Below the pieces are notes generated by a model, which searched no databases, was not told where the DNA came from, and was given only the letters and a program-made list of their open reading frames with translations. Shown here piece by piece: positions 1 through 64,000 of a stretch of 64,000 nucleotides of DNA; within the stretch, counting starts at the first letter, position 1, and each line of letters opens with the position of its first letter. The translations under genes were made by a program, and so were the position numbers. This DNA comes from Betaproteobacteria bacterium CG2_30_68_42 (lineage in GTDB: Bacteria > Pseudomonadota > Gammaproteobacteria > Burkholderiales > Rhodocyclaceae), in NCBI GenBank assembly GCA_001872285.1, contig MNXU01000051.1:107-64106 (forward strand), written 5' to 3'.

Positions 1-433
1 CCTTCTGCGGCTCGTGGCAGCCGAAGCAGGCCTTGGCGGCATTTCCCGCCACCGCCCGTTCCGTCTTCGAATCGCCCTTGAAGCCCTCGAAGCCCCAGCC
101 GCCGGTTTCGGCGTACTTCTTCGCATCCTTGTGCATCACGCCAAGCACCTTGCGTGCTCCCTCCTGCACGGTGTTGTCCGCGCTCTTCGCCTCGAGCAGG
201 TCGAACACGATGACCGAGCCGTCGGCGAACCTGCCGGACTTGTACCCGGCCAGCGCCTTCGGATTGGCGTACAGGTGATGGATGCCGCCGAAGGCCTCGT
301 ACAGGGCGTGACCCGGCGCGATCACCATGCTCTTGACATGGGTCCAGGCGCGGTAGCCCTGCGGATAGGGCACCGGGGCGGCGGCCAGCGCGGGCGCGGC
401 GAGCGCCGCGAGGAGGATCAGGGTCTTCTTCAT
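1..433 (-). CDS. cytochrome P460 family protein (3' end lies beyond the window edge)
   Basis: Manual minus-strand translation from ATG at 433-431: MKKTLILLAALAAPALAAAP (signal peptide)...HHLYANPKALAGYKSG...GWGFEGFKGD...ACFGCHEPQK. A CXXCH heme motif sits near the edge. It is missing from the ORF track because no stop codon lies in the window. Confidence 0.8.
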   Translation of the reverse strand, partial: MKKTLILLAALAAPALAAAPVPYPQGYRAWTHVKSMVIAPGHALYEAFGGIHHLYANPKALAGYKSGRFADGSVIVFDLLEAKSADNTVQEGARKVLGVMHKDAKKYAETGGWGFEGFKGDSKTERAVAGNAAKACFGCHEPQK

Positions 434-558
434 GCGGGTCTCCTTTCGTGCATAATCGTCGGGCAGGCGATCTGCCTGCCCGGTGTTTTTTACAGCAGCC
501 GCGAGCGCCGGAAAAGCGGGGACGAAACGGTGTCCCGGGCACATTCCGGTGTCCCTTC

Positions 559-969
559 ATGATTTCGCGCGAGAAGAAAATTTCGGCTCCGCCCCCCGTG
601 GCCCGCATGGTCGAGGAGATCGTCGGCTGCAAGTGGTCGCTCGCGGTGCTCGGCCTGGTACGAAACGGGGTGAACCGCCCCGGTGCGATGGAGCACGCCG
701 TCCCCGGCCTGTCGAAGAAGGTGCTCAACGAACGGCTGCGCAAGCTCGTCCGCTTCGGGATCCTGGAGCGGCAGGCCTACCCCGAATTGCCGCCGCGCGT
801 GGAGTACAGACTCACCGGCTTCGGCGAGAAATTCTCCGGGCTGATGGACGGGGTCGAGTCGCTGCAAGCCGAGATCGAGGCGGCGTCGCGGGCAGACGTG
901 GCGTCGGCTCCGCCCGTTCAGCCGAGGGCGATGCGGCGCGGCGCCGCGGATGCGGGTTCGGGATCTTGA
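559..969 (+). CDS. HxlR-family winged-helix transcriptional regulator
   Basis: Internal ATG at 559 of ORF 448..969. IVGCKWSLAVLGLVRNGVNRPGAMEHAVPGLSKKVLNERLRKLVRFGILERQAYPELPPRVEYRLTGFG is a typical HxlR core. Divergent from the P460 gene. Confidence 0.9.
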   Translation: MISREKKISAPPPVARMVEEIVGCKWSLAVLGLVRNGVNRPGAMEHAVPGLSKKVLNERLRKLVRFGILERQAYPELPPRVEYRLTGFGEKFSGLMDGVESLQAEIEAASRADVASAPPVQPRAMRRGAADAGSGS

Positions 970-983
970 CCGCGCAAGATGCG
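916..983. repeat. copy 1 of a 68-bp direct repeat (partner at 4888-4955)
   Basis: Hand alignment at an offset of 3972 nt gives 59/68 identical, including runs of 17 and 14 nt. The minus-strand reading gives ILRGQDPEPASAAPRRIALG*, mirroring the C-terminus of the gene at 4890. Confidence 0.85.
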
Positions 984-1057
984 GGACGAGGGTGGGCGCG
1001 GCAGGGCCGGATTGGCGCAGTGAAGCCGCGGTGCAAGGTGAGCCGGATGCAACGCCG

Positions 1058-4000
1058 ATGAGGTCGAGGCGCGCTTCGCTTGGAAAGACCACCCGTCCGA
1101 GTCTCCCGGGAATCCTGCCGCGACCGCGCCTGTTCGCATTGCTGGATGCGGCGCGCGAGCGGCCCGTGGTCTGGGTGAGCGGGCCGCCCGGTTGCGGAAA
1201 GACCACGGCGGTGGCGAGTTACCTCGAGCACGCCGGGCTGCGCGGGCTGTGGTACCAGCTCGACGAGGGCGACGCGGACGTCGCGACCTTCTTCTACTAT
1301 CTGAGGCTTGCGACGTCGGCGCTCGGCGACGAGCGCGACGAGCCGCTGCCGCTGCTGGCGCCCGAGTATCACGCCGGGCTGCCGGTGTTCGCGCGCCGCG
1401 TTTTCCAGTCCCTCTACGCGCGGATCGAGACGCCCTTCGCGATCGTCTTCGACGGCTACGAGGCAGTCTCGGCGTTCTCGCAGCTTCACGAGGTGATGAG
1501 AGATGCGCTCTGCGAGCTGCCGTGCGGCGGCTGCGTCATCCTAATCAGCCGCGGCGATCCGCCCGCGAGCTTCGCGCGCCTGCGCGCGAATCGTGCCATG
1601 GCGACCGTGGGCTGGGAGAGCCTGCGGCTGACGCGCGAGGAAACGGATTCCATCGTTCGCCGGCGCAGGCCGGGAGTGGAGCCCGATACGCTGGACGAAC
1701 TCTACGAGAAGACGCAGGGCTGGGCCGCGGGGCTGGTGCTGTTGCTCGAACAGTCGAGGGTGCTCGGCTCGATCGCCGAACCGCCGGACCCGGCAGCCGG
1801 CCAGCCGGTGTTCGACTATCTGGCGAGCGAGATCTTCGACAGACGCGATGCGCGCACCCAGGACTTCCTCATGCGCACCGCCTTCCTCCCGCAGATGACC
1901 GCGGCACGGCGCGCGAGGTGAGCGGCGAGGAGCGGGCGGAGGAGATTCTGGCCGGACTGTACCGCGACAACCATTTCGTCACGCTGCGCCGCACCCAGCC
2001 GCAGCCCGTGTACCAGTATCACCCGATGTTCCGCGAGTTCCTGCTCGCGCGGGTGCGGGAAACGCTGCATGAGGATCGCCGCCGTGCGGCTCTGAGGACC
2101 GCGGCCGCAGCCATGGAAGCGACGGGTCAGGGGGAAGAGGCGGTCGCGCTGTACCGCGAAAGCCGGGACTGGGACGAGATGGCGCGGCTGATCGGCGCCC
2201 ATGCGGAGGCGATGCTCGGCCAGGGCCGCGGGGAGACGCTCGCACACTGGGTGGAAGACCTGCCTCCCGAGGCGCGCGAGCGGCATCCCTGGGTCGAATT
2301 CTGGGCGGCGGCCAGCCGGGCGCAGATCGCGCCGCGCGAGGCGCGGGTGCGGTATGAAAAGGCCTTCGAGCGGTTTCGCGCCCTGCCGTCGCCCGACCGG
2401 ACCGGAATGGCGCTTGCCGCCTCGGGCGCGATGGATGCGATCCTCTACGAGCTCGACGACTTCTCCTTGCTCGACCGATGGATCGCGATCCTCGACGAAG
2501 CGGAGAGCCGCGGCGTGAGCTACCCCTCCGCGGCGGTGGAGGCGCGCGTCGCCTGCGGCATGGTGTTCTCGCTCACGCTGCGCCAGCCGCAGCGGCGCGA
2601 CATCGAACGGTGGATCGCTCGCGCGCTCGATCGTGCGCGCGAAGTGCCCGATCCCAACCTGAAGATGTTCGTCGGGCTCCTGTGCGCGCTGACGCTGATG
2701 TGGACCGGGCTCCATGCCAGGGCGCTCGAGCTGATCGAGGCGATGCGCGGGATCGCTGGATCGCCGGGCGTATCGCCGTTCTCGCGCATCACGCTGAAGA
2801 ACGTCGAAGCGATGTATTACATGCTGACGGCGGACGGGAAACGATGCATGGAAGCGGCGCGCGAGGGCCTGGAACTCGCGCGAACGGCCGGCGTGACGAC
2901 CTGGACCTTTCAGTTGCTGGTGCACGCGTACGGCGGGGCGCTGGGTGTGCAGGACCTGGCGACGGCGGCTGAATTTGCTGCGCAGCTCGACGCCCAGAGC
3001 GCACGCGCCGGCCGCCTCGACCAGTGCCTATATCACCACTTCCGGGCCTGGGAGGCGATGCTGCGCAAGGATCTGATGCGCGCGCTGCACTGCGAGCGCA
3101 CGGCGCTGCGGATGGCGATCGAGGCCGGCTGCCCCTACTTCGAGGTGCTGTGCCGGCTCGCGCTCGCGGAGGCTCTCGCCGAATGCAACGACGAGCGCAG
3201 ATGCATCGCACACCTGCAACAGTTGCGGCCGGTCGTGGAGGGCATCGGCAACCATCACCTCGAGTTCACCTGCCTCACGACGGCCGGCCGGATCGCGATC
3301 GAGCACGGCCGGGAACATCCCGGGCGCACCGCCCTGCGCCGCGGGCTGGCGCTCGCGCGCGAATACGGCTATGCGCATTTCCTGTGGTGGCGTCCCGAAG
3401 CGATGGCGCGCGCCTGTGCTCACGCGCTCGATGCGGGAATCGAAGTCGAAACCGTGCGCCACCTGATCGTGCGGCGAGGCCTGGTGCCCGCTCGGCCGCC
3501 CCTGCTGGTCGAGGCTTGGCCATGGATGTTCCGCGTCCGTTGCCTGGGCTCGTTCGAGCTGCTGCGGCACGACGCGCCGCTCGCCGCGGAAGGCAAGGCA
3601 CAGCGCCGCCCGCTGGAGATGCTCAAGCTGCTGATCGCGCAGGGTGGCAGCCGCGTCCCCGAGGAGGCCGTGACCGATGCGCTGTGGCCACGCGTGGAAG
3701 GCGACTCGGCACACCGCTCGTTCACGAGCACGCTGCACCGGCTGCGCAAGCTCCTCGGCGAAGATCGGGCCGTCGTGTTGCACGAGGGCAGGGTGACGCT
3801 GGAGCGCCGCTACTTCTGGGTGGATGTCTGGGCGTTCGACGAAGTCTTCGCACAGATCGAGACGGCGTTTCGCGGATCGCGGGGGGAACCCGGCGCGAGC
3901 CGCATCGAGATGCTGGCCGAGCGGCTGCGCGCGCTCTACCGCGGGCCGTTCATGGCCGGGGAACGGGACGAGGCCGGGTACGTCCAGCCGCGCGACCGCA

Positions 4001-4269
4001 TCCGCGCCCGCTTCGTCCGCGCGATCGGCGAGATCGGCCATCACTGGGAACGATCGGAGCAGTGGGAGCGGGCTCTCGCCTGCTACGAGAGCTGCCTGGA
4101 AGCCGATCCGGTGGTGGAGGCCTTCTACCGCAATCTCATGGTTTGCTACCGGCGCACGGGCCGGCGCGCAGAGGCGATCGAGACCTTCGACCGGCTGCGC
4201 AGGGCGCTTGCCGTGCTCGGCGTGAAACCTTCGTCCGAAACGCGCGCCCTGCTCGAGAAGCTGGCGTAG
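1058..4269 (+). pseudogene. MalT/AfsR(SARP)-like regulator (NTPase + TPR-like middle + OmpR-type wHTH/BTAD), disrupted by a frameshift near 1900-1915
   Basis: The N-terminal part is in ORF 950..1921 (Walker A VSGPPGCGKTT; ...QGWAAGLVLL...FLMRTAFLPQMTAA). It continues in ORF 1192..4269 from ...AREVSGEERAEEILAGLYRDNHFV. The C-terminus reads FRVRCLGSFELLRHDAP...RRPLEMLKLLIA...YFWVDVWAF...YRNLMVCYRRTGRRAEAIETFDRL. The two parts are offset by one nucleotide. Confidence 0.7.
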
Positions 4270-4382
4270 CCGGCACGCAGTGATGCAATCGGTAACCGGC
4301 GCGTAAGCGTAGCCCGCAGGGCCGTATCCGATCATGACCGTACGCGCAGGCCGTTCGCCTGCTGCGATGAAAGGAGAAGGTC

Positions 4383-4850
4383 ATGAACGCGAAAATCAGG
4401 ATCGCCGCGCTGCTGTCGGCCTCCGCGGCAGTGCTCTCCGGATGCTACATCGTCCCGGTCGTCGATGCCCAGGGGAACGTGCAGTATCAGCACTATCCGC
4501 TGGTGCCGCCGGCCGGCTACCCGGTTCCGCCGTCTGCCGGTCCGCAGCCGGTGGTGCTCCAGGCGCGCCTGTATCCCGCGAACGAACTCGCGTCGCGAAC
4601 CGGAGTGCTGAGCGGCACCGTCACCAACATGATGACCGGCAAGGGCCGCTTCCAGTTGCAGTACAACGGCGAGGTGCTGACCGGCGAGGCGACGCGCGTG
4701 TCCAACGACCAGCGCAGGGGCGTGGCGAGCGCCTATGGCTCGAGCGGGACGACCATGAGCTGCGAGTACCAGATGAGCGGCCCGCGCCAGGGCGCCGGCA
4801 CGTGCACGCTCTCGAACGGCGCGAAGTACCAGGTGCACATCGGCTCGTAG
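4383..4850 (+). CDS. hypothetical lipoprotein
   Basis: SD AAGGAGAAGG lies upstream. The N-terminus MNAKIRIAALLSASAAVLSGC carries a lipobox LSGC. I recognise no family. Confidence 0.6.
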   Translation: MNAKIRIAALLSASAAVLSGCYIVPVVDAQGNVQYQHYPLVPPAGYPVPPSAGPQPVVLQARLYPANELASRTGVLSGTVTNMMTGKGRFQLQYNGEVLTGEATRVSNDQRRGVASAYGSSGTTMSCEYQMSGPRQGAGTCTLSNGAKYQVHIGS

Positions 4851-4887
4851 CGCAACGGCCGGTCGGTGTCGGGAAGCGGGCCGCCGC

Positions 4888-4955
4888 GTTCAGCCGAGGG
4901 CGATCCGGCGCGGTGCCGCGCAAACGGGCTCGAGATCGGGACCGCGCAAGATGCG
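4888..4955. repeat. copy 2 of the 68-bp direct repeat (partner at 916-983)
   Basis: See the entry at 916-983. This copy encodes the real C-terminus (RILRGPDLEPVCAAPRRIALG*) of the minus-strand gene 4890..5948. Confidence 0.85.
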
Positions 4956-5948
4956 CTGCCAGTAGGACTCGTGCGCCGGCGTTCCGGCCGGCCAGTCGGC
5001 GAGGAAGGCGCGTTCCCATGCGGGCGCGTCGTATTCCACGGGGATCGCCTCGATGCGCACGGTCGAGAGTTCTGCGCCATAGACTGCGGCCACAGGCGCG
5101 CGCGAGGCCGCGATCCGGGTGATCAGCCCGTGGCGCGTGGCGGCGAAGTTCGGCATGCCGGCCGCGCCGTTGTTGATCACCGCGCGTTCGCCGCCGCGGG
5201 TGTCGAAGATCCGGAAGACGGGAGCGCAGGTGTGACTGCTCGCGAAGACATCCACGAGGGAGTCGCGGAACACTGCGCGCAGCCAGTCCGCCTGGCCGGG
5301 ATCGTCGAGCGCCTGCCGGTCGAAGCGCCAGCCGGCGAGATTGCCCGCGTCGCCATGCACCACGGCGATCCGGAGCCGGCCGACCTCGAACAGCGCGTGC
5401 ATCGGCAGCCGCGCGAGGCGCGCGAGCAGGGCCGGGAAGCGCAGCGCGGTCTGGCGCAATCGCGCATGGATGCGATTCGAGCGCTCCACCGTCTCCGGCG
5501 CGACTTCCGGCGGATAGGCGCAGCCGCAGCCGATGCCTTCGTCATCGCCGGCGAGCGCGACCTCAACGTTGCCCGCAAGCGCGCAGTGCGCTGCTACGCC
5601 GCGGTCGATGCGCTCGAAGCTCTCGTCGTCGATGTCGAACCAGTGGAAATCGCCGTTGAAGGCGATCGTCACCGGCTGCGTTTCGCGCGCGGCGAGCGCG
5701 CTGATCGCCTCAAGCGCATGGACGTTGCCATAGAGTCCGCCGGCGACATAGAGCACTTCGGCGCGCCGCACGGGGGCCGAGGCGAAGATCGTGGCGGGGT
5801 ACGACCAGCGCAGCGGGCAGGCGCGCCCGGGCGTCCGCAGCGACGCGATCGGTGCGGCGTTCAGCGGGCGAAGCGTGTCGCATCCCATGGCGCGCACCCG
5901 ATGCTTCACCGTCGCCCCGCCCTGGACGCGCGCCGGCGTCGCTCGCAA
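4890..5948 (-). CDS. metallophosphoesterase-like protein co-transcribed with arsS (start may be the ATG at 5888)
   Basis: ORF 4890..5948 begins 4 nt after the arsS stop. Translation contains VLYVAGGLYGNVHALEAI...IAFNGDFHWFDID...VVHGDAGN...ASSHTC, a calcineurin-like phosphoesterase pattern. Confidence 0.7.
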   Translation of the reverse strand: MRATPARVQGGATVKHRVRAMGCDTLRPLNAAPIASLRTPGRACPLRWSYPATIFASAPVRRAEVLYVAGGLYGNVHALEAISALAARETQPVTIAFNGDFHWFDIDDESFERIDRGVAAHCALAGNVEVALAGDDEGIGCGCAYPPEVAPETVERSNRIHARLRQTALRFPALLARLARLPMHALFEVGRLRIAVVHGDAGNLAGWRFDRQALDDPGQADWLRAVFRDSLVDVFASSHTCAPVFRIFDTRGGERAVINNGAAGMPNFAATRHGLITRIAASRAPVAAVYGAELSTVRIEAIPVEYDAPAWERAFLADWPAGTPAHESYWQRILRGPDLEPVCAAPRRIALG

Positions 5949-5952
5949 GCGC

Positions 5953-6918
5953 TCAGGCCGCGAGCGCGCCGCCGCAGCTCGACCCCTGCCCGGCCGTGCA
6001 GCCGTAGCAATGATTCATCACCGCGATCGGGTTTCCGGCGAGATCGCGGCCGACGAGGTCCGCGATCTTCACCCGCGCCCGCTCGGGCAGCCGCAGGGGC
6101 AGTCCCAGCATCTGGTTGAAGTCGCAGTCATACACCCAGCCCTGCCAGTCCACGCTCAGCAGGCTGCGGCACATCACGGCTTCGAGGTTCTCTTCGCGGT
6201 GCGCCTCGCGCAGCGTGCGCATGTAGGAACCGAACTGGCCCCTGGACACGAGCGTGCTGCCGAAGCGCTGGATCGGCATGTTGGCGAGCGTGAGCAGGCG
6301 GGTGAACTCGATGCCGTAGCCGGTCGCGAGCCGCTGCCGGTATTCCACCTCCAGCCGGTGCTGTTCCGGCGGCAGGCTGGGTCCCTGCGGGTTGTAGACG
6401 AGGCTGAGCTCGAGGTCCGAACCCGCGCGCCCGTAGCCGAGGCCGTTGAGCCGGCGCAGGACGGCGATGCTGCGCGCGAACACGCCTGCGCCGCGCTGGC
6501 GGTCGACGTTTTCCTCGAGGTAGCAGGGCAGCGAGGCGACGATCTCCACCCGGTGGGCGGCGAGGAATCCGGCCAGATCCTCCATCCCCGGCTCGAGCAG
6601 GATGGTGAGGTTGCAGCGGTCGATGACCTGCACGCCGAGCGCGTGCGCCTCTCGGACGAGATCGCGGAAGCCTTCGTTGAGCTCGGGCGCACCGCCGGTC
6701 AGATCGAGCCGTCCCACCCGCTGCTCGCGCACGAAGGCGAGCACGGCCGCCATGGTCTCGCGCGACATCGCCTCGGTGCGCTTCGGGCCGGCATTCACGT
6801 GGCAATGGAGGCAGGACTGGTTGCAGCGGTAGCCCAGGTTGGCCTGCACGGTCTCGATTCCGCGGCGGCGGATCGCGGGGAAGTCGGTGCTGCGCAGCAG
6901 GGCGACGGTGGCGTGCAT
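5953..6918 (-). CDS. arsS: radical SAM/Cys-rich protein of the ArsS (arsenosugar biosynthesis) family
   Basis: ATG at 6918-6916 inside ORF 5953..7566. Radical-SAM motif LGYRCNQSCLHCHV, and the family-typical C-terminal Cys-rich tail NHCYGCTAGQGSSCGGALAA. Confidence 0.8.
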   Translation of the reverse strand: MHATVALLRSTDFPAIRRRGIETVQANLGYRCNQSCLHCHVNAGPKRTEAMSRETMAAVLAFVREQRVGRLDLTGGAPELNEGFRDLVREAHALGVQVIDRCNLTILLEPGMEDLAGFLAAHRVEIVASLPCYLEENVDRQRGAGVFARSIAVLRRLNGLGYGRAGSDLELSLVYNPQGPSLPPEQHRLEVEYRQRLATGYGIEFTRLLTLANMPIQRFGSTLVSRGQFGSYMRTLREAHREENLEAVMCRSLLSVDWQGWVYDCDFNQMLGLPLRLPERARVKIADLVGRDLAGNPIAVMNHCYGCTAGQGSSCGGALAA

Positions 6919-7050
6919 GTTCGGCGTTCCGAAGGACGGCGGGCGAATTGTACCGACGCTCGCGACATCCGGCTTCTTACACCCGGTTTCCCGGCCGGAA
7001 CGCCACGGCCGCGTGCTATGCTGGAATGCGGCAAGGCGAGGGAGGAGGCC

Positions 7051-7524
7051 ATGGAACGCTTCACCATTTCGCTCGACGAGAATCTGGCGCGCGAGTTCGA
7101 CGCGCTGATCCCCAGCCGCGGCTACGAAAACCGCTCCGAGGCGGTGCGCGACATCCTGCGGGCCAGGATCGAAGAGAGCCGCCTCGAGCGCAGGCAGGCG
7201 CCCTACTGCATCGCGGCGCTCTCCTACATCTACAACCATCACGAGCGCGATCTGGCCGAGCGCCTGACCTCGGCCCAGCACGCGCATCACGATCTCACCG
7301 TATCGACCATGCACGCGCATCTCGATCACGACAACTGCATGGAGACCGTGATCCTGCGCGGGTCGACCGGCGCGGTGCGCAAGTTCGCCGATGCGATGAT
7401 GGCCGAGCGCGGGGTGCGCCACGGCGCGCTCAACCTGGTGCCGGCCGACCTCGATCCGGGGCGCCATCATCACCACCACGGTCCGGATCATCCCTACCAC
7501 ATGCACACCCGTCCGAAGTCCTGA
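7051..7524 (+). CDS. nikR: nickel-responsive transcriptional regulator NikR
   Basis: SD GGAGGAGG, then ATG at 7051. MERFTISLDENLAREFDALIPSRGYENRSEAVRDILR is a ribbon-helix-helix. This is followed by an ACT-like metal domain (HHERDL...HAHLDHDNCMETVILRG) and a His-rich tail GRHHHHHGPDHPYHMH. Confidence 0.9.
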   Translation: MERFTISLDENLAREFDALIPSRGYENRSEAVRDILRARIEESRLERRQAPYCIAALSYIYNHHERDLAERLTSAQHAHHDLTVSTMHAHLDHDNCMETVILRGSTGAVRKFADAMMAERGVRHGALNLVPADLDPGRHHHHHGPDHPYHMHTRPKS

Positions 7525-7526
7525 CC

Positions 7527-8912
7527 ATGGCGAGGCGGCGCGATCCGGAAGGCGGAGAGGGCGCACGCGTGGTTGCCCCCGTGCTGCCCGCGCACGTGCT
7601 CGATCGTCCGCCCGAGGGCGTGGGCGAGGACGTGTGGATCGAGGTCATCCGCAAGATGGACGAGGTCTACAGCGACCTGCTCCAGTACGAGGTCGCGCTC
7701 GAGGAGAAGAACGCGGCGCTGGAAGAGACCCAGAAATTCATCTTTAGCGTGCTCGGCTCGATGTCGGACATCCTCGTCGTATGCGATCGCCATGGCGACA
7801 TCCAGGAGGTCAACCACGCGCTGGCCGAACTCACCGGCCGGGACGAGGCCGGGCTGCGCGGCGCGCCGCTGCGCAGCCTGTTCGCCGACGAGGACTCGCG
7901 CGAGCGCGCCGAGCGCTTCCTGCGCGAGCTGCACGGGGAACGCATCCAGGACTGCGAGCTCCAATTCCGCTCCCGCGACGGGGCCGTGCCGGTCGCAGTG
8001 AACTGCACGCCGCGCCTGTCGCCGGTGGGGAAGTTCGTCGGCCTGGTGGTCACGGGCCGCCCGGTGGGCGAGCTGCGGCGCGCCTACGAGGCGCTGCGCC
8101 GGGCGCATGAAGAGCTCAAGCGCGCGCAGCAGCAGCTCATCCACTCCGAGAAGATGGCCTCGCTCGGGCGTCTGGTGGCGGGCGTCGCGCATGAACTCAA
8201 CAACCCGATCGGCTTCGTGCTGGGGAACGTCCATGCGCTCCAGCGCTATGGCCGGCGCATGCGCGAATACATCGACGCCATCCACGCCGGCAGACCCGCG
8301 GACGAGATCGCGGAGCTTCGCGTTCGGCTTCGCATCGATCGGCTGATCGAGGATATGCAGCCGCTCATCGATGGAACGATGGAAGGCGCGGAGCGCACGC
8401 GCGACATCGTCGCCGGACTGCGGCGCTTCTCCGCAGCCGACCGCGGCGCGGAGGAGGTCTTCGATCTCGCGGCGGTCGTCGATCGCAGCGTGCACTGGGT
8501 GGTGAAGGCATCCGGCTCGAAGATTCGGATCGATCTGGACCTGAGCGGCGAGCTTCCGGTATCGGGCTCACCGGGGCAGATGCAACAGGTGCTGGTCAAC
8601 CTGGTCCAGAACGCGATCGACAGCACCGAACAGCGGGAAGATGCGCGCCTCGCCATCCGCGGCGAGGCGGTCGGCGACCGCGTCGTCCTTCTCCTGCATG
8701 ACAACGGGCCGGGCTTCAGGCAGGAGAGCCTGGACAGGGCGTTCGACCCGTTCTTCACCACGAAGCCGGTCGGCAAGGGCACCGGGCTGGGGCTGTCGAT
8801 CAGCTACGGCATCGTGCAGCGTCACGGCGGAAGCCTCACCGCCGCCAACCACCCGGACGGCGGGGCGCTGATGTCCCTGAGCCTTCCGCTCGCGCGGCGC
8901 CCGGCGCCGTAG
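7527..8912 (+). CDS. cytoplasmic PAS-domain sensor histidine kinase
   Basis: The ATG at 7527 is 2 nt after the nikR stop. PAS region SMSDILVVCDRHGDIQEVNHALAELTG, H-box SEKMASLGRLVAGVAHELNNP, N/G boxes LVNLVQNAID...DNGPGF...GKGTGLGLSISYGIV. No transmembrane segment, and no response regulator adjacent. Confidence 0.9.
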   Translation: MARRRDPEGGEGARVVAPVLPAHVLDRPPEGVGEDVWIEVIRKMDEVYSDLLQYEVALEEKNAALEETQKFIFSVLGSMSDILVVCDRHGDIQEVNHALAELTGRDEAGLRGAPLRSLFADEDSRERAERFLRELHGERIQDCELQFRSRDGAVPVAVNCTPRLSPVGKFVGLVVTGRPVGELRRAYEALRRAHEELKRAQQQLIHSEKMASLGRLVAGVAHELNNPIGFVLGNVHALQRYGRRMREYIDAIHAGRPADEIAELRVRLRIDRLIEDMQPLIDGTMEGAERTRDIVAGLRRFSAADRGAEEVFDLAAVVDRSVHWVVKASGSKIRIDLDLSGELPVSGSPGQMQQVLVNLVQNAIDSTEQREDARLAIRGEAVGDRVVLLLHDNGPGFRQESLDRAFDPFFTTKPVGKGTGLGLSISYGIVQRHGGSLTAANHPDGGALMSLSLPLARRPAP

Positions 8913-8921
8913 GCCGGGCGC

Positions 8922-10196
8922 TCAACCCGACTGCCGGCAGTGCGTCTCGCGCGCGATCGAGATCGCGACGAGCGACACGAGCACCCAGGCGACCATCAGC
9001 GCGAATCCGGCCTGGTAGGCGGCGGCATCGTAGATGCGCACACCGCCCGCCGTGGCTCCGTGCCAGGTGCGGTCGAGCATCCAGCCCACCGCCGGCTGGA
9101 GCACCATCCCGCCGCTCATCGTCCCCATGTTGTTCACACCCGAGGAGGTACCCGCGAGCGCGAGCGGAACGGATTCCTTGGCGAAGGCGAATCCGATGAT
9201 GATGCAGCCCGAGACGAAACCCAGCAGCAGGAGCAGCGGCACGAGGACCGGCAGCGGAGCCGCAGGCACGAGCACGATCGTGCCCCAGCCCAGCGCCGCC
9301 GCGGCTGCGCAGCCGACGTAGAGCGGCTTGCGGGCCCCGATCCGCTCCGACCAGGTTCCGAGCACCGGCCCGCCCACGGCCCATGCGATCAGCATGGCGG
9401 AGGTGAGCGCCGCGGCCTCGCGCGCGCTCAGGCCATGGACCTGGCGCAGATAGGGCACGCCCCACAGGCCGGCGAACGTGAGCATGGCGCCGGCGATGCC
9501 GCCGGACGTGACGAGCAGCAGCCACGAGTTCCGGTAAGAGAGCACCTGCGTCAGGCCGCGCCAGATCGAGGGGCGGGCGCGGTCCTCGTGATGCCCGGCG
9601 AAGTGGCTTGCATAACCGAGCTCGGTCGGGTCGTCACGCACACGCAGCCAGATCGCAGCGCATAGAGCGGCAGTCACCACCGCCGAGGCACCCATCACTG
9701 CACGCCAGCCGAAGGCATCCACCAGCATGCGCAGGGGCACCCCGGCGACCACCCCGCCGATCACCCCGACCAGCAGCGCCATCCCGGAAGCCAGTGTGAA
9801 CTGGCTCGGCGTGAACCAGTGGGTCGCGAGCTTTAGCATCGAGACGAAGGCCACCGCGACCGAGCCGCCGATCAGCAGGCGGCCGGCGTTGGCCCAGGCG
9901 GGATCGGGTGCCGCCGCGAACAGCGCGCTGCCCAGCGCGGCCACTCCCGCGCCCAGGGTCAGCAGCCGGCGCGGACCCCAGCGGTCGGCGATGATCCCGG
10001 TCGGGATCTGCATCGCCACGTAGGAATAGAAGTAGAACGCCGACAGGTTGCCGAGGGCGGCGGCGCCGATCGAGAAGTCGGTCATCAGCTTGTCGGTGAT
10101 GACCGCCGGCGCGACGCGCTGGTAGAAGGCGATCAGGTAGAGCGCTGCGCCAAGGCCCCATACGGACCAGGACAGAACGATCGGCGGCGGCATCAA
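8922..10196 (-). CDS. MFS transporter
   Basis: 424 aa and polytopic. Contains MQIPTGIIADRWGPRRLLTLG (MFS signature loop 2-3). Confidence 0.9.
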   Translation of the reverse strand: MMPPPIVLSWSVWGLGAALYLIAFYQRVAPAVITDKLMTDFSIGAAALGNLSAFYFYSYVAMQIPTGIIADRWGPRRLLTLGAGVAALGSALFAAAPDPAWANAGRLLIGGSVAVAFVSMLKLATHWFTPSQFTLASGMALLVGVIGGVVAGVPLRMLVDAFGWRAVMGASAVVTAALCAAIWLRVRDDPTELGYASHFAGHHEDRARPSIWRGLTQVLSYRNSWLLLVTSGGIAGAMLTFAGLWGVPYLRQVHGLSAREAAALTSAMLIAWAVGGPVLGTWSERIGARKPLYVGCAAAAALGWGTIVLVPAAPLPVLVPLLLLLGFVSGCIIIGFAFAKESVPLALAGTSSGVNNMGTMSGGMVLQPAVGWMLDRTWHGATAGGVRIYDAAAYQAGFALMVAWVLVSLVAISIARETHCRQSG

Positions 10197-10242
10197 TGGC
10201 TTCGCGGCCGTGGCGGGATACGCAACTTGCGAACCGTGACAC

Positions 10243-10269
10243 GAGACCCGGAACCCGGAACCCGCAACG
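10243..10269 (-). repeat. one-armed heptad element (GGGTTCC x2 + GGGTCTC on the minus strand) between rhodanese and the MFS gene
   Basis: The plus strand reads GAGACCC GGAACCC GGAACCC GCAACG. On the minus (mRNA) strand it is CGTTGC-GGGTTCC-GGGTTCC-GGGTCTC...AAGTTGCG, the same heptad + GTTGCG grammar as the bzd intergenic elements. Confidence 0.5.
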
Positions 10270-10275
10270 ACGCAG

Positions 10276-10662
10276 TCAGCACTGCTCCCAGGGCAGCCCC
10301 TCGAAGCGCCAGCCGTTGAGGACGTTGCGGCGGTGGTCGTCGCTCAGGTCGCCTTCGAAGCCGTGCAGCACGTTGTAGACCTTGGTGAAACCGGCCTGCT
10401 CCAGGGCGTGCCCCGCTTCGCGCGAACGGTTGCCGCTGCGGCAGATCAGCACCACCGGCCGATCGACGCTGGTCGCCTTCTTCACATGCGCGATGAAGTC
10501 GGGATTGACGTCCCAGTTCGGACCGTCGTTCCACGGGATCATGATCGCGCCCACGGGATGCCCGACGAACAGGAATTCCATCTCGCTGCGCACGTCGATG
10601 AACACGGCGGTCGGACTCTGGTGCAGGAATTCGGAGGCTTCCTTGGGATTGAGATGCTTCAT
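10276..10662 (-). CDS. rhodanese-like domain protein
   Basis: ATG at 10662-10660 within ORF 10276..10851. MKHLNPKEASEFL...VVLICRSGNRSREAGHALEQAGF carries the active-site loop CRSGNRS. Confidence 0.85.
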   Translation of the reverse strand: MKHLNPKEASEFLHQSPTAVFIDVRSEMEFLFVGHPVGAIMIPWNDGPNWDVNPDFIAHVKKATSVDRPVVLICRSGNRSREAGHALEQAGFTKVYNVLHGFEGDLSDDHRRNVLNGWRFEGLPWEQC

Positions 10663-10794
10663 CGCAACAACCCGTGGTCTCGAAGTCGATCGACATGATA
10701 CACGGCGGACCGCGGGCGGCGGGGGACAGGGGACGGCAAGCGCCCGGGCGACCGCTGCGCGTCGGAGCGCCGGCGCCGGGCCCGCCTCCATGCC

Positions 10795-10869
10795 ATATAG
10801 TGCAGCGGAAGAAATATATTGCGTTCCGTGGAAACAGGGTTTATAGTGCATGCAACGAAATATAGTGCG
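10795..10869 (+). promoter_or_regulatory. candidate bzd promoter/operator region with three (A/T)TATAGTGC repeats and a TGCATGCA palindrome
   Basis: ATATAGTGCA at 10795-10804, TTATAGTGCATGCA at 10841-10854 and ATATAGTGCG at 10860-10869. This is an AT-rich island in a high-GC genome, 113-187 nt upstream of the bzdN ATG. Confidence 0.45.
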
Positions 10870-10981
10870 TGTCCGTGCGTGGAATCGCGCTGCATGGGGT
10901 CGAGCCGGCGCCGGATGCGAGGCTCGTCCCGATGCTCACCCCTTCACCCGTTCCGGCGCGGCCGGTCAAGGAGGCTCACAG

Positions 10982-12121
10982 ATGAATGACGGCTTGTTCG
11001 ATCCGTTCAAGACCTGGTATGAGAAGCGCCACGACTACGCGCGTGACTGGAAGGCGCGCACCGGCGGACAGGTGGTGGCCACGATGTGCACCTATACGCC
11101 GGAGGAGCTGCTGATCGCGGCGGGCATGCTGCCGGTGCGGGTGCTCGGTGCCCACGAGCCGCAGAACGTCACCGAGCCGCATGTGTTCGGGATGTTCTGT
11201 CCGTTCTGCCGCGACTCGCTGGCCCAGGGGCTGCTGAACCGTTTCGATTATGCCGAAGGGGTGACGCTCACCCAGTCGTGCATCCAGTACCGCCAGAGCT
11301 TCGCCTCGTGGCGCATGCATGTTCCCACCGTCAAGTGGGACTACTACGTGCCGATGCCCAACGAGGTGCAGAGCCGCCACGCGCGACTCGCGCACTACGG
11401 CGAGGTCAAGAAGTTCCGCGACTTCCTCGGCAAGCTCACCGGCCAGCCGCTCTCCGAAGAGGCACTCGCCGAGGCGGTGGAGGTCGTGAACGAGAACCGC
11501 CGCCTGCTGCGCCAGTTGTTCGACTACCGCAAGCAGCCCAACCCCAACGTGACCGGCCTCGAGGCGCTCTACGCATCGCTCAGCGCCCAGTTCGTCGACA
11601 AGCGCGAGCACAACGCGCTGCTCCGGAAGGTGCTGGCCGCGCTGCCCTCGCGCCGGCTGGAGCGCCCCGAGGGCGTGCGCGTGATGACGATCGGATCGGA
11701 GAATGACGACTGCGGTTTCATGGCGATGATCGAGTCGGTCGGCGCCACCATCGTCATCGACGACCAGTGCTCGGGGACGCGTTACTTCTGGAACGAGGCG
11801 AAGCCGAACGGCGATCCCATCAAGGCGATCGCCGACCGCTACATCGATCGTCCGGCCTGCCCGACCAAGGACTACCCGGCCCACACCCGCTTCGACCACG
11901 TGCTGGGGCTCGCCAAGGACTACAACGCGCGGGCCGCGATCTTCCTCCAGCAGAAGTTCTGCGATCCGCACGAGGGCGACTACCCGGATCTCAAGCGTCA
12001 CCTCGAGGCCAATGGCATTCCGACGCTGTTCCTCGAGTTCGACATCACCAATCCCCTGGGACCGTTCCGCATCCGGGTCGAGGCATTCCTGGAAACGCTG
12101 AGCGAAGAAGAACTGTTCTGA
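10982..12121 (+). CDS. bzdN: benzoyl-CoA reductase, bzd-type, subunit N (BcrC/BadD-like)
   Basis: SD AGGAGG, then ATG at 10982. 379 aa of the 2-hydroxyacyl-CoA dehydratase/BCR B-C family ([26 protein letters not shown]...[10 protein letters not shown]). First gene of an N-O-P-Q set. Confidence 0.9.
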
Positions 12122-12137
12122 GCGAAGGAGACAAGCG

Positions 12138-13448
12138 ATGAATGCACCGGCGAAATACCCGAGCGAGCCGCTGAAGCTCTGGAAGAAGGCCAAGGAACTG
12201 CGCGAGCAGTATTACCTCAACTACGCCAGGGCGAAGGAAAACGGCGGACTGCGCTGGTCGGGCTCGGCCTGGGCGCTGGATGCGATTCCCGCGGGTCTGG
12301 GCGACGACGTCTATTCGCTCACCGGTGAGCCCTATGCGGCTTCCATCGCGCATGATCGCAAGTTCGCCAAGTCCTGCATGGACGCGGCCGAATCCTACGG
12401 CTTCGCGCGCGACCTGTGCTCCTACATGCGCATCTACTGGGGCGGCCTGCATCTGAACAAGTACCTGTTCGGCGGCGAGTTCCCCAAGCCCGACTTCATC
12501 TTCCAGAGCCAGATCTGCTGCTCGCACTCGAAGTGGTACCAGCATGTGGCCAAGGTCGACAAGGTTCCGGATTTCTATCTCGACGTGGGGGTGGGACCGT
12601 ACAAGGATCTCGACGCCTCGCGCGTCGCCTATGTCACCAACCAGCTTCACGACGCGATCGAGTGGCTGGAGAAGGTCACCGGCAGGAAGTACGACGACGA
12701 GAAGATGATCGCGGCGGTGAAGAACGAGATGCGCTCGACCAGCCGCTGGGCCGACATCTGCGCGCTGAACAAGGCCATCCCCGCGCCGCTCGACGAGAAG
12801 ACGATGTACTCGCTGTACTGTCTCGCCACGCTCCAGAAGTCCGCGAAGTGGTGCGCAGATTTCTACGACGAGCTCTACGACGAGGTGAAGGATCGCGTCG
12901 CGCGCGGCATCGCGGCGGTGGCGAACGAGCGCTGCCGGGTGATCTCGGACACCCAGCCGCCGTGGGGCTTTCTCAAGGTGTTCCGCTACCTCGAGACCTA
13001 CGGCGCGGTATCGGTCGGATCGCTCTACACCTTCGGGCTGGAAGGCATCTGGGAAGACAAGCCGGACGGAAGCTGGGGCGGGCGCACGACGCCGATGGAA
13101 AAGGGCATCGAGATCCGCGACCGCGACACCGCGCTACGCCTGTACGCGGAATGGAACCTCTCCAAGCCGCAGTGGCAGCACTTCTACGATCCGCAGCTCA
13201 AGACCGACATGATGCTGCGCATCGTGAAGGAGTGGAAGTGCGACGGCGTCATGCTGCACCTGAACCGCGGCTGCGAGGGGCTGTCGCTGGGCATCATGGA
13301 GAACCGCCTCGGACTGTCGAAGGCGGGGGTGCCGGTGATGACCTTCGAGGGCAACATGGGGGACGAACGCGAGTTCGACGAGGTGCGCACCCAGGCGCGC
13401 GTTGACGGATTCATGGAACAGCTCGGCCTGCGCAAGCTGGCCGCCTGA
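12138..13448 (+). CDS. bzdO: benzoyl-CoA reductase, bzd-type, subunit O (BcrB/BadE-like)
   Basis: 436 aa. SD GAAGGAGA. Contains ...[14 protein letters not shown]...[17 protein letters not shown]. It is a paralogue of the previous gene, as expected for the BCR catalytic pair. Confidence 0.9.
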
Positions 13449-13467
13449 TGCGAAGGAGAATGAAGAG

Positions 13468-14277
13468 ATGATCACTGCCGGAATCGACATGGGTTCGCGC
13501 ACCATCAAGGTGGTGCTGCTCGAGGACCTCAAGGTGGAAGGCGCGCCGCAGCTCAATTACGCGGTGCGCAAGGCGCAGATCATGTTCCCGGGCGAGCTCG
13601 ATCAGGATCAGGCCGCCGAACGGGTCTATGACGACGTGCTGGCCGCGGCCGGCCTCAAGCGCGAGGATGTCGCCGCGGTGTATGCGACCGGGGCGGGCCG
13701 CAAGCAGGTGAAGTTCGCGGCCGATGCGGTGACCGAAATGACCGCGGGCGCGCGCGGTGCGGTGTTCTTCTTTCCGAGCGTGCGCACCGTCGTCGATGTG
13801 GGCGCCGAGGAGGGCCGCGGGATCAAGACCGACGAGGCCGGCAAGCCGACCGACTTCGCCGGCAACGAGAAATGCGCGGCAGGGGCGGGTTCGTTCGCCG
13901 AGGCGATGTCGCGCGCCCTGCAGCTCTCGCTGCAGGACTTCGGCGAGGCGAGCCTGAAGTCGGACAAGACCATTCCGATGAACGCGCAATGCACGGTGTT
14001 CGCCGAGTCCGAGGTGGTCTCGCTGATCCACGCCTCGACGCCGAAGGAGGACATCGCGAAGGCGGTGCTCGACGCGGTGGCGAGCCGGGTGTGCGCGATG
14101 GTGCGCCGGGTCGGCATCGAGAACGACGTCGCACTGATCGGGGGCATGGTGCATAACGCCGGCTTCGTCGCCTCGCTCAAGGCGGCGATGGGAGTCGACG
14201 AGCTGAAGCTTCCCGAGATGCCGGAATACGTGAGCGCGGTGGGCTGCGCGCTGCTCGCGGCCGAGACCCGCCACTGA
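13468..14277 (+). CDS. bzdP: benzoyl-CoA reductase, bzd-type, subunit P (BcrD/BadG-like ATPase)
   Basis: SD AAGGAGAA, then ATG at 13468. MITAGIDMGSRTIKVV...NEKCAAGAGSF...LIGGMVHNAGF places it in the BcrAD/BadFG/HgdC ATPase family. Confidence 0.85.
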   Translation: MITAGIDMGSRTIKVVLLEDLKVEGAPQLNYAVRKAQIMFPGELDQDQAAERVYDDVLAAAGLKREDVAAVYATGAGRKQVKFAADAVTEMTAGARGAVFFFPSVRTVVDVGAEEGRGIKTDEAGKPTDFAGNEKCAAGAGSFAEAMSRALQLSLQDFGEASLKSDKTIPMNAQCTVFAESEVVSLIHASTPKEDIAKAVLDAVASRVCAMVRRVGIENDVALIGGMVHNAGFVASLKAAMGVDELKLPEMPEYVSAVGCALLAAETRH

Positions 14278-14302
14278 ACCGATCAACGAGAGGACCACGA
14301 TC

Positions 14303-15232
14303 ATGACCGAGCTTTCCGCATTCAACGCCCCTTCGTCGGGCGAGAAAAAGGAGTTCTGGCGCTGGGACGAAACCGCCTGGGTGGATGAATCCAGGGACTG
14401 GCGCAGCGCCAAGGTGCTGACCTGCGGCATCGACGTCGGATCGGTGTCCTCGCAGTGCGTGATCTGCGCCGACGGCGAGCTGTATGCCTACAACTCGATG
14501 CGCACCGGCAGCAACAGCCCGGACTCGGCGACGAACGCCTTCGCCGGCGTCACCGCCAGGACCGGCCTCACCGTCCCTGACGTGCAGTTCGTCGTCGGCA
14601 CCGGCTACGGGCGGGTGAACGTGCCGTTCTCCCACAAGGCCATCACCGAGATCGCCTGCCACGCGCGCGGCGCCAACAAGATGGGCGGCAACAGCGTGCG
14701 CACCATCCTCGACATGGGCGGCCAGGACTGCAAGGCCATCCACTGCGACGAGAAGGGCAAGGTCACCAACTTCCTGATGAACGACAAGTGCGCGGCGGGC
14801 ACCGGCCGCGGCATGGAGGTGATCTCGGACCTGATGCAGATCCCGATCGCCGAGCTGGGGCAGCGCTCGTTCGAGGTCGATGTGGAGCCGGAGGCGGTGA
14901 GCTCGGTGTGCGTGGTGTTCGCCAAGTCGGAGGCCCTGGCGATGCTCAAGGCCGGCTACACGAAGAACAAGGTGGTCGCCGCCTACTGCCAGGCGATGGC
15001 CGAACGGGTGGTGTCGCTGCTCGGTCGCATCGGCGTCGAGGAGGGCTTCTTCATCACCGGCGGCATCGCCAAGAATCCCGGCGTGGTCAAGCGCATCGAG
15101 CGCCTGCTCGGCATCAAGGCGATGGAGACGAAGATCGACAGCCAGATCGCCGGGGCGTACGGCGCCGCGCTGTTTGCCCACACCCTGGTCCTCAAGCAGG
15201 GTGCCGCCAAGCCGCTCGCGGCCGCGGCCTGA
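14303..15232 (+). CDS. bzdQ: benzoyl-CoA reductase, bzd-type, subunit Q (BcrA/BadF-like ATPase)
   Basis: 309 aa. CGIDVGSVSSQCV...DMGGQDCKAI...NDKCAAGTGRGMEV...ITGGIAKNPGV. Second ATPase of the pair. Confidence 0.85.
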   Translation: MTELSAFNAPSSGEKKEFWRWDETAWVDESRDWRSAKVLTCGIDVGSVSSQCVICADGELYAYNSMRTGSNSPDSATNAFAGVTARTGLTVPDVQFVVGTGYGRVNVPFSHKAITEIACHARGANKMGGNSVRTILDMGGQDCKAIHCDEKGKVTNFLMNDKCAAGTGRGMEVISDLMQIPIAELGQRSFEVDVEPEAVSSVCVVFAKSEALAMLKAGYTKNKVVAAYCQAMAERVVSLLGRIGVEEGFFITGGIAKNPGVVKRIERLLGIKAMETKIDSQIAGAYGAALFAHTLVLKQGAAKPLAAAA

Positions 15233-15242
15233 GGACGAGGCG

Positions 15243-15527
15243 ATGATCGCCAACTACGGCTACAAGGACGGCTCCGGCGAGTATTACATCAGCATCGACA
15301 CGGACAAGTGCATCGAATGCCCAGTGGGCCGGGCCTGCCTCGCCGCCTGCCCCAAGGCGATGTTCGAGACCCTGGTCGATGACTACGACGACGAGGTGGT
15401 CTGCATCAAGGCGCAGTTCAGGAAGAGCCTGGCGTACGACTGCGTGCAGTGCAAGCCTGCAGGAGGCCACACGCGGCTGCCGTGCACGGATGCGTGTGCG
15501 CCGGGGGCGATCCGGCATTCGTGGTGA
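15243..15527 (+). CDS. bzdM: ferredoxin (position of bzdM)
   Basis: ATG at 15243. 94 aa with two Cys clusters, CIECPVGRACLAACP and CVQCKP...CTDACAPGAI. Starts 10 nt after bzdQ. Confidence 0.75.
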   Translation: MIANYGYKDGSGEYYISIDTDKCIECPVGRACLAACPKAMFETLVDDYDDEVVCIKAQFRKSLAYDCVQCKPAGGHTRLPCTDACAPGAIRHSW

Positions 15528-15544
15528 GCGCGGGAGCGGCGATC

Positions 15545-15823
15545 ATGGCCAGGGTGATACCGCTGCGGCCGCTGGGCGATGCGGGCGAGGAGGAGCTGAT
15601 CCGGGCCGGGTGGCGCAAGCAGAGCACGCTCTCGGAGCCGCGGCTCTCGGAAGTGGCCGAAGGCTACCGCAGCATGGGCTACGAGGTCCATCTCCAGCCG
15701 TATCGCGCGGGGCCCGGCTGCAACACCTGCTTCGATGCCGGCGAGGCGCTCGGCCAGAAGCATGCGACGGTGTGGATCCGCGGCGGGGGATCCGCGCGCG
15801 GCGACGACGAACTGTTCGACTGA
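15545..15823 (+). CDS. small hypothetical protein (position of bzdS)
   Basis: ATG at 15545 inside ORF 15449..15823. 92 aa, MARVIPLRPLGDAGEEELIRAGWRKQS...GCNTCFDAGEALG. Supported only by its operon position and tight spacing. Confidence 0.5.
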   Translation: MARVIPLRPLGDAGEEELIRAGWRKQSTLSEPRLSEVAEGYRSMGYEVHLQPYRAGPGCNTCFDAGEALGQKHATVWIRGGGSARGDDELFD

Positions 15824-15852
15824 CGGGCGCGGCCCGCGAAGAGGAGACGATC

Positions 15853-16302
15853 ATGGCTGAAGAACGGGTGATGCGGCTGATCCGGCGCGAGGATCTGGAT
15901 GCCATCGTGGCGATCGACGAACTGGCCTCGAAGCAGAACCGGCGCGACTACTACGAGCACAAGCTCGCCGGCATCCTGAGTCCGGGGCGCTCGATCAACA
16001 CCTCGCTCGTGTGCGAGATCGGCGGCAGGATCGCCGGCTTCATCATGGGCGACGTGTATTTCGGCGAGTTCGGCATCCCCGACACCACCGCGACCATCGA
16101 CACCATCGGCGTGCATCCGGACTGGCAGAACAAGGGCGTGGCGAGCGAGCTGCTCGACCAGTTCTTCATGAACATGAAGGTGGCCGGCGTGCGCAAGGTC
16201 TACACGCTGGTCAATTGGGACGACTTCGCGCTGGAGCGCTTCTTCTCCCACCACAAGTTCGTGCCCTCGAAGCGCATCAACCTCGAATATCAAGTTCAAT
16301 GA
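15853..16302 (+). CDS. GNAT-family N-acetyltransferase (position of bzdT)
   Basis: SD GAGGAGA, then ATG at 15853. 149 aa. IGVHPDWQNKGVASELL is the acetyl-CoA binding Q/R-x-x-G-x-A motif. Confidence 0.85.
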   Translation: MAEERVMRLIRREDLDAIVAIDELASKQNRRDYYEHKLAGILSPGRSINTSLVCEIGGRIAGFIMGDVYFGEFGIPDTTATIDTIGVHPDWQNKGVASELLDQFFMNMKVAGVRKVYTLVNWDDFALERFFSHHKFVPSKRINLEYQVQ

Positions 16303-16305
16303 AAC

Positions 16306-16380
16306 GGTTTCAGGTTTCACGTTGCGCGTCGCGGCGAGCGCTGCCAACGTCGCAAACCACTGGAACCTGAAACCTGAAAT
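16306..16380 (+). repeat. heptad-repeat hairpin element A (GGTTTCA x2 ... TGGAACC TGAAACC TGAAAT)
   Basis: Fills the 81-nt GNAT-PHP spacer. A 14-bp stem pairs 16306-16319 with 16361-16374, including one G-U pair. The inner GTTGCG/CGCAAAC pair flanks a GC-rich core. Confidence 0.8.
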
Positions 16381-16383
16381 GCA

Positions 16384-17031
16384 ATGTGGATCGACTGCCA
16401 TTGCCACACGCGGTACTCCTACGACAACTGGCTCGATCCCGTGGACCTGGTGAAGAGGGCGAGGGAGCTCGCGCTCGATGCGGTGTGCGTGACCGAACAC
16501 TACTCGTATGAAGCCTCGGCACCGGTCGAGCGCATCGGGCGCGAGGAGGGCGTGCTGGTGCTGCGCGGGGTGGAGATCGCGACCGACCGCGGCCACCTGC
16601 TCGCCTACGGCGTCGAGGACGACTCCTGGAACCGCTGGGGCCAGGACAACTACCTGCCGATCGCCGAAGTGATCGAGCGCATCGATGTGCTGGGCGGCAT
16701 CTGCGTGCCCGCACACCCGTATCGGGAGATCGGGGTCGCGAGCCTGCTCGATGCGCTGCTGGAACTCCAGGGCATCGCGGCGGTGGAGACCCACAACGGC
16801 GCCAACCTGGAATCCGACAACGAACTGGCGCTGCGTGCGGCCCGGCACCGCAAGTTGCCCGGGCTCGGCGGCAGCGACTGCCACAAGGCGTCCGCCGTCG
16901 GGCGCTGCGCGACCGAGTTCTCGACGCCGGTCGCCGACATGCGGGATTTCGTTGCGGCGGTGCGCGCGGGTGCCTGCCGTGGCGCCTACTATGCGCCGTA
17001 CGCGCATCGGCATGCGGAGAGCGGGAGATGA
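16384..17031 (+). CDS. PHP-domain metal-dependent phosphoesterase (position of bzdU)
   Basis: 215 aa. MWIDCHCHTRYSYD...AVCVTEHYS...GVEI...PAHPY...ETHNG...GGSDCH shows the PHP His/Asp motifs. Confidence 0.85.
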   Translation: MWIDCHCHTRYSYDNWLDPVDLVKRARELALDAVCVTEHYSYEASAPVERIGREEGVLVLRGVEIATDRGHLLAYGVEDDSWNRWGQDNYLPIAEVIERIDVLGGICVPAHPYREIGVASLLDALLELQGIAAVETHNGANLESDNELALRAARHRKLPGLGGSDCHKASAVGRCATEFSTPVADMRDFVAAVRAGACRGAYYAPYAHRHAESGR

Positions 17032-19574
17032 GTGCACAGGTTCAGGGAATCGGCTGGTGGAAGGCGAGCCGGGCGAAGGGGCTCGAAGCCTTCGGCAAGC
17101 CGGTGGCGATTTCGATCGACGGGCGCGAAGTGCTGGCGCCGGCCGGAGCCTCGGTGCTCAACGCGGCCACGGTGGCCGGGATCTACATCCCTGCGCTGTG
17201 CGCGCACCCCGACCTTCCGCCGGCGGCTGCCCGTGGCGCGGGCGATTCCGGCTGCAACCTGTGCCTGATCGAAGTGGAAGGCGAACCGGGGCTGCGCAAG
17301 GCCTGCGCGACGCCGGTCGCCGCGGGCCTCGCGCTGGTTACGGCCTCGCCCGCGATCGAGGCGGCGCGCAGTGCGAATCTCGCGCGCGTGCTCGGCAGTC
17401 ACCCGCACGTGTGCCTGACCTGCCCGCAGCGCGAGGGGTGCAGCCGCACCCAGTGCTCCTACGGCAACCCGCCCGAGGCCCGCTGCTGCTCCATCTTCAA
17501 CCATTGCGAGCTGCGCAAGATCTCCGACTACATCGGCATCCCGAACAACACGCCCGCCTACAAGCCCGCGCGACTGCCGGCGCACACCGACGATCCGTTC
17601 TTCGATCGCGACTACAACCTGTGCATCGACTGCCGCCGCTGCCTCGCCGCCTGCAACGACATCCGCGGCGTCGGCTGCCTCGAGGTGAAGGAAGTCGACA
17701 CCGCCCAGGGCAGGCGGACCTATGTGGGCACGATCCGGGAGAGCCTCGTCGATTCGGGCTGCAAGTTCTGCCAGGCGTGCGTTACGGTGTGTCCGACCGG
17801 AGCGCTCACCGACCGCACGCTCGATCCGGCGCGGCGCGAACAGTCCATGGTGCCGTGCAGGGCCGCCTGCCCGGCCGGCATCGACGTGCCGCGCTACGTC
17901 CAGCTCGCGGCGCTGGGGCGCTACGGGGAGGCGGTCGCGGTGGTGCGCGAGAAGCTGCCCTTTCCCGGCATCCTCGGGCGCGCCTGCTTCGCGATGTGCG
18001 AGAGCGCGTGCCGGCGCGGCCAGCTCGACGATCCGCTCTCGATCCGAACCCTCAAGCGTGTGGCCGACGACAACGACACCGGAGTGTGGCGGCAGTATTC
18101 GAGGCAGGCGCCGCCCACCGGCAGGAAGGTGGCGGTGATCGGAGCCGGGCCGGCCGGGCTGACCGTCGCCTACTACCTCGCCAAGAAGGGCCACGCGGTG
18201 ACGGTCTTCGATGCGCAGCCGGCTGCGGGCGGCATGGCGCGCTACGGCATTCCCTCCTACCGCGTGCCGATCGAGGTGATCGACCGCGAGGTGGCCGAGG
18301 TCGAGAAGCTCGGCGTGATGTTCCGCTTCGGGACCCGGGTGGAGGGCATCGATGATCTGTTCGCGCAGGGCCACGAGGCGGTATTCATCGGCATCGGCTG
18401 CCAGGGCGGCGACCGGCTCGGGATCCCCGGCGACGATTCTCCGGGGGTCATCGACAGTCCCGCCTATCTGCGTGCGGCGACCATGGGTCTCGTCAACGCA
18501 CCCGGCTCCGGCATCGCCACCGGGGAACGTGTTGCCGTCATCGGCGGCGGCAATGTCGCCACCGACAACGCGCGCTCCTCGCGCAGGGTGGGAGTGCAGG
18601 CGGTCGACATGGTGTATCGGCGCACACGCGACGAGATGCCCGCCCGCGAAGAGGAGGTCGAAGGCTGCATCGACGAGGGCGTCAAGCTCCGCTTCCTGCT
18701 CTCGCCCAAGCGCATCGAGCCGGCCGGCGCGCGTCTGAAGGTCACCTGGGCGAAGATGGAGCTCGGCGAGCCGGATGCCTCGGGCCGGCGGCGTCCGGTC
18801 GAGGTGCCCGGCGCGGAGATTCAGGAGGAGGTCGATCTGGTGATCGCGGCGGTCGGCCAGCACCCGGTGAGGCACGAAGGCTTCGGTGTCGTGACCGACG
18901 CCAGGGGGCGCATCACGGTGCGCGAGGACAGCATGCTCACCAGCCGCCCCGGCGTCTATGCGGGCGGCGACTGCGTGCTCGGCCCGTCCACGCTGATCGA
19001 GTCGGTGGCGCACGGGCGCATCGCCGCGGCCGCGATCGACCGCGAACTGGGCGGCGACGGCGACATCGAGGAGAAGCTCCTACCCGACTGGGACACCGAT
19101 CCGCGGATCGGCCGCGAGGAAGGCTTCAACCGGCGCCGGAAGATCCACCCGATCCTGCTCGCCCCGCAGCGGCGGCAGAACTGGGACGAGGTCGAGCGGG
19201 GATACGACGACGCGTCGGCGCGCGCGGAAGCTTCGCGCTGCCTGAAGTGCAACCTGGCGCCGAAGATCCTCGACGCGCCGCTGCCGCCCGAGTCGTGGCT
19301 CGACTTCGACGCGGATGCGATCGCCGGCGTGCCGGCTGCGCCGGGCGTGTTCCAGCTCCTCGATGCCGACCGGAACGTGCTCATGATCAAGGGCGTGGAG
19401 AACCTGCGCGCCGGCCTCAACGAACAGTTCGGCGGCGGCGGGGCGGCGAGGTTCTTCGTCTTCGAGGAAGCGGCGCTCTACACTTCGCGCGAGAGCCAGT
19501 TGATCCAGGCCTATCTCCAGCAGTACGGAAAGATGCCGGGCGGCGGCGCGGGCGAACTCGACGATCTGTTCTGA
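17028..19574 (+). CDS. bzdV: multidomain iron-sulfur flavoprotein, BzdV-like NADPH:ferredoxin oxidoreductase (NuoG-like 2Fe-2S/4Fe-4S N-terminus + GltD-like core + C-terminal GIY-YIG-like tail)
   Basis: 848 aa with an ATGA overlap onto the PHP gene. N-terminus ISIDGREVLAPAGASVL...HPHVCLTCPQREGC...CIDCRRCLAACN...CKFCQACVTVCPTGA. GltD-like core CRAACPAGIDVP...KVAVIGAGPAGLTVAYYL...GGMARYGIP. Confidence 0.85.
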   Translation: MSAQVQGIGWWKASRAKGLEAFGKPVAISIDGREVLAPAGASVLNAATVAGIYIPALCAHPDLPPAAARGAGDSGCNLCLIEVEGEPGLRKACATPVAAGLALVTASPAIEAARSANLARVLGSHPHVCLTCPQREGCSRTQCSYGNPPEARCCSIFNHCELRKISDYIGIPNNTPAYKPARLPAHTDDPFFDRDYNLCIDCRRCLAACNDIRGVGCLEVKEVDTAQGRRTYVGTIRESLVDSGCKFCQACVTVCPTGALTDRTLDPARREQSMVPCRAACPAGIDVPRYVQLAALGRYGEAVAVVREKLPFPGILGRACFAMCESACRRGQLDDPLSIRTLKRVADDNDTGVWRQYSRQAPPTGRKVAVIGAGPAGLTVAYYLAKKGHAVTVFDAQPAAGGMARYGIPSYRVPIEVIDREVAEVEKLGVMFRFGTRVEGIDDLFAQGHEAVFIGIGCQGGDRLGIPGDDSPGVIDSPAYLRAATMGLVNAPGSGIATGERVAVIGGGNVATDNARSSRRVGVQAVDMVYRRTRDEMPAREEEVEGCIDEGVKLRFLLSPKRIEPAGARLKVTWAKMELGEPDASGRRRPVEVPGAEIQEEVDLVIAAVGQHPVRHEGFGVVTDARGRITVREDSMLTSRPGVYAGGDCVLGPSTLIESVAHGRIAAAAIDRELGGDGDIEEKLLPDWDTDPRIGREEGFNRRRKIHPILLAPQRRQNWDEVERGYDDASARAEASRCLKCNLAPKILDAPLPPESWLDFDADAIAGVPAAPGVFQLLDADRNVLMIKGVENLRAGLNEQFGGGGAARFFVFEEAALYTSRESQLIQAYLQQYGKMPGGGAGELDDLF

Positions 19575-19591
19575 ACTACGAGGGAGGAATC

Positions 19592-20365
19592 GTGGCCGAA
19601 TCCGGAACCGTACGCTATGCGCTGTTCGACGCGCTGGTCACCGTGACCATCGATCGTCCGCCGCACAACGTGCTCGACATCGCGCTGATGCAAGAGCTGA
19701 ACGGGGCGCTGGATCGCGCCTCGCGCGAGAGTACCGCGAAAGTGCTGATGATCACCGCCGCGGGCGGCAAGGTGTTCTCGGCCGGAGTCGACGTGATGGA
19801 TCACACGCCCGACAAGGTGGTGCAGATGATCGAGGTGTTCCACGGCATCCTCAAGCGCCTGATGGTGTTCCCGCTGCCGACGGTGGCCGCGGTCAACGGC
19901 TCGGCCTTCGGCGGCGGCTGCGAGCTTGCGATCGCCTGCGACATGGTGGTGGCGGCGGAGGGCGCGAAGCTGGGCCAGCCCGAGATCAAGCTGGGCGTGT
20001 TCCCGCCGATCGCAGCGATCCTGATGCCCAGGATCCTGCCCCTGCCGCGCGTGATGGAGATGCTGCTCGGCGGCAACCCGATCGGGGCGCGCGAAGCCTT
20101 CGAGCTGGGGATGGTGAACCGCGTGTTCGCGCGCGAAGCCTTCGAGCGCGAGTGCCGCGAATTCGTTGCCCAGTTCCTGTCGCTGAGCCGCGTGGCGCTG
20201 CTCTACACCAAGAAGGCGATCCGCGAAGCCGCGGGCAAGCCCTTCTTCGAGGCGCTGTTCAACGTGGAGCAGATCTACCTCAAGGAACTCATGGCCACCC
20301 ACGACGCGGTCGAGGGACTCAATTCGTTCATGGAAAAACGCAAACCGGTCTGGCTCGACAGGTGA
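19592..20365 (+). CDS. bzdW: cyclohexa-1,5-diene-1-carbonyl-CoA hydratase (crotonase family)
   Basis: SD GGGAGGAA, then GTG at 19592. 257 aa. VFSAGVDV...AAVNGSAFGGGCELAIACDM is an enoyl-CoA hydratase fold in the bzdW position. Confidence 0.85.
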   Translation: MAESGTVRYALFDALVTVTIDRPPHNVLDIALMQELNGALDRASRESTAKVLMITAAGGKVFSAGVDVMDHTPDKVVQMIEVFHGILKRLMVFPLPTVAAVNGSAFGGGCELAIACDMVVAAEGAKLGQPEIKLGVFPPIAAILMPRILPLPRVMEMLLGGNPIGAREAFELGMVNRVFAREAFERECREFVAQFLSLSRVALLYTKKAIREAAGKPFFEALFNVEQIYLKELMATHDAVEGLNSFMEKRKPVWLDR

Positions 20366-20375
20366 CAGACCGTAC

Positions 20376-20402
20376 GGTGCAATGAGCGAAGCGCATTGCA
20401 CC
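20376..20402 (+). repeat. hairpin GGTGCAATG-AGCGAAGCG-CATTGCACC
   Basis: Perfect 9-bp stem whose loop contains GCGAAGC. The 14-mer ATGAGCGAAGCGCA (20382-20395) recurs at 22851-22864 in the next long bzd spacer. Confidence 0.7.
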
Positions 20403-20423
20403 AAGCATGACGGACAGGTATCC

Positions 20424-20514
20424 GGTTTCGGGTTTCGGGTTTCAAGTTGCGCCGCGCCGCCGGTCGCACCCATGCAACCTGGAGCGTGAAACTTGAAACT
20501 TGAAACTTGAAACT
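20424..20514 (+). repeat. heptad-repeat hairpin element B (GGTTTCG x2 + GGTTTCA ... TGAAACT x4)
   Basis: 25 consecutive pairs between 20424-20448 and 20490-20514 if G-U is allowed (5 G-U pairs, all in the plus-strand RNA). The inner GTTGC/GCAAC pair flanks a GC-rich core. Confidence 0.85.
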
Positions 20515-20531
20515 GCTCATCGAGAGGGGAA

Positions 20532-21602
20532 ATGCTGGTGGAATTCATCGATACGTGGCAGATGACGGAGCCGGGGCGGCTCGCGCGGACCCGGGTCCCG
20601 ATGCCGGAACTCGCGCCGGGCGAGGTGGTGGTGGAGATCCGGGGGTGCGGGGTCTGCCACACCGACCTTTCGTATTTCTACCTGGGCGTGCCCACGGTGC
20701 AGAAGCCGCCGCTCTCGCTCGGCCACGAGATCGCGGGCGTGGTGGTCGCGGGGGATGCGGCGCTGGCGGGGCGCGAGGTGATCGTCCCCGCGGTCATCCC
20801 CTGCGGCGAGTGCGAGATCTGCAAGGCGGGGCGCGGCAACCGCTGCCTCGCGCAGAAGATGCCGGGCAATTCCATGGGCATCCATGGCGGGTTTGCGAGC
20901 CACATCGTCGTGCCCGGGAGGTTCCTGTGCGTGGTGGGAGAACGGGGTGCGATCCCGCTCGAGCATCTCGCGGTGGTGGCCGACGCGGTCACCACACCCT
21001 ACCAGGCGGCGGTGCGCGCCGGGCTCGTGCCGGGCGACCGGGTGATCGTGATCGGCGCAGCCGGCGGGGTGGGCTCCTTCATGACCCAGACCGCCAAGGC
21101 GATGGGCGCGCGCGCGGTGATCGGCATCGACCTCAACGAGGCGAAGCTCAAGCGCATGGAGGGCTTCGGCGCCGACTTCACCATCAACCCGAAGGGACTC
21201 TCCACGAAGGACGTGAAGGAAGCGATCAAGGGCTTCTGCAAGGCGCACGGTCTGCCCGCGAACTTCGGCTGGAAGATCTTCGAGGTGACCGGCAGCCGCC
21301 CCGGCCAGGAGCTGGCGCTCGCGCTGCTGTCCTTCCTCGGCACCCTGGTGGTGGTGGGCTACGGCACCGAAGAGACGAGCTACATGCTCTCCAGGCTGAT
21401 GGCCTTCGACGCCCAGATCATCGGCACCTGGGGCTGCACGCCGGACAAGTATGCCGACGTGCTCGCGATGTGTCTGGACGGGCGCATCCGGCTCGAGCCC
21501 TTCGTGGAAGTGCAGCCGATGAGCCGCATCGCGCAGGTGTTCGACGATGCGCATCACGGACGCCTCGATCGGCGCGTGGTGCTGACCCCCGATTTCGACT
21601 GA
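20532..21602 (+). CDS. bzdX: 6-hydroxycyclohex-1-ene-1-carbonyl-CoA dehydrogenase (Zn-dependent MDR alcohol dehydrogenase family)
   Basis: 356 aa. GCGVCHTDLSYFY...GHEIAGVV...VIGAAGGVGSF. In the bzdX/had position. Confidence 0.85.
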   Translation: MLVEFIDTWQMTEPGRLARTRVPMPELAPGEVVVEIRGCGVCHTDLSYFYLGVPTVQKPPLSLGHEIAGVVVAGDAALAGREVIVPAVIPCGECEICKAGRGNRCLAQKMPGNSMGIHGGFASHIVVPGRFLCVVGERGAIPLEHLAVVADAVTTPYQAAVRAGLVPGDRVIVIGAAGGVGSFMTQTAKAMGARAVIGIDLNEAKLKRMEGFGADFTINPKGLSTKDVKEAIKGFCKAHGLPANFGWKIFEVTGSRPGQELALALLSFLGTLVVVGYGTEETSYMLSRLMAFDAQIIGTWGCTPDKYADVLAMCLDGRIRLEPFVEVQPMSRIAQVFDDAHHGRLDRRVVLTPDFD

Positions 21603-21623
21603 ACCCCGACCGGAGAGACGAAC

Positions 21624-22754
21624 ATGGCACTCGAATTCCTGCGCAGGGACGACGCGCTGAAGGACCACCAACTGATCGGCGAGGGCCACTTCGGCACCGA
21701 GGCGCCCTGCGTGATCTACGAGAAACGCCCGGTGCGCGATCCCTCGGGCGGCGCAGTCGAAGGGCTGTACTCGGCCTGGATCACGCTCAACAATCCGGCC
21801 CAGTACAACTCGTACACGACCGAGATGGTGAAGGGCGTGATCGCCGGCTTCCAGGCCGCTTCCTCCGATCGCAGCGTGGTCGCGGCGGTTTTCACCGGCG
21901 CCGGCGACAAGGCCTTCTGCACCGGCGGCAACACCGCGGAGTACGCTGCCTATTACTCGAAGCGGCCGAACGAATACGGCGAGTACATGGATCTGTTCAA
22001 TGCCATGGTGGATGGCATCCTCAACTGCAAGAAGCCGGTACTGTGCCGGGTGAACGGCATGCGGGTCGCAGGCGGCCAAGAGATCGGCATGGCGACCGAC
22101 CTCACCCTCTCCTCCGACCTCGCCATCTACGGCCAGGCCGGCCCGCGGCACGGCAGCGCCCCGGTGGGCGGGTCCACGGACTTCCTGCCGTGGTACCTGT
22201 CGATGGAGGACGCGCTCTACAACTGCGTGTCCTGCGAGATGTGGAGCGCCTACAAGATGAAGGCCAAGGGTGTGGTCACCAGGGTCGTGCCGGTGCTGAA
22301 GAAGGACGGCCGCTGGGTGCGCAATCCGCTGGTGCGCACCGACGCCTGGGTGGAAGACGGCGAGATCGTCTATGGCGAGCCGGTCGCCGCCGAGCGGGCG
22401 AAGGCGGCGAAGGCGCTGATCGCGGAATGCACGACGGATTTCGAACTGCTCGATGCCGAAGTCGATCGCCTGCTGTGGAAATTCACCAACCTCTTTCCCC
22501 ACTGCCTGATGAATTCCATCGACGGCATCCGCGCCAAGAAGAAGTTCTTCTGGGACCAGTCGAAGCTGCCCCAACGCCACTGGCTCGCCGCCAACATGAA
22601 CTTCGAGGCCTGGATGGGCTTCAACGCCTTCGATACCAAGAAGATCACCGGCACGGACACGATCGACTTCGTGAAGTACCGCCAGCTCACCGCGCAGGGG
22701 GCGCTCATCGACGAGGCGTTCGCCGCACGGGTGTTCGGAAGGCCGAAGGGTTGA
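21624..22754 (+). CDS. bzdY: 6-oxocyclohex-1-ene-1-carbonyl-CoA hydrolase (ring-opening; Oah/BamA family)
   Basis: 376 aa of the long crotonase-type. AWITLNNPAQYNSYT...AFCTGGNTAEY...VNGMRVAGGQEIGMATDL...FLPWYLS. Confidence 0.9.
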   Translation: MALEFLRRDDALKDHQLIGEGHFGTEAPCVIYEKRPVRDPSGGAVEGLYSAWITLNNPAQYNSYTTEMVKGVIAGFQAASSDRSVVAAVFTGAGDKAFCTGGNTAEYAAYYSKRPNEYGEYMDLFNAMVDGILNCKKPVLCRVNGMRVAGGQEIGMATDLTLSSDLAIYGQAGPRHGSAPVGGSTDFLPWYLSMEDALYNCVSCEMWSAYKMKAKGVVTRVVPVLKKDGRWVRNPLVRTDAWVEDGEIVYGEPVAAERAKAAKALIAECTTDFELLDAEVDRLLWKFTNLFPHCLMNSIDGIRAKKKFFWDQSKLPQRHWLAANMNFEAWMGFNAFDTKKITGTDTIDFVKYRQLTAQGALIDEAFAARVFGRPKG

Positions 22755-22759
22755 ATTGA

Positions 22760-22868
22760 GTTTCAGGTTCCAGGTTCCAGGTTTCGGGTCGTGCAGGTCG
22801 GGTCGGGCGCGATGCGGAGCCGATCCGGCGGGGCGGTGCTGCACGCTGCGATGAGCGAAGCGCAATCG
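22760..22868 (+). repeat. heptad element D (one-armed): GTTTCAG GTTCCAG GTTCCAG GTTTCGG + CGTGCAG/CTGCACG core + ATGAGCGAAGCGCA hairpin motif
   Basis: Heptads at 22760-22787. A 7-bp inverted repeat (22790-22796 / 22839-22845) flanks a GC-rich core. The shared 14-mer lies at 22851-22864. No inverse heptads follow. Confidence 0.65.
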
Positions 22869-22879
22869 GAGAGACGAGG

Positions 22880-24847
22880 GTGAAGCCAGGCGAAGCGAAG
22901 CTGAAGCACCTGTTCCAGCCGGGGCGGCTCGGCAGGTTCGAGACGAAGAACCGCATCAAGTACGGTGCCTGCTGCGTGTCGAACTACAACACGCGCGACG
23001 GCTTCATCACCGAGCGCGAGCTCGCCCGCATGCGCGTGATCGCTCGCACCGGCTGCGGCATGATCACCAACCAGGGCGCGTATCCCGACCCGCTCGGCGA
23101 GGGCAAGGCGTACTTCCGCCAGGTCGCGATCTACGACGACAAGTTCCTGCCCCAGTTCGAGGAGATCGCCCGCTACATCCACGACGCCGGCGCGGTCGCG
23201 ATCCAGCAGATTCTGCATGCCGGCCGCTACGGCGGCATCGATCTGGGCTACTGCGTCCAGCCCTCGGTGGTGCCCCAGACGCTGCCGCATTTCCGCCCGC
23301 CGCGCGAGATGACGAAGGAGCAGATCCGCGAGTGCGTTCGCCAGCATGCGGAGGCGGCGCGGCGCGCGGTGCACGCCGGCTTCGACGGCACCGAGGTCAC
23401 CAGCTTCATGGGCTACCTGCTGGCGAGCTTCAATTCGCGCTTCACCAACCGGCGCAGCGACGAGTACGGCGGCGGAATCGAGAACCGCGGCCGCTTCATG
23501 CGCGAGCTGATCGACGCGATCAAGCAAGCGACCCCCGACAATCCGCTGGTGGTGCGGCTGAACGGCGCCGAGCTGATGGACCGCTGGGGCGGCAACACCG
23601 AGGACGAATGCTTCGAGCTGATGGGGCAGGCGGTCGCGGCCGGCATCGACATGATCAGCGTCACGGTGGGCTGGCAGGAGGCGCCCGAATCCTCGATCGG
23701 CCGCGACATTCCGCCGGGATACTGGAACCATCTCTCGGAGCGCGCCAAGAAGACCTTCCCGGACACCCTCATCACCTTCGGCAACCGGCTGCCCGACCCG
23801 CGCATGGCGAACGACTGCATCCGCGACGGCGTGTTCGACTTCTGGGAAGTGTGCCGGCCGCTGCTCGCCGACCCCGACCTCGTGCACAAGGCGGCCGAGG
23901 ACCGGCTCGACGAGGTGCGCCGCTGCGTGGGCTCGCTCAACTGTCTCTCGCGCCTGTTCCGCGACCTGCCCTACACCTGCACCATGAATCCCGCGCTCGG
24001 CCACGAGGTCGAGCCCGAATACCACGTCACGCCGGCGGCGGTGAAGAAGAAGGTGATGGTGATCGGCGCCGGGCCGGCCGGAATGGAATGCGCGATCACG
24101 TGCGCGAAGCGCGGCCACCAGGTCACGGTGTTCGAGCGCTCGCAGCGCATCGGCGGGAACCTGCTGGCCTACGCCAACAACGATCTGGCGCGCCCCGACG
24201 ACCTGCTTTCGATCATCTCGCACTACGAGGTGATGGCGGGCAAGCTCGGCGTCGAGATCCGTCTGAACACCGAGGTCCATGCCAAGTTCATGCGCAGCAT
24301 CCTGCACCAGTACGATGCGGCGGTCATCGCGGGCGGGGCGCGCATCGACCACGAGTGCATGCAGGCGGTGGAGGGGCACGAGCGGCTGCTCGATGCGCTC
24401 GATGTGGCGCACGGGCGCGCTGTTCCGGGCAGGCGGGTGGTGGTGATCGGCGCGGGCAAGATCGGACTCACGTTGGCGGAGAAGCTGCGCTCGGGCGGCG
24501 CCGAGGTTACAGTGGTGGAGCGCGAGCGGCGCATCGCGGGAGACGTGAAGCCCTCGTTCAAGTGGCGCCATGCCTCGTGGGTCGAGGAGCTGGGGGTGCG
24601 CTGCCTGACCTCCAGCCGCATCACGCGCATCGCGGCGGAGGGGGCGAGCGTCGTCGATGACAAGGGGGTCGAAACCTTCGTGCCCGCGGACAGCGTCATC
24701 CTCGCCGCGCCGCGCAAGCCCAACCACGAGCTCTTCCACGAATTCGAGTGGATGATCGACGAGCTGCACGGAGCGGGCGATGCGCTCATTCCGCGCGGCC
24801 TGGAACAGGCGATCGCCGACGGCTTCCGGCTCGGAGTGAGGCTGTAA
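22880..24847 (+). CDS. Old-Yellow-Enzyme/2,4-dienoyl-CoA-reductase-family flavoenzyme (FMN TIM barrel + FAD/NAD(P) domain)
   Basis: GTG at 22880. 655 aa. ...QILHAGRYGG...RSDEYGGGIENRGRF... then VMVIGAGPAGMECAI and VVVIGAGKIGLTLA Rossmann motifs. Confidence 0.85.
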   Translation: MKPGEAKLKHLFQPGRLGRFETKNRIKYGACCVSNYNTRDGFITERELARMRVIARTGCGMITNQGAYPDPLGEGKAYFRQVAIYDDKFLPQFEEIARYIHDAGAVAIQQILHAGRYGGIDLGYCVQPSVVPQTLPHFRPPREMTKEQIRECVRQHAEAARRAVHAGFDGTEVTSFMGYLLASFNSRFTNRRSDEYGGGIENRGRFMRELIDAIKQATPDNPLVVRLNGAELMDRWGGNTEDECFELMGQAVAAGIDMISVTVGWQEAPESSIGRDIPPGYWNHLSERAKKTFPDTLITFGNRLPDPRMANDCIRDGVFDFWEVCRPLLADPDLVHKAAEDRLDEVRRCVGSLNCLSRLFRDLPYTCTMNPALGHEVEPEYHVTPAAVKKKVMVIGAGPAGMECAITCAKRGHQVTVFERSQRIGGNLLAYANNDLARPDDLLSIISHYEVMAGKLGVEIRLNTEVHAKFMRSILHQYDAAVIAGGARIDHECMQAVEGHERLLDALDVAHGRAVPGRRVVVIGAGKIGLTLAEKLRSGGAEVTVVERERRIAGDVKPSFKWRHASWVEELGVRCLTSSRITRIAAEGASVVDDKGVETFVPADSVILAAPRKPNHELFHEFEWMIDELHGAGDALIPRGLEQAIADGFRLGVRL

Positions 24848-24862
24848 GCGCGACGATGGGGT

Positions 24863-24890
24863 CAGGTCTTGACATTCATGTCAAGACCTG
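24863..24890 (+). terminator. perfect 13-bp/2-nt-loop palindrome CAGGTCTTGACAT-TC-ATGTCAAGACCTG after the last bzd gene
   Basis: Begins 16 nt after the TAA at 24845-24847. No U-tract follows, so it could be a protein site rather than an intrinsic terminator. Confidence 0.35.
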
Positions 24891-25076
24891 CCGTTCCCGG
24901 TTCGAGAACGCAAGGATCGACGTGACCGCAAACGCCGCGTGGCCGACCCCGAAGCTGCTCCCTGGCCGTTGCGCGATGTCGTGCGCGAAATAGGGGGCAG
25001 CCCACGGTTTCGTGGCGCATGACGCGCCGCTGGCAGGATTCCCATCGAAAAATGCGGTCTGTCCCCGATTTCCCCT

Positions 25077-25493
25077 TCAGCTCGGCGCCGACACCGGGGG
25101 CTTCAGGCCGAGGCGGCGCGCGGCCTTCGAGAGCCGCTTGTCGAAAGTTGCCAGGCCGGTGCATAGACCGGATTGAGCCAGATGCAGGGCGTCGGAGAAA
25201 TCGAGCCCTTGGCGATACCATGCGATGGCCTGAATGACCGCGGCAACGCGGTCAACCGTCAGATTCTCGACGGCGACCAGATCCTCGAACAGGGCAGCGA
25301 TTTCATCGGGCAACATCCCGTAGGCGCCCCGCAGCACCCATTCCAGTTCCTCGATCACCGTGATCGGTACAAAGAGCCGACGGCCCGACGACAACAGGGT
25401 CTGTGCTCGCTTTCGTTGCGCCGTCGTGGTTGCGTCGGCATCGGTCTCGGCCGCAATGGCGCGGGCGAGAACGTTGGTGTCGAGGGAGATCAT
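25077..25493 (-). CDS. vapC: PIN-domain toxin VapC
   Basis: ATG at 25493-25491. MISLDTNVLARAI...FVPITVIEELEWVL...DFSDALHLA carries the PIN acidic residues. ATGA overlap with the antitoxin gene. Confidence 0.85.
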   Translation of the reverse strand: MISLDTNVLARAIAAETDADATTTAQRKRAQTLLSSGRRLFVPITVIEELEWVLRGAYGMLPDEIAALFEDLVAVENLTVDRVAAVIQAIAWYRQGLDFSDALHLAQSGLCTGLATFDKRLSKAARRLGLKPPVSAPS

Positions 25494-25747
25494 GACCTGC
25501 CCTGCTTCTTCACTATCGCCAGCCCCTGCAACTCTTCGACAACAAGAGGTTTGCCGCGGTGGGCGATCCGGTCGAACAGCACGGAGGCCGGTTTCTTTTT
25601 TCCGGCAAGGTCCGAGCGCACCAGAATCCCGTCCCCATCCGGGGCCAGCTCGACGCGCACGCGGGTGCCCGGCGCAAGAGCAACCTGCCGGCAAAGCTCG
25701 GCGGGCAATACCACTTGCCGTTTGCCTGAAAGAATCACCGTGCTCAT
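25490..25747 (-). CDS. vapB: AbrB/SpoVT-type antitoxin VapB
   Basis: 85 aa with SD GGAGG. MSTVILSGKRQVVLPAELCRQVALAPGTRVRVEL is a swapped-hairpin AbrB-like N-terminus. Confidence 0.8.
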   Translation of the reverse strand: MSTVILSGKRQVVLPAELCRQVALAPGTRVRVELAPDGDGILVRSDLAGKKKPASVLFDRIAHRGKPLVVEELQGLAIVKKQGRS

Positions 25748-25798
25748 GGGGCACCTCCGGATGTTCGCGAGGCAACAGTATAGCCCGATTGCGATAGC

Positions 25799-25817
25799 CG
25801 TTCAACTGCGTTGAACG
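25799..25817. promoter_or_regulatory. candidate vapBC operator palindrome CGTTCAAC-TGC-GTTGAACG
   Basis: Perfect 8-bp inverted repeat, 52-70 nt upstream of the vapB ATG. Confidence 0.4.
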
Positions 25818-26195
25818 ATGTCTGTCGCGAGTTCGTGAGTAATTGCGAAGCAGCGGGATCGCGTCTTGCGTCGTAGTGTTGCCGTCGCCTCGAACGGACA
25901 GTATCGGGTCAGGTCTCAACACGGGTCGGTTCGATGTTTTTGTGCCATGGTTCAAGCCTCGTCCCGGCGGAGCAAGTCATGGCGCGGAGCAAGGCGGTGC
26001 CGGGTTGCGGGCTGCGGCTGAGCGACTGCCTCGGGATCAGCTTGCTGGCAATAGTGGGGATTGCTGGTCGTCCGCCATTGCCTGGCAACTTCCGTTCGCT
26101 CCGGAGTCGGACCGCCGGCCGGCCCGTCGCCCCGAATTCGCGCGAGCGAGACCGCGCCGGTCGCCCACGGATGCCATCCCGGGCCGAGACGTTCG

Positions 26196-27056
26196 TCAGG
26201 TACGGAAATTCACGAACAGCGGCTGGTGGTCGGAGGCCTGCGTATCGGAATTGACCCTGACCTCCTGCGCCTTTCGAGCCAGGCCGGCAGTGGCGAACAC
26301 GAAATCACAACAATAGGGCGCAGGCCATTGGCTGCGATCATGCACGCCGACCGTATTCGGGTGTGGTTCTTCAGGGTGACGCTTCACCCATACGTCGGCG
26401 AGGCGCGGTGTAGCGCGGGCGCCCACGAAAGGGGCCTGCAGCCTCGCGTGCAGCGGGTCATCCGGTCGGATGTTGAAATCACCGGTGAGAATCGCTGCAC
26501 GGGGTCGGGGAAACCAGCGATACGTGCCATCGCTCCTGTCGCGCGCACCGCCGGTCCGATCGCACTGGCAGGCTTCCGCGTGATGCGCGCGAATCGCCTC
26601 GACCTGGGACGCGCGCTGAAGCGCCGAGTAGTATTCGAGGTGCGTGGTCATGACGCGCACCGGCCCTCCGGGTGCGTCCAGCGTGGCCTCGATCAGCACA
26701 CGCGGCATGCTGCGTGTAGGCGACGGATCGCCCGGCCAGGGAAGTTGATGGCGAAGAACCTGCAACACCGGGTAGCGGCTGAGAATCATGTTGCCGAAAG
26801 CGCGGCGGCTGCCGTCCGGCGCGAGGGCATCGACCGCGGGGCAGGGAATCGGGGTGTAGTCGGGTAGCCACCGTGCAATTTCCTCGAACTGGTTCTCGCC
26901 GTGACTGCCGGGCAGGGACGGAAAATTCGCCGCCACCTCCTGCACGCACAGCACGTCGAAGTCGGCCGCACGCTTCGCGTGCTCGACGATGCGCTGGGGA
27001 TCGACGTGCCCGTCGCATCCGCGACACCATTGAATGTTCCAGGTGACGAGCTTCAT
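26196..27056 (-). CDS. endonuclease/exonuclease/phosphatase (EEP) family protein
   Basis: 286 aa. MKLVTWNIQWCRG...DVLCVQEV...GNMILSRYP...LTGDFN...SDHQPL shows the EEP catalytic motifs. Last gene of the ugp-like operon. Confidence 0.85.
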   Translation of the reverse strand: MKLVTWNIQWCRGCDGHVDPQRIVEHAKRAADFDVLCVQEVAANFPSLPGSHGENQFEEIARWLPDYTPIPCPAVDALAPDGSRRAFGNMILSRYPVLQVLRHQLPWPGDPSPTRSMPRVLIEATLDAPGGPVRVMTTHLEYYSALQRASQVEAIRAHHAEACQCDRTGGARDRSDGTYRWFPRPRAAILTGDFNIRPDDPLHARLQAPFVGARATPRLADVWVKRHPEEPHPNTVGVHDRSQWPAPYCCDFVFATAGLARKAQEVRVNSDTQASDHQPLFVNFRT

Positions 27057-27068
27057 GAGGCCGTTTCC

Positions 27069-27896
27069 TCAGCGAATGCCGGCACGCATGAAGGACTGCA
27101 CGAACTGCCGCTGGAACAGCAGAAAGCCGACCAGCAGCGGCGCGGAGGTCATCAGAGTGGCGGCCGTGATGATCGACCAATCGACGCCCTGGTCGGTGGA
27201 CGAAAACACTTGCAGGCCCACGGTCAGCGGCCGTGTTTCCACCGAGTTGGTAATAATGAGCGGCCACAGGAAGTTGTTCCAGTGGTGACTCACCGATACC
27301 AGTGCATAGGCCAGATACACGGGTCTGGCCAGGGGCACGTAGACCTTCATCAGCACCTGTAGCGCGCTTGCGCCCTCCACGCGGGCGGCTTCGTCGAGTT
27401 CCCTGGGCACCGTCTTGAAGGTCTGCCGCAGCAGAAAAATGCCGAAAGCCGATGCGAAGTAGGGCAGGCCGACGGCCACGATCGTGTCGCGCAAGCCGAG
27501 TGAATTCATCGTCGCGTAGTTTTCGACGATCAGCACGTCGGGCATGATCATGAGCTGAAGCAGCACCAGAAAAAACACGACATCGCGCCCGCGAAATTCG
27601 AAACGGGCGAAGGCGTACGCGGCCAGCGTGACCAGGATCAGCTGCGCGCACAGAATCATCGTCACCAGCAGGAAGGTATTGAGGAAGTAGCGTGCGAACG
27701 GCGCCGCATGCCAGGCATTGACGAAGTTCTGCAGCGTGAGCGGCGCCGAGAGCTCCAGCCGTGTCGAGAACTCCGGCGGATGAAAGGCCGTCCACGCCGC
27801 ATAGGCCAGCGGCAGCAGCCACAACAGGCCGAGCAGCCATGCGGCGAGCGGTTCGAGCATCCGCCCCGCGGTGTTCCGGCCGGCCTCCGTGCTCAT
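27069..27896 (-). CDS. ugpE: carbohydrate/glycerol-3-phosphate-type ABC transporter permease (UgpE-like)
   Basis: ATG at 27896-27894. 275 aa. EAARVEGASALQVLMKVYVPLARP is the EAA loop. Confidence 0.75.
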   Translation of the reverse strand: MSTEAGRNTAGRMLEPLAAWLLGLLWLLPLAYAAWTAFHPPEFSTRLELSAPLTLQNFVNAWHAAPFARYFLNTFLLVTMILCAQLILVTLAAYAFARFEFRGRDVVFFLVLLQLMIMPDVLIVENYATMNSLGLRDTIVAVGLPYFASAFGIFLLRQTFKTVPRELDEAARVEGASALQVLMKVYVPLARPVYLAYALVSVSHHWNNFLWPLIITNSVETRPLTVGLQVFSSTDQGVDWSIITAATLMTSAPLLVGFLLFQRQFVQSFMRAGIR

Positions 27897-28768
27897 TGGT
27901 AGTGTGTCCTGCGGTCCAGAAAGCGGAACTTGACGAAAGCGGTGAGCCCGAGAACGAAGAGCAGGACCACGGTCAGGGCGGCGGCGTAGGCGGAATCCCA
28001 GAACGCGAATCCGACCTGGTAGATGTAGTAGAGAAGCAGCGCGCTGGCGTTGTCCGGCCCGCCCCGGGTCATCACGACGATATGATCCACCATCCGGAAG
28101 GCGTCGATCAGCGCATTGATCAGCACGAAGAGCGTGGTCGGCATCAGGAGTGGAAACAGGACTTTCCAGAAGTACTGCCGGCGCGAGGCGCCCTCGAGTG
28201 CCGCGGCTTCGGCGAGCGAAGGCGACACTTGCTGCAAGGCGGCGAGATAGAAGATCATGAAGAATCCGGCTTCCTTCCAGATCGCGACGATCATCATCGC
28301 CCCGAGCACCGTCTGACGGTTGCCCAGCCAGTTGTGACTCGGCAGGCCCATCGCGCCGGTGATCTGTTCGAGCAGGCCGTATTGCGGCGTATAGAAGAAG
28401 AGCCAGATGTTGGCGACCGCGATCATCGGCAATACCGTGGGGGTGAAGTAGGCAAGGCGGAGGAAGCCGCGCCCGGCGATGCGGCCATTGACCCACAACG
28501 CCATCTGCAGGGCCAGCGCGATGGAGATCGGAATGGTGCCGAGCGCGAACCAGAGGTTGTTCCACAGTGCCTGCCAGAACACCGGATCGTCGATCATCAA
28601 CCGGTAGTTCTCCAGCCCGACGAACGACGCGGGGACGGCGCCCTTGGGGGTCGAGAAGAAACTGTGCCAGATCGTCGCCACCGCCGGGTAATGCGTAAAG
28701 GCGATCAGCAGGAGCAACGACGGCAACAGCAGCAGCCAGCCGGTGACCTGGGGCGATGTGCGTGACAT
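27893..28768 (-). CDS. ugpA: carbohydrate/glycerol-3-phosphate-type ABC transporter permease (UgpA-like)
   Basis: 291 aa. EAAALEGASRRQYFWKVLFPLLMP is the EAA loop. ATGA overlap with the next permease gene. Confidence 0.75.
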   Translation of the reverse strand: MSRTSPQVTGWLLLLPSLLLLIAFTHYPAVATIWHSFFSTPKGAVPASFVGLENYRLMIDDPVFWQALWNNLWFALGTIPISIALALQMALWVNGRIAGRGFLRLAYFTPTVLPMIAVANIWLFFYTPQYGLLEQITGAMGLPSHNWLGNRQTVLGAMMIVAIWKEAGFFMIFYLAALQQVSPSLAEAAALEGASRRQYFWKVLFPLLMPTTLFVLINALIDAFRMVDHIVVMTRGGPDNASALLLYYIYQVGFAFWDSAYAAALTVVLLFVLGLTAFVKFRFLDRRTHYQ

Positions 28769-28818
28769 GCTCGGCAGGAGCCGGCCCGGCGGAAGGGAAG
28801 CCGCCGGGCACGTGTCGC

Positions 28819-30111
28819 CTAACGCTTGTAGGCCCGCAGGATCCGCTGCGCTTCGCGCTGCGAATCCCTCATCGCCTGCTCGGGAGTCTTCGCGCCGGTC
28901 AGAGCTGCCTGCAGGCCGTCGTTGAGCGCCTTGGTGACGCGCTGGTTGTCATGCGTCGACAGCTCGGCGACCGAATACTGCAACTGGTCGCGGGCGACGG
29001 TCGCGGCGGGGACCTCCCGCGCATACTTCTTCATCTCGGGGGTGTCCCATGCCGCCGCACTCACCGCGACATATCCGGTGGCGATGCTCCACTGGGCGGC
29101 CCGGGCGGGCGCGGTGGCCCACTTGATGAATCGGAGCGCAGCCTTCTGTTCCTCGGGCGAGGTCTTCTTGAATACGTAGAAGTTGCCGCCGCCGGTCGGG
29201 CTGCCCCGGTGCTTCTTCGCCGGCAGCATCGTCACGCCGAAGGGAAAACGGGCGTTGGCGCGAATGTTGGTCAGATTGCCCGTGGTGGTCCAGATCATGG
29301 CCACTTTCTTCTCGAGGAAGTCCTTGGGCGTGGTTCCCCATTCGATGACGCCACCGGGCATGACCTTGTGCCGGGCAGACAGGTCGACCCAGAACTGCAA
29401 GGCTTCGACGACCGCAGGCTTGTCGAAATACGTCTCGGTGCCCGCCTCGTTCATCAGGACGACATCATTGGGCGTGGTCAGTCCCTGGAACAGCCAGTAG
29501 GGGAAACCCGAGGACGGAATCTTCAGCCCCCACTGGGCGACGTTGCCGCTGGCCTCGGTCTTGGTCAGCTTCCTGGCAAACGCGACCATCTCGTCCCAGT
29601 TGGCCGGCCCCTTTTCGGGATCGAGCCCCGCTTCCTTGAACAGGTTCTTGTTCCAGTACAGCACGATGGTCGAACGCTGGAAAGGCGCACCCCATGTCTT
29701 GTCGCCGATGCGGCTGTTGAGCATGAAGCTCTTGTAGAAGCCGTCGAGCCACTTCCTGTCGTCGGCGCTGTTCGCAAGGCTGCTGATCGGCACGATGGCA
29801 TCTTCATCGATCAGGGTGAACATGTCCGTCGACAGCAGCACCGCGAGATGCGGCGGCTGGCCGCTCTTGTACGCGGTCAGCGCCTTGACGATGCTGTCCT
29901 GATAAGTCCCCGAGTACACCGGTTTGATCCGGATTCCCGGGTTGTCCTTTTCGAAACTGGCCGCCATCTGGTCGATGGTCTTGGTGACCGGCCCGCCTAC
30001 GGCCACCGGATAATAAAGTGTCAGCTCGACGACCTTCTGTGCCAGCGCCGATGAGGCGCTCAGAATCAGGGCGACCGCGACCGCTGCCAAGGTGATCATA
30101 TTGCGTCTCAT
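28819..30111 (-). CDS. ugpB: ABC transporter periplasmic substrate-binding protein (UgpB-like)
   Basis: ATG at 30111-30109. [24 protein letters not shown] is a signal peptide. 430 aa, family-1 SBP. Confidence 0.75.
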   Translation of the reverse strand: MRRNMITLAAVAVALILSASSALAQKVVELTLYYPVAVGGPVTKTIDQMAASFEKDNPGIRIKPVYSGTYQDSIVKALTAYKSGQPPHLAVLLSTDMFTLIDEDAIVPISSLANSADDRKWLDGFYKSFMLNSRIGDKTWGAPFQRSTIVLYWNKNLFKEAGLDPEKGPANWDEMVAFARKLTKTEASGNVAQWGLKIPSSGFPYWLFQGLTTPNDVVLMNEAGTETYFDKPAVVEALQFWVDLSARHKVMPGGVIEWGTTPKDFLEKKVAMIWTTTGNLTNIRANARFPFGVTMLPAKKHRGSPTGGGNFYVFKKTSPEEQKAALRFIKWATAPARAAQWSIATGYVAVSAAAWDTPEMKKYAREVPAATVARDQLQYSVAELSTHDNQRVTKALNDGLQAALTGAKTPEQAMRDSQREAQRILRAYKR

Positions 30112-31211
30112 GCTCTCGTCTCCTCTGTTGTGGTTGGACTGCGCTGCAAAATCCGGCATGCCACTTCGTCCGTGCGTTTCCCGCTGATCGCATCGAAGTA
30201 ATGCTGGGCGGAAGTGTCCCAGGTCAGCGGAAGCTGCGTGCCCGCTGCGACCACGTGTTTCCCCGGAACGCGGGCGGCGATGCTGTTGGTGCCCAGGCTG
30301 CTCGTGATGACCGTATCCGCGCCGAAATACTCGACCGACCGGACCGTCGCGCGTATCCCGCTGTCGGGGTCGATGCGAATGTGTTCCGGACGAACTCCGA
30401 GCTTGATGTCCTGCGGAAGCCGCCCGCGATAAACCAATCTCTGGCTGCCTGCGATGACAAGGCCGTTCCCGCCCGGAGCGAGGTCGAGGATGTTCATCGG
30501 TGGCGTGCCGATGAAGCGGGCGACGAAAATGGATGCCGGCTCGGCATACAGGGTGCCAGGAGCGGCATCCTGCTCGACCGACCCGTCCCGCAGCAGGATG
30601 ACCTGATCTGCCATGCTCATCGCCTCGGTCTGGTCGTGGGTGACGTAGATCATGGTGATGCCGAGGCTCTGCTGGAGTCCGCGAATCTCGCGCCGCATCT
30701 CCTGGCGCAACTGGGCGTCGAGATTGGACAGCGGCTCGTCCATCAGGCACACCGGTTTTTCTGCAATGATCGCGCGGGCCAGGGCGACCCGCTGTTGCTG
30801 CCCGCCGGAGAGCTGGGAGGGCTTGCGGTCCAGCAGACCGGAAAGGCCGAGCAGTTCGGCTACGCGCGCCAGACGGCGCGGGCGATCGGCTTCAGGCTCC
30901 TTGCGCACCTTGATGCCGAACAGGATGTTCTCGCGCACGTCGAGATGGGGAAACAGCGCATAGGACTGGAACACCATCGAGAGGCGGCGGCTGGCCGGGG
31001 GAAGATCGGTGATGTCGTCTGCGCCGATCCGGATGCGGCCGGAACTGGGAGAATCCAGGCCGGCGATCATGCGCAGCGTGGTCGACTTGCCGCAGCCGGA
31101 TGGCCCCAGCAGCACGACGAACGAGCCCGCCGGCGCCGCGAAACTCAGCTCGTGCACCGCAAACTGCGCTCCCCATTTCTTGCTTACGTGTTCAAGCGCG
31201 ATGGCGGACAT
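30108..31211 (-). CDS. ugpC: ABC transporter ATP-binding protein (UgpC/MalK-like)
   Basis: 367 aa. Walker [10 protein letters not shown], signature [14 protein letters not shown], Walker [12 protein letters not shown], and a C-terminal regulatory domain. Confidence 0.9.
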
Positions 31212-31310
31212 CCCGCATCCTCCCGGTCCCGTTCTTCCCCGATTCCTTCACGAATCTATACAGACAATGTTGCGGCAACGTGACGACCGCCGGCCCGTCG
31301 CTCAAGGGAC

Positions 31311-31994
31311 TCATGTCGGCATGATCCTGAATTCCAGCACCGTGTCATTGAGACTCCACACCTGCGCGAGACGGCTGGCGTTGTCCCGGTCCTTCGACCG
31401 GATCACCATCCGGTACTCGAAGGTGTTGCCCTTCTTGTCGAGTCGATAGCTGAGATTGCTGACGCTGAAGCCCTGTCTGGAAATGATGTCCAGCACTGCG
31501 GTTTCCGGCAGCGTCTTGTCGCGGGGGAAGCGGACCATGTGATGTGCATAGTAGAAGGACGGAAAGATGTTCTCGATCCAGCGGAAGAAGGACAGAGTGC
31601 AGATCGTCAGAAGTGTCGAGACGATCAGCGGGAAATAGAAGCCGATGCCGGCGAGAATACCGATGCCCGCGGTGATCCAGATCGATGCCGCCGTGGTCAG
31701 GCCGCGCACCGACAGGCCCTCTTTCATGATCACGCCGGCACCCAGAAAGCCGATGCCGGTCATGATGCCCTGCGCCATGCGGGTCGGATCGACGCGCACG
31801 GTGTCGATGTTGCCGGGGAACCAGGTGCCCTGGTAGGTCGTGACCAGCATCAACAGCGCCGAAGACACGCAGACGAGCACATGCGTGCGGAATCCCGCCG
31901 GGCGCCCATGGTAGCTGCGCTCGATCCCGATCAGGCCGCCGGCGAAGGCCGCGAGCAGCAGATGCGCGAGAATGTCGATGTCGTCCGCCTTCAT
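31311..31994 (-). CDS. mgtC: MgtC/SapB family membrane protein
   Basis: ATG at 31994-31992 with an ATGA overlap onto the glpD stop. FAGGLIGIERSYHGRPAGFRTHVLVCVSSAL...GIMTGIGFLGAGVI, followed by a C-terminal ACT-like domain. Confidence 0.9.
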   Translation of the reverse strand: MKADDIDILAHLLLAAFAGGLIGIERSYHGRPAGFRTHVLVCVSSALLMLVTTYQGTWFPGNIDTVRVDPTRMAQGIMTGIGFLGAGVIMKEGLSVRGLTTAASIWITAGIGILAGIGFYFPLIVSTLLTICTLSFFRWIENIFPSFYYAHHMVRFPRDKTLPETAVLDIISRQGFSVSNLSYRLDKKGNTFEYRMVIRSKDRDNASRLAQVWSLNDTVLEFRIMPT

Positions 31995-33505
31995 GCCGCT
32001 GCCTCCAGGGTGCCGTCGAACCAGGCGGCGAAGCGTTCCCGCTGCGCTGGCGACATTCCCAGGCCGCACTTGGTACGGCGCCACAGGATGTCGTCCGCCG
32101 TCATCGCCCATTCGTGGGCGATGGCGTGCTCGGCTTCGCGCCGATACAGGCCGCCACCGAAATCCGTGCCCAGATCGTCGAGGCTCCGGGCATCGGCGAG
32201 CACGTCGGTGACGGACAGCCCGTATCTGCCGAACAGGCGGCGCACGAGCGCGTCCGGCAGCCCCGGATAGCGCGCGCACAGGCGCTGCGATGTGGCCTCG
32301 CGTGCGGCCGAATCGAATGCCCCGCCCGGCAGCGCTTCGTCGTGCGTCCATGGCCCGCGCCGATCGGCGAGCCAGGGCGACAGCCGGTCGAGGACCGTTT
32401 CGGCGAGCCTGCGATAGGTGGTCAGTTTTCCGCCGAACACGGCGAGCTGCACCGCGCCGTCGCGCTCGTCGGTGACCAGTGTGTAGTCGCGGGTGACGGC
32501 CGCAGGATCGGACTTGCCGTCGTCGTAGAGCGGGCGCACGCCGGTGTAGCTCCAGACCACGTCGCGACCGGACAGTGGTCTGAGCAGGTAGCGGTTGACG
32601 GCGTCCAGCAGATAACGCGTTTCCTCCTCGTCGATCGCCTGCGCCTCGGCGATGGTCCGGACGGTGACGTCCGTGGTGCCGATCAGCGTATAGGCCTCCT
32701 GCCAGGGGATCATGAACACCACCCTCCGGTCGGTGTTCTGGAGCAGGTAGGCATGCTCTCCGGGGTGAATCCGCGGTACGACGATATGACTGCCCTTGAC
32801 CAGGCGCAGGCCCGCCTTCTCGATCGGCCCGCCGGTACTCTCGATGACCTTCCTGACCCAGGGCCCTGCCGCGTTCACGAGCACCCGCGCGCCCAACTCG
32901 AAACGACGACCGTCGCGCACGGCCTCGAGCGTCGCGCGCCATCGCCCCTGCTCGCGCACGGCACGGACGAGACGTGTGCGCGGCATGACGGATGCGCCGT
33001 GCTCGACCGCCGATCTCAGGTTGAGAATCACCAGCCGGGCATCATCGACGCGGGCATCCGAATACAGGAAACCTCGGCTCAGTTCCGGCTTGAGGCCGGC
33101 GCCATAGCCGCCGGCGCGCAACGCGACACCGCGCGATCCCGGCAGGCTGCGCCCGCCTCCGATGTGGTCGTAGAGCCAGAGCCCGGCGCGAATCATCCAG
33201 GCCGGGCGGAGCGTGGAGACATGGGGCATGACGAAGGTCAGGGGCGAGACGATGTGCGGCGCGATGCGCAGAAGCACTTCGCGTTCGGCGAGCGATTCCG
33301 CGACCAGACGGTATGCGAAGTATTCGAGATAGCGCAGGCCGCCGTGGATGAGCTTGGTGCTCGCCGAGGAGGTCGCGCCGCCGAAGTCGCCCTGTTCGAC
33401 CAGCACCGTCCTGAGGCCGCGCCCGGCCGCGTCGCGGGCGATGCCGGCGCCGTTGATACCGCCGCCGATGACGAGCAGGTCGCAGTTCGTGTCGATGGCG
33501 GCCAT
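31991..33505 (-). CDS. glpD: FAD-dependent glycerol-3-phosphate dehydrogenase
   Basis: 504 aa. CDLLVIGGGINGAGIARDAAGRGL...SSASTKLIHGGLRYLE. Confidence 0.9.
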   Translation of the reverse strand: MAAIDTNCDLLVIGGGINGAGIARDAAGRGLRTVLVEQGDFGGATSSASTKLIHGGLRYLEYFAYRLVAESLAEREVLLRIAPHIVSPLTFVMPHVSTLRPAWMIRAGLWLYDHIGGGRSLPGSRGVALRAGGYGAGLKPELSRGFLYSDARVDDARLVILNLRSAVEHGASVMPRTRLVRAVREQGRWRATLEAVRDGRRFELGARVLVNAAGPWVRKVIESTGGPIEKAGLRLVKGSHIVVPRIHPGEHAYLLQNTDRRVVFMIPWQEAYTLIGTTDVTVRTIAEAQAIDEEETRYLLDAVNRYLLRPLSGRDVVWSYTGVRPLYDDGKSDPAAVTRDYTLVTDERDGAVQLAVFGGKLTTYRRLAETVLDRLSPWLADRRGPWTHDEALPGGAFDSAAREATSQRLCARYPGLPDALVRRLFGRYGLSVTDVLADARSLDDLGTDFGGGLYRREAEHAIAHEWAMTADDILWRRTKCGLGMSPAQRERFAAWFDGTLEAAA

Positions 33506-33508
33506 GGA

Positions 33509-34507
33509 TCAGCTCGCTCGCGCCCGCCGCGCAGCCGGTGCACCGTCCTCGATCAGCAGGCGGGCGGTGGGTTCGTCGAGGATCAGCTCGTTGATGTATC
33601 CGCCTCGCAACGCGGCGCGGATTCCGGGCACCTTGCCGGTGCCGGAGGCGACGCAGATCGAGTGGCGCGCGCGCCGCAGCAGGCGGAGCGACGGCCCGCT
33701 GGAGCGGGCATTGAGCGCCACATCTTCATAGCTGCCATCGGCGCGAAAGAACACGGTGGCGATATCACCCACCACGCCGTCGCGCTGGAGGCGGCGGATA
33801 TCGGCCTCGCCGAGGAAGCCGCCGCTGTGGACCTGGCTCGGCACCTGGCCGGAAAAGGCGCCGATGCTGAAGAGCATGATCCGGGCGCGGCGCTGAAGGC
33901 CGATCAGTTCTTTCACGCTGCGCTCCCGCCACAGCGCGGCCCGCGTCTCGGCGTAATCGAAGAACGCCGGAACGGGGAAGGAATGGGGCCGGGCGTTGTA
34001 GTTGGAGGCGAAGCGCAGCACGATGTCGGCTCCGATCGAGTTGTCGATGCTTCGCGCCGTGCCCGAGCCGTTGAGCTGAACGACATCGACATTGACGGTG
34101 TGCTTGGGGATGAGACGTTCCGCGATCGCGCGCAGGGTGTTTCCCCAGGCGATTCCGATCACGACATCGGCGGAGATGAGCGTGTTCAGATACCCGGCCG
34201 CATGGGTCGCGACGCGATCGAGCCATGCGCGCTCGCCCGCGGTCTCTGGAACGGACACCACTTTCGCGATCGGCAGGCCGAACCGCTCCCTGATCCGCGT
34301 CTCGATGCTTTCCGCGTGCGCCAGCGGGTCGTGAATATGGATCTCGACCAGGCCGTTCTCGCGGGCATAGGTCAGCAGGCGCGACACGGTGGAACGCGAG
34401 GTGCCGAGCTCGTCGGCGATGGCAGAGGTTGTCAGTCCCTGGTAATAGTAGAGCTGGGCCACCTGAAGGGCCTGTGTGTGCTGGGGGGCGGATGCGGCTG
34501 CGCGCAT
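33509..34507 (-). CDS. SorC/DeoR-type sugar-binding transcriptional regulator
   Basis: ATG at 34507-34505. VAQLYYYQGLTTSAIADELGTSRSTVSRLL is the HTH. The C-terminal sugar-phosphate binding domain includes GIAWGNTL. Confidence 0.85.
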   Translation of the reverse strand: MRAAASAPQHTQALQVAQLYYYQGLTTSAIADELGTSRSTVSRLLTYARENGLVEIHIHDPLAHAESIETRIRERFGLPIAKVVSVPETAGERAWLDRVATHAAGYLNTLISADVVIGIAWGNTLRAIAERLIPKHTVNVDVVQLNGSGTARSIDNSIGADIVLRFASNYNARPHSFPVPAFFDYAETRAALWRERSVKELIGLQRRARIMLFSIGAFSGQVPSQVHSGGFLGEADIRRLQRDGVVGDIATVFFRADGSYEDVALNARSSGPSLRLLRRARHSICVASGTGKVPGIRAALRGGYINELILDEPTARLLIEDGAPAARRARAS

Positions 34508-34831
34508 GCGGTGCGATGACCCGTGGGCAAATGTGCATGAGGCGTGCACGTTTGTAATCTATCAGCGCGCAGCCGCGATTGCAACTTCGCCGTGAAACTC
34601 CGCCGGAAGCATGGATAGCTTGAGGCGACCGGTGCGGCGCGTGCGCCCGGGCCGGAAATTCCGCGCTCCCCGCCCGCGTGCGCCGTGCGCGGGCGCGACG
34701 GCCCGCCTGGCGGCAGGCTAAAGTCTCTCTCGTCCATGGCCGTTACCGCGTGCATGAGGCGTCGCAGCCGGCCGGCCTGTACGGGCGGGCCGGAGCTCGG
34801 CGCCTGCGAATCATCGGACAGGAGACCACCC

Positions 34832-36487
34832 ATGACCTTGCGTGCCCGGCTCATCGCCGTGCTGGCGGTGCTGGCGATCGCGACCCTCGTCGCGAACGGC
34901 TACAGCCTCATCATGTTCTCGCGCCTCGGCAACAGCGCGGTCTCGAATCTGCAGGAGACCAAGACCTGGTCGCGGGCGATCTATGTCGCCGCAGGCATGA
35001 ACCGCCATCTGCTCCTGGAGGAGCGCACATGGAAGGATCTCCTGCTTCGCGGTGCCGAGCCCGCGGAGCGCCGCAGCTATCTGTCCGCGCTGGAAACGGA
35101 GAGCGCGGAAGTGCGCAAATACCTGGGCGAACTCGAGCAGCTCGCCCCGGTGCTCGGCCTCAACGCGGACGCCATCCGGTCGCTGATCCAGGGCCATGCG
35201 GCGCTCACCGAGCGCTACCGGAGCGCCTTGCGGCCCTACGAGGGCACGCGGCTCAACGCCCAGGCGATCGAGCACCTGGCCGGAGTCGGGGACGCGGAGG
35301 TCGGGGACGCGAGCGTGCAGGACTCCATGAACGCCCTGCGCAAGGCCATCACCGGGCAATCGCGGGAGCGCGCCGACGAGGCGATTGCGGCCACCGGGAA
35401 GAGCGAACGCACCGCCGGCTGGAGCATGCTCGCCATCGTCGCCGTGTCTGCGCTGGGCGGGCTGCTCGCCTTCGTCCTGTTCGCGCGCAACCTGTTGCGC
35501 ATGCTCGGGGGCGAACCGCAATACGCCCTCGAGGTGGTCAAGCGTGTGGCGACCGGCGATCTCGCCTTCGAAGTGAAGACGCGCGCCGGCGACAGCGAGA
35601 GTCTGCTCGGGGCCATCGCGGGAATGCAGGCGCGCCTGCGCGAGATGGTGACGCAGATCCGCGCCGCGGCCGCCCAGCTCAGCGGGAGCGCGGCGCAGTT
35701 CTCCAGCATGACTTCGTCCCTGAGCGCCGGCAGCGCCACGCAGAACGACGCCGCCGTGCATGCCGCGGCTGCGGTCGAGGGCATGTCGGCTGCCATCGAG
35801 AAGGTTTCGGAGAGCGCCGGCGAAGTCGACCGGCAGTCGGCCGCGAGCCTGGAGAAGACCCGCGAGGGCAACGAGAGCCTGTCCTCCATGATCGGAGAGC
35901 TCGACGAGGTGAAATCGGCGGTGGGTGACGTTGCAGTCGCGGCGGAAGCGTTCATCGGCAGCGCACAGGCGATCATGACGATGACGCGCCAGGTGCGCGA
36001 CATCGCGGACCAGACGAATCTGCTCGCACTCAACGCGGCGATCGAGGCCGCGCGCGCCGGCGAGCAGGGTCGCGGCTTCGCCGTGGTCGCCGACGAGGTG
36101 CGCAAGCTCGCGGAGAAGTCGGCGGTCGCGGCAGCCGAGATCGACAAGGTCACCCAGTCCCTGGCCGAGAAGTCCGAGAAGGTCGAGGGCGCGATCCAGC
36201 ACGGGAGGTCCGCGCTGGATTCCAGCGAGGCTTATTTGAACCGCATGGGCGAGGTGCTCGGAGCGGCGACCGGGGAAGTCTCGCACACACGCGCGGGAAT
36301 GGGCGAGATCGCCTCTTCGGTGCGCCAGCAGACGATCGCCAGCAACGACATCGCCCGCAATGTGGAGCGCTTCGCGCGCATGGTCGGCGAGAACAGCGCG
36401 GCGGTCGCGCAGGCCGCCGAGGAAGCCCGCCGGCTGGAAGAGCTTGCCGGAAATCTCAACCAGGTCGCGAACCGCTTCACCGTGTAA
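34832..36487 (+). CDS. methyl-accepting chemotaxis protein
   Basis: ATG at 34832. Two transmembrane segments, a HAMP domain, and the highly conserved signalling hairpin [38 protein letters not shown]. Confidence 0.9.
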
Positions 36488-36552
36488 TCGCGCTTCCCGG
36501 AAAGACTCGTCCGGGGGATAATCCGGCCATGCCGAAGCTCGCGGCGTGACCG

Positions 36553-37494
36553 ATGCGGTACAAGGACTATTACAAGGTGCTTGGCGTTGCGCGCGACGCC
36601 CGGCCCGAGGAAATCAAGAAGGCCTACCGGCTGCTGGCGCGCAAGTTTCATCCCGACGTATCCCGGGAGCCGAATGCCGAGGATCGCTTCAAGGAGGTCC
36701 AGGAGGCCTACGAAGTCCTCAAGGATCGCGAGAAGCGCGTCGCCTATGACCAGCTCGGGGCATGGCGGCCCGGCCAGGATTTCCGGCCGCCGCCCGAGTG
36801 GGGCGAGCGTTTCGGCCGGACCCGATCCGGATTCGGCCCCGAGGGGGCGGGTTTCAGCGACTTCTTCGCGGAGCTGTTCGGCGGCGGTCGCGGGCACGCA
36901 GGCGGCGGCTTCGCGATGCGTGGTCAGGACATCGACGCCACGGTGGAGCTTCCTCTCCGGCAGGCACTGACCGGGACGGAAGCGAGTTTCCGCCTGGCGA
37001 TCCCGGAATGGGACGCGAGCGGGCGCATGACTGCGGTCGAGCGGTCCGTCAAGGTGCGCATTCCGCGCGGCGTGACCGACGGCGAGAAGCTGCGCGTGCC
37101 CGGCAAGGGCGGGCACGGCGCGGGGGGAGGTCCCGCGGGAGACCTGTATCTGACGGTCGTGTTCCTCCCCGATCCGCTGTTCCGGACCAGCGGCCACGAT
37201 GCCTGGCTGGAAGTTCCGATCGCTCCCTGGGAAGCCGCGCTGGGCGCCGACATCGAGATCCCCACGCTCGAAGGCAAGGCGCGCCTCAAGATTCCGGCCG
37301 GCAGTCGTGCCGGGCAGAAGCTGCGCCTGGCCGGCAAGGGCCTGCCGCGGCCCGGCGGCAGGGGCCACGGGGATCTCTACGCGCTGATTCAGATCGCGGT
37401 GCCGCCGTCACCGAGCGAGCGCGAGCGTTCCCTGTTCGAGGAACTGGCGCGGAGCTCCAGTTTCGACCCGCGCCGCCATTTCCGCGGAGCCTGA
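36553..37494 (+). CDS. cbpA: DnaJ-class curved-DNA-binding co-chaperone CbpA
   Basis: J-domain [32 protein letters not shown]. No Zn-finger region. 313 aa. Confidence 0.85.
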
Positions 37495-37495
37495 G

Positions 37496-37819
37496 ATGCG
37501 AATCGAGGAAGAATTCGACGCCTGGATTGCGTCTTTCGAGGAGGGTCCGATCGGGCTGCCCGAGCTGATGGGTCTCTCGGGCCTGCCCAGGGACTCACTG
37601 CGTGTGCTGGTCGAATCCGGGCTGATCGAGCTTCGCCCCGAGGGGCGCGGCTGGCGGTGCAGCCTGCGCGCGATCGAGAAGGTGCGCAGGGCGGGCCGGC
37701 TTCGCTCAGATTTCGCGCTCAACGACGCGGGCATGCTGCTTGCGTTCACCCTGTTCGAGCGCATCGAGGCGCTGGAGGAGGAACTCAGGCGCTTGCGCTG
37801 CCAGTTGCCGCGAACGTGA
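37496..37819 (+). CDS. cbpM: chaperone-modulator CbpM (MerR-like)
   Basis: 107 aa, starting 1 nt after the cbpA stop. The position and the helix-rich sequence fit a CbpM partner. Confidence 0.7.
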   Translation: MRIEEEFDAWIASFEEGPIGLPELMGLSGLPRDSLRVLVESGLIELRPEGRGWRCSLRAIEKVRRAGRLRSDFALNDAGMLLAFTLFERIEALEEELRRLRCQLPRT

Positions 37820-37830
37820 AGCGGCGGCAT

Positions 37831-37844
37831 TTGATTCGCATCAA
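37831..37844 (+). promoter_or_regulatory. perfect FNR/CRP-family box TTGAT-TCGC-ATCAA
   Basis: Exact TTGAT-N4-ATCAA. A TAAAGT -10-like hexamer at 37866-37871 fits a class II (-41.5) arrangement. 131 nt upstream of the 37975 ATG. Confidence 0.55.
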
Positions 37845-37974
37845 GAGGTGTTATCCTCTCGTCGGTAAAGTTGATGGTGCAGTGCGGCGAGCGGAGAACG
37901 CGCCCGTCGCCATGAAAAAGAACCATTGAACGGACCGCGACCGGAACGGTCGCAAAAGCCGGAGGGAAGAGTCC

Positions 37975-39783
37975 ATGTCGGGCGCAGCCTTGCTCGGGCC
38001 GCCGCAGTCTGGCGCGCAGCCCACGGAGGCGCGGGAGGAGATCGTTTCGGTCGACCCGCGCGACATCGCCTGGGTACACCAGAACGTACCGTGCCAGAGC
38101 GCCTGTCCGGCCGGCACCAACGTCCCGGCCTACATCCGCCAGATCGTCGAGGAGCACTACGGCCGCTCCTACGAGACGAACCGCGAGGCCAATGTGCTGC
38201 CGGGCGTGCTCGGGCGCATCTGCTCGCGGCCGTGCGAGGCCGCGTGCCGGCACGGTTGGCCGGGCAACGGCGAGCCGGTCGCGATCTGCCACCTGAAGCG
38301 GGTGGCGGCCGACATGAAGGACTCAGGGCACCGCATCACCGAGAGGCTCTACGCCCCCACCGGCAAGCGGGTGGCGATCGTCGGCGCGGGACCGGCCGGG
38401 ATCGCCGCCGCGCATGACCTCTCGCTGCTCGGCCACGACGTGACGATCCTGGAACGCGAGGAGCGCGCGGGCGGCATGCTGCGCTACGGCATCCCGGAGT
38501 TCCGCCTGCCGCGCGGCGTCCTCGACGTCGAGCTTCACAACGCGCTGCGGCTGGGCGCGCAGATGCACACCGGCGTGGAAGTGGGCAAGGAACACGGGCA
38601 GACGCCGATCGCGCAGCTCCTCCGCGAATATGACGCGGTCCTGCTCGCGACCGGCTGCATGGCGGCCAGTCCGCTTCCGCTTCGCGGCCGCTGGGAGAAG
38701 GAGGATCTCGCGGGCGCCTGCGCAGACGTCGAATACGGTCTCGATTTTCTGATGGATCTGCACCGCGGTCGCAAGAAGCGGGTGGGCAAGCGCGTCGCGG
38801 TAGTCGGCGCGGGTTTCACCGCGCTCGACTGCGCGCGGATGGCGGTTCGCCTCGGGGGCAAGGAGGTCGTCATCCACATCCGCACCGCCGAGGAGTACAT
38901 TCCGGTCGCGAAGGAGGAGATCTTCGAGGCCAAGCGCGAAGGCATCCGCATCCGCGGCCTGCGCACGCCGGTGGGGCTCCAGGTCGACGAGACGGGACGG
39001 CTCACCGGCGTCGAGTTCGTCCAGAACCGGCTCGGCGGCTGGCGCGCCAAGGGCCGGCGGCAGGCGATTCCGATCGAGGGCTCGGAATTCGTCGAGCCCT
39101 GCGACACGATCATCGTCGCGATCGGCCAGCAGACCGTGAACGACCATCTCGACGTCAAGCTCGATCTCGACCGCTGGGGCAACGTCCGGATCGGCGAGAA
39201 CGGCATGACCTCGAACGCCGGATTGTTCGCGGCCGGCGACTATGTGCGCGGCGCTTCCACCGCGATCGAGGCGGTCGGGCACGGGCGCGAGCTCGCGCGG
39301 AAGATGGACGCCTGGCTGATGGGCCGCGAGCGGCGCAGGACGGTGGTGCGCATCACGCCGGTCGAGCGCCCGTTGCGCAGCCGCGCGTTCGATTTCATCG
39401 TCCGGCAGCACATGCCCACGGCGGCGCTCGCCGCACGCGATCAGCGGCGCGAGGTCGAACTCGGCTACGCGCCGACCGACGCGCTCGAAGAGGCCAAGCG
39501 CTGTTACCTCTGCAACCTGCGCTACGAGATCGACGTGGATCGCTGCATCTTCTGCCGCGCGTGCATCGATGTCGCGCCGCGCAACTGCATCAAGATGGTC
39601 GACGGCGTGGAGCGGGGCGAGGACGCATCGATCCGCAAGCTCACCGAGACGCGTGACTGGAGCCAGGTCGCGGCGATCTGGATCGACAACAACGAGTGCA
39701 TCCGCTGCGGGCAGTGCTATACCGCCTGCCCGGTGAAGTGCATCTCGATCTCACGCTGCGAACTGGTCGACGCGGACGTCTGA
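37975..39783 (+). CDS. GltD-like NAD(P)H-dependent oxidoreductase with C-terminal 2x[4Fe-4S] ferredoxin domain (KorC-like subunit of NADP-reducing 2-oxoglutarate oxidoreductase)
   Basis: 602 aa. CQSACPAGTNVP...CSRPCEAACRHG...RVAIVGAGPAGIAAAHDL...GGMLRYGIPEFR. The C-terminus carries CIFCRACIDVAP and CIRCGQCYTACP. Confidence 0.85.
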   Translation: MSGAALLGPPQSGAQPTEAREEIVSVDPRDIAWVHQNVPCQSACPAGTNVPAYIRQIVEEHYGRSYETNREANVLPGVLGRICSRPCEAACRHGWPGNGEPVAICHLKRVAADMKDSGHRITERLYAPTGKRVAIVGAGPAGIAAAHDLSLLGHDVTILEREERAGGMLRYGIPEFRLPRGVLDVELHNALRLGAQMHTGVEVGKEHGQTPIAQLLREYDAVLLATGCMAASPLPLRGRWEKEDLAGACADVEYGLDFLMDLHRGRKKRVGKRVAVVGAGFTALDCARMAVRLGGKEVVIHIRTAEEYIPVAKEEIFEAKREGIRIRGLRTPVGLQVDETGRLTGVEFVQNRLGGWRAKGRRQAIPIEGSEFVEPCDTIIVAIGQQTVNDHLDVKLDLDRWGNVRIGENGMTSNAGLFAAGDYVRGASTAIEAVGHGRELARKMDAWLMGRERRRTVVRITPVERPLRSRAFDFIVRQHMPTAALAARDQRREVELGYAPTDALEEAKRCYLCNLRYEIDVDRCIFCRACIDVAPRNCIKMVDGVERGEDASIRKLTETRDWSQVAAIWIDNNECIRCGQCYTACPVKCISISRCELVDADV

Positions 39784-39786
39784 ATC

Positions 39787-40830
39787 ATGGGAAACCCATC
39801 ACGCCATCACATCGTCATCGGCAGCGGAGTGGCGGGCAGCCAGGCCGCGGCCACCCTGCGCGAACGCGAACCCGACAGCCGAATCTCCATCCTGACGCTC
39901 TCCAGCCTGCTCTTCTACAACCGCTACGACCTGCCCAAGGTGTTCCGCGGGGTGCGCGACTGGCGCGAGTTCCTGGTGCAGCCGCCGGAGTATTACGAGA
40001 ACAACCGGATCGGCGTGCGGCGTCTGAACCGCGTCGCGGCCGTGGACTCCGCGCGGCGGGTGATCGTCCTCGACCACAAGGAGGAGGTTGCCTTCGACAC
40101 GCTGCTGGTGGCTTCCGGCGGGCGCGGCTACGTTCCCGAGGAGCTCACCGACTATCGTGCGCTGATGCATCCATTCTCCAGCTATACCGAGGCGCTGCGC
40201 ACGGCCAACGCGCTGCCCGAGGGCGGGCATGCGATCCTGCTGGGGGGAGACATGATCGGCCTGGACCTCGCCCGCACGCTGATCGACACCGGTCACCAGG
40301 TCACGCTCATCGCGGACGATCACGCCTTCTGGCCGCATGAGGTCGAGGACGCGGAGCGCGCCGGTTTCCTCGCCGCGCTCGACCACATGGGCATGCGTGT
40401 CATCGACGGGCGTGCGGCCGGCGGCATCGCGGCCGTCGAGGCCGGCGCGAAGGGACTTTCGGCGCGCCGCGTCGCGCTCGCAGACGGCAGCGAGGTTCGC
40501 GGCGATGTCGTCATGCCCTTTTTCGGGCTCACGCCCTCGGTGGAGTTCATGCTCGGATCGGGAGTTGACATCGAGCGCGGGCTGCTGGTCACGCCGGGGC
40601 TGCGCACCACCGACGAGGCGATCTGGGCCGCCGGCGACGTCTGCCAGATCTGGTCGGACGAGGTGCACCGCTACCGCTTCTTCTACGGGTGGAAGAATGT
40701 CCGTGCGATGGGCGAGCTGGCGGCGCGCAACATGACTGGCGCGGACGACCCCTGGGTGAGCGTGCAGGACGAGCATCTGCGCCTGACGCCCGAGGGCGCG
40801 ATCCATTCTCCGTTCTGGGAATACCAATGA
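39787..40830 (+). CDS. FAD-dependent pyridine-nucleotide-disulfide-oxidoreductase-family protein (short; degenerate second dinucleotide motif)
   Basis: 347 aa. HIVIGSGVAGSQAA is the FAD GxGxxG. The second motif reads AILLGGDMIGLDLA, with Asp where the middle Gly is expected. Starts 3 nt after the previous gene, and has an ATGA overlap with korA. Confidence 0.8.
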   Translation: MGNPSRHHIVIGSGVAGSQAAATLREREPDSRISILTLSSLLFYNRYDLPKVFRGVRDWREFLVQPPEYYENNRIGVRRLNRVAAVDSARRVIVLDHKEEVAFDTLLVASGGRGYVPEELTDYRALMHPFSSYTEALRTANALPEGGHAILLGGDMIGLDLARTLIDTGHQVTLIADDHAFWPHEVEDAERAGFLAALDHMGMRVIDGRAAGGIAAVEAGAKGLSARRVALADGSEVRGDVVMPFFGLTPSVEFMLGSGVDIERGLLVTPGLRTTDEAIWAAGDVCQIWSDEVHRYRFFYGWKNVRAMGELAARNMTGADDPWVSVQDEHLRLTPEGAIHSPFWEYQ

Positions 40831-42638
40831 AGGCCATGAGCACCGATATCCAGATTGCGATCTGCGGGAGCGCGGGAGACGGGACGATCGCCGCCGGCGA
40901 GATCCTGCGCAACGTGATGGCCGGTCTCGGCTACAAGGTCATCGCGTTCGACGTCTATCCGCCCGAGATTCGCGGCTTCGGCAAGTGCATCGCGCGCATG
41001 CGCGTCACCACCGAGCAGGCCTACTCGCTCAAGCCGCAATCGGACGTCCTGATCTCGCTCGACGACAGCCATGCGATTCCCCATGTCGGCGAAGTCCGCG
41101 ACTACGGCGCCGTGATCTACGAACGCGGCTCGATCGTGCAACTCGCCGAGGGCGGCCACATCAGCGCACATGTGCGCCCGGCCCAGTTGCCCTATGCGGT
41201 GCCGCTGCGCGAGCTGTCCGAGAAATCCACCAGCTCCAACCGCTCGCGCAACATCGTCGCTCTCGGTTTCCTGGCCGGTCTGTGCGGGCTGCAGGAAGAC
41301 ACCTTTCTGAACGCGCTTTCGCGCAAGTTCAAGAAGAAGCCGGAAGTCGCAGAGAGCGCGCAGAGCGCGTTCCGCGCAGGCTATGCGGAGAGCGCGGACA
41401 CGTTCAAGCTCGACGACGTGGTGTTCGGTCCGGTGCCGAAGGCCCCGGTTGCGGCCGGCTCGGCGGTGGAGATGATGAACGGCAACGCAGCGGTCGTACG
41501 CGGCTGCCTCGATGCCGGCATCGAGAACTACTTCGGCTACCCGATCACCCCCGCGACCTCGATCATGGAGCGACTCGCGCTGGAGATGCCGAAGCGCGGC
41601 GCGCGCCTGCTGCAGACCGAGGACGAGATCGCTGCGATCTCGGCCACCGTGGGCGCCGGCTTCGCGGGTGCACGCGCCGCCACCGCAACCTCCGGTCCGG
41701 GGTTCTCGCTGATGACCGAGATGCTCGGGCTCGGGGTCATCGCCGAGGTGCCCTGCGTGATCTTCGTCTCCCAGCGCGGGGGGCCCTCCACCGGCATGCC
41801 GACCAAGACCGAGCAGTCCGACCTGCACATCGCGGTGTACGGCGGCCATGGCGACGCCCAGCGGATCGTCATCGCGCCCACCAATGTCGAAGGCTGCTAC
41901 CGTTGCGCGGGCAAGGCGTTCGAGATGGCGGAGCGCTACCAGACGCCGGTCGTCGTGCTGCTCGATCTCTACCTCTCGAACCGTTACGAGACGGTCGTCT
42001 TCCCGGCGCGCCCGCCGTTCGCTCCCAACCAGTCGAAGGCGCCCGAGAAGGACCAGCTCGGCGACGCCTACCGCCGCTATGCCCTGACCGGCGACCTGAT
42101 CAGCCCCCGCACCGTGCCCGGCGACAAGGACGGCATGTACGTCGCCACCGGGCTCGAGCACAACGAGCTGGGCCGGCCGAATGATCAGCCGCAGAACCAC
42201 GAGGCGCAGAGCCGCAAGCGGCACGAGAAGCTCAAGGCCGCGCTCGCCCATCCCGACTTCACCCACTACAAGCGCTTCGGCGACGAGGGCGCGGTCGATG
42301 TCGGCATCATCGGCTGGGGCTCGAATTTCGGGGAGTGCCTGGAGGCGATGATCAAGGCGCGTGCCGAAGGCATCCGCTGCGCGGCGATGAAGGTCGTCAT
42401 GATCTCGCCCTTCCCGGTCGCGGGAGTGACCGGATTCATGGACCAGTGCCGCGAGGTGCTCGTGCCGGAGGTCAATTACGAGGGCCAGTTCGCCAATGTG
42501 CTCCAGGCCAATGTCGGCCGGCCGGTGGCGCGGCTCAACCGGGTGCCCGGCGCCCCGATGGCGGTCGGCGACATCCTCGAAGAAGTACGCCGGCTGGCTG
42601 CACGCGCGCGGCGCGGGCACGAGAAGGCGGCGGCGTGA
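40827..42638 (+). CDS. korA: 2-oxoglutarate:ferredoxin oxidoreductase subunit alpha (fused gamma-alpha, two-subunit type)
   Basis: ATG at 40827. 603 aa. IAICGSAGDGTIAAGEIL... then GYPITPATSIMERL...SGPGFSLMTE. Confidence 0.9.
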   Translation: MKAMSTDIQIAICGSAGDGTIAAGEILRNVMAGLGYKVIAFDVYPPEIRGFGKCIARMRVTTEQAYSLKPQSDVLISLDDSHAIPHVGEVRDYGAVIYERGSIVQLAEGGHISAHVRPAQLPYAVPLRELSEKSTSSNRSRNIVALGFLAGLCGLQEDTFLNALSRKFKKKPEVAESAQSAFRAGYAESADTFKLDDVVFGPVPKAPVAAGSAVEMMNGNAAVVRGCLDAGIENYFGYPITPATSIMERLALEMPKRGARLLQTEDEIAAISATVGAGFAGARAATATSGPGFSLMTEMLGLGVIAEVPCVIFVSQRGGPSTGMPTKTEQSDLHIAVYGGHGDAQRIVIAPTNVEGCYRCAGKAFEMAERYQTPVVVLLDLYLSNRYETVVFPARPPFAPNQSKAPEKDQLGDAYRRYALTGDLISPRTVPGDKDGMYVATGLEHNELGRPNDQPQNHEAQSRKRHEKLKAALAHPDFTHYKRFGDEGAVDVGIIGWGSNFGECLEAMIKARAEGIRCAAMKVVMISPFPVAGVTGFMDQCREVLVPEVNYEGQFANVLQANVGRPVARLNRVPGAPMAVGDILEEVRRLAARARRGHEKAAA

Positions 42639-42761
42639 GCAGGGAGCAGGGGCCCCGCGTAGCGGGGATGCGACCGCCCGCGAGCGCCGCCGAGCCGCCG
42701 ACGGTGCGCGGGTCGATCTGCGAAGTGGGTTCGGAGGCGGCAGCATGATGGAGGAATTGCG

Positions 42762-43661
42762 ATGAGTACCGTGATGAAGCCGATCTACGTCGAAGACAAG
42801 CTCAGGGAAGTGCGCGAGAGCGGGCGGCTCGCTTTCCGTTCGCGGACGCTGCCCACCTGGTGTCCGGGCTGCGGCTATTTCTCCATCGAGGAAGGGCTGA
42901 CCTGGGCGCTCAACGACCTGGGCGTCGCCAACAAGGACATCGTGGTGGTGTCGGGGATCGGCTGCGCTTCGCGTTTTCCCTTCTTCGTGAATGCGTACGG
43001 GTTTCACACCCTGCACGGGCGGGCGTTGCCCACCGCCACCGGGGTCAAGCTGGCCAACGAGGCGCTCACCGTCGTCGCCGTGGGCGGCGACGGGGACGGC
43101 TTCGCGATCGGCGGCGCGCATCTCTCGCATGCCGCGCGGCGCAACGTCGACATCACCTACCTGCTGATGGATAACGGCATCTACGGCCTGACCAAGGGGC
43201 AGACCTCGCCCACCTCCGTGGTCGGTTTCCGCACATCGACCTCGCCCTATGAAAACCTGGACCGCCCGCTCAACCCGCTGTTGATGATGTTGTCCTACGG
43301 TGCGAGCTGGGTCGGCAGGTCCTACGCGGGCGAGCCGAATCACCTGCGCGGCATGATCCGCGAGGCGCTCGCCCACCGCGGATTCTCCTATCTGCACATC
43401 CTTTCGCCGTGCGTGACCTTCGACAAGACCAGCAAGACCTACGTCAATCTGGGCATGCAGGTCGAGGCGCTGCCCGAGACGCACGATCCCGCCGATCTCG
43501 CCGGAGCGATGCGCATCGCGATGGACACCGAGCGGCTCGCGCTCGGCCTGTTTTATAGCGAGCTGCGCCCGACGCTCGGCGACAACATGGACGAGCTCGT
43601 GGCGCGGGCGAGCGGCCCGCCGGCGGCCAGGCCGAAGAAGGCCGCCGGCGGAAGGCGCTGA
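42762..43661 (+). CDS. korB: 2-oxoglutarate:ferredoxin oxidoreductase subunit beta (TPP-binding)
   Basis: SD GGAGGAA. 299 aa. WCPGCGYFSI...SGIGCASRFP...GGDGDGFAIGGAHLSHAARRNVDITYLLMDNGIYGLTKGQ. Confidence 0.9.
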   Translation: MSTVMKPIYVEDKLREVRESGRLAFRSRTLPTWCPGCGYFSIEEGLTWALNDLGVANKDIVVVSGIGCASRFPFFVNAYGFHTLHGRALPTATGVKLANEALTVVAVGGDGDGFAIGGAHLSHAARRNVDITYLLMDNGIYGLTKGQTSPTSVVGFRTSTSPYENLDRPLNPLLMMLSYGASWVGRSYAGEPNHLRGMIREALAHRGFSYLHILSPCVTFDKTSKTYVNLGMQVEALPETHDPADLAGAMRIAMDTERLALGLFYSELRPTLGDNMDELVARASGPPAARPKKAAGGRR

Positions 43662-43679
43662 GCGCAGGCGCCGCCCGCA

Positions 43680-45305
43680 TCAGATCTGCTCCGCGACCAT
43701 GCGGATCGCGCCGCACGGACACTCGGCGGCGCAGATCCCGCAACCCTTGCAGTAGTCGTAGTTGAAGCGGAAGCGCTTGCCCGGCCCGAGCTTGATCACC
43801 GCGTTGTCCGGGCACACGCCGTAGCAGTTGTCGCACTCGAAGCAGTTGCCGCAGGACAGGCAGCGGCGCGCCTCGAACAGCGCATTGCCCTCGTCCAGCC
43901 CGCCGACCACCTCGTCGAAGGTGGACTGGCGCCGCAGGATGTCGAGCACCGGGCGCACGGTCTTGGGCGCGTCCGAGTAGTACCAGGTGTTGAGCTTGTC
44001 GAAGCTCGCCAGTTCGTGTCGGGGCGCGAGCTGGCGGGCGGTGCCGCGCAGCCATGCGTCGATGTTGCGGGCCGCCTTTTTTCCGTGGCCGATCGCGACG
44101 GTGACGGTGCGCTCCGAAGGCACCATGTCGCCGCCTGCGAACACCCCCGGATAGCCGGTCATCAGGTGGGAGTCCACCTTGACGACGCCGTCCCGGATCT
44201 CGAGGTCCGGAACGCCCTGGAGCAGCGACAGGTCGACGTCCTGGCCGAGTGCCAGCACCAGCGAATCGGCCTCCAGGGTCTCGAATTCCCCGGTCGGCTG
44301 CGGGAATCCCTTGTCGTCGAGGCGCATCTTCTCGACCACGATGCGGCCCTCGTCGGCCTGCCGGATCGTCGACAGCCATTTCATCATCACGCCCTCCTGG
44401 AGCGCCTCCTCGACCTCGAAGTCGTGGGCCGGCATGCGCTCGCGGGTGCGGCGATAGACCAGGATCGCCTCCTCGGCGCCGAGCCGCCGTGCGGTGCGGG
44501 CGACGTCGATTGCGGTGTTGCCGCCGCCGTAGACCACGACCCGCCGCCCGAGCAGCGGCTGGTCCTCGCCCTCCATGCTGCGCAGGACCGAGACCGCGTC
44601 GAGGATGCGCGAGGAGTCGCCCGCCGGAATGTAGGCGCGCTTCGCGATGTGGGCGCCGACCGCGAGGAAGGCCGCGTCGAAGCGGCCCGCGCGCATCGTC
44701 TCCAGCAGGTCGTCCACCTTGGCGTTCAGTACGAGCTTCACGCCGAGGTCGAGAATGCGGGCGATCTCCGCGTCCAGCACCTCGCGCGGCAGCCGGTATT
44801 GCGGGATGCCGAAGCGCATCATGCCGCCGGCAAGCGGACCCGCCTCGTGGATCTCGACCGCGTGCCCGAGCGTGCGCAGGTGGTAGGCCGCGGAGAGCCC
44901 GGAAGGGCCCGCGCCCACCACGAGCACACGCCTGCCGCTCGTCGGCGCACCGTGTGCGAAGCGCCAGCCGCGCCGGATCGCCTCGTCGCCCAGGAATCTC
45001 TCCACCGCGTTGATGGCGACGGATTCGTCCAGCCGGCCGCGGTTGCAGGCGCCCTCGCAGGGGTGGTAGCAGACGCGGCCCATGATCGCGGGCAGGGGAT
45101 TGTTCTTCACCAGCTCGCGCCAGGCCGCCTCGTAGTCGCCGGACTCGGCGTGGTAGAGCCAGCCCTGGATGTTCTCTCCGGCGGGACAGGCGTGGTTGCA
45201 CGGCGGCAGCCGATCGACATATTCCGGCCGCGAGGTGCGCCACGACCCGGTGCGGTTGGCGAGCGAGGAACCGGGGTCCAGCGTGATCGCGAACGGTTTT
45301 TCCAT
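43680..45305 (-). CDS. fused PorD-like / GltD-like NAD(P)H oxidoreductase / 2x[4Fe-4S] subunit of a four-subunit-type 2-oxoacid oxidoreductase
   Basis: 541 aa. The N-terminus PGSSLANRTGSWRTSRPEY is delta-subunit-like. CNHACPAGENIQ...CYHPCEGACNRG...RVLVVGAGPSGLSAAYHL...GGMMRFGIPQYR. The C-terminus carries CLSCGNCFECDNCYGVCP and CKGCGICAAECP. Confidence 0.85.
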   Translation of the reverse strand: MEKPFAITLDPGSSLANRTGSWRTSRPEYVDRLPPCNHACPAGENIQGWLYHAESGDYEAAWRELVKNNPLPAIMGRVCYHPCEGACNRGRLDESVAINAVERFLGDEAIRRGWRFAHGAPTSGRRVLVVGAGPSGLSAAYHLRTLGHAVEIHEAGPLAGGMMRFGIPQYRLPREVLDAEIARILDLGVKLVLNAKVDDLLETMRAGRFDAAFLAVGAHIAKRAYIPAGDSSRILDAVSVLRSMEGEDQPLLGRRVVVYGGGNTAIDVARTARRLGAEEAILVYRRTRERMPAHDFEVEEALQEGVMMKWLSTIRQADEGRIVVEKMRLDDKGFPQPTGEFETLEADSLVLALGQDVDLSLLQGVPDLEIRDGVVKVDSHLMTGYPGVFAGGDMVPSERTVTVAIGHGKKAARNIDAWLRGTARQLAPRHELASFDKLNTWYYSDAPKTVRPVLDILRRQSTFDEVVGGLDEGNALFEARRCLSCGNCFECDNCYGVCPDNAVIKLGPGKRFRFNYDYCKGCGICAAECPCGAIRMVAEQI

Positions 45306-45322
45306 GGCTCGGGTTCCCGTGC

Positions 45323-46321
45323 TCAGTCGGTCGAATCGAGCAGGCCGTAGCGGCGGATGTTGCGATCGGCGATTTCCTGAAGCCCCGCGATGATGTCGAT
45401 GCGCGGGGGCCTGCCGAACAGATGGGCGAAGCGCTTCTGCGGCCGGAGGTACTCCTCCACCGGAACCGGCTTGCGGATTTTCGACACGCCGGTGACCTCC
45501 CCATCCTCGGCCTCGAACACCGGGAACAGGCCGGTTTCCCTGGCGAGCCGCGCGATGCGGATGGTCTCGTGCGAGCCATGGCCCCAGCCGACCGGGCAGG
45601 GCACCAGGATGTGCAGGTAGCGTGCGCCGTGGAAGCTCATGGCGCGCGCGACCTTGTATTCGAGATCGCGCAGGTCGGCCACCGTCGCGGTGGCGACATA
45701 GGGGATCCCGTGCGCCATCGCGATCCGGGGCAGATCCTTGCCCTGGCCGAAGCAGTTGCCCGGCTGCGGGCCGACCGCCATCGTGGTCGCGGTGCGCGCG
45801 CCGGGCGGGGTCGCCGAGGAGCGCTGCACGCCGGTGTTCATGTAGGCTTCGTTGTCGTAGCAGATGTACAGGACATCGTCATTGCGCTCGAACATCCCCG
45901 ACAGGCAGCCGAAGCCGATGTCGGTGGTGCCGCCGTCGCCGCCCTGCGCCACCACGCGGACCTCGGCATGGCCCTTCACCTTCAGCGCGGCGGCGATGCC
46001 GGTCGCGACCGCCGCGGCGTTTCCGAACACCGAGTGGATCCAGGGAATCTGCCACGAGGTCTCCGGATACGGCGTCGAGAACACCTCGAGGCAGCCGGTC
46101 GCGTTCGCAGCGATCAGGCGGTTGCCGGTCGAGCGCATCGCGGCGTCGATCGCGTAGCGCGCGCCGAGCGCCTCGCCGCAACCCTGGCAGGCGCGGTGTC
46201 CGGAGTTGAGCGAGTTGATCCGGGCCATGTCGGCCTGGACGCTGCGCTCCTCGGGCGCGAGCAGGCGATTGCCGACGGTGAAGGTGCCGGTCTGGTAGAA
46301 CTTGACGGGTTGAAACGCCAT
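45323..46321 (-). CDS. 2-oxoacid:ferredoxin oxidoreductase subunit beta (TPP-binding)
   Basis: 332 aa with SD GGAGG. GHRACQGCGEAL...GGDGGTTDIGFGCLSGMFERNDDVLYICYDNEAYMNTGVQ. Confidence 0.9.
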   Translation of the reverse strand: MAFQPVKFYQTGTFTVGNRLLAPEERSVQADMARINSLNSGHRACQGCGEALGARYAIDAAMRSTGNRLIAANATGCLEVFSTPYPETSWQIPWIHSVFGNAAAVATGIAAALKVKGHAEVRVVAQGGDGGTTDIGFGCLSGMFERNDDVLYICYDNEAYMNTGVQRSSATPPGARTATTMAVGPQPGNCFGQGKDLPRIAMAHGIPYVATATVADLRDLEYKVARAMSFHGARYLHILVPCPVGWGHGSHETIRIARLARETGLFPVFEAEDGEVTGVSKIRKPVPVEEYLRPQKRFAHLFGRPPRIDIIAGLQEIADRNIRRYGLLDSTD

Positions 46322-46339
46322 CCTCGCCTCCGAGAATTT

Positions 46340-46421
46340 GGGGTCAGTTCTTTACTTTATAGTTTTTCCGAAACCGGCATATGCTGAAGGCATCGAGACT
46401 ATAAAGTAAAGAACTGACCCC
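46340..46421. repeat. 82-bp AT-rich perfect hairpin / MITE-like element (24-bp perfect inverted repeat, 34-nt loop)
   Basis: GGGGTCAGTTCTTTACTTTATAGT (46340-46363) is the exact reverse complement of ACTATAAAGTAAAGAACTGACCCC (46398-46421). The arms are 9/24 G+C in a high-GC genome. It lies in the 113-nt spacer between the alpha and beta genes. Confidence 0.9.
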
Positions 46422-46434
46422 GCTGTCGGGCCGC

Positions 46435-47688
46435 CTACGCGATGCGCGCGGCGACCACGCCGATGTCGCGCAGCACGTTCTCTGCGATCGGGCCGCTGCG
46501 CCGGGTGCGCCGCTCGCGCTCGAGCGCGCGCTCGACCACGGCACGGTCCAGGTCGAGGAAGCCGAGGGCCGGCAGACTGCCGTCGACGCCCGCGCGCACC
46601 ATCGCGGCGAGCGAGCTGCGCGTGATCGCGCGCCCGCCCAGACCGGCGATCACGGCATGCACGGCGACGGCGAACCCGGCGAGCGCGGTGCGCACGTTGG
46701 TGGCCACGATGCCGCCGATGCCCACCGCGAGGCTCTTCTCCAGCACCACCACGCAGCGGGCGTCCCGCAATGCCTCGCGCACCGCTTCCATCGGCCACGG
46801 GCGGAAGCAGCAGATGCCGAGCACGCCGGCGCGAATTCCGGCCTCGCGCAGTTCGTCGATCACGTCCTTGATCGTGCCGAGCACGGAGCCGAGGGCCACC
46901 ACGACGATCTCCGCATCCTCGCTGCGATAGCCGCGCACGAGCCCGCCGGCATCGCGACCGAAGATCTCGCGGAACCCCAGCGCATACTCCGGGATGCGCT
47001 CCAGTGCCATCATCTGTTTCGCGTGGGCGAGGTAGCGCACTTCCATGAACGCCTCGGGGCCGACCATTGCGCCGATCGACACCGGCTCGTGCACGTCGAG
47101 CACCTGGCGCGGCTCGTAGGCGGGCAGATAGGCATCCACCTGCCGCGCCTCGGGGATGTCGACGCGCTCGAAAGCGTGGGTGAGGATGAAGCCGTCCATG
47201 CACACCATCACCGGAACCGAGAGTTCCTCGGCGAGCCGGAACGCCTGGATGTGGAGATCGAGCGCTTCCTGGTTGGTCTCCGCGAAGAGCTGGATCCAGC
47301 CGCAATCGCGCTGGCTCATCGCATCGCCATGGTCGTTCCAGATGTTGATCGGCGCGCCGATCGCCCGGTTTGCCACCGTCATGACGATCGGCAGGCCCAG
47401 GCCGGCGGCGTTGTACAGCGCCTCGACCATGAACAGCAGCCCCTGGCTCGCGGTGGCCGTGTAGGCGCGCGCCCCCGCGGCGCAGGCGCCGATCGCCACG
47501 CTCATCGCGGCGAATTCGCTCTCGACGTTGATGAACTCGCAGCCGCCCAGCCGGCCTGACTTCACCATCTCGCCGAGCGCCTCGACGATATGCGTCTGCG
47601 GGGAGATCGGATAGGCGCAGATCACCTGCGGCCGGCACAGGGCGACCGCTTCGGCGACCGCCCGGGAACCTTCCATCTGGTCAAGCAT
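46435..47688 (-). CDS. 2-oxoacid:ferredoxin oxidoreductase subunit alpha
   Basis: 417 aa. GSRAVAEAVALCRPQVICAYPISPQTHIVE...TATASQGLLFMVEAL. Confidence 0.9.
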   Translation of the reverse strand: MLDQMEGSRAVAEAVALCRPQVICAYPISPQTHIVEALGEMVKSGRLGGCEFINVESEFAAMSVAIGACAAGARAYTATASQGLLFMVEALYNAAGLGLPIVMTVANRAIGAPINIWNDHGDAMSQRDCGWIQLFAETNQEALDLHIQAFRLAEELSVPVMVCMDGFILTHAFERVDIPEARQVDAYLPAYEPRQVLDVHEPVSIGAMVGPEAFMEVRYLAHAKQMMALERIPEYALGFREIFGRDAGGLVRGYRSEDAEIVVVALGSVLGTIKDVIDELREAGIRAGVLGICCFRPWPMEAVREALRDARCVVVLEKSLAVGIGGIVATNVRTALAGFAVAVHAVIAGLGGRAITRSSLAAMVRAGVDGSLPALGFLDLDRAVVERALERERRTRRSGPIAENVLRDIGVVAARIA

Positions 47689-48265
47689 GAGCGCTCGCCT
47701 CCTTCATCTCGGCCTTGACGATGCCGTACGCCTCGCTGGCGGCGGCGACATTGCCCTCCGCGATCTTGCCCGAAAAGCGCCGGCGGATCGCGGCGATCAC
47801 CGACTCCAGGCCGAGGATGCCCGAGATCGCGGCGAAGCCTCCGAGCAGCGGCACGTTGGGCACCGCGCGCCCGACATGTTTCAGGGCGAGTTCGGTCGCC
47901 GCGACGGTGCACAGGTGCTCGGGATGCCAGCCCCGCAAGAGCTCGCCGATGCCCAGCTCGTCGAAGCTGCGGTTGGTGTTGATCAGGATGTAGCCGTCCC
48001 GCTTCACGCCCGCGAACACGTCGACCTGGTGCAGCAGCGTGGGGTCCTGGATGATGAGGGCATCCGGCTCGATGATCGGCTCGCGCAGGCGGATTTCCTT
48101 GCGGTCGATGCGGCAGAACGCCACCACCGGCGCCCCGGTGCGCTCCGAGCCGAAGCTCGGAAAGGCCTGCGCGTACTCTCCTTCGAGGAAGGCCGCGACC
48201 GAGAGCATCTCGGCGCCGGTCACCACGCCCTGGCCGCCGCGGCCATGGATTCTCACCTGGAACAT
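47681..48265 (-). CDS. 2-oxoacid:ferredoxin oxidoreductase subunit gamma
   Basis: ATG at 48265-48263 within ORF 47681..48304. MFQVRIHGRGGQGVVTGAEML is typical of a gamma subunit. 8-nt overlap with the alpha gene. Confidence 0.85.
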   Translation of the reverse strand: MFQVRIHGRGGQGVVTGAEMLSVAAFLEGEYAQAFPSFGSERTGAPVVAFCRIDRKEIRLREPIIEPDALIIQDPTLLHQVDVFAGVKRDGYILINTNRSFDELGIGELLRGWHPEHLCTVAATELALKHVGRAVPNVPLLGGFAAISGILGLESVIAAIRRRFSGKIAEGNVAAASEAYGIVKAEMKEASAHA

Positions 48266-48447
48266 GATCGATTCCCGAGTGCGCTGTGTCCGCGAAGATA
48301 CCACCGCCGCGGTGCTCCCGCGCGCATGCGACGGCGCGGGAGTCGCGCAGCCGTGCGTGACGAGTTCCGCGACGCGGGTCGCGGTTTGCCGTTAGCATTG
48401 CACGCCCATCCCGGCGCCTCGCCGGAGCGTGGTACGCGCATCCCGCG

Positions 48448-49362
48448 ATGAACGCAGCCCCCCACACCGATCTCGATCTCGATTCTCTCCGCGCTTTCGT
48501 GGCGGTGACGCAGACCCGTGGGCTCGCGGCCGCCGGGGCGCTCCTCGACCGCAGCGGGGCGGCGGTCGGGCTGCGGGTGAGAAAGCTCGAGGCCCGGCTG
48601 GGCCAGGCGCTGCTGCGGCGTTCCGGCCGCGCCCTGGTTCCGACCCGCCACGGCGAGGTCCTGCTCGAATATGCCAGACGTATCCTGTCGCTGAGCGAGG
48701 AGGGGGTACGTGCCCTGTGCGCTTCCGGACTCTCGGGAGAGGTCCGCCTCGGAGTCACGGAGCACTTCTTTCCCCAATGCCTGCCGGAAGTCATCGCGCG
48801 CTTCGCGCGTGGCCAGCCCGAACTGTCGATTTCCATACGCACCGGCCTGACGCTCGACCTGCTGCGGCTCCAGCGCGAGGGTAGGCTCGATCTGGTCATC
48901 GGCCTGCGCACGGCTCCCGCGCGCGAGGGCAGGACCATGTTCCGCGAGCCGCTGTGCTGGGTTGCCCAGCATGGCTTCGTCCTGGACCGCTGCGAGGTGG
49001 TCCCGCTGCTCGCGCTGCCCGATCCGTGCATCCACCGTGCGGCCGCCACCGATGCGCTGACGCGGGCGGGACGGGCCTGGCGGGTGTGCTATGCGGCCGG
49101 GAGCGTGCTCGCCCTGCAGGCGGCGGTGGCGTCCGGCCTGGGCGTCGCCTGCCTTCCGCTGTCCAGCGTGCAGGCGAGCATGCGCATTCTGGGGCGCCAG
49201 GAAGGGCTTCCGGCACTCGGCGACTGCGATGTCGCGGTCTATGCGCTCGCCCACGGCGCCGGGGATCGCTTCGGCCGGCTTCTGGAACTGATCCGGGTCG
49301 GCCTGCCCATCCTTTCCATCGAGGTGATGAGCGCTGGCGGCGGGCTGGCCGCGGCAGCCTAG
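48448..49362 (+). CDS. LysR-family transcriptional regulator
   Basis: 304 aa. LDSLRAFVAVTQTRGLAAAGALLDRSGAAVGLRVRKLEARLG is the HTH. Divergent from the four-subunit oxidoreductase operon. Confidence 0.9.
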   Translation: MNAAPHTDLDLDSLRAFVAVTQTRGLAAAGALLDRSGAAVGLRVRKLEARLGQALLRRSGRALVPTRHGEVLLEYARRILSLSEEGVRALCASGLSGEVRLGVTEHFFPQCLPEVIARFARGQPELSISIRTGLTLDLLRLQREGRLDLVIGLRTAPAREGRTMFREPLCWVAQHGFVLDRCEVVPLLALPDPCIHRAAATDALTRAGRAWRVCYAAGSVLALQAAVASGLGVACLPLSSVQASMRILGRQEGLPALGDCDVAVYALAHGAGDRFGRLLELIRVGLPILSIEVMSAGGGLAAAA

Positions 49363-49366
49363 AGCG

Positions 49367-50167
49367 CTACGCGAACCACCGCAGCCGCTCGCGCAGCCGC
49401 ACGACCTCGCCGATCACGATCAACGCCGGCGGGGTGATCCCGTGGCGCGCGGCGAGTTCTGGCAACGTGGCGAGCGTACCCGAGACCGTGAGCTGGCCGG
49501 GGCCGGTCGCCTCGCGCACCAGCGCCGCCGGCGTCTCCGCGCTCTGCCCGTGGGCGATGAGCCCTCGCGCGATGTCGGCGAGCGCGCTCACCCCCATGTA
49601 GATGACGACGGTCTGGCGCGGCCGGGCGAGCGCCGTCCAGTCGAGATCGCAGCCGCCGTCCTTGAGGTGGCCGGTGACGAACACGCAGGATTGCGCGAGA
49701 TCCCGGTGGGTGAGCGGGATGCCGGCATAGGCCGCCATTCCCGCCGCCGCGGTGATGCCAGGCACGACCTCGAACGGGATGCCGTGGCGTGCGAGTTCCT
49801 CGATCTCTTCGCCGCCGCGGCCGAAGATGAACGGATCGCCGCCCTTGAGCCGGACGGTGATCCTGCCGGCCCGTGCGAGCCGGACCAGAACGGCGTTGAT
49901 CTCGGACTGCGGCAGAGTGTGATGGCCGGACTCCTTGCCGACATAGATGCGTTTCGCGGCCGGGGAAACGAATTCGAGGATGCTTGCGCCGACCAGATGG
50001 TCATAGACGAGCGCATCGGCGCGCGCGAGGATCCGCGCCGCGCGCAGGGTGAGCAGTTCGGGGTCGCCCGGCCCCGCGCCGACCAGATAGACCGTGCCCG
50101 GGCGAACGCCGCGCCCCTGCCCGGCGTCGCCCGCACCGGCCCGCGCGTCGTCAGTTGCGCTCGTCAT
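49367..50167 (-). CDS. cobA: uroporphyrinogen-III C-methyltransferase
   Basis: 266 aa. VYLVGAGPGDPELLTLRAARIL...RLKGGDPFIFGRGGEE...VPGITAA. Confidence 0.9.
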   Translation of the reverse strand: MTSATDDARAGAGDAGQGRGVRPGTVYLVGAGPGDPELLTLRAARILARADALVYDHLVGASILEFVSPAAKRIYVGKESGHHTLPQSEINAVLVRLARAGRITVRLKGGDPFIFGRGGEEIEELARHGIPFEVVPGITAAAGMAAYAGIPLTHRDLAQSCVFVTGHLKDGGCDLDWTALARPRQTVVIYMGVSALADIARGLIAHGQSAETPAALVREATGPGQLTVSGTLATLPELAARHGITPPALIVIGEVVRLRERLRWFA

Positions 50168-50408
50168 CGGTCATGAATCTCCATGGGCACCGGTCGCGCG
50201 GCACCGTGCGCCGGCGCATTCTACCCGCCAGGCACCCGGTTTGAGCGCAACGTCCGGCAGTCCCTGCGGCGGGGTAGAATCCGCTCGCGTATCCGCGGCG
50301 GATCGGCCGAATTGGCCGGGCTTTCCTGCGCATTTGTTCCTGCGCCCGGGCCGCAGGTGCGGGTAGCATTAACCCTTGTGGTACGTTTTCTTCGGATCGG
50401 GAGGAGCG

Positions 50409-51032
50409 ATGCAGGCGAACAGTTCGAGGATGGTGAGAAGCGGCCGTGCGGTTCTGCTTGGGCTCTCGGCCCTGTTGGTCGGTGCCTGCGCGACCGAGTA
50501 CCCGGCGGCGCCGACGAGCGCGGCGACTCCGGATTACAACTACATCATCGGCCCCGGCGACAGCGTGAACATCATCGTCTGGCGCAACCCGGAGCTTTCG
50601 ATGACCGTGCCGGTACGCCCCGACGGCAAGATCACCACGCCGCTGGTGGAGGATCTGCCGGCAATGGGCAAGGATTCGTCGACGCTGGCGCGCGACATCG
50701 AGAAGGCGCTGGCTAAATTCATCCGCGATCCGGTCGTTACCGTGATCGTCGGCGGGTTCAGCGGCCCGTACTCCGAGCAGATCCGGGTGATCGGCGAGGC
50801 TGCGAAGCCGCAATTCCTGCCGTACAAACAGAAGATGACGCTGCTCGACGTGATGATCGCGGTGGGCGGGGTCACCGACTTCGCGGACGGCAACCGGGCC
50901 TCGATCCTGCGCACTTCGGAGGGCAAGCAGTACGGCGTGAGGCTCAAGGATCTGATCAAGAAGGGCGACGTGTCGGCGAATGTCGACGTGAAACCCGGCG
51001 ACATCCTGATCATTCCGCAGAGCTGGTTCTGA
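50409..51032 (+). CDS. XrtA/PEP-CTERM-system polysaccharide export lipoprotein (Wza-like periplasmic protein)
   Basis: SD GGGAGGAG, then ATG at 50409. Lipobox LLVGAC. YIIGPGDSVNIIVWRNPELS...VRPDGKITTPLV is a Poly_export domain. Confidence 0.85.
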   Translation: MQANSSRMVRSGRAVLLGLSALLVGACATEYPAAPTSAATPDYNYIIGPGDSVNIIVWRNPELSMTVPVRPDGKITTPLVEDLPAMGKDSSTLARDIEKALAKFIRDPVVTVIVGGFSGPYSEQIRVIGEAAKPQFLPYKQKMTLLDVMIAVGGVTDFADGNRASILRTSEGKQYGVRLKDLIKKGDVSANVDVKPGDILIIPQSWF

Positions 51033-51135
51033 GCGCCGGGCTGCGCGCTCGCAGGCCGGCGGCGGGCTTCCGCCCGGCTTCGGCCGGGCGATCACCGGGT
51101 GCGCGAGGGCGCGTCCGCAAAACGGGTTGCAAGCG

Positions 51136-52704
51136 ATGGATGATCTGATCCGCGAGCTATTCACCTACATCCGCGGGATGTGGAAGCACCGCTGGGCGGG
51201 GCTGGCCACTGCGTGGGGGGTCGGGCTGGTGGGCACCGGCGTGATCATGTCGATGCCGAACCAGTACGAAGCCACCGCGCGCATCTTCGTCGATACCCAG
51301 TCGGTGCTCAAGCCGCTGATGGCGGGCCTGGCGATCCAGCCCGATGTCAACCAGCAGGTCAGCATGCTGGCGCGCACCCTGCTGACCCGCCCGAACGTCG
51401 AGAAGGTGATCCGCATGTCCGATCTCGATCTCGGCGTCAAGGGGCAGAAGGACAAGGACCAGCTCGTCGATACGCTGATGGCGTCGATCAAGCTGATCGC
51501 GACGCGTGGCGACAACCTGTACAACATCGCCTATCGCGACACCAATCCGGACAAGGCCAAGAAGGTGGTGCAGGCGCTGGTCACGATGTTCGTGGAATCC
51601 GGCCTCGGCGACAAGCGCAAGGACACGGCCTCCGCGCGCAAGTTCATCGAGGAACAGATCAGGTCCTACGAACAGAAGCTGGTCGAGGGCGAGAACCGGC
51701 TCAAGGAGTTCAAGCTCAAGAATCTGGCGATCGACGAGGAGTTCGGCAAGGACTCACTGACCCGTCTGGCCGAGATGGGTACCCAGGTGCGCGAGGCCAG
51801 GCTGCAGCTCAACGAGGCCGAGCACTCGCGCGACGCGCTCAAGCGCCAGCTCGAGTCCGGCGAGGAGGAGCTGATGGTCGCGCAGAAGAGCGCGGACCCG
51901 ATCACCGATTTCTCGGTTCCCGAGATCGACAGCCGGCTGGACGCGCTCAGGCGCAACCTGGACGAGCTGTTGCGCAAGTACACCGAGAACCATCCCGATG
52001 TCATCGGGACCAAGCGCATCATCGTGCAGCTCGAGCAGGAGAAGCGCCGCGAGGTCGAGAAGCGCAAGGCGGCGGCTCCGAAATCGGCTGCCGGTGGGGT
52101 GGCCGCGCCCATGGCGAACCCGGTCACCCAGCAGCTCAAGGTCTCGCTCGCGGAGGCCGAGGCGAACGTGGCTTCGTTGCGCTCGCGGGTCGGAGAATAC
52201 GAAGGCCGGCTGGCCAAGCTGCGCAAGCGGCTGGAAATGCAGCCGCAGATCGAGGCCGAGTTCGAGCAGCTCAACCGCGACTACGGCATCAACAAGCGCA
52301 ATTACGATCAGCTCCTGTCGCGGCGCGAATCGGCCAGCCTTTCGAGCGAGCTCGACACCACCGCCACGCTCGCCGACTTCCGCCTGATCGAACCGCCGCG
52401 GGTCGCGCCCAAGCCGGTCGCCCCGAACCGGCCGCTGCTGCTCTCGGGACTGTTCGCGGCCGCTCTGGCGGCCGGGCTCGGGCTGACTTTCATCATGAGC
52501 CAGATCCGGCCGGCCTTCTTCGATCTGCGTGCGCTGCGTGAGGTGAGCGGGTTGCCGGTGCTCGGCGCGGTGAGCCTGCTGCCGAACGAGGCGTGGGTCA
52601 AGCAGACACGCCGTCGCGCGCTCGCGTTCCTTTCCGGGCTGGCGGGCCTGATCGCGGCCTATGGCGGGACGCTGGCCTTCCTCTGGCTGACCGCGCGGGG
52701 ATAG
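51136..52704 (+). CDS. polysaccharide chain-length determinant protein, PEP-CTERM-locus subfamily (the alternative TTG at 51127 is also possible)
   Basis: A Wzz-like N-terminal transmembrane segment, a long coiled coil (KLVEGENRLKEFKLKNLA...) and a C-terminal transmembrane segment. Confidence 0.85.
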   Translation: MDDLIRELFTYIRGMWKHRWAGLATAWGVGLVGTGVIMSMPNQYEATARIFVDTQSVLKPLMAGLAIQPDVNQQVSMLARTLLTRPNVEKVIRMSDLDLGVKGQKDKDQLVDTLMASIKLIATRGDNLYNIAYRDTNPDKAKKVVQALVTMFVESGLGDKRKDTASARKFIEEQIRSYEQKLVEGENRLKEFKLKNLAIDEEFGKDSLTRLAEMGTQVREARLQLNEAEHSRDALKRQLESGEEELMVAQKSADPITDFSVPEIDSRLDALRRNLDELLRKYTENHPDVIGTKRIIVQLEQEKRREVEKRKAAAPKSAAGGVAAPMANPVTQQLKVSLAEAEANVASLRSRVGEYEGRLAKLRKRLEMQPQIEAEFEQLNRDYGINKRNYDQLLSRRESASLSSELDTTATLADFRLIEPPRVAPKPVAPNRPLLLSGLFAAALAAGLGLTFIMSQIRPAFFDLRALREVSGLPVLGAVSLLPNEAWVKQTRRRALAFLSGLAGLIAAYGGTLAFLWLTARG

Positions 52705-52756
52705 GGTCCGAGACCATGCCAGCGAACGCGACTCGCGCCCGTGCCGGGAGAATGCA

Positions 52757-53758
52757 TTGAGCCTGATCGAAAAAGCCGTCCAGCGTCTGGAGGAACTGAA
52801 ACGCGTCGGGGCCGACCTGACCGACGAGAGCGGCCCGGCGCCCGCCGAACTCGAAGCGCTCCGGCGTGGCATCGGCATACGGGACGATGCCGTGGCGGCC
52901 GAACCCGACCACGAACCCGAGCATCGCGAACCTTCGCTTCGTCCCCCCGTGCTCCAGCGCTCCGCGACCCCTCCGGCGCACGACGGGGGCGACGGCGTGG
53001 AGGTATCGCGCCGTGTCGTCGTCGACCTGGCGCGCATGGCCTCGGGCGGGATGGTCACGCCCGACGCGCCGCGCTCGTTGATCGCGGACGAATACCGGGT
53101 GATCAAGCGCCCGCTGCTCATGAACGCGCAGGGCAAGGGCGCGGCCCCCGTGCACAACGGGAACCTGATCATGGTGACCAGCGCGATGCCGGGCGAGGGC
53201 AAGAGCTTCACCGCGATCAACCTGGCGATGAGCATGGCGATGGAGCTGGACAGCACGGTGTTGCTGGTCGATGCCGACCTCGCGCGCCAGTCGGTGCTCA
53301 ACGTGCTCGGGCTGCCGCCGGCCAAAGGCTTGATGGACGTGGTTGCGGGAGAGAACGTCGCGCTCAGCGACGTGCTGCTCAAGACCAATGTGGACCGGCT
53401 CTCGCTGCTGCCGGCCGGCACCGCGCATCCGCGCGCCACCGAGCTGCTGGCGAGCGACGGCATGCTCCGCCTGTTCGAGGAGATGGCCGCCCGCTATTCC
53501 GATCGCATCATCGTGTTCGATTCTCCGCCGCTGCTGGTGACCACCGAGGCGCGCACCCTGGCGGCGCACATGGGCCAGATCGTGATGGTGGTCGAGGCCG
53601 AGAAAACCACACATGCGACTGTCAAGCAGGCGCTCGCGACGATCGAGGCTTGTCCGGTCAAGCTGCTTATGCTAAACAAGAGCACGCGGAGCAAGGCCGG
53701 AAGCTACTACGGTTATTACGGTTACGGCTACGGTTACGGCTACGGCGACGGTGTCTGA
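52757..53758 (+). CDS. exopolysaccharide tyrosine autokinase (BY-kinase), PEP-CTERM-locus type
   Basis: TTG start with GGGAG 7 nt upstream. Walker A SAMPGEGKSFTAINLA and Walker A'/B VLLVDADL...IVFDSPP. C-terminal Tyr cluster SYYGYYGYGYGYGYGDGV. Confidence 0.85.
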   Translation: MSLIEKAVQRLEELKRVGADLTDESGPAPAELEALRRGIGIRDDAVAAEPDHEPEHREPSLRPPVLQRSATPPAHDGGDGVEVSRRVVVDLARMASGGMVTPDAPRSLIADEYRVIKRPLLMNAQGKGAAPVHNGNLIMVTSAMPGEGKSFTAINLAMSMAMELDSTVLLVDADLARQSVLNVLGLPPAKGLMDVVAGENVALSDVLLKTNVDRLSLLPAGTAHPRATELLASDGMLRLFEEMAARYSDRIIVFDSPPLLVTTEARTLAAHMGQIVMVVEAEKTTHATVKQALATIEACPVKLLMLNKSTRSKAGSYYGYYGYGYGYGYGDGV

Positions 53759-53798
53759 GCCGGCACTCCGCGCGAGACCGGATTTCGGGCGAGTGCCG

Positions 53799-55325
53799 AT
53801 GGCGAAGGCGAAGGCAGGAGCGGCAGGAAGGAACGTCATGGCGGGCGCGCTTGCGCTCGCGCTTGGCTGCGGCGCCGCCATGGCCGAGAGCTGGAAGACC
53901 GGTGCCTCGGTGTCGGTGCGCGAGACCTATACCGACAACGTCGCGCTTTCCTCCACCGGCTCCCGCCAGAGCGACTGGATCACCGAAATCGGCCCGCGCT
54001 TCACGCTGCGCGGCGCGGGTGCCAGGCTGAAGGCCGCGTTCAATTATTCGATCAGCGAAGTCATCCACGCGAACGATTCGAGCCGCAACTTCACCAACAA
54101 CACCCTCGGCGCGAACGCCAACGCCGAGCTGGTCGAGAAATTCCTGTTCCTGGATGCGCGCGCGAGTATCGCGCAGTCTTCGCTCTCGGCCTTCGGGCCG
54201 GTTTCGACGGATGTCGCGAACTCGACCTCGAACCGCAGCGAGGTCCGGAGCATTTCGCTCAGCCCGTATGTGAAGGGCGTGCTGCCCGCGGGCCTGTCCT
54301 ATGAGCTGCGCAACACCTTCACCACGACCAGCTCCGATTCGGCACAGCTCCAGACCACCCGCAGCAACCAGTGGAGCGGGAACCTCGCGCGCAGCAACGC
54401 CTTTGGACCCTTCGGCTGGGGCCTCGGTTACTCTTCCTCGAAACAGTCCTATACCGGGCGAGCGTCGAACGACTCGCAGCGCTACAACGCATCGCTCTTC
54501 TACAGCGTCGATCGCCAGATCAAGCTCTCGGCCTCCGTGGGGCGCGAGACCAACGATTTCTCCGGCACCGACCGGTCGACCTCGAACCACGGCTTCGGCA
54601 TCGACTGGCTGCCGAGCGACCGCACCTCGGTTTCCGCGAGCCGCGACCAGCGCTTCTTCGGCAACGGCTTCCGGGTCCAGGTGAGCCACCGCATGCCGCT
54701 CTCGCTGTTCAACGTGAACTATTCGCGCGACGTCACGACCACCAGCGAGGCGCTGCTCGCCGGGGTGCCCGTTCTGGTGATTCCTGCGGATGTCGCGGCG
54801 TTCCTGGCCGGGGTCACGGATCCGGCGGAGCGTGCGGCGTTGATCGACGCGCTTACCAGGGCGGGCATCATCGTGCCCGGCATCGACCAGCGCCTGTTCT
54901 CCACCGAGCGCGTCCTGGTGGTCCGGCGGCTCGCGGGGTCGTTCAGTCTGCGCGGGGCGAGGAACACGCTCACCGCCACCGCATCGCGTTCCGAGACCCA
55001 GTCCGCGACGAGCGGCATCGCTTTCGCCGACAGCCTCGCCGGTGCCAGCGTGCTGAATTCGAACACCCTGGGCCTGAACTGGTCCCATACGCTCTCGCCG
55101 CTGACTTCGTTGTCCGCCGGGCTCATCCGGACCCACACCAGCAGCGACGCCGCCGGTTCGCCGACCAGCAACCAGGCGAGTCTCAATCTCACCCTCTCGT
55201 CGAAGCTCGGCGTCAAGACCACCGGCACGCTCGGACTGCGCCACACGACCGCGAACGGCAGCGGCGGCGTGACCGGGTATCAGGAGAACGCCCTGGTCGG
55301 CACGCTCGCCTATACTTTCTTCTGA
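53799..55325 (+). CDS. PEP-CTERM-system-associated outer-membrane beta-barrel protein
   Basis: ATG at 53799. Signal peptide ...ALALGCGAAMAE. An alternating-hydrophobic, Ser/Thr/Asn-rich sequence ends in ...GTLAYTFF, the aromatic terminus typical of outer-membrane proteins. Confidence 0.75.
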   Translation: MAKAKAGAAGRNVMAGALALALGCGAAMAESWKTGASVSVRETYTDNVALSSTGSRQSDWITEIGPRFTLRGAGARLKAAFNYSISEVIHANDSSRNFTNNTLGANANAELVEKFLFLDARASIAQSSLSAFGPVSTDVANSTSNRSEVRSISLSPYVKGVLPAGLSYELRNTFTTTSSDSAQLQTTRSNQWSGNLARSNAFGPFGWGLGYSSSKQSYTGRASNDSQRYNASLFYSVDRQIKLSASVGRETNDFSGTDRSTSNHGFGIDWLPSDRTSVSASRDQRFFGNGFRVQVSHRMPLSLFNVNYSRDVTTTSEALLAGVPVLVIPADVAAFLAGVTDPAERAALIDALTRAGIIVPGIDQRLFSTERVLVVRRLAGSFSLRGARNTLTATASRSETQSATSGIAFADSLAGASVLNSNTLGLNWSHTLSPLTSLSAGLIRTHTSSDAAGSPTSNQASLNLTLSSKLGVKTTGTLGLRHTTANGSGGVTGYQENALVGTLAYTFF

Positions 55326-55439
55326 CCGGCACGGGTTGCGTGCGGCCGGAAATCCGGTCGCAAACGTTGCGAAGCGCACAGGTGCCGGCGCGCACAATCG
55401 CTTAAGATGGCCGGACGCACGCCGTAACCGGGCACAGCC

Positions 55440-56534
55440 ATGTACGAGACGTTCTACGGGCTCACGGCCAAGCCGTTCCAGCTCAATCCCGATCCGACGT
55501 TCTATTTCGACAGCCGCGGGCACCACCGCGCGCTGTCCTACCTGGAATACGGGCTGCACCAGAGCGAGGGCTTCATCGTCATCAGCGGCGAGGTCGGTGC
55601 GGGCAAGACCACGCTGGTGCGCCACCTGGTGCAGAAGCTCGATCCCCAGAAGGTCGTCGCGGCTCAGCTCGTCAGCACCCAGCTCGATGCCGAGGACATC
55701 CTGCGGCTGGTCTCCGCGGCCTTCGGCCTGCGCAGCAAGCGGCTGGAGAAGGCCGACATCCTGCTCGGCCTGGAGATGTTCCTGGTCTCGCTCACGGCGG
55801 TGGGCAAGCGGGCGCTGCTCATCGTCGACGAGGCCCAGAACCTCACCCACCGCGCCGTCGAGGAACTGCGGATGCTCTCGAACTTCCAGCTCGGCGAGCA
55901 TGCCCTGCTGCAGAGCTTCCTGGTCGGACAGCCCGAGTTCCGCGACATGATGCAGGGCGACGACATGCAGCAACTCCGGCAGCGCGTGATCGCCTCCTAT
56001 CACCTGGGTCCGATGGATGCCGAGGAGACCCGCGCCTACATCGAGCACCGTCTGTCCCTGGTCGGCTGGAAAGGCAACCCGCGCTTCGAGGGACCGGCGT
56101 TCGATGCGGTGTTCGGCTTCACGACCGGGGTTCCGCGACGCATCAACACGCTGTGCGACCGCCTGCTGCTGGCCGGATTCCTCGAAGGCAGGAAGGTGCT
56201 CTCGGCGGCCGATGTCGAGGCCGTGGTGGACGAGATGAAAGCCGAAGCCGGTCCGGAGGAAGTCCGCCCCGGCCAGGCACTGCCGGCGGGACCGCTCGGA
56301 GCGAATGTCATTCCGCTCAAGACCGGCTCCGCCGCTGAGGCGATCGACGCCGGCGCACTCGAGATGGAAGGCGGCGAGGAAGCCGCGCAGGCGCGCGAGC
56401 TGGCGGTGCGCTTCCAGGCCGCGCGCATGGAGGAACGCCTCGTGCGCCTGGAGAAGACCATGGGCGAGACCCTGGCACTGCTCCAGCGTGCGCTCGCGCG
56501 GCCGAAGAAGGCTGGCGCCAAGGAAGAGTCGTAG
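55440..56534 (+). CDS. XrtA/PEP-CTERM-system-associated AAA ATPase (ExeA/GspA-like)
   Basis: 364 aa. MYETFYGLTAKPFQLNPDPTFYF...ISGEVGAGKTTL...LLIVDEAQNL. Confidence 0.85.
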   Translation: MYETFYGLTAKPFQLNPDPTFYFDSRGHHRALSYLEYGLHQSEGFIVISGEVGAGKTTLVRHLVQKLDPQKVVAAQLVSTQLDAEDILRLVSAAFGLRSKRLEKADILLGLEMFLVSLTAVGKRALLIVDEAQNLTHRAVEELRMLSNFQLGEHALLQSFLVGQPEFRDMMQGDDMQQLRQRVIASYHLGPMDAEETRAYIEHRLSLVGWKGNPRFEGPAFDAVFGFTTGVPRRINTLCDRLLLAGFLEGRKVLSAADVEAVVDEMKAEAGPEEVRPGQALPAGPLGANVIPLKTGSAAEAIDAGALEMEGGEEAAQARELAVRFQAARMEERLVRLEKTMGETLALLQRALARPKKAGAKEES

Positions 56535-56570
56535 GCCACCGCATGCCGGAAGCATGATCGGGGCAAGCTC

Positions 56571-57749
56571 ATGATCGATCCGCGTCCGGTCGGACCCGTG
56601 GGGCCGGTCCTGTGCGTGGTCGGTGCGCGTCCCAACTACATGAAGATGGCGCCGATCGTGCGCGCCCTCGATCGCCATGTGCCGCCGCTCGCGCACCTGC
56701 TCGTGCACACCGGCCAGCACTACGACAAGGACATGAACGACCGGCTGTTCGAGGATCTCGATCTGCCGCGCCCGGACATCAACCTCGAGGTCGGCTCGGC
56801 CTCGCACGCGGTGCAGACCGCCGAGGTGATGCGCCGCTTCGAGCCGGTGATCGACGCGCACCGGCCCGCCTGCGTGCTGGTGGTGGGGGACGTGAATTCG
56901 ACTCTCGCCTGCGCACTCGTGGCGGCCAAGAAGGCGGTCCCGGTGGTGCATGTGGAAGCCGGGCTGCGCAGCTTCGACCGCACGATGCCCGAGGAGATCA
57001 ACCGGGTGCTCACCGATCAGATCTCGGACCTGCTATTTACGACCGAGCGCACGGCCCGCGACAATCTCGCCCGCGAGGGCGTCGATCCTGCGCGCGCGTG
57101 CTTCGTCGGCAACGTGATGATCGACTCGCTGCGCGCACATCTCGCGCATGCGGTTCCTGCCGCGCGCACGCTCGCGCGCTGCGGCGCGGACGCCGGGCTG
57201 ACGGAGGATGCGTTCGGCGTGGTCACCCTGCACCGGCCCTCCAACGTCGATTCCCCCGGCACGCTCGCTCCCCTGCTCGGCGTGCTGGCCGAAGCGAGCC
57301 GCCGCCTGCCGCTCGCGTTCGCGATGCATCCGCGCACGCGCCGCAACATCGAGGCCTTCGGCCTGCACGATGTGCTGGAGGATGCCCGGATTGCCGTCCT
57401 GCCGCCGCAGGGCTATCTCGAGATGCTCGGGCTGATGTCCTCGGCGCGGCTGGTGCTCACCGACTCCGGCGGGATCCAGGAGGAGACCACCGCGCTCGGC
57501 GTGCCCTGTCTCACCCTGCGCGAGAACACCGAGCGCCCGCTCACCGTCGAGCAGGGCACCAACACCATCGTCGGCTCGGACCGCGCGCTCATCCTGCGTA
57601 CCGTCGAGGAGATCCTCGGCGGCGGCGGAAAGCGCGGGCGGGTGCCCGAGCTCTGGGACGGCCACGCGGCCAGCCGCATCGCGGAGCGCCTGCACGACTG
57701 GCTCGCGGAGCGCGCCGGCGCGCGCGAGCTCGCCTGCGAAGTTGCCTGA
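56571..57749 (+). CDS. wecB: UDP-N-acetylglucosamine 2-epimerase (non-hydrolysing)
   Basis: 392 aa. GARPNYMKMAPI...HTGQHYD...VVGDVNSTLA...HVEAGLRSFDRTMPEEINR...TDSGGIQEE. Confidence 0.9.
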   Translation: MIDPRPVGPVGPVLCVVGARPNYMKMAPIVRALDRHVPPLAHLLVHTGQHYDKDMNDRLFEDLDLPRPDINLEVGSASHAVQTAEVMRRFEPVIDAHRPACVLVVGDVNSTLACALVAAKKAVPVVHVEAGLRSFDRTMPEEINRVLTDQISDLLFTTERTARDNLAREGVDPARACFVGNVMIDSLRAHLAHAVPAARTLARCGADAGLTEDAFGVVTLHRPSNVDSPGTLAPLLGVLAEASRRLPLAFAMHPRTRRNIEAFGLHDVLEDARIAVLPPQGYLEMLGLMSSARLVLTDSGGIQEETTALGVPCLTLRENTERPLTVEQGTNTIVGSDRALILRTVEEILGGGGKRGRVPELWDGHAASRIAERLHDWLAERAGARELACEVA

Positions 57750-57756
57750 AGCCGCG

Positions 57757-58617
57757 ATGGCTCGAAGCGCGCAAGCCGACCGGCCGATCGTCAATGCGCT
57801 GACGGTCGATGTCGAGGACTATTTCCAGGTCTCCGCGCTCGCACCCTACATCCGCCGCAGCGAATGGGACGGCATCGCCTGCCGGGTCGAGCGCAATGTC
57901 GAGCGCATCCTCGGAATGCTCGACGCCGCGGGAGCCAGGGCGACCTTCTTCACCCTGGGCTGGATCGCCGAGCGCCATCCGGCGGTGGTGCGCGCGATCG
58001 TCGCCGGCGGACACGAGCTGGCGAGCCACGGCTACGCCCACCAGCGCGCGAGCGAGCAGAGCCCGGCCGACTTTCTCTATGATATCCGCAAGGCCAAGAC
58101 CATCCTCGAAGACCTCGCGGGCGTCGAGGTGCGCGGCTACCGCGCGCCGAGCTTCTCGGTGGGCGCGGGCAACCTCTGGGCGATGGACTGCATGGGCGAG
58201 GCCGGCTACCGCTACAGCTCGAGCATCTATCCCATTCGTCATGACCACTACGGCATGCCCGCGGCGCCGCGGTTCGCCTTCCGCGCCGGCCGCGGCATGC
58301 TGGAGCTGCCGGTGACCACGGTGCGCCTGTTCGACAACAACTGGCCTGCGGGCGGCGGCGGCTATTTCCGGCTGCTGCCCTATCGGCTCTCGCGCTGGTC
58401 CATCCGCCGCGTCAATGAGGTCGACCGCCAGCCCGCCGTCTTCTATTTCCATCCGTGGGAACTCGACCCGGAGCAGCCGCGCGTGCGCGGGCTCGATGCG
58501 CGCACGCGCGTGCGTCACTACCTCAACCTCGAGCGCATGCAGGCGCGCATCGGGCGCCTGCTCCGCGATTTCCGCTGGGGCCGGGTAGACGCCGTGTTCC
58601 CGGACACGCGGCCATGA
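57757..58617 (+). CDS. XrtA-system polysaccharide deacetylase (CE4/NodB family)
   Basis: ATG at 57757. LTVDVEDYFQ...FFTLGWIAERHP...GHELASHGYAH. Confidence 0.85.
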   Translation: MARSAQADRPIVNALTVDVEDYFQVSALAPYIRRSEWDGIACRVERNVERILGMLDAAGARATFFTLGWIAERHPAVVRAIVAGGHELASHGYAHQRASEQSPADFLYDIRKAKTILEDLAGVEVRGYRAPSFSVGAGNLWAMDCMGEAGYRYSSSIYPIRHDHYGMPAAPRFAFRAGRGMLELPVTTVRLFDNNWPAGGGGYFRLLPYRLSRWSIRRVNEVDRQPAVFYFHPWELDPEQPRVRGLDARTRVRHYLNLERMQARIGRLLRDFRWGRVDAVFPDTRP

Positions 58618-59684
58618 ACGCCGCCGGGGCACGCTTCGCCATGGACGGAGCGGGCGCGATCGCGGTGCGCGAGCTCGCCGCGCGGGATGCGGCGCGCTGG
58701 GATGCCTTCGTCATGGACTGCGCGCAGGCGAGCTTCTTCCACCGCGCCGGCTGGAAGACGCTCCTCGAGGAGGTCTTCGGGCATCGCACCTTCTTCCTCT
58801 ACGCCGAACGTGCGGGAGAAATCGAGGGCGTGTTGCCGCTCGCGCGGGTCAAGAGCCGGCTGTTCGGCGATGCCCTGGTGTCGCTCCCGTTCTGCGTGTA
58901 TGGGGGAGTGGCCGCGGACAACGAGGAGGCCGCGGCCGCTCTGGAGCAGGCGGCCGATGCGACCGCGCGCCGGCTGGGCGTGGAGCATCTCGAGCTGCGC
59001 CATCGCGAGATGCGCCATCCCGACTGGCCGAGCCAGGATCTGTACGTCACCTTCCGCAAGTCGATCCTGCCGAAGGTCGAGGACAACCTCGCGGCCATCC
59101 CGCGCAAGCAGCGGGCGATGGTGCGCAAGGGCATCCGCAACGGCCTGCGCAGCGAGATCGACGCCGATTTCGGCCGCTTCTTCGATCTGTTCGCGGACAA
59201 CGTCCATCGCCACGGCACGCCGGCGCTGCCGCGCCGCTATTTCGAGCGCCTGCTCGAAGTGTTCGGCGAGGCGTGCGAAGTGCTCACCGTGACCGACAAG
59301 GACGGCCATCCGGTGAGCGCGGTGCTCAGCTTCCGCTTCCGCGACGAGATCCTTCCCTACTACGCCGGCGATGCGCCGGCGGCGCGCGAGCTGGCGGCGA
59401 ACGACTTCAAGTACTGGGAGCTGATGCGCCGTGCCTGCGAGCAGGGCTGCAAGGTGTTCGACTACGGGCGCAGCAAGCGCGGCACCGGCTCGTTCGACTT
59501 CAAGAAGAACTGGGGCTTCGAGCCGCAGCCGCTGCACTACGAGTTCCGGCTCTACCGGCGCGAGGCGATCCCGCAGAACAACCCGTCCAACCCGAAGTAC
59601 AAGGCCTTCATCGCGCTGTGGCGAAGGCTGCCGCGGGGGCTCGCCAACCGGCTCGGTCCCTACATCGTCCGCAACCTGGGGTGA
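58614..59684 (+). CDS. FemAB-family PEP-CTERM-system-associated protein
   Basis: ATG at 58614 with an ATGA overlap. 356 aa. ASFFHRAGWKTLLEEVFGH...YYAGDAPAARELAANDFKYWELM...FDYGRSKRGTGSFDFKKNWGF. Confidence 0.8.
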   Translation: MNAAGARFAMDGAGAIAVRELAARDAARWDAFVMDCAQASFFHRAGWKTLLEEVFGHRTFFLYAERAGEIEGVLPLARVKSRLFGDALVSLPFCVYGGVAADNEEAAAALEQAADATARRLGVEHLELRHREMRHPDWPSQDLYVTFRKSILPKVEDNLAAIPRKQRAMVRKGIRNGLRSEIDADFGRFFDLFADNVHRHGTPALPRRYFERLLEVFGEACEVLTVTDKDGHPVSAVLSFRFRDEILPYYAGDAPAARELAANDFKYWELMRRACEQGCKVFDYGRSKRGTGSFDFKKNWGFEPQPLHYEFRLYRREAIPQNNPSNPKYKAFIALWRRLPRGLANRLGPYIVRNLG

Positions 59685-59768
59685 GCACGCGCCGGCGCGC
59701 GAGCGTGACGGTTTCGAGCCTAGCGCGGCCGGGCCGCGGTTAAGATGCGGAGCTGGCGCCGACCCGAC

Positions 59769-61028
59769 ATGTCCGACCCCGTCCTCTTCCTCGCGCACCG
59801 CCTGCCTTTCCCTCCCAACAAGGGGGACAAGCTGCGCTCGTACCGGCTGCTGCGCCATCTCGCAGCGGGGCACGACGTGTTTCTCGGCACCTTCGTCGAC
59901 GACCCGGCCGACCGCATCCACCTCGACACGGTGCGCACCTGGTGTGCGGAAGCCTTCATCGCCGACCTGGTCCCCTGGCGCGCGAGGCTGCGCAGCCTGC
60001 GCGCGCTCGCCTCGGGCGATCCGCTGAGCCTGCCCTATTACCTCGATTCGGGCCTGCGCGCCTGGGTGCGGCGCGTGGTGGGCGGCCACGGCATCCGCCG
60101 CGCGTTCGTCTTCTCCTCGCCGATGGCGCAGTACGTGAGCGATCTGCCCGGGCTCGACTGCGTGGTGGATTTCGTCGACATCGACTCCGACAAGTGGCGC
60201 CAGTACGCGCAGGCGCGCCGCTGGCCGATGTCGTCGGTCTTCCGGCGCGAGGCTGCACGCCTGCTCGCCGCCGAGCGCGATGTGGCGGCCGCCTCGCGTG
60301 TGAGCCTGTTCGTGACCGAGGCCGAGGCCGAGCTGTTCCGCCGCCTCGCCCCGGAATCCGCGGCGCGGGTGTTCGCACTGAACAACGGGGTGGATGGGCG
60401 CTTCTTCCGGCCGGACGCCGGCATGCCTTCACCCTATGCGGCAGACGAAATCCCGATCGCCTTCACCGGCGCGATGGACTACTGGCCGAACGTGGACGCC
60501 GTGTGCTGGTTCGCGGACGAGGTCCTGCCCGCGATCCGCGCGCGCGAGCCGCACGCCCGTTTCCATGTCGTCGGGATGAATCCGGCGCCGCAGGTACAGG
60601 CGCTCGCGCAGCGTCCGGGCGTCGCGGTGAGCGGGCGGGTGCCCGACGTGCGCCCCTACCTCCAGCATGCGCGCGCGGTGGTCGCCCCGCTGCGCATCGC
60701 GCGGGGAATCCAGAACAAGGTGCTGGAGGCGATGGCGATGGCCCGCCCGGTGGTCGCCTCGCCGGGTTGCGCCGGGCCGCTGGGCGCGGCTCCGGGCCGG
60801 GAGATCGAGGTCGCGCGCAGTGCCGGCGAGTTCGCCGCCAGGACGCTCGCGGTGCTCGAACCGGCGCGCGCCGCCTCGCTCGGCGCGGCCGCACGCGCCC
60901 GGGTGCTGGCCGACTACGACTGGGAGGCACACCTGCGCCGTTTCGACCGCCTGCTCGATGGCTGGGGCGAGGCCGCCCCGCAGCGCGGCGCGCGCGCAGC
61001 GCGCGGCACCGTGGAGGCTCTCGCGTGA
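59769..61028 (+). CDS. PEP-CTERM/XrtA-system glycosyltransferase (GT4-like)
   Basis: ATG at 59769. VLFLAHRLPFPPNKGDKLRSYRLL...VVAPLRIARGIQNKVLEAMAMARPVV. Confidence 0.8.
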   Translation: MSDPVLFLAHRLPFPPNKGDKLRSYRLLRHLAAGHDVFLGTFVDDPADRIHLDTVRTWCAEAFIADLVPWRARLRSLRALASGDPLSLPYYLDSGLRAWVRRVVGGHGIRRAFVFSSPMAQYVSDLPGLDCVVDFVDIDSDKWRQYAQARRWPMSSVFRREAARLLAAERDVAAASRVSLFVTEAEAELFRRLAPESAARVFALNNGVDGRFFRPDAGMPSPYAADEIPIAFTGAMDYWPNVDAVCWFADEVLPAIRAREPHARFHVVGMNPAPQVQALAQRPGVAVSGRVPDVRPYLQHARAVVAPLRIARGIQNKVLEAMAMARPVVASPGCAGPLGAAPGREIEVARSAGEFAARTLAVLEPARAASLGAAARARVLADYDWEAHLRRFDRLLDGWGEAAPQRGARAARGTVEALA

Positions 61029-62590
61029 AAGTGGAGAGCGATCTCGTGCTGGCGGCTGCCGCGCAGGCCCCGGCGCGAGGCGCGCGGCAGGTGTGGAGGC
61101 TCGCCGGCGCGCTGATGCTGGCGCTCGGCTTCTGGCTGATCGCGTGGTATGGCGAGACCGCATCCTCGATCGTCGCGATCTGGGAGCGCTCCGAGACCTT
61201 CGCCCACGGCTATCTGGTGGTGCCGGTGTTCGCGTGGCTCGTCTGGCGCCATCGACCCTTCCTCGTGCAGGTCGACCCGCGGCCGGCCTGGCCGGGCCTC
61301 GCGGCGCTCGCGCTGATCGGCTCCGGCTGGCTCATCGCGCATCTCGCCCAGGTGCAGGTCGTGCAGCAGTTCGCGCTCGCGGCGATGATTCCTGCGCTGG
61401 TGTTCACGGTGCTGGGCGCGCGCGCCGCCTGGACGATCGCCTTTCCGCTCGCCTTCCTGTTCCTCGGCGTGCCCTTCGGCGAGGCCTTCATCCCGCCGCT
61501 GATGGACTTCACCGCGGACTTCACCGTCTGGATGCTGCGCCTCACGGGCATCCCGGTGCTGCGCGAGGGAACCTTCTTCACCATCCCGTCCGGCCAGTGG
61601 TCGGTGGTCGAGGGTTGCAGCGGGCTGCGCTACCTGATCGCCTCGATCTTCGCCGGCACGCTGTACGCCTACCTCAACTACACCAGCACCCGCAAGCGCG
61701 CGCTGTTCATCGCGGCCTCGGTGGTGGTGCCGATCTTCGCCAACGGCATGCGCGCCTACCTGATCGTGATGATCGCCCACCTGAGCGACATGCGGCTCGC
61801 GCTGGGCATTGACCACATCATCTATGGCTGGGTCTGGTTCGGAATCGTCATCCTCGCGATGTTCTGGATCGGCGCGCGCTGGCGCGATCCGGAGCCGCAG
61901 CCGGTCCCTGCCGCCACGCTGCGCGCGCCCGCTACGGCGAGGCTCGGCCCGGTGGCGATGGCAGCGGTGGCGTCGGCGCTCGTGCTGGGTGTCTGGCCGC
62001 TGTGGGCCGCCCGCCTCGATGCCGTGCGGATACCGCAGCAGGCGAAGCTCGAACTGCCGGCCGGACAGAACGGCTGGACGCCGGATGCGGCGCCGGCGAG
62101 CGAATGGAAGCCCCACTACCGCGGCGCTGATGCTTCGGCGATCGCGACCTACCGCAACGGCGAGCGCGCGGTGGTGCTCTACGCGTACTACTACCGCAAC
62201 CAGCGCCAGGACGCCGAGCTGGTCAATTCGCGGAACATCATGGTCGTGCAGAAGCATCCGGTGTGGCAGAACGTCGGCGAGACGCGCAAGTTGCAGGCGC
62301 TCGGCCCGCACGAGGTGGAACTGCGCGAGACGCGGCTGCGCTCGGCGGGTCAGCGGCTGCTCGTCTGGGACTGGTTCTTTCTCGACGGGCGGCGCACGAC
62401 CAATCCCTACCTCGCCAAGCTGATGCTCGCGCGCGACCGGCTGCTCGAGGATCGTGACGACGGCAGCGCGATCATCCTCGCCGCGCCCTACCAGAACCGG
62501 CCGGAGGATGCGGAGCAGGTGCTGCGCGCCTTCGCTGCCGACATGCTGCCCGCGATCGAGGAGACGATCCGGCGGGCAGAACGCCACTGA
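61025..62590 (+). CDS. xrtA: exosortase A (XrtA) fused to an EpsI-family domain
   Basis: GTG at 61025 with a GTGA overlap. The polytopic N-terminal half carries the catalytic region VVEGCSGLRYL...ANGMRAY...HIIYGW. The C-terminal ~200 aa (one transmembrane segment + ...VLYAYYYRNQRQDAELVNSRN...) is EpsI-like. Confidence 0.85.
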   Translation: MKVESDLVLAAAAQAPARGARQVWRLAGALMLALGFWLIAWYGETASSIVAIWERSETFAHGYLVVPVFAWLVWRHRPFLVQVDPRPAWPGLAALALIGSGWLIAHLAQVQVVQQFALAAMIPALVFTVLGARAAWTIAFPLAFLFLGVPFGEAFIPPLMDFTADFTVWMLRLTGIPVLREGTFFTIPSGQWSVVEGCSGLRYLIASIFAGTLYAYLNYTSTRKRALFIAASVVVPIFANGMRAYLIVMIAHLSDMRLALGIDHIIYGWVWFGIVILAMFWIGARWRDPEPQPVPAATLRAPATARLGPVAMAAVASALVLGVWPLWAARLDAVRIPQQAKLELPAGQNGWTPDAAPASEWKPHYRGADASAIATYRNGERAVVLYAYYYRNQRQDAELVNSRNIMVVQKHPVWQNVGETRKLQALGPHEVELRETRLRSAGQRLLVWDWFFLDGRRTTNPYLAKLMLARDRLLEDRDDGSAIILAAPYQNRPEDAEQVLRAFAADMLPAIEETIRRAERH

Positions 62591-62591
62591 C

Positions 62592-63785
62592 ATGCACCCG
62601 CGCGCAGCGCCGCCGCCCCTGATCGCGCATGTGGTGGCGCACTTCGGCACCGGCGGGCTGGAGAACGGCATGGTGAACCTGCTCGATCATCTGCCCGCGG
62701 GCGCCTATCGCCATGCCATCGTTTGTCTCGACGGCTACACCGGCTTCCGCGACCGCTTCGCGCGCACGGACATCGCCTTCCATGCGCTCGGCAAGAAGCC
62801 GGGCAAGGATCCCGCCGTGTGGGGACGGCTCTGGCGCCTGCTGCGGAGCCTGCGTCCCGACATCGTGCACACCCGGAACCTGTCCGCGCTCGAAGCGCAG
62901 TTCGTGGCGGCGGCCGCGGGCGTTCGCGCCCGCATCCACGGCGTGCACGGGCGCGACGTGTTCGATCTCGACGGCAGCCGCTACCGGCGGCTGCGCCGGC
63001 TCGCCAGAGCGCTCGTGCATCGCTACGTCGCGGTGAGCCGCGATCTCGCGCGCTGGCTCGAGACCGGGGTGGGCGTGCCGGCACAGCGCATCGTCCAGAT
63101 CTATAACGGCGTCGATGCCGCGCGCTTCCATCCGCGCGCGGGGGCGAGGCCTCGCATCGGCCCGGAGGGCTTCGCCGGCGAGGATCACATCGTCATCGGC
63201 TCGGTGGGGCGCATGGCCGAGGTCAAGGACTACCCGAGCCTGGTACGCGCCTTCGTCGAGCTGGTGAGCGCGCAGCCCGCGCTCAAGGAACGGCTCCGGC
63301 TTGCCGTCATCGGGGAGGGCGTCGCACGCGAGCGCTGCATCGCGCTCCTCAACGAGACCGGGTGCGCGCAGCTCGCCTGGCTTCCGGGCGAGCGCGACGA
63401 CATCCCGGAGCTGATGCGCGCATTCGACCTGTTCGTGCTGCCTTCGCTCGGGGAGGGGATCTCGAACACCATTCTGGAGGCGATGGCGAGCGGACTGGCG
63501 GTGGTGGCCACCCGTGTGGGCGGAAACCCCGAACTGGTGGAGGATGGCGTGACCGGCACCCTGGTACCCGCGAACGACCCGCAGGCGCTCGCCCGCGCCC
63601 TTGCCCGCTACCTGGCGGAACCGGAGCGGCTGCGCGAGCACGGGCGCGCGGCGCGAAAAATGGCGCAGGAATCGTTCAGCATCGAGGCGATGGCAGGAAG
63701 CTATCTGCGCACCTATGACGATGTCTCGCGCAGCCGCGGGGTCCGCGCACTCGGCGATGCGCGCGCGTGCGGCGAGGTGCGCTGA
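62592..63785 (+). CDS. glycosyltransferase, PEP-CTERM/exosortase-1-associated (GT4)
   Basis: ATG at 62592. HFGTGGLENGMVNL...LPSLGEGISNTILEAMASGLAVVATRVGGNPELV. Confidence 0.85.
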   Translation: MHPRAAPPPLIAHVVAHFGTGGLENGMVNLLDHLPAGAYRHAIVCLDGYTGFRDRFARTDIAFHALGKKPGKDPAVWGRLWRLLRSLRPDIVHTRNLSALEAQFVAAAAGVRARIHGVHGRDVFDLDGSRYRRLRRLARALVHRYVAVSRDLARWLETGVGVPAQRIVQIYNGVDAARFHPRAGARPRIGPEGFAGEDHIVIGSVGRMAEVKDYPSLVRAFVELVSAQPALKERLRLAVIGEGVARERCIALLNETGCAQLAWLPGERDDIPELMRAFDLFVLPSLGEGISNTILEAMASGLAVVATRVGGNPELVEDGVTGTLVPANDPQALARALARYLAEPERLREHGRAARKMAQESFSIEAMAGSYLRTYDDVSRSRGVRALGDARACGEVR

Positions 63786-63787
63786 GC

Positions 63788-64000
63788 ATGTGCGGGATCG
63801 TCGGCATCCTCGATACGCGCGGGCGGCGGGAGATCGACCGCGACGTGCTCGATCGCATGAACGAGAGCCAGCATCACCGCGGCCCCGACGAGGGCGGGCT
63901 GCACCTGGAGCCCGGTCTCGGCCTCGGCCACCGGAGGCTTTCGATCATCGACCTGTCGAGCGGGCAGCAGCCGCTCGCCAACGAGGACGGCAGCGTCGCC
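63788..64000 (+). CDS. asparagine synthase (glutamine-hydrolysing)-type amidotransferase, exosortase-A-associated (5' part only)
   Basis: MCGIVGILDTRG...HHRGPDEGG...GHRRLSIIDLSSGQQP is an Ntn class-II glutamine amidotransferase N-terminus. It runs off the window. Confidence 0.85.
   Translation, partial: MCGIVGILDTRGRREIDRDVLDRMNESQHHRGPDEGGLHLEPGLGLGHRRLSIIDLSSGQQPLANEDGSVA

Follow-up and report, generated by a model that had tools for sequence, protein, structure and literature searches.

The window, by which we mean the whole analysed stretch of 64,000 nucleotides from Betaproteobacteria bacterium CG2_30_68_42, opens with a cytochrome P460 gene and an hxlR-family regulator gene, followed by a large STAND NTPase regulator, a lipoprotein gene and a putative metallophosphoesterase-like gene (MPE) linked to a radical SAM gene of the ArsS type (Table 1). 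Two copies of a short direct repeat are embedded in this arrangement, one at the end of hxlR and the other at the end of MPE.

Table 1. Features at the left end of the window (positions counted from its first letter).
Feature	Position	Strand	Remarks
Cytochrome P460 gene	1..433	-	PF16694, 106 bits; 3' end beyond window start; divergent partner of hxlR
hxlR-family regulator gene, 136 aa	559..969	+	PF01638, 69.5 bits, residues 21-101
Copy 1	910..983	-	Orphan MPE 3' fragment: 21 codons, stop 918-920, ~8-9 nt of 3' flank; no gene body
Spacer upstream of regulator	984..1057	+	Synteny breakpoint somewhere between 983 and ~1040
STAND NTPase / MalT-like winged-helix / TPR / BTAD regulator gene	1058..4269	+	Pfam AAA_16, NPHP3_N, BTAD; NCBIfam MalT
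Lipoprotein gene, 155 aa, lipobox LSGC	4383..4850	+	Conserved downstream partner of the regulator
Copy 2	4881..4955	-	Functional MPE 3' end, stop 4890-4892, with ~9 nt of 3' flank
MPE, ArsS-linked putative metallophosphoesterase-like gene	4890..5909	-	Gene callers: 332-339 aa
ArsS-type radical SAM gene	5953..6918	-	TIGR04167, 447 bits (cutoff 300); Radical_SAM and DUF3641; upstream partner of MPE

The divergent pair of P460 and HxlR is kept in 25 of 80 related loci, and HxlR genes of this family typically adjoin a convergent gene, which in the closest HxlR contexts is Peripla_BP_2. In the present genome the genes that follow Peripla_BP_2 look PaiB-like and like a gamma-glutamyltranspeptidase (as read from translated ORFs), and a search of that locus for a scar revealed none. 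The only domain evidence for MPE is a sub-threshold match to Metallophos_2 (E = 0.026), while the protein has 6716 homologues at E <= 1e-30; it is linked to ArsS in many relatives and single in every genome examined.

A repeated end of a putative phosphoesterase gene

A repeat search of the window returned a direct repeat of 69 nt with 87% identity between positions 915-983 and 4887-4955, at a spacing of 3972. By direct count these segments are identical at 60 of 69 positions without gaps, the same alignment as the 59 of 68 over 916-983 given in a preliminary description of this DNA. One 1-nt gap lengthens the match in BLAST to the 74 nt and 75 nt listed as copy 1 and copy 2, and the right edge of the repeat is sharp, falling between 983 and 984 and between 4955 and 4956. 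The best ungapped diagonal score in positions 1-8000 was 42, and the similarity thus lies far above the controls, 20 dinucleotide-preserving shuffles that scored 14.9 ± 1.1 and at most 18. In the whole 3.1-Mb assembly the repeat occurs only as these two copies; together, the shuffles and the genome-wide count rule out chance similarity as its origin. The folding z-scores of -0.7 to +1.6, the absence of a terminator-like site at either copy and the absence of matches in an Rfam search of the repeat effectively rule out a functional RNA or terminator.

The two copies are also found outside this assembly. Single Logan contigs from three independent groundwater or aquifer runs cover the window from position 1 as far as 5806 or beyond; in a fourth run the coverage is 1-3512, including copy 1 and its junction. 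Among public contigs, the ten with this very HxlR protein all hold both copies letter for letter. This agreement of independent assemblies rules out a misassembly, and the two-copy structure is fixed in the population: the four runs and ten contigs show the occupied form only, and neither an empty site nor an excised form was seen in them.

On the minus strand, copy 2 closes the ORF of MPE, reading ..RILRGPDLEPVCAAPRRIALG before the stop, and encodes the true C-terminus of the protein, as had been proposed. Its orthologue in the nearest sequenced relative, Rhodocyclaceae Fur0039, is the one copy found there at the end of MPE (85% over 68 nt). Copy 1 reads ..RILRGQDPEPASAAPRRIALG before its stop, with no MPE-like sequence behind it; in the minus-strand ORF 918-1139 the similarity to MPE is entirely gone past RILRG, and no MPE-like residues were found beyond this motif in any frame right of 983. 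The earlier view of copy 1 as an orphan end without a gene body is thereby borne out.

It was also correctly described that the plus strand of copy 1 supplies the end of hxlR, whose last 17 codons and stop lie within it. The further claim that the duplication had kept hxlR intact is not supported, since HxlR has no need of the repeat: the conserved part of the protein stops near nt 885-891, and its homologues, mostly of 107-112 aa and covering ~79% of the query, end near residue 108-111. In an alignment of the C-termini, the last ~26 residues of HxlR (~111-136) are a unique, non-conserved read-through tail. One homologue (P0124, L037) similarly runs on for 92 nt inside its convergent neighbour, and, together with the convergent neighbours typical of the family, this makes an hxlR ORF that ends in the tail of a convergent gene a recurring geometry.

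The module between the copies

The copies bracket exactly one two-gene module, with non-coding flanks of only 74 nt and ~30 nt (non-coding DNA between the copies, 74 + 113 + ~30 nt). The regulator would have ~1075 aa if intact; in the window, the loss of 1 nt from a G run at 1902-1903 divides it in two. The frameshift noted in the preliminary description is real for the window, but it represents a GG/GGG length polymorphism: the GGG allele is present in L053, L048 and run X4, and L053 carries an intact allele of 1075 aa. The regulator is a decaying gene of which intact alleles persist in the population. Its lipoprotein partner has 3427 homologues and no family match in Pfam or NCBIfam. A regulator followed by this lipoprotein gene also occurs in three unrelated contexts (L056, L057 and L058), and the pair is a self-contained two-gene module that forms an independent unit in other genomes. 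In five other genomes that have the module, nothing resembling the MPE tail lies at its edges.

As described previously, the insert holds no integrase or transposase; ORF inspection and domain searches in Pfam and NCBIfam recovered nothing between the copies but the two genes of the module, and no recombinase, integrase or transposase nor any remnant of one. None of the listed inverted repeats, the 25 longest, pairs 984-1040 with 4851-4886 as terminal inverted repeats would. The composition gave no indication of foreign origin: every gene has a GC3 of 0.86-0.91, and 984-4886 has a tetranucleotide distance of 0.0135, inside the genome null of 0.016 ± 0.004.

Comparison with relatives

Fur0039, whose MPE shares 77-79% of amino acids with that of the window, has the regulator-lipoprotein pair in a badly decayed state, joined to MPE via a homologous junction. 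Read as one contig, it has a single copy of the repeat, and P460, HxlR and copy 1 are absent from this locus. The junction between module and MPE that it has in common with the window is diverged like the flanks (81-85% nt), which implies either that an insertion in situ predates the split of the two lineages or that the block of P460, HxlR and copy 1 is the variable piece. Homology to Fur0039 is recognised by BLAST from position 1049 and as an ungapped match of ~69% from ~1010. Positions 984-1040 aligned to the DUF3299-regulator spacer of Fur0039 with a score of 18, not significant against 14.8 ± 2.5 for shuffles, so that the breakpoint can be placed no finer than between 983 and ~1040. In the other of the two nearest relatives (G001), which belongs to the same genus, hxlR is wholly absent.

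The minor haplotype of the population, contig C47, is colinear with Fur0039 on both sides, on the left through CrcB ... PBP-HK-sigma54 regulator-beta-propeller-ABC-FtsX-DUF3299 and on the right through regulator-lipoprotein-MPE-ArsS-NikR-HK-MFS-rhodanese. Aside from the content of a cassette farther left and from indels in Fur0039, the two differ by P460, HxlR and copy 1. Within the population, the 3' flank of P460 is a demonstrated recombination hinge, beside which either a sox-containing or a DUF3299/ABC cassette is found; an assembly fork lies ~28 nt past the P460 stop codon, and a 40-nt pattern for the DUF3299/P460 junction had no match in public contigs, where no exact protein was found either.

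The preliminary description had regarded hxlR and MPE as once directly tail-to-tail, with no insert. The search for such an empty site started from MPE homologues, covering 41 relatives and 401 genomes of the family, and from HxlR homologues, covering a large protein collection and 185,579 species genomes; the arrangement was absent from all 94 loci examined. Neither MPE, ArsS, the regulator nor the lipoprotein lay within 5 kb of an HxlR homologue in any of 80 species genomes, and neither HxlR nor P460 lay within 1.5 kb of MPE at any of 14 MPE loci; relatives are sparse, and this absence is weak evidence. An exact DNA pattern for the empty site, searched in JGI metagenomes, returned only the same population.

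The copies differ at 9 of 69 sites, where ~16 would be expected for a neutral copy as old as the Fur0039 split (Poisson estimate P(<=9) ~0.04, from a divergence at 4-fold sites of 0.21-0.37). Copy 1 and copy 2 agree with each other at seven sites and copy 2 agrees with Fur0039 at four, in an overall pattern of 7:4:2.

Origin of the duplicated gene end

The explanation we prefer, to which we would give an even chance, is an integrase-independent recombination at the 3' end of MPE, either a Campbell-type single crossover or an anchored illegitimate event. The incoming DNA would have comprised the regulator-lipoprotein module and ~75 nt of an MPE 3' end. Its source would have been either the same chromosome or a close relative with the module already beside MPE, and the recipient would have been a chromosome with hxlR tail-to-tail against MPE. 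Recombination at the MPE 3' end, through a single crossover of a circularised fragment or through a one-sided, homology-anchored illegitimate join, would leave the homologous stretch in duplicate, one copy at each end of the incoming DNA, with no need of an element-encoded enzyme. MPE would stay whole, and the other copy would be stranded beside hxlR, whose ORF happens to enter it. The former adjacency of hxlR and MPE is one that we infer, the crossover is a proposed mechanism, and Fur0039 would either have lost P460, HxlR and copy 1 by deletion, or represent a donor-type haplotype; the several deletions seen in this stretch of Fur0039 make such a further loss plausible.

In favour of this explanation, the module is bracketed by a direct duplication with the target gene MPE intact, nothing within it resembles a recombinase, in length and divergence the repeat far exceeds the target duplication of a transposase, and Fur0039 has a donor-like arrangement, with the regulator-lipoprotein pair next to the 3' end of MPE. 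The recurring geometry of hxlR ORFs that end in a convergent gene also speaks for it. Since the module is found in other genomic contexts, something put between HxlR and the MPE tail is the most economical topology. To this extent the earlier claim that a segment landed between hxlR and MPE is partly supported, with the module self-contained; against it, no empty site was found and Fur0039 already has the module. A hxlR-MPE empty site was found at none of the 94 loci, and both Fur0039 (as one contig) and G001 are without the hxlR neighbourhood. Moreover, two stretches of 75 nt that share 87% identity are a poor basis for homologous recombination, unless the copies were formerly more similar, and the junction common to Fur0039, the low divergence of the copies (9 against ~16) and the distribution of sites (7 against 4) also count against this explanation.

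The main rival, which we consider about half as likely, is that the moved piece was not the module but the 1.08-kb block of P460, HxlR and copy 1. The ancestral order would then be that of Fur0039, with DUF3299, regulator, lipoprotein and a convergent MPE, and P460-HxlR would have been gained between DUF3299 and the regulator; copy 1 would be the tail of a former convergent neighbour of HxlR in a donor haplotype, or a templated patch at an illegitimate joint. The colinearity of C47 and Fur0039 on both sides of just this block, the lack of hxlR in G001, the conservation of P460-HxlR as a two-gene unit in many contexts and the hinge at the P460 3' flank all speak for such a gain, and the modest divergence of the copies and their 7:4:2 site pattern fit an origin after the split. 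It requires, however, a donor with HxlR against an MPE orthologue (found in none of the 80 genomes) or an unusual templated filler of 74 nt, and it turns into coincidence that the fragment matches a gene just 4 kb away. Anchored illegitimate joins are, in addition, far rarer experimentally than single-crossover duplications (PMC3240628). A much less probable reading sees in the copies the attachment sites (attL and attR) of an integrative element that entered at the 3' end of MPE; its integrase would have decayed, or it never had one and was mobilised in trans (cis-mobilisable). Direct repeats that hold and restore the 3' end of a target gene are the classical signature of an island, and the module does occur in various contexts, but there is no recombinase in the insert and no room for a decayed one, the five modules of other genomes are without flanking MPE-tail-like sequence, a composition shift is absent, the repeat is present just twice genome-wide and an excised form was not seen in any run or contig. 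More specifically, regulator and lipoprotein gene might form a minimal two-gene cassette without an integrase, which would be mobilised in trans, attach by way of the ~75-nt repeat, and target the 3' ends of ArsS-linked phosphoesterase genes and restore them on entry; this notion we hold to be highly improbable.

Only slightly better placed, and still very unlikely, is a second, paralogous MPE once convergent to hxlR whose body was deleted. Copy 1 does retain an open frame of 21 codons with a stop, and deletions are frequent in this region among relatives; against this, MPE is single in every genome, nothing MPE-like extends past RILRG, and the earlier duplication that would be required has left no trace. 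Target duplications made by transposases typically span a few bases to roughly 15 bp. Such a duplication, a functional RNA or terminator, chance and misassembly are effectively refuted as sources of the repeat: all that favours them is that there is a direct repeat at all, and they are opposed by its 74 nt at 87% identity with neither transposase nor terminal inverted repeats, and by the folding scores, the lack of an Rfam match, the shuffle controls (42 versus 14.9 ± 1.1) and the agreeing assemblies.

Among known systems, recombination at the MPE end is closest to Campbell-type integration as studied with lacZ fragments in E. coli conjugation, where single crossovers between the chromosome and a circular molecule with a short piece of the locus gave flanking duplications of 109-950 bp and outnumbered true homology-facilitated illegitimate recombination (HFIR) by 56 to 4 (PMC3240628). 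In both cases a direct duplication brackets the inserted DNA, a recombinase encoded by the element is unnecessary and the target gene can remain intact; here, however, the duplication has only ~75 nt and is 13% diverged, and the event is ancient and reconstructed, with neither the circular donor nor the empty site known. Orphaned gene ends have an established explanation in HFIR and 3'-end ("C-terminal") displacement, which have been proposed for effector loci of the Rhs, CDI and T6SS kinds (PMC5361080 and references therein). There, too, a module came in that carried or restored a working 3' end, and the orphaned 3' fragment is found on its far side, with one side homologous and the other an illegitimate joint. 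In contrast to these polymorphic toxin loci, MPE is a putative, ArsS-linked phosphoesterase gene, and the displaced piece is a single orphan of only 21 codons, not an array, near-identical to the working tail and without a cognate or immunity-like partner. Integrase-mediated genomic islands share direct repeats that contain, and reconstitute, the 3' end of a target gene, but the present insert has merely two genes, no integrase or remnant, no tRNA or tmRNA target, no composition shift and no evidence of excision. With transposon and IS target-site duplications the locus shares a direct repeat on either side of an inserted segment, yet the repeat is imperfect and of 69-75 nt, and transposase and terminal inverted repeats are absent.

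Copy 1 is what an old rearrangement of the DNA left behind, a genuine but commonplace genome scar that is neither a mobile element nor a working signal; that this functionless relic of the MPE tail, old or duplicated, goes back to recombination without an element-encoded enzyme is the reading to which we give an even chance. The relevance of these findings lies chiefly in the annotation and history of this locus, with no bearing on a long-standing open question. In annotation, copy 1 should be labelled a gene fragment rather than a small ORF, and the 26-residue tail of HxlR an accidental read-through and not a conserved overlap. The left edge of the window is a plasticity zone in an uncultured lineage of groundwater Rhodocyclaceae.

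Extent of the repeat and genes of the locus

A repeat search of window positions 1-8000 recovered a direct repeat of 69 nt at 915-983 and 4887-4955 (87% identity, spacing 3972), by far the longest and best of this segment, and a direct count without gaps gave 60 identical and 9 differing sites out of 69, which bears out its placement in the preliminary description. With one 1-nt gap the BLAST match extends to 910-983 and 4881-4955. The best ungapped diagonal in 1-8000 scored 42, against 14.9 ± 1.1 (maximum 18) in 20 dinucleotide-preserving shuffles of the same segment, and the repeat thus also stood up to the shuffled control proposed for it. Its inner edge is sharp (983|984 and 4955|4956), and in the minus-strand protein it coincides with the codon boundary that precedes RILRG. 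Exactly two copies exist in the 3.1-Mb assembly, a 95-contig metagenome-derived genome in which the window is C14:107-64106. Chance and misassembly were ruled out by the shuffle scores and by independent contigs, and a structured RNA by folding, terminator and Rfam searches.

Genes and repeat copies of the locus, from left to right
Feature	Position	Strand	Remarks
Cytochrome P460		minus	PF16694; leftmost gene
hxlR	559-969	plus	PF01638
Copy 1	910-983	minus	between hxlR and the large regulator
Large regulator	1058-4269		STAND NTPase, MalT-like winged helix, TPR, BTAD; frameshift near 1902 splits the gene
Lipoprotein gene	4383-4850		155 aa; without family name
Copy 2	4881-4955	minus	3′ end of MPE
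MPE	4890-5909	minus	putative metallophosphoesterase-like gene
ArsS			TIGR04167, 447 bits; follows MPE

The name metallophosphoesterase is tentative, resting on the source names of homologues and on a single sub-threshold match to Metallophos_2 (E = 0.026), with nothing above threshold in Pfam or NCBIfam. At E <= 1e-30 the MPE gene has over 6700 homologues; it adjoins ArsS in many of the relatives examined and represents an unnamed, widespread family of ArsS partners. Neither the ORFs nor domain and family searches of the bracketed segment revealed anything recombinase-like between the copies, in agreement with the earlier statement that the insert carries no integrase or transposase, and non-coding space amounts to 74 + 113 + about 30 nt. 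The comparison of composition that had been suggested did not set the insert apart, 984-4886 being indistinguishable from the genome.

Among the best 120 of 1975 HxlR homologues (E <= 1e-25), from which lengths and coverage were taken, most are 107-112 aa long, with about 79% of the window protein covered. The aligned homologues stop 5-8 residues past the LQxE motif, at window residues 108-111, and contain no counterpart of the window tail SRADVASAPPVQPRAMRRGAADAGSGS; the plus-strand codons within copy 1 are therefore a read-through extension, not conserved hxlR sequence. Judging from these alignments, the share of hxlR in the repeat is accidental: its ORF does end in copy 1 as first described, but what it encodes there is not conserved. 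HxlR genes of this family typically abut a convergent gene (0 nt between the two in contig L039), and in contig L037 an hxlR ORF (P0124, 142 aa, 81% identical; 107-535) overlaps the 3′ end of the adjacent convergent Peripla_BP_2 gene (444-1283) for 92 nt. P0124 lacks its usual stop, and its geometry is the same as that of hxlR and copy 1. Because of this read-through and the usual convergent abutment, an hxlR ORF ending within the tail of a convergent gene is a recurring geometry, which fits the view of copy 1 as the tail of a former convergent neighbour.

The locus in the population and in relatives

The left junction is present in more than 20 groundwater and aquifer runs. Of four runs aligned to window 1-6000, three are represented by single Logan contigs that begin at position 1 and reach at least 5806, with 3-7 differences, and the contig of the fourth covers 1-3512. 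All ten public contigs encoding the identical HxlR protein have the same gene order and both copies letter for letter, and no occupied/empty polymorphism is visible in the four runs or ten contigs. The arrangement is real DNA and fixed in the population. The regulator itself varies, since its frameshift (1900-1905) is a length polymorphism of GG against GGG: the sequence is GCGGCAC in the window and eight of the ten contigs and GCGGGCAC in L053 and L048, whose extra G is also present in run X4. The earlier report of a frameshifted regulator thus holds for the window allele, but not for L053, where the gene is intact and encodes a 1075-aa protein. A separate 1-nt insertion follows 3641 in run X2, and additional breaks occur in L052 and L048.

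On the left side, a fork in the assembly lies about 28 nt outside the stop codon of P460. One branch is contig C95 (PBP′, HK′, cytochromes, SoxA/Y/Z, thioredoxin, sigma54 regulator′), which overlaps the start of C14; the other, contig C47, arrives at the same P460 3′ end from DUF3299, and the JGI contig L077 runs from the window through the whole of C95 to C47:15608. Given this path and the fork, a single pair of hinges is bridged either by C95 (7.9 kb) or by C47:1-15607, the two being alternative cassettes. The former contains sox genes, and the latter (15.6 kb) ends in ABC-FtsX-DUF3299. Depth in run X4 is 21.5 on the main path, about 15-17 on the C95 branch and about 8 on the C47 branch, and the main path has no further fork for 7.3 kb; we read this as two co-existing haplotypes with P460-HxlR-copy 1-regulator common to both. 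The branch depths sum to that of the shared path. The fork looks like strain-level cassette replacement, and five of the ten public contigs also break there.

The regulator followed by the lipoprotein gene recurs in other Burkholderiales-type contigs (65-72% identity) in different surroundings, in L056-L058 with a response regulator upstream and VWA/MoxR downstream, and in L054 and L055 with the regulator cut down to its first 39 and last 42 codons; no MPE-tail-like sequence flanks this module in L054-L058. In the nearest sequenced relative, the Rhodocyclaceae MAG Fur0039 (GCA_054683395.1), DNA across the region is 81-85% identical and the MPE and ArsS proteins 77-79% and 91%. Its order is PBP, HK, sigma54 regulator, beta-propeller, ABC, FtsX, DUF3299, regulator, lipoprotein, convergent MPE, a PEP-CTERM/GerE insertion of its own, ArsS, NikR and HK. 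That insertion (sequence L035, 7937-10004) consists of genes for a PEP-CTERM protein and a GerE-family regulator and separates ArsS and MPE, which are adjacent in the window and most relatives. The regulator-lipoprotein pair lies in the same place with a homologous junction to MPE, but two large deletions have destroyed it (corresponding to window 1789-2261 and 3199-4696), the second flanked by two copies of AACGAC(G/C)AGCGCAG (3187-3200, 4704-4717). This 1.5-kb deletion across a 14-nt microhomology joins the regulator to the lipoprotein C-terminus (L035 11136-11154). In G001, a genome of the same genus, only an in-frame-stopped lipoprotein C-terminal remnant exists (contig C104; L032 5132-5284), in an unrelated context and at a distance from the ArsS-MPE pair of that genome. 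Remnant and fusion begin at the same point (..DDERRGVASA..), which hints at a shared or parallel deletion. The large regulator has been lost repeatedly and independently, the lipoprotein gene or its tail staying behind (Fur0039, L054, L055).

The Fur0039 locus, on one contig, has a single repeat copy, at the MPE end, and neither P460, HxlR nor copy 1; 77 nt separate the DUF3299 stop from the regulator start, and DNA homology to the window is picked up by BLAST from 1049 onward, its probable start being near 1010. The C47-type haplotype has the Fur0039 gene order on both sides, plus ~6.9 kb between CrcB and PBP that is missing from Fur0039, and at the studied junction the two differ by exactly the 1.08-kb P460 + HxlR + copy 1 block.

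The predicted arrangement of hxlR directly against MPE was not encountered, but sampling of the lineage is poor. At 14 MPE loci, drawn from relatives and from the family at large, no HxlR, P460, regulator or lipoprotein lies within 1.5 kb, ArsS linkage being common. In 80 species genomes that encode an HxlR homologue (84-49% identity), the 5-kb flanks of its gene contain no MPE, ArsS, regulator or lipoprotein, P460 being the divergent partner in 25. In each of the three closest HxlR contexts, a Peripla_BP_2-SDR-DsbA cluster is convergent to hxlR, directly against it in two and about 1.3 kb downstream in L038. The closest MPE proteins outside the population are 79% and 69% identical.

Origin of the duplication

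Copy 2 differs from the Fur0039 MPE tail at about 10 of 68 sites. The copies agree against Fur0039 at 7 sites, copy 2 agrees with Fur0039 against copy 1 at 4 and copy 1 with Fur0039 against copy 2 at 2, and all three differ at 3. Four-fold-site divergence between the window species and Fur0039 is 0.21-0.37, and a copy 1 evolving neutrally since before the split would be expected to differ from copy 2 at about 16 sites (Poisson estimate, P(<=9) about 0.04). This is mild evidence, not decisive on 69 sites, for a duplication no older than the split or for an origin of the copies in two already-diverged haplotypes.

Transposition was ruled out by the features of the repeat and the absence of a recombinase-like gene. 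A classical genomic island is unlikely, as there is neither an integrase nor room for one, no shift in composition and no excised form. We see an even chance that the module entered between hxlR and MPE by a crossover within the MPE tail. This would have happened in place and before the split, Fur0039 later losing P460-HxlR-copy 1 by deletion, or else an hxlR/MPE haplotype would have received the module from a haplotype of the Fur0039 type. Module entry is the only reading that makes the duplication a direct product of the event, and the event type has a documented precedent in Escherichia coli, where single crossovers of circular molecules with a short lacZ piece gave duplications of 109-950 bp around the insert, 56 to 4 against true homology-facilitated illegitimate recombination (PMC3240628). 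Orphaned gene ends at T6SS and Rhs loci have been explained in the same way (PMC5361080). Colinearity with Fur0039, the absence of hxlR from G001 and the modest divergence of the copies fit a second reading, in which P460-HxlR-copy 1 would have entered as a block at the DUF3299-regulator boundary, bringing along the tail of hxlR's former neighbour; this requires a donor with hxlR abutting an MPE orthologue and a rarer type of joint, and we consider it rather improbable.

Entry of the module and entry of the block both imply, except for a templated-patch version of the latter, that somewhere hxlR was formerly adjacent to an MPE gene, the central proposal of the preliminary description, for which no extant example speaks. 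There is no sign of function or of element-encoded mobility at the scar. The repeat is a genuine, fixed and old recombination scar of a known kind.

Follow-up and report, generated by a model that had tools for sequence, protein, structure and literature searches.

The GNAT–PHP spacer of the bzd operon analyzed here (element A, 16303 to 16383, + strand) is, on balance, best read as one copy of a lineage-specific, REP-like repeat composed of GGTTYCR microsatellite units, maintained at the DNA level and tolerated where it stands, rather than as a bzd-specific regulator. Element A and three relatives, B, C, and D, make four GGTTYCR elements within 13 kb of the window, by which we mean the whole 64-kb stretch of DNA that was analyzed. 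All four are intergenic and lie between co-directional genes, with GGTTYCR in the sense strand of the flanking genes in four of four cases.

Pfam matches, together with gene calls on identical metagenome contigs, identified the operon as one encoding a bzd-type benzoyl-CoA reductase. The genes run in the order bzdNOPQ, two small ORFs (s1 and s2), GNAT, PHP, a bzdV-like oxidoreductase, bzdW (hydratase), bzdX (dehydrogenase), bzdY (ring hydrolase), and, in the bzdZ position, a last gene for an OYE-type reductase. Expressed in window coordinates, the same gene calls and Pfam matches gave junctions, from the bzdN end, of 16 nt (N–O), 19 nt (O–P), 25 nt (P–Q), 10 nt (Q–s1), 17 nt (s1–s2), and 29 nt (s2–GNAT), followed towards the bzdZ end by 81 nt (GNAT–PHP), a 4-nt overlap (PHP–V), 17 nt (V–W), 166 nt (W–X), 21 nt (X–Y), and 125 nt (Y–Z). 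The three long spacers of 81, 166, and 125 nt that had been singled out in the initial annotation were confirmed, the other bzd junctions being 10 to 29 nt long or overlapping. The host belongs to an uncultured Rhodocyclales population from groundwater; an identical PHP protein is found in numerous metagenome assemblies from groundwater as well as in the NCBI MAG GCA_002791095.1, and a 100% identical partial protein carries the name 'Rhodocyclales bacterium CG17_big_fil_post_rev_8...'.

Element A takes up the entire GNAT–PHP spacer and consists of two GGTTTCA units, a degenerate CGTTGCG, a 41-nt GC-rich core, and three inverse units. Its left arm (16306 to 16319, + strand) begins 3 nt downstream of the GNAT stop codon (16300 to 16302), and the two GGTTTCA units (16306 to 16312 and 16313 to 16319) are followed by CGTTGCG. 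The right arm (16361 to 16381, + strand) is made up of TGGAACC (16361 to 16367), TGAAACC (16368 to 16374), and TGAAATG (16375 to 16381), and the tail of the element reads UGAAAUGCAAUG. RNAfold reproduced the proposed outer stem of 14 bp, in which 16306 to 16319 pairs with 16361 to 16374 and a single wobble, T16317 (U)–G16363, is the sole non-Watson–Crick pair; it also returned an inner stem, GTTGCG/CGCAA. The folding energy was −39.6 kcal/mol on the + strand (z −2.4) and −36.1 kcal/mol on the − strand (z −1.2). The right arm had further been described as ending 3 nt before the PHP ATG (16384), but the paired stem stops 9 nt before it, and only the third heptad (TGAAATG), unpaired and degenerate, reaches to within 2 nt of the start codon.

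Element B (20417 to 20514, + strand), located in the bzdW–bzdX spacer, carries three left and four right heptads. On its left side a degenerate GGTATCC precedes two GGTTTCG units and one GGTTTCA (20424 to 20444, + strand); the core begins with AGTTGCG and extends from 20445 to 20486 (+ strand); the right arm is a run of four TGAAACT units (20487 to 20514, + strand), and the tail reads GCUCAUCGAG. The + strand folds into a continuous 24-bp stem (−53.5 kcal/mol, z −4.1) that leaves the bzdX Shine–Dalgarno (SD) sequence free, whereas on the − strand the same positions become A–C internal loops (−45.6 kcal/mol, z −2.8). The cores of A (41 nt) and B (42 nt) both begin with MGTTGCGC and otherwise share a modest similarity, as judged by eye from the alignment.

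Elements C and D are one-armed. Element C (22759 to 22786, + strand) starts 4 nt past the bzdY stop codon and reads AGTTTCA, GGTTCCA twice, and GGTTTCG, with degenerate units downstream; it lacks an inverse arm and does not fold significantly (z +0.5). Element D (10242 to 10269, − strand) lies outside the bzd operon, between rhodanese and MFS genes, and begins 6 nt past the rhodanese stop codon (10278 to 10276) with CGTTGCG, two GGTTCCG, and GGTCTCG, followed by degenerate units including AGTTGCG. It is likewise unstructured (z +0.5), and C and D thus fold no better than shuffled sequence, unlike A and B. Measured from the preceding stop codon, the arrays begin after 3 nt in A, 4 nt in C, 6 nt in D, and 51 to 58 nt in B. 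The initial annotation held that hairpins of one shared grammar, each with an inverse arm, fill every long bzd spacer. Arrays are indeed present in all three spacers, but the inverse arm, and with it the hairpin, exists in A and B only, C being a left array on its own.

That a repeat family with heptad arms exists, as had been claimed, is borne out by motif enrichment, Tandem Repeats Finder (TRF), and autocorrelation. Allowing up to one mismatch, GGTTTCRGGTTTC was found five times in the 64-kb window, where 0.01 matches are expected (roughly 500-fold). For GGTTYCRGGTTYCR with up to two mismatches, the window returned 22 matches against 3.4 expected; all those with zero or one mismatch fell inside A to D, and the other 51 kb contained no further match of that quality. 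The autocorrelation at lag 7 reached 0.41 to 0.52 in all four spacers, a value equaled by at most 9 of 5000 shuffles. TRF reported period-7 arrays at 10246 to 10268, 16360 to 16379, 20424 to 20443, 20487 to 20514, and 22760 to 22783, so that five of the six such arrays in 64 kb belong to A to D. This clustering, with four copies in 13 kb and no other match at zero or one mismatch in the remaining 51 kb, is one reason for regarding A as a REP-like copy.

Scans for known RNA features gave negative results. Searches against Rfam 15 at the gathering threshold came back empty, both for the window and for 18 further loci sharing the grammar, and relaxing the limit to E values up to 1 between 10100 and 23000 returned chance-level hits only (for example, mir-981, which scored 20.5 bits where the gathering score is 51). 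A promoter and terminator scan found no terminator-like site at A to D and no U-tract after the hairpins, which rules out intrinsic (Rho-independent) terminators.

The population shows natural variation at one of the elements. Ten contigs from different samples were 99.8 to 99.97% identical to the window over 14 to 20 kb, and the only indels among them were losses of 7 and 14 nt inside B: a −7 allele in the right arm (one contig) and a −14 allele in the left arm (four contigs, each from a separate sample or assembly). Such behavior is that of a microsatellite, with each arm of B changing independently of the other, and the suggestion that heptad number is slippage-prone holds for this element. 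One contig, L003, has an N-gap inside the B array. Element A was identical in every population contig spanning it, and C and D were also invariant, which carries little weight at a divergence of about 0.1%. Indels confined to 7 or 14 nt inside B support the REP-like reading.

Comparison with related operons showed that the elements are recent. In the closest relative found (L131; PHP protein 83% identical, about 88% nucleotide identity, identical gene order), the nucleotide alignment is interrupted precisely at the spacers that hold B, C, and D. At the D site, L131 has overlapping rhodanese and MFS genes (GTGCTGA), while the window has 79 extra nt, largely of degenerate heptads. At the B site, L131 has an unstructured 42-nt spacer to which B adds about 124 nt. 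Only the A site retains a counterpart, a degenerate homologue of 65 nt that folds no better than its shuffles (z 0.05). Seven further bzd loci were compared (Azoarcus sp. KH32C, Aromatoleum aromaticum, and five MAGs or metagenome contigs), in which the GNAT–PHP spacer measures 22 to 40 nt, and a search for the exact GGTTYCR pattern in at least two tandem units found no array in any of the eight related loci. Since none of the eight loci has such an array and the GNAT–PHP spacers of those seven are short, the long spacers were made by the elements, which are recent and not part of an ancestral operon design. The picture of spacers being filled by hairpins is in this sense reversed: the elements, absent or degenerate in the nearest relative, create the long spacers. 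The absence of B, C, and D from L131, the degenerate state of A there, and the absence of arrays from the eight loci also argue for a REP-like repeat.

The same related operons contain hairpins of other kinds. Unrelated strong hairpins are located at the bzdW–bzdX junction in KH32C (z −4.1), L134 (z −4.75), and L138 (−68.6 kcal/mol), and their recurrence, seen in sequence comparison, could reflect selection for a hairpin at this position or its usefulness there. An octamer family, (xCACAGAG)n ... (CTCTGTGx)n, is present in four copies in the L136 operon and in one copy in L134 (z about −9 to −10), and L134 also carries a CACGGCGA-armed hairpin. Palindromes made of short tandem units are thus a recurrent filling of bzd operon spacers.

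The same grammar is widespread in other genomes. Three tandem GGTTYCR units occurred in at least 120 stretches of species-representative genomes, the matches listed including Acidobacteriota, Bacteroidota, Planctomycetota, Desulfobacterota, Cyanobacteria, Rickettsiales, Betaproteobacteria, and others, with cultured Flavobacterium isolates (L018 and L049) among the carriers; about one-sixth of the matches listed displayed the full grammar of (GGTTYCR)n, an unrelated loop, and (YGRAACC)n. Gene neighborhoods in these genomes were obtained with a simple gene caller that works from composition and recovers the known strands of the bzd genes. By this measure 101 of 121 arrays among the matches listed and 37 of 41 hairpins are intergenic, and 20 of the 25 hairpins with two called neighbors sit between co-directional genes. 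Arm polarity is strict, the GGTTYCR arm coming first in 41 cases against 6 in the opposite order, in agreement with the always convergent GGGAATC pairs of Xanthomonas, and one-armed arrays outnumber two-armed ones among the matches listed. Of 13 one-armed arrays with GGTTYCR in the sense strand, 11 lie nearer the upstream stop codon than the downstream start codon (median distance to the stop, 19 nt), compared with 11 of 25 in the opposite orientation (Fisher p 0.036); C and D conform to this rule. A scan of metagenomes for the junction typical of A and B, GGTTYCR-GGTTTCA-MGTTGCG, recovered 41 stretches from organisms of 30 to 65% GC, many with a right arm a few nucleotides further on. In one metagenome, Ga0315279, about 11 elements fall within 40 kb across four contigs (roughly one per 4 kb), and five of them share a conserved 25-nt loop starting with AGTTGCGCGCG. 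In some genomes, then, this is a dense, dispersed, REP-like family. Between genomes the loops are unrelated, and it is the heptad unit, not the loop, that is conserved across phyla. As a microsatellite, GGTTYCR is probably not exceptional: in viral contigs three tandem units were found in 104 stretches, the corresponding figures for two permuted units being 55 and at least 120, and inverted partners are frequent for one permuted unit too. The idea that the arms are what is left of a mobile unit with a gene for a 23S-rRNA-IVS (four-helix-bundle) protein was considered and rejected, as a fragment of such a gene was present only at one locus (L067), with a sub-threshold Pfam E value of 0.19.

The initial annotation had also put forward a strand argument, according to which the stems are fully paired only in the mRNA sense and the wobble in A speaks for selection on an RNA structure. 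The pairing itself was reproduced, with + versus − strand energies of −39.6/−36.1 kcal/mol for A and −53.5/−45.6 kcal/mol for B. Selection is not supported, as the asymmetry can be traced to some three independent transitions (a single one in A, with two unit-level differences in B) and would arise by chance in about one case in eight, a figure that takes each change to have even odds of giving G–U or A–C on a given strand. Of 20 hairpins in other genomes that share this grammar and have co-directional neighbors, seven were stabler in the sense strand and 12 in the antisense strand, with one tie, and GGTTYCR lay in the sense strand in 13 of 38 one-armed arrays among the matches listed. No bias towards the sense strand emerged there, which, outside this genome, is the outcome that the initial annotation had named as refuting its argument, and the G–U argument consequently comes down to the three or so changes that A and B display. 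Selection is also opposed by non-conservation: L131 has an A site with no significant fold and none of the other elements, and the GNAT–PHP spacers of the distant loci are short. Given that the stems are stable on either strand, the strand comparison has limited power, and the missing asymmetry is compatible with an RNA role. Two other observations on PHP translation stood up, namely, the lack of an SD sequence (no GGAG-like element in the 45 nt 5' of the ATG, where some relatives have one) and the 4-nt ATGA overlap of PHP with bzdV. Nothing shows a dedicated RNA regulator role for the heptad elements.

A cis-acting role in the mRNA nevertheless has to be weighed against the REP-like reading. 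On this account, which we consider rather unlikely, the elements were selected in the mRNA sense, A throttling or coupling PHP and bzdV translation and B marking processing or stabilizing sites that set segment stoichiometry. In its favor, A and B are stabler in the sense strand with every imperfection of the heptad stems a G–U pair there, the stem of A spans the region from 3 nt past the GNAT stop to 9 nt before an SD-less ATG of a gene that overlaps bzdV, strong but unrelated hairpins recur at the W–X junction of other bzd operons, and GGTTYCR is sense-oriented in four of four copies. The asymmetry, however, comes down to those three or so substitutions, with a chance of about one in eight, and disappears elsewhere (7 vs. 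12 hairpins; 13 of 38 arrays). C and D do not fold, the structure at site A is not kept in L131 and has only 22 to 40 nt available in seven other loci, the bzdX SD is free despite B, and the arms of B vary independently in the population. Just as unlikely, in our estimate, is a mobile origin, in which the elements are non-autonomous (MITE- or REPIN-like), are mobilized in trans by a transposase encoded elsewhere, and use the heptads as terminal binding sites. Fixed arm polarity (41 vs. 6) resembles that of terminal inverted repeats, presence or absence differs between close relatives with precise boundaries, copies with a conserved loop are dispersed in one metagenome, the cores of A and B (41 and 42 nt) both open with MGTTGCGC, and octamer-armed palindromes behave alike in other bzd operons. 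Against this, A, B, and D show no target-site duplication, one-armed arrays are commoner than two-armed ones, loops are unrelated between genomes, no transposase adjoins any copy in the window, no RAYT-type GTAG foot is present, and arm length moves in 7-nt steps like that of plain microsatellites.

We regard as improbable the idea that the heptads are binding sites for a protein reading 7-nt units (a cold-shock-domain protein on single-stranded RNA or DNA, or a nucleoid or regulatory protein on the duplex), with the hairpin secondary. Conservation of the unit rather than the loop across phyla, the existence of partnerless arrays (C, D, and other genomes), and the proximity of sense arrays to the stop codon (11 of 13) are in its favor, and CspB is reported to bind heptamer repeats with one protein per unit (work cited in PMC4679880). 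No candidate protein was identified, though, permuted heptads occur in tandem about as often, and a 7-bp period places successive duplex sites on different faces of the helix. Chance similarity or an assembly artefact is effectively refuted: the N-gap in L003 indicates that assemblers struggle with the repeat, but the motif stands about 500-fold above expectation, A, C, and D are identical in every spanning contig, and the −14 allele of B was recovered in four samples or assemblies. The REP-like reading is in turn supported by the intergenic placement of the grammar in many phyla, the dispersed sub-family in Ga0315279, and the absence of a sense-strand bias, as well as by the lack of a terminator or Rfam match, by other heptads being equally common and also inverted, and by a parallel with the GGGAATC repeats of Xanthomonas. 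The greater sense-strand stability of A and B, the invariance of A, C, and D, and the W–X hairpins of other bzd operons run counter to it.

Among known repeats, the REP/BIME elements of Enterobacteria and Pseudomonas are interspersed imperfect palindromes that are co-transcribed in operon spacers and at 3' ends. REPs stabilize upstream mRNA segments and affect translation of adjacent cistrons, and their presence varies between relatives; the unit is 20 to 40 nt long with a conserved GTAG-type foot recognized by RAYT transposases. The window elements resemble them in that all four copies are extragenic between co-directional genes and that presence or absence differs from L131. Unlike REPs, A and B are palindromes of 70 to 100 nt with microsatellite arms of variable unit number, inspection of the sequence revealed no GTAG foot at A or B, and no transposase was found among the window proteins scanned, which cover a minority of the window ORFs. 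The Correia/NEMIS MITEs of Neisseria are palindromic, lie inside operons, have terminal inverted repeats of fixed polarity, and can form RNase III substrates once transcribed; in Correia elements a body of 100 to 150 bp is conserved, and the target duplications are TA. In the window, by comparison, loops differ between copies, single arms are frequent, and inspection found no target-site duplication flanking the A, B, or D insertion. The BRE of Bordetella (Betaproteobacterial repeat element), a tandem unit of about 90 bp for which the source gives no sequence, was also considered, and no link was made. [quoted passage not shown] If A and B are functional, their effect would be of the SRPS type. 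What defines an SRPS stem-loop is a mapped processing site together with the transcript ratios around it, whereas A and B are known from sequence and lack conservation across bzd operons.

The nearest published counterpart is the class of intergenic heptameric SSR arrays typified by GGGAATC in Xanthomonas and GGGGA(C/T)T in Nostoc (Rehm et al. 2015, PMC4692102), followed by the TAACTGA repeats and then by the broader REP/MITE class. The Xanthomonas and Nostoc arrays are head-to-tail, 89 to 93% intergenic, mostly between co-oriented ORFs, and on average 28 nt from the upstream ORF, and their length differs between close relatives; Xanthomonas GGGAATC additionally forms about 70 inverted pairs per genome, always convergent and capable of forming stem-loops (PMC4692102). 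Both strands of these arrays appear in transcripts, and their function is unknown (PMC4692102). In agreement with the GGGAATC class, the window has head-to-tail 7-nt units in intergenic positions, arrays that start 3 to 6 nt past stop codons (A, C, and D), convergent pairs (A and B), and variation in 7-nt steps (B). The differences are that GGTTYCR has no G-tracts, and hence no quadruplex potential, that it is spread over many phyla, and that the host here is a groundwater member of the Rhodocyclales; four loci share the unit within the 64-kb window, a figure for the window and not for the genome. TAACTGA direct repeats of Beggiatoaceae, Cyanobacteria, and Bacteroidetes are intergenic sets of two to six or more copies that show indels in 7-nt increments between strains and a position biased relative to start and stop codons, by a mechanism that is unknown (MacGregor 2015, PMC4679880). 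These sets are inverted in 1 of 170 cases and mostly lie just 5' of start codons in a single orientation (PMC4679880). GGTTYCR differs from them in that inverted pairs are common and arrays abut stop codons, and shares with them the occurrence of heptamers in distant phyla; the cyanobacterial STRR heptamers were grouped with the TAACTGA repeats as a comparison class. All in all, the elements show every feature of heptamer SSRs that could be checked, and lack the REP foot, the MITE target duplication, a terminator, and an Rfam match. In a literature search that covered intergenic repeats of bzd operons, REPs of Azoarcus, and GGTTTCA/TGAAACC, no paper turned up that describes GGTTYCR-type repeats. 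The claim that the family had not been described therefore stands for the unit GGTTYCR, but not for the class, in view of the GGGAATC arrays of Xanthomonas (PMC4692102).

For a REP-like repeat of this kind, the growth and shrinkage of arrays by 7-nt steps is consistent with replication slippage, which would both generate and remodel them. Convergent complementary arrays turn the spacer into an imperfect palindrome in A and B, while C and D stand alone. A process acting on the DNA, such as hairpin-templated correction or copying of whole elements, may keep the arms complementary and their polarity fixed, and the elements would be retained in operon spacers because they are tolerated there. Two features, the strict polarity (41 vs. 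6) and the recurrence of the AGTTGCG inner unit across organisms of 30 to 65% GC, are not accounted for by slippage alone and point to a sequence-specific process or to common descent.

Some consequences for expression can be predicted even for a tolerated repeat. A polycistronic bzd mRNA is expected to fold A and B into stems of 14 to 24 bp, which, by analogy with REP/BIME elements and intercistronic stem-loops, could slow 3'-to-5' decay of the upstream segment. Element A would occlude the start region of the SD-less PHP, and a ribosome terminating at the GNAT stop codon would have to melt the stem. Because the stem begins 3 nt past that stop and ends 9 nt before the SD-less ATG, it is plausible that initiation of PHP, and through the ATGA overlap that of bzdV, is coupled to GNAT translation. 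A and B may in this way affect mRNA decay or PHP translation. A bolder proposal, and a doubtful one, is that (GGTTYCR)n-loop-(YGRAACC)n forms a single widespread family (at least 10 phyla, fixed polarity, an AGTTGCG sub-family) that is spread or maintained by a sequence-specific, transposase-like enzyme or by a heptad-reading RNA- or ssDNA-binding protein and that serves cells, in this case within the bzd operon, as a module between cistrons for setting mRNA segment stability and translational coupling.

For the biology of this lineage, the long spacers of the bzd operon represent repeat DNA that was inserted recently, as opposed to regulatory regions inherited from an ancestor, so any differential expression of bzd segments within it should not be presumed to reflect conserved biology. 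Bacterial intergenic DNA is known to be enriched in heptamer repeats, a fact that is unexplained. The present case adds a unit found in many phyla (GGTTYCR), a rule for arm polarity and for position relative to the stop codon, and variation in 7-nt steps within a natural population. Its novelty is modest and lies in the cross-phylum unit, the strictness of the polarity, and the directness of the population-level evidence. If a specific factor is behind the polarity, it would represent a new mechanism of repeat propagation or post-transcriptional control; if there is none, the elements would caution against reading strong intercistronic hairpins as regulators.

At the rhodanese-MFS junction, the window (10194-10278, minus strand) departs from its closest relative, locus L131 (3940-3965), where the MFS start overlaps the rhodanese stop (GTGCTGA), which suggests translational coupling of the two genes in the relative. 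Element D, the minus-strand member of the heptad-repeat family, sets rhodanese and MFS 79 nt apart in the window, where the MFS gene uses a new start (TTG/ATG). Immediately downstream of the bzd operon lies a toxin-antitoxin-like pair (25077-25747, minus strand) of a PIN-domain gene with a small MazE/AbrB-like gene; L131 instead has a large helicase gene at the corresponding position, and the 3' flank of the operon thus differs between the two lineages too.

A second motif, the TGCA-N15-TGCA palindrome GGTGCAATGAGCGAAGCGCATTGCACC, which folds at -19 kcal/mol (z -3.3), lies in spacer B between bzdW and bzdX (20376-20402, plus strand). The core of this motif, GATGAGCGAAGCGCA, is found again between bzdY and bzdZ, both in the window (spacer C; 22850-22864, plus strand) and in L131 (16427-16440). 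Several BzdR operator types have been listed, and the half-sites and spacing of GGTGCAATGAGCGAAGCGCATTGCACC are those of one of them (PMC6678401). On this likeness the motif could be an internal BzdR-type operator, or else a separate conserved RNA hairpin. Further TGCA-containing repeats (ATATAGTGCA...) precede bzdN at 10663-10981 and resemble BzdR operators, despite the lack of an adjoining bzdR: neither bzdR nor the benzoate-CoA ligase gene adjoins the window bzd cluster, in contrast to the loci of Azoarcus sp. KH32C, L134, and L137. The genes upstream of the window cluster (6948-10662) encode NikR-like, PAS histidine kinase, MFS, and rhodanese proteins.

Beyond its heptad array, the remainder of spacer C (22787-22879) has a 5-nt period (lag-5 identity 0.51; for example, GGTCG GGTCG GG), which points to another short tandem repeat, now decayed. 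The longest perfect palindrome of the window, GGGGTCAGTTCTTTACTTTATAGT and its complement (24 nt, 34-nt loop; 46340-46421), has no relation to the heptad family; it is AT-rich in a genome of ~66% GC and lies just upstream of a minus-strand gene (45323-46321).

Heptad arms also occur in a Desulfobacterales MAG (L067, 2815-3003), where a 132-nt core stands between four GGTTTCA units and four TGAAACC units. Translated, this core bears a weak, sub-threshold likeness to the N-terminus of a 23S-rRNA-intervening-sequence (four-helix-bundle) protein (PF05635, E 0.19), and among the loci examined such a core between heptad arms was seen in L067 alone.

Other bzd operons contain palindromic repeats of another family, whose arms consist of tandem octamers, (xCACAGAG)n on one side and (CTCTGTGx)n on the other, and whose body of ~100 nt is conserved. 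Four copies lie within the single operon of L136 (4760-4850, 6710-6790, 9360-9450, and 10762-10850) and one in L134 (15566-15670); the stems are predicted at about -70 kcal/mol, with z of -9 to -10 in the two copies tested.

Several bzd operons carry a strong but unrelated hairpin at the bzdW-bzdX junction (L132, 14247-14396; L134, 14349-14482; L138, 14031-14160; L137, 14397-14487), with z of -4.1 in KH32C and -4.75 in L134, and -68.6 kcal/mol in L138. The spacer is short and without structure in L131 and L135. Either palindromic insertions have a hot spot at this junction, or a hairpin is useful there.

Follow-up and report, generated by a model that had tools for sequence, protein, structure and literature searches.

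A recent, lineage-specific heptad repeat of mosaic structure and variable length underlies the predicted stem-loop in the bzdW-bzdX spacer of an uncultured betaproteobacterium

The 166-nt spacer between bzdW and bzdX (positions 20366-20531 of the 64-kb stretch of DNA analysed here, hereafter the window) carries a short palindrome, hairpin 1, and a long stem built of heptameric repeats, together termed element B. Comparison of this spacer with its paralogues, natural alleles and orthologues has shown element B to belong to a repeat family that is recent, lineage-specific, mosaic and length-polymorphic. As judged by alignment with related clusters, it is shown to have arisen in the hydratase-dehydrogenase spacer after the split from relatives with a 91% identical BzdX and, as judged by alignment within the window, to have been pieced together from sequence with paralogues in two further spacers of the gene cluster. 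We consider it fairly probable that element B represents an intergenic repeat confined to this lineage and prone to slippage and, if transcribed, an intercistronic hairpin that is a putative decay barrier or RNase III target. Its architecture may be described as a REP-like palindromic unit (hairpin 1), followed by inverted heptameric arrays (RGTTYCN) around a GC-rich core. The complementarity of the two arms would have come mainly from repeat dynamics at the DNA level, i.e. amplification of units and copying between nearby elements or arms, and probably not from long-term selection on an RNA.

The gene 5' of the spacer encodes an enoyl-CoA hydratase of the dienoyl-CoA hydratase type, and the BzdX gene downstream is had, encoding 6-hydroxycyclohex-1-ene-1-carbonyl-CoA dehydrogenase (TIGR03201, E 4e-164). 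It is followed by oah (TIGR03200, E 1e-174), and an OYE-type oxidoreductase gene is also found in the flanks. These assignments agree with the bzdW-bzdX context proposed in an earlier note on this DNA. Two small ORFs, 20152-20385 (plus strand) and 20275-20520 (minus strand), were discarded as mechanical calls in GC-rich DNA, both of them overlapping the hydratase gene. The parts of the spacer are listed below.

20376-20402, plus strand: hairpin 1, a REP-like palindromic unit with a perfect 9-bp stem, GGTGCAATG (20376-20384) pairing with CATTGCACC (20394-20402)
20385-20393, plus strand: loop of hairpin 1, AGCGAAGCG, read from the sequence
20417-20448, plus strand: left (5') heptad arm, a degenerate GGTATCC, two GGTTTCG, one GGTTTCA and AGTT, from a pattern scan
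20449-20486, plus strand: GC-rich core, imperfectly self-paired in the MFE structure and alignable with the core of element A (see below)
20487-20514, plus strand: right (3') heptad arm, four TGAAACT units (TRF, 4.0 copies, 100% match), from an inverted-repeat search
20522-20530, plus strand: Shine-Dalgarno sequence GAGAGGGGA, outside the stem; the ATG of had is at 20532-20534

Hairpin 1, a GCAATGAGCGAAGCGCATTGC-like unit, is 27 nt long and falls within the 20-40 nt range of the extragenic palindromes known as REP or BIME. The left arm is strictly periodic over 20424-20443 (period 7, 2.9 copies, 100% match by TRF), and its array probably begins one degenerate unit earlier, with GGTATCC at 20417, since a natural 14-nt deletion variant takes out exactly that stretch. 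The segment of the right arm that pairs with it is 20490-20514 (AACT and three TGAAACT units). The arms 20424-20448 and 20490-20514 are convergent and 41 nt apart, with the G-rich strand first; element A (see below) is arranged in this way too. The core opens with GCGCC, which together with the final GTT of the left arm gives GTTGCGCC, and it also contains GCAACCTGGA.

Both structures reported in the earlier note were recovered in the sequence at their coordinates, and the 9-bp hairpin and the heptad stem are both present in the MFE fold. The stem, previously given as 25 bp, is real but slightly longer: the fold predicts 26 consecutive pairs, 20423-20448 with 20490-20515, by addition of C20423-G20515, and the core is partly paired. 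For plus-strand RNA, the predicted energy is -72 kcal/mol for the whole spacer (z -4.63, equalled by 0 of 200 shuffles), -50.1 kcal/mol for the heptad hairpin alone (z -5.82) and -17.3 kcal/mol for hairpin 1 alone (z -3.58). Folding of the minus strand is weaker: its spacer reaches -63.6 kcal/mol (z -3.36) and its heptad hairpin -38.8 kcal/mol (z -2.59), so that the plus-strand RNA is indeed the more stable one, as had been proposed. The bzdX Shine-Dalgarno sequence lies outside the stem, in keeping with the view that the element is not a classical translational mask.

Two features that had been put forward as RNA-like carry less weight than it seemed. The five G-U pairs are present; counted by repeat unit, they are two independent differences, GGTTTCG on the left against AGTTTCA in the complement of the right arm, which appear five times because the units are tandem copies multiplied by amplification. 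The chance that two transitions would both give G-U pairs on one given strand is about 1 in 4. The GCGAAGC motif is likewise present in the loop of hairpin 1, where the fold predicts a mini-hairpin of 2 bp and a GAA loop, but the window holds 50 occurrences of it where about 30 are expected, and its presence in this loop is therefore not diagnostic. The exceptional stability of the d(GCGAAGC) mini-hairpin of Hirao et al. was reportedly described for DNA; the likeness to element B consists of the motif in the loop. In a related unit of metagenome contig L223, GCGCAGC replaces GCGAAGC, and the motif is thus not conserved as such. With two G3 tracts and one G2 tract, the left arm, CCGGTTTCGGGTTTCGGGTTTCA, falls short of the four G3 tracts of a G-quadruplex. 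Neither a promoter-like nor a terminator-like site was found in 20366-20531, both strands having been scanned for terminators, and no U tract follows the 3' end of the stem, whose tail is GCUCAUCGAGAGG. Rfam gave no match at the gathering score in the window or in 17 heptad-hairpin loci; a mir-981 match was rejected as chance (20.5 bits against a threshold of 51).

Element B has relatives inside the window. A scan for the RGTTYCN pattern gave 20 matches where 2.1 were expected. Period-7 repeats of this kind occur at four places, all intergenic and all at 10.2-22.8 kb, within 12.5 kb of the 64 kb; all four lie in or beside the bzd cluster, and the other ~50 kb contain none of them. The three sites other than element B, and a partial copy of hairpin 1, are listed below.

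16306-16381, plus strand: element A, a paralogous heptad hairpin (inverted pair; fold z -3.77) between an acetyltransferase gene and a PHP-domain gene
22759-22785, plus strand: solo heptad array, AGTTTCA GGTTCCA GGTTCCA GGTTTCG, 4 nt after the oah stop codon, no inverted partner
10243-10268, minus strand: solo heptad array, GGTTCCG GGTTCCG GGTCTCG, 7 nt after the stop codon of a rhodanese gene on the minus strand (gene position taken from contig L121)
22843-22864, plus strand: paralogue of the left arm and loop of hairpin 1, ACGCTGCGATGAGCGAAGCGCA, in the spacer downstream of oah

The heptad hairpin of element B can be aligned end to end with element A, arms and core included, with a local score of 43 against 14.4 +/- 2.3 for shuffles. 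Element A occupies its entire spacer, and its heptads begin 3 nt past the stop codon TGA; the corresponding distance to the upstream stop is 4 nt for the array at 22759, 7 nt for that at 10268 and 51-58 nt for element B. Within 16303-16383, TGAAAC-G-GTTTCA forms a palindrome of its own, and 2 nt separate the end of the right arm from the ATG of the PHP-domain gene, with no obvious free Shine-Dalgarno sequence. The solo arrays at 22759-22785 and 10243-10268 fold no better than shuffles (z +0.48 and about +0.5, respectively). The left half and loop of hairpin 1 (20374-20395) match 22843-22864 at 20 of 22 bases, and the exact 14-mer ATGAGCGAAGCGCA occurs only twice in 64 kb, at 20382 and within 22843-22864. 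By these alignments, element B is a mosaic of modules that are present, in another order, in two further spacers of the same cluster.

Many metagenome contigs, of groundwater or other origin, encode the exact BzdX protein, and groundwater samples with the contig include ERZ27293362, ERZ909571 and JGI 3300007985. The organism is uncultured; the closest named relatives of the protein are Rhodocyclales, e.g. Georgfuchsia (77%). Spacer alleles were compared among six contigs encoding identical BzdX, and these spacers are the same except for whole-heptad differences. Three contigs carry the 166-nt allele. In L122 the spacer is 159 nt long and the right arm is short by one unit, whereas in L125 it is 152 nt long through a 14-nt deletion of two left-arm units, including the degenerate GGTATCC; L123 has an assembly N gap exactly at the left arm. 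These heptad-number alleles, which come from short-read metagenome assemblies and may partly be assembly errors, suggest that the arms gain and lose whole heptads independently, and this points to replication slippage.

The orthologous spacers are all much shorter. In seven orthologous clusters, with BzdX identities of 91, 84, 82, 81, 80, 79 and 77%, the hydratase-dehydrogenase spacer measures 42, 31, 14, 46, 43, 21 and 20 nt, respectively, and heptad pairs were found nowhere in the locus in any of the seven. Alignment of the element B spacer with the 91% relative is limited to its first ~12 nt and its Shine-Dalgarno end, which implies that ~135 nt are new. In the same relative, the orthologue of the element A spacer holds degenerate units only, and its fold is at chance level (z -0.38). 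The cluster of contig L376 (BzdX 80%) has a ~90-nt double-hairpin repeat, CACCGGCGAAAGCCGGTG ... TTCCGGCTTGCGCCGGAA, in the had-oah spacer and the spacer downstream of oah (copies at 4069-4227 and 5359-5670), of a family that differs from the heptad hairpins. On this comparison, the intercistronic spacers of the operon appear to have been colonised by different repeats in different lineages.

Three other explanations have to be weighed against these data. The earlier note saw in the element a processing, stability or attenuation signal. On this reading it would be a cis-regulatory RNA dedicated to the bzd operon, whose stem-loop and G-U pairs would have been selected and would set the ratio of the upstream to the downstream enzymes. 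The very stable sense fold, which beats the antisense fold, the free Shine-Dalgarno sequence and the similar second hairpin (element A) in the same cluster all speak for it, as does the experimental precedent of a heptameric-SSR hairpin processed by RNase III (PMC12721329). That note itself held that a lack of conserved pairing in orthologous spacers would count against such a signal, and the element is missing from seven of seven such spacers (14-46 nt). Its arms, moreover, vary independently by whole units, its G-U pairs come down to two unit-level differences, U tract, terminator and Rfam family match are lacking, and the solo arrays at 22759-22785 and 10243-10268 are without structure. The sense strand is the more stable one in elements A and B, by 6.2 and 8.7 kcal/mol, but no such bias exists over 13 heptad hairpins between co-directional genes, assigned with crude gene calls (5 sense, 7 antisense, 1 tie). 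A dedicated signal of this kind thus finds no support in the comparison and is unlikely. A long, GC-containing, intercistronic stem-loop could also be an intrinsic (Rho-independent) terminator or attenuator that separates the hydratase gene from the dehydrogenase gene; however, the stem is followed by GCUCAUCGAGAGGGG and no U run, the scan of the spacer was negative on both strands, and termination here would cut had and oah off from the operon, all of which makes this reading very hard to credit.

The element might also act as DNA, either as iterated protein-binding sites, one unit per 7 bp, or as non-B DNA (a cruciform or a two-tetrad G-quadruplex), with possible effects of such structures on replication, recombination or local supercoiling. 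The element B hairpin is stable as DNA as well (-26.1 kcal/mol, z -4.0). Whatever the unit, 39 of 44 sampled pairs have the G/T-rich array on the 5' side and its inverted partner on the 3' side (24 of 24 viral, and 15 of 20 genome loci among the matches listed), and in Xanthomonas the G-rich end of the heptamer arrays abuts the nearest ORF regardless of that ORF's orientation (PMC4692102); both observations point to a polarity at the DNA level. Furthermore, the GGGAATC repeats of Xanthomonas have been demonstrated to form G4 in vitro (PMC4692102). Against this, a canonical G4 is impossible with just two G3 tracts in the left arm, and no candidate binding protein is known. The sequence of the unit does not seem special either, since composition-matched control heptads form arrays in viral contigs about as often (27, 6 and 63 loci) as GGTTTCA (30 loci), and a privileged status of GGTTTCA was rejected on these counts. 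We therefore regard a DNA-level role as improbable.

If element B is a slippage-prone intergenic repeat, the question arises what it would do in a transcript. It is very probably transcribed within the operon, as gene order and motif scan suggest, because the catabolic cluster is co-directional and the spacer has no promoter- or terminator-like site. A 26-bp RNA helix upstream of a free Shine-Dalgarno sequence might then be a barrier to 3'-5' exonucleases or a substrate of RNase III, and a cut by the latter would let the upstream half of the transcript decay independently of the downstream half. The length of the stem would be set by the heptad copy number. A lineage-specific effect of the 26-bp helix on mRNA decay or RNase III processing is plausible, as judged from the predicted fold. 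Two counterpoints should be kept in mind. The clustering of four copies at the bzd cluster could mean a local function and not a genome-wide repeat, and the predicted sense-strand stability of elements A and B would fit selection at the RNA level, with n = 2.

Several known repeat systems resemble element B in part. REP, BIME and REPIN elements are defined at the genome level by high copy number and association with RAYT, and REP hairpins in mRNA can protect the upstream message from 3'-5' decay, as in the malE-malF REP. Element B shares with them short imperfect palindromes, a location in intercistronic or 3' regions, a mosaic of modules and a lineage-specific presence, but its arms are made of tandem heptads, which those of REPs are not. 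Two copies of the hairpin 1 module are found in the window, and in 22759-22864, as in contigs L148 and L223, the module is recombined with heptad arrays in another order. Heptamer tandem repeats of cyanobacteria, termed STRR, are said to have been described by Mazel et al. in 1990. TAACTGA repeats are found in Beggiatoaceae, cyanobacteria and Bacteroidetes (MacGregor 2015, PMC4679880). Both of these form intergenic arrays of 2-6 or more heptamers that are lineage-specific, often lie directly beside a coding region and are missing from the same spacer of close relatives; they differ from element B in their units, in being nearly all direct repeats with no inverted partner and in mostly abutting a start codon.

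The closest parallel is found in Xanthomonas. The intergenic DNA of bacteria is enriched in repeats with a 7-nt unit, for example GGGAATC in Xanthomonas and GGGGA(C/T)T in Nostoc (Rehm et al. 2015, PMC4692102). Xanthomonas genomes hold about 180 copies of the former, and in each genome 70-75 pairs are convergent and have the potential to form a stem-loop; the copies are found near stop codons, on the coding strand, seldom occur between divergent genes, differ in length between close species and are mostly transcribed, and no function has been identified (PMC4692102). Element B resembles the Xanthomonas and Nostoc repeats in its 7-nt tandem units, its intergenic position, its convergent pairing and its variable unit number, and the family to which it belongs also lies near stop codons. 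In contrast, its unit is RGTTYCN and it has two G3 tracts, so that the G-quadruplex idea does not transfer; the Xanthomonas repeats are spread over the genome; here the four copies in the 64 kb covered are clustered, and a separate palindromic unit is joined to element B. With regard to function, the nearest case is the (ATCTTTC)n repeat in the 5'-UTR of hmw1A of Haemophilus influenzae, which forms a long RNA hairpin that is cut by RNase III and makes expression dependent on repeat number (PMC12721329). In both systems a heptameric SSR lies in an arm, a variable repeat number sets, or in element B would set, the length, and the helix, predicted in element B, is long enough for RNase III. The hmw1A hairpin, however, is located in a 5'-UTR behind a promoter, has one repetitive arm and was established by experiment, whereas element B is intercistronic, has two repetitive arms and is known from sequence.

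Similar hairpins are widely distributed. A genome scan for three RGTTYC units (GGTTYCNGGTTYCNGGTTYC), with one genome per species, gave at least 120 loci, and 20 of the 120 listed have an inverted partner array within 17-133 nt. Among the matches listed, the partnered loci come from Flavobacteriia, Acidobacteriota, Rhodothermaceae, Betaproteobacteria and others. Heptad-armed hairpins of the form GGTTTCA...TGAAACC and variants were noted at L022:2270-2344, L031:7322-7398, L040:5395-5537, L059:4228-4298, L090:2816-3003 and L108:4101-4229, with further ones at L012/L063 (Flavobacterium) and in many phyla among the matches listed. At L090:2844-2975, the 132 nt between the heptad arms hold the start of an ORF (MDVEDLDVYKKLCRLHIEVCDLAHKWPQE...), which presumably recalls the N-terminus of the four-helix-bundle (23S rRNA intervening-sequence) proteins. 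A metagenome scan with GGTTTCNGGTTTCNNGTTGCG gave many more such hairpins among the matches listed, e.g. L161, L177, L198, L238, L246 and L248; none of the matches listed overlaps the window. A large share of them, mostly from Ga0307489, were set aside because they look like eukaryotic telomeric arrays of the TTTAGGG type. The contigs of that data set (L135, L160, L201, L208, L212, L242 and others) carry long degenerate GGGTTTC/GGGTTGC/GGGTTTA (=TTTAGGG) arrays of telomeric or subtelomeric, eukaryotic and not bacterial appearance, which inflate metagenome searches for this heptad. A literature search with a sequence as the string gave no match. The hairpins lie between co-directional genes in 11 cases, convergent genes in 4 and divergent genes in 1, in a small sample based on a crude ORF caller that is unreliable in GC-rich DNA.

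The link between hairpin 1 and the heptads extends beyond the window. L148 and L223 are unrelated GC-rich metagenome contigs that were found by their heptads alone, and each has a hairpin-1-like unit within ~100 nt of them. The unit is GGCGCAATGAGCGAAGCGCGTTGCGCC in L148:5660-5800 (minus strand) and GGCGCAATGAGCGCAGCGAATTGCGCC in L223:1090-1250, where it is followed by four tandem copies of CCGAATGAGCGTAATCCGTTCTGG; the common pattern is GGCGCAATGAGCG[A/C]AGCG..TTGCGCC. Compared with hairpin 1 of the window, both units show a compensatory change from T-A to C-G. The hairpin 1 module and the heptad arrays thus seem, from their co-occurrence, to form one composite element and to travel together.

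A bolder proposal would treat heptad-armed hairpins as a widespread, unnamed intergenic class, with a G/T-rich array 5' and its complement 3', near gene ends, whose members would be slippage-tunable operon rheostats. The gain or loss of one 7-nt unit would alter the length of the helix, hence RNase III cleavage or the block to exonucleases, and finally the ratio of upstream to downstream enzymes. If so, the three heptad-number alleles with identical BzdX would be functional variants, and populations could retune the operon rapidly. This proposal is speculative, and we think it quite doubtful.

The observations on element B have practical consequences for annotation. A striking, stable stem-loop with RNA-like G-U pairs can be a by-product of tandem-repeat dynamics, and orthologous spacers should be checked before such a structure is called a riboregulator. 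Inverted pairs of heptamer repeats are already described in Xanthomonas; new here are a betaproteobacterial example inside a well-studied catabolic operon, the evidence of ongoing gain and loss of units in natural populations, the tie of heptad arrays to a separate palindromic unit and the consistent polarity of the arms across phyla. Should the hairpin be found to affect mRNA decay, it would provide a case from nature in which repeat number controls gene ratios within an operon.

Two other repeats were noted in the window. A perfect 24-bp inverted repeat, GGGGTCAGTTCTTTACTTTATAGT and ACTATAAAGTAAAGAACTGACCCC separated by 34 nt, is located at 46340-46421; it is AT-rich within DNA of 68% GC and lies in the 113-nt spacer of two minus-strand genes, just upstream of a start at 46321. 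Two direct copies of a 69-nt sequence, 87% identical and 4 kb apart, occur at 915-983 and 4887-4955.
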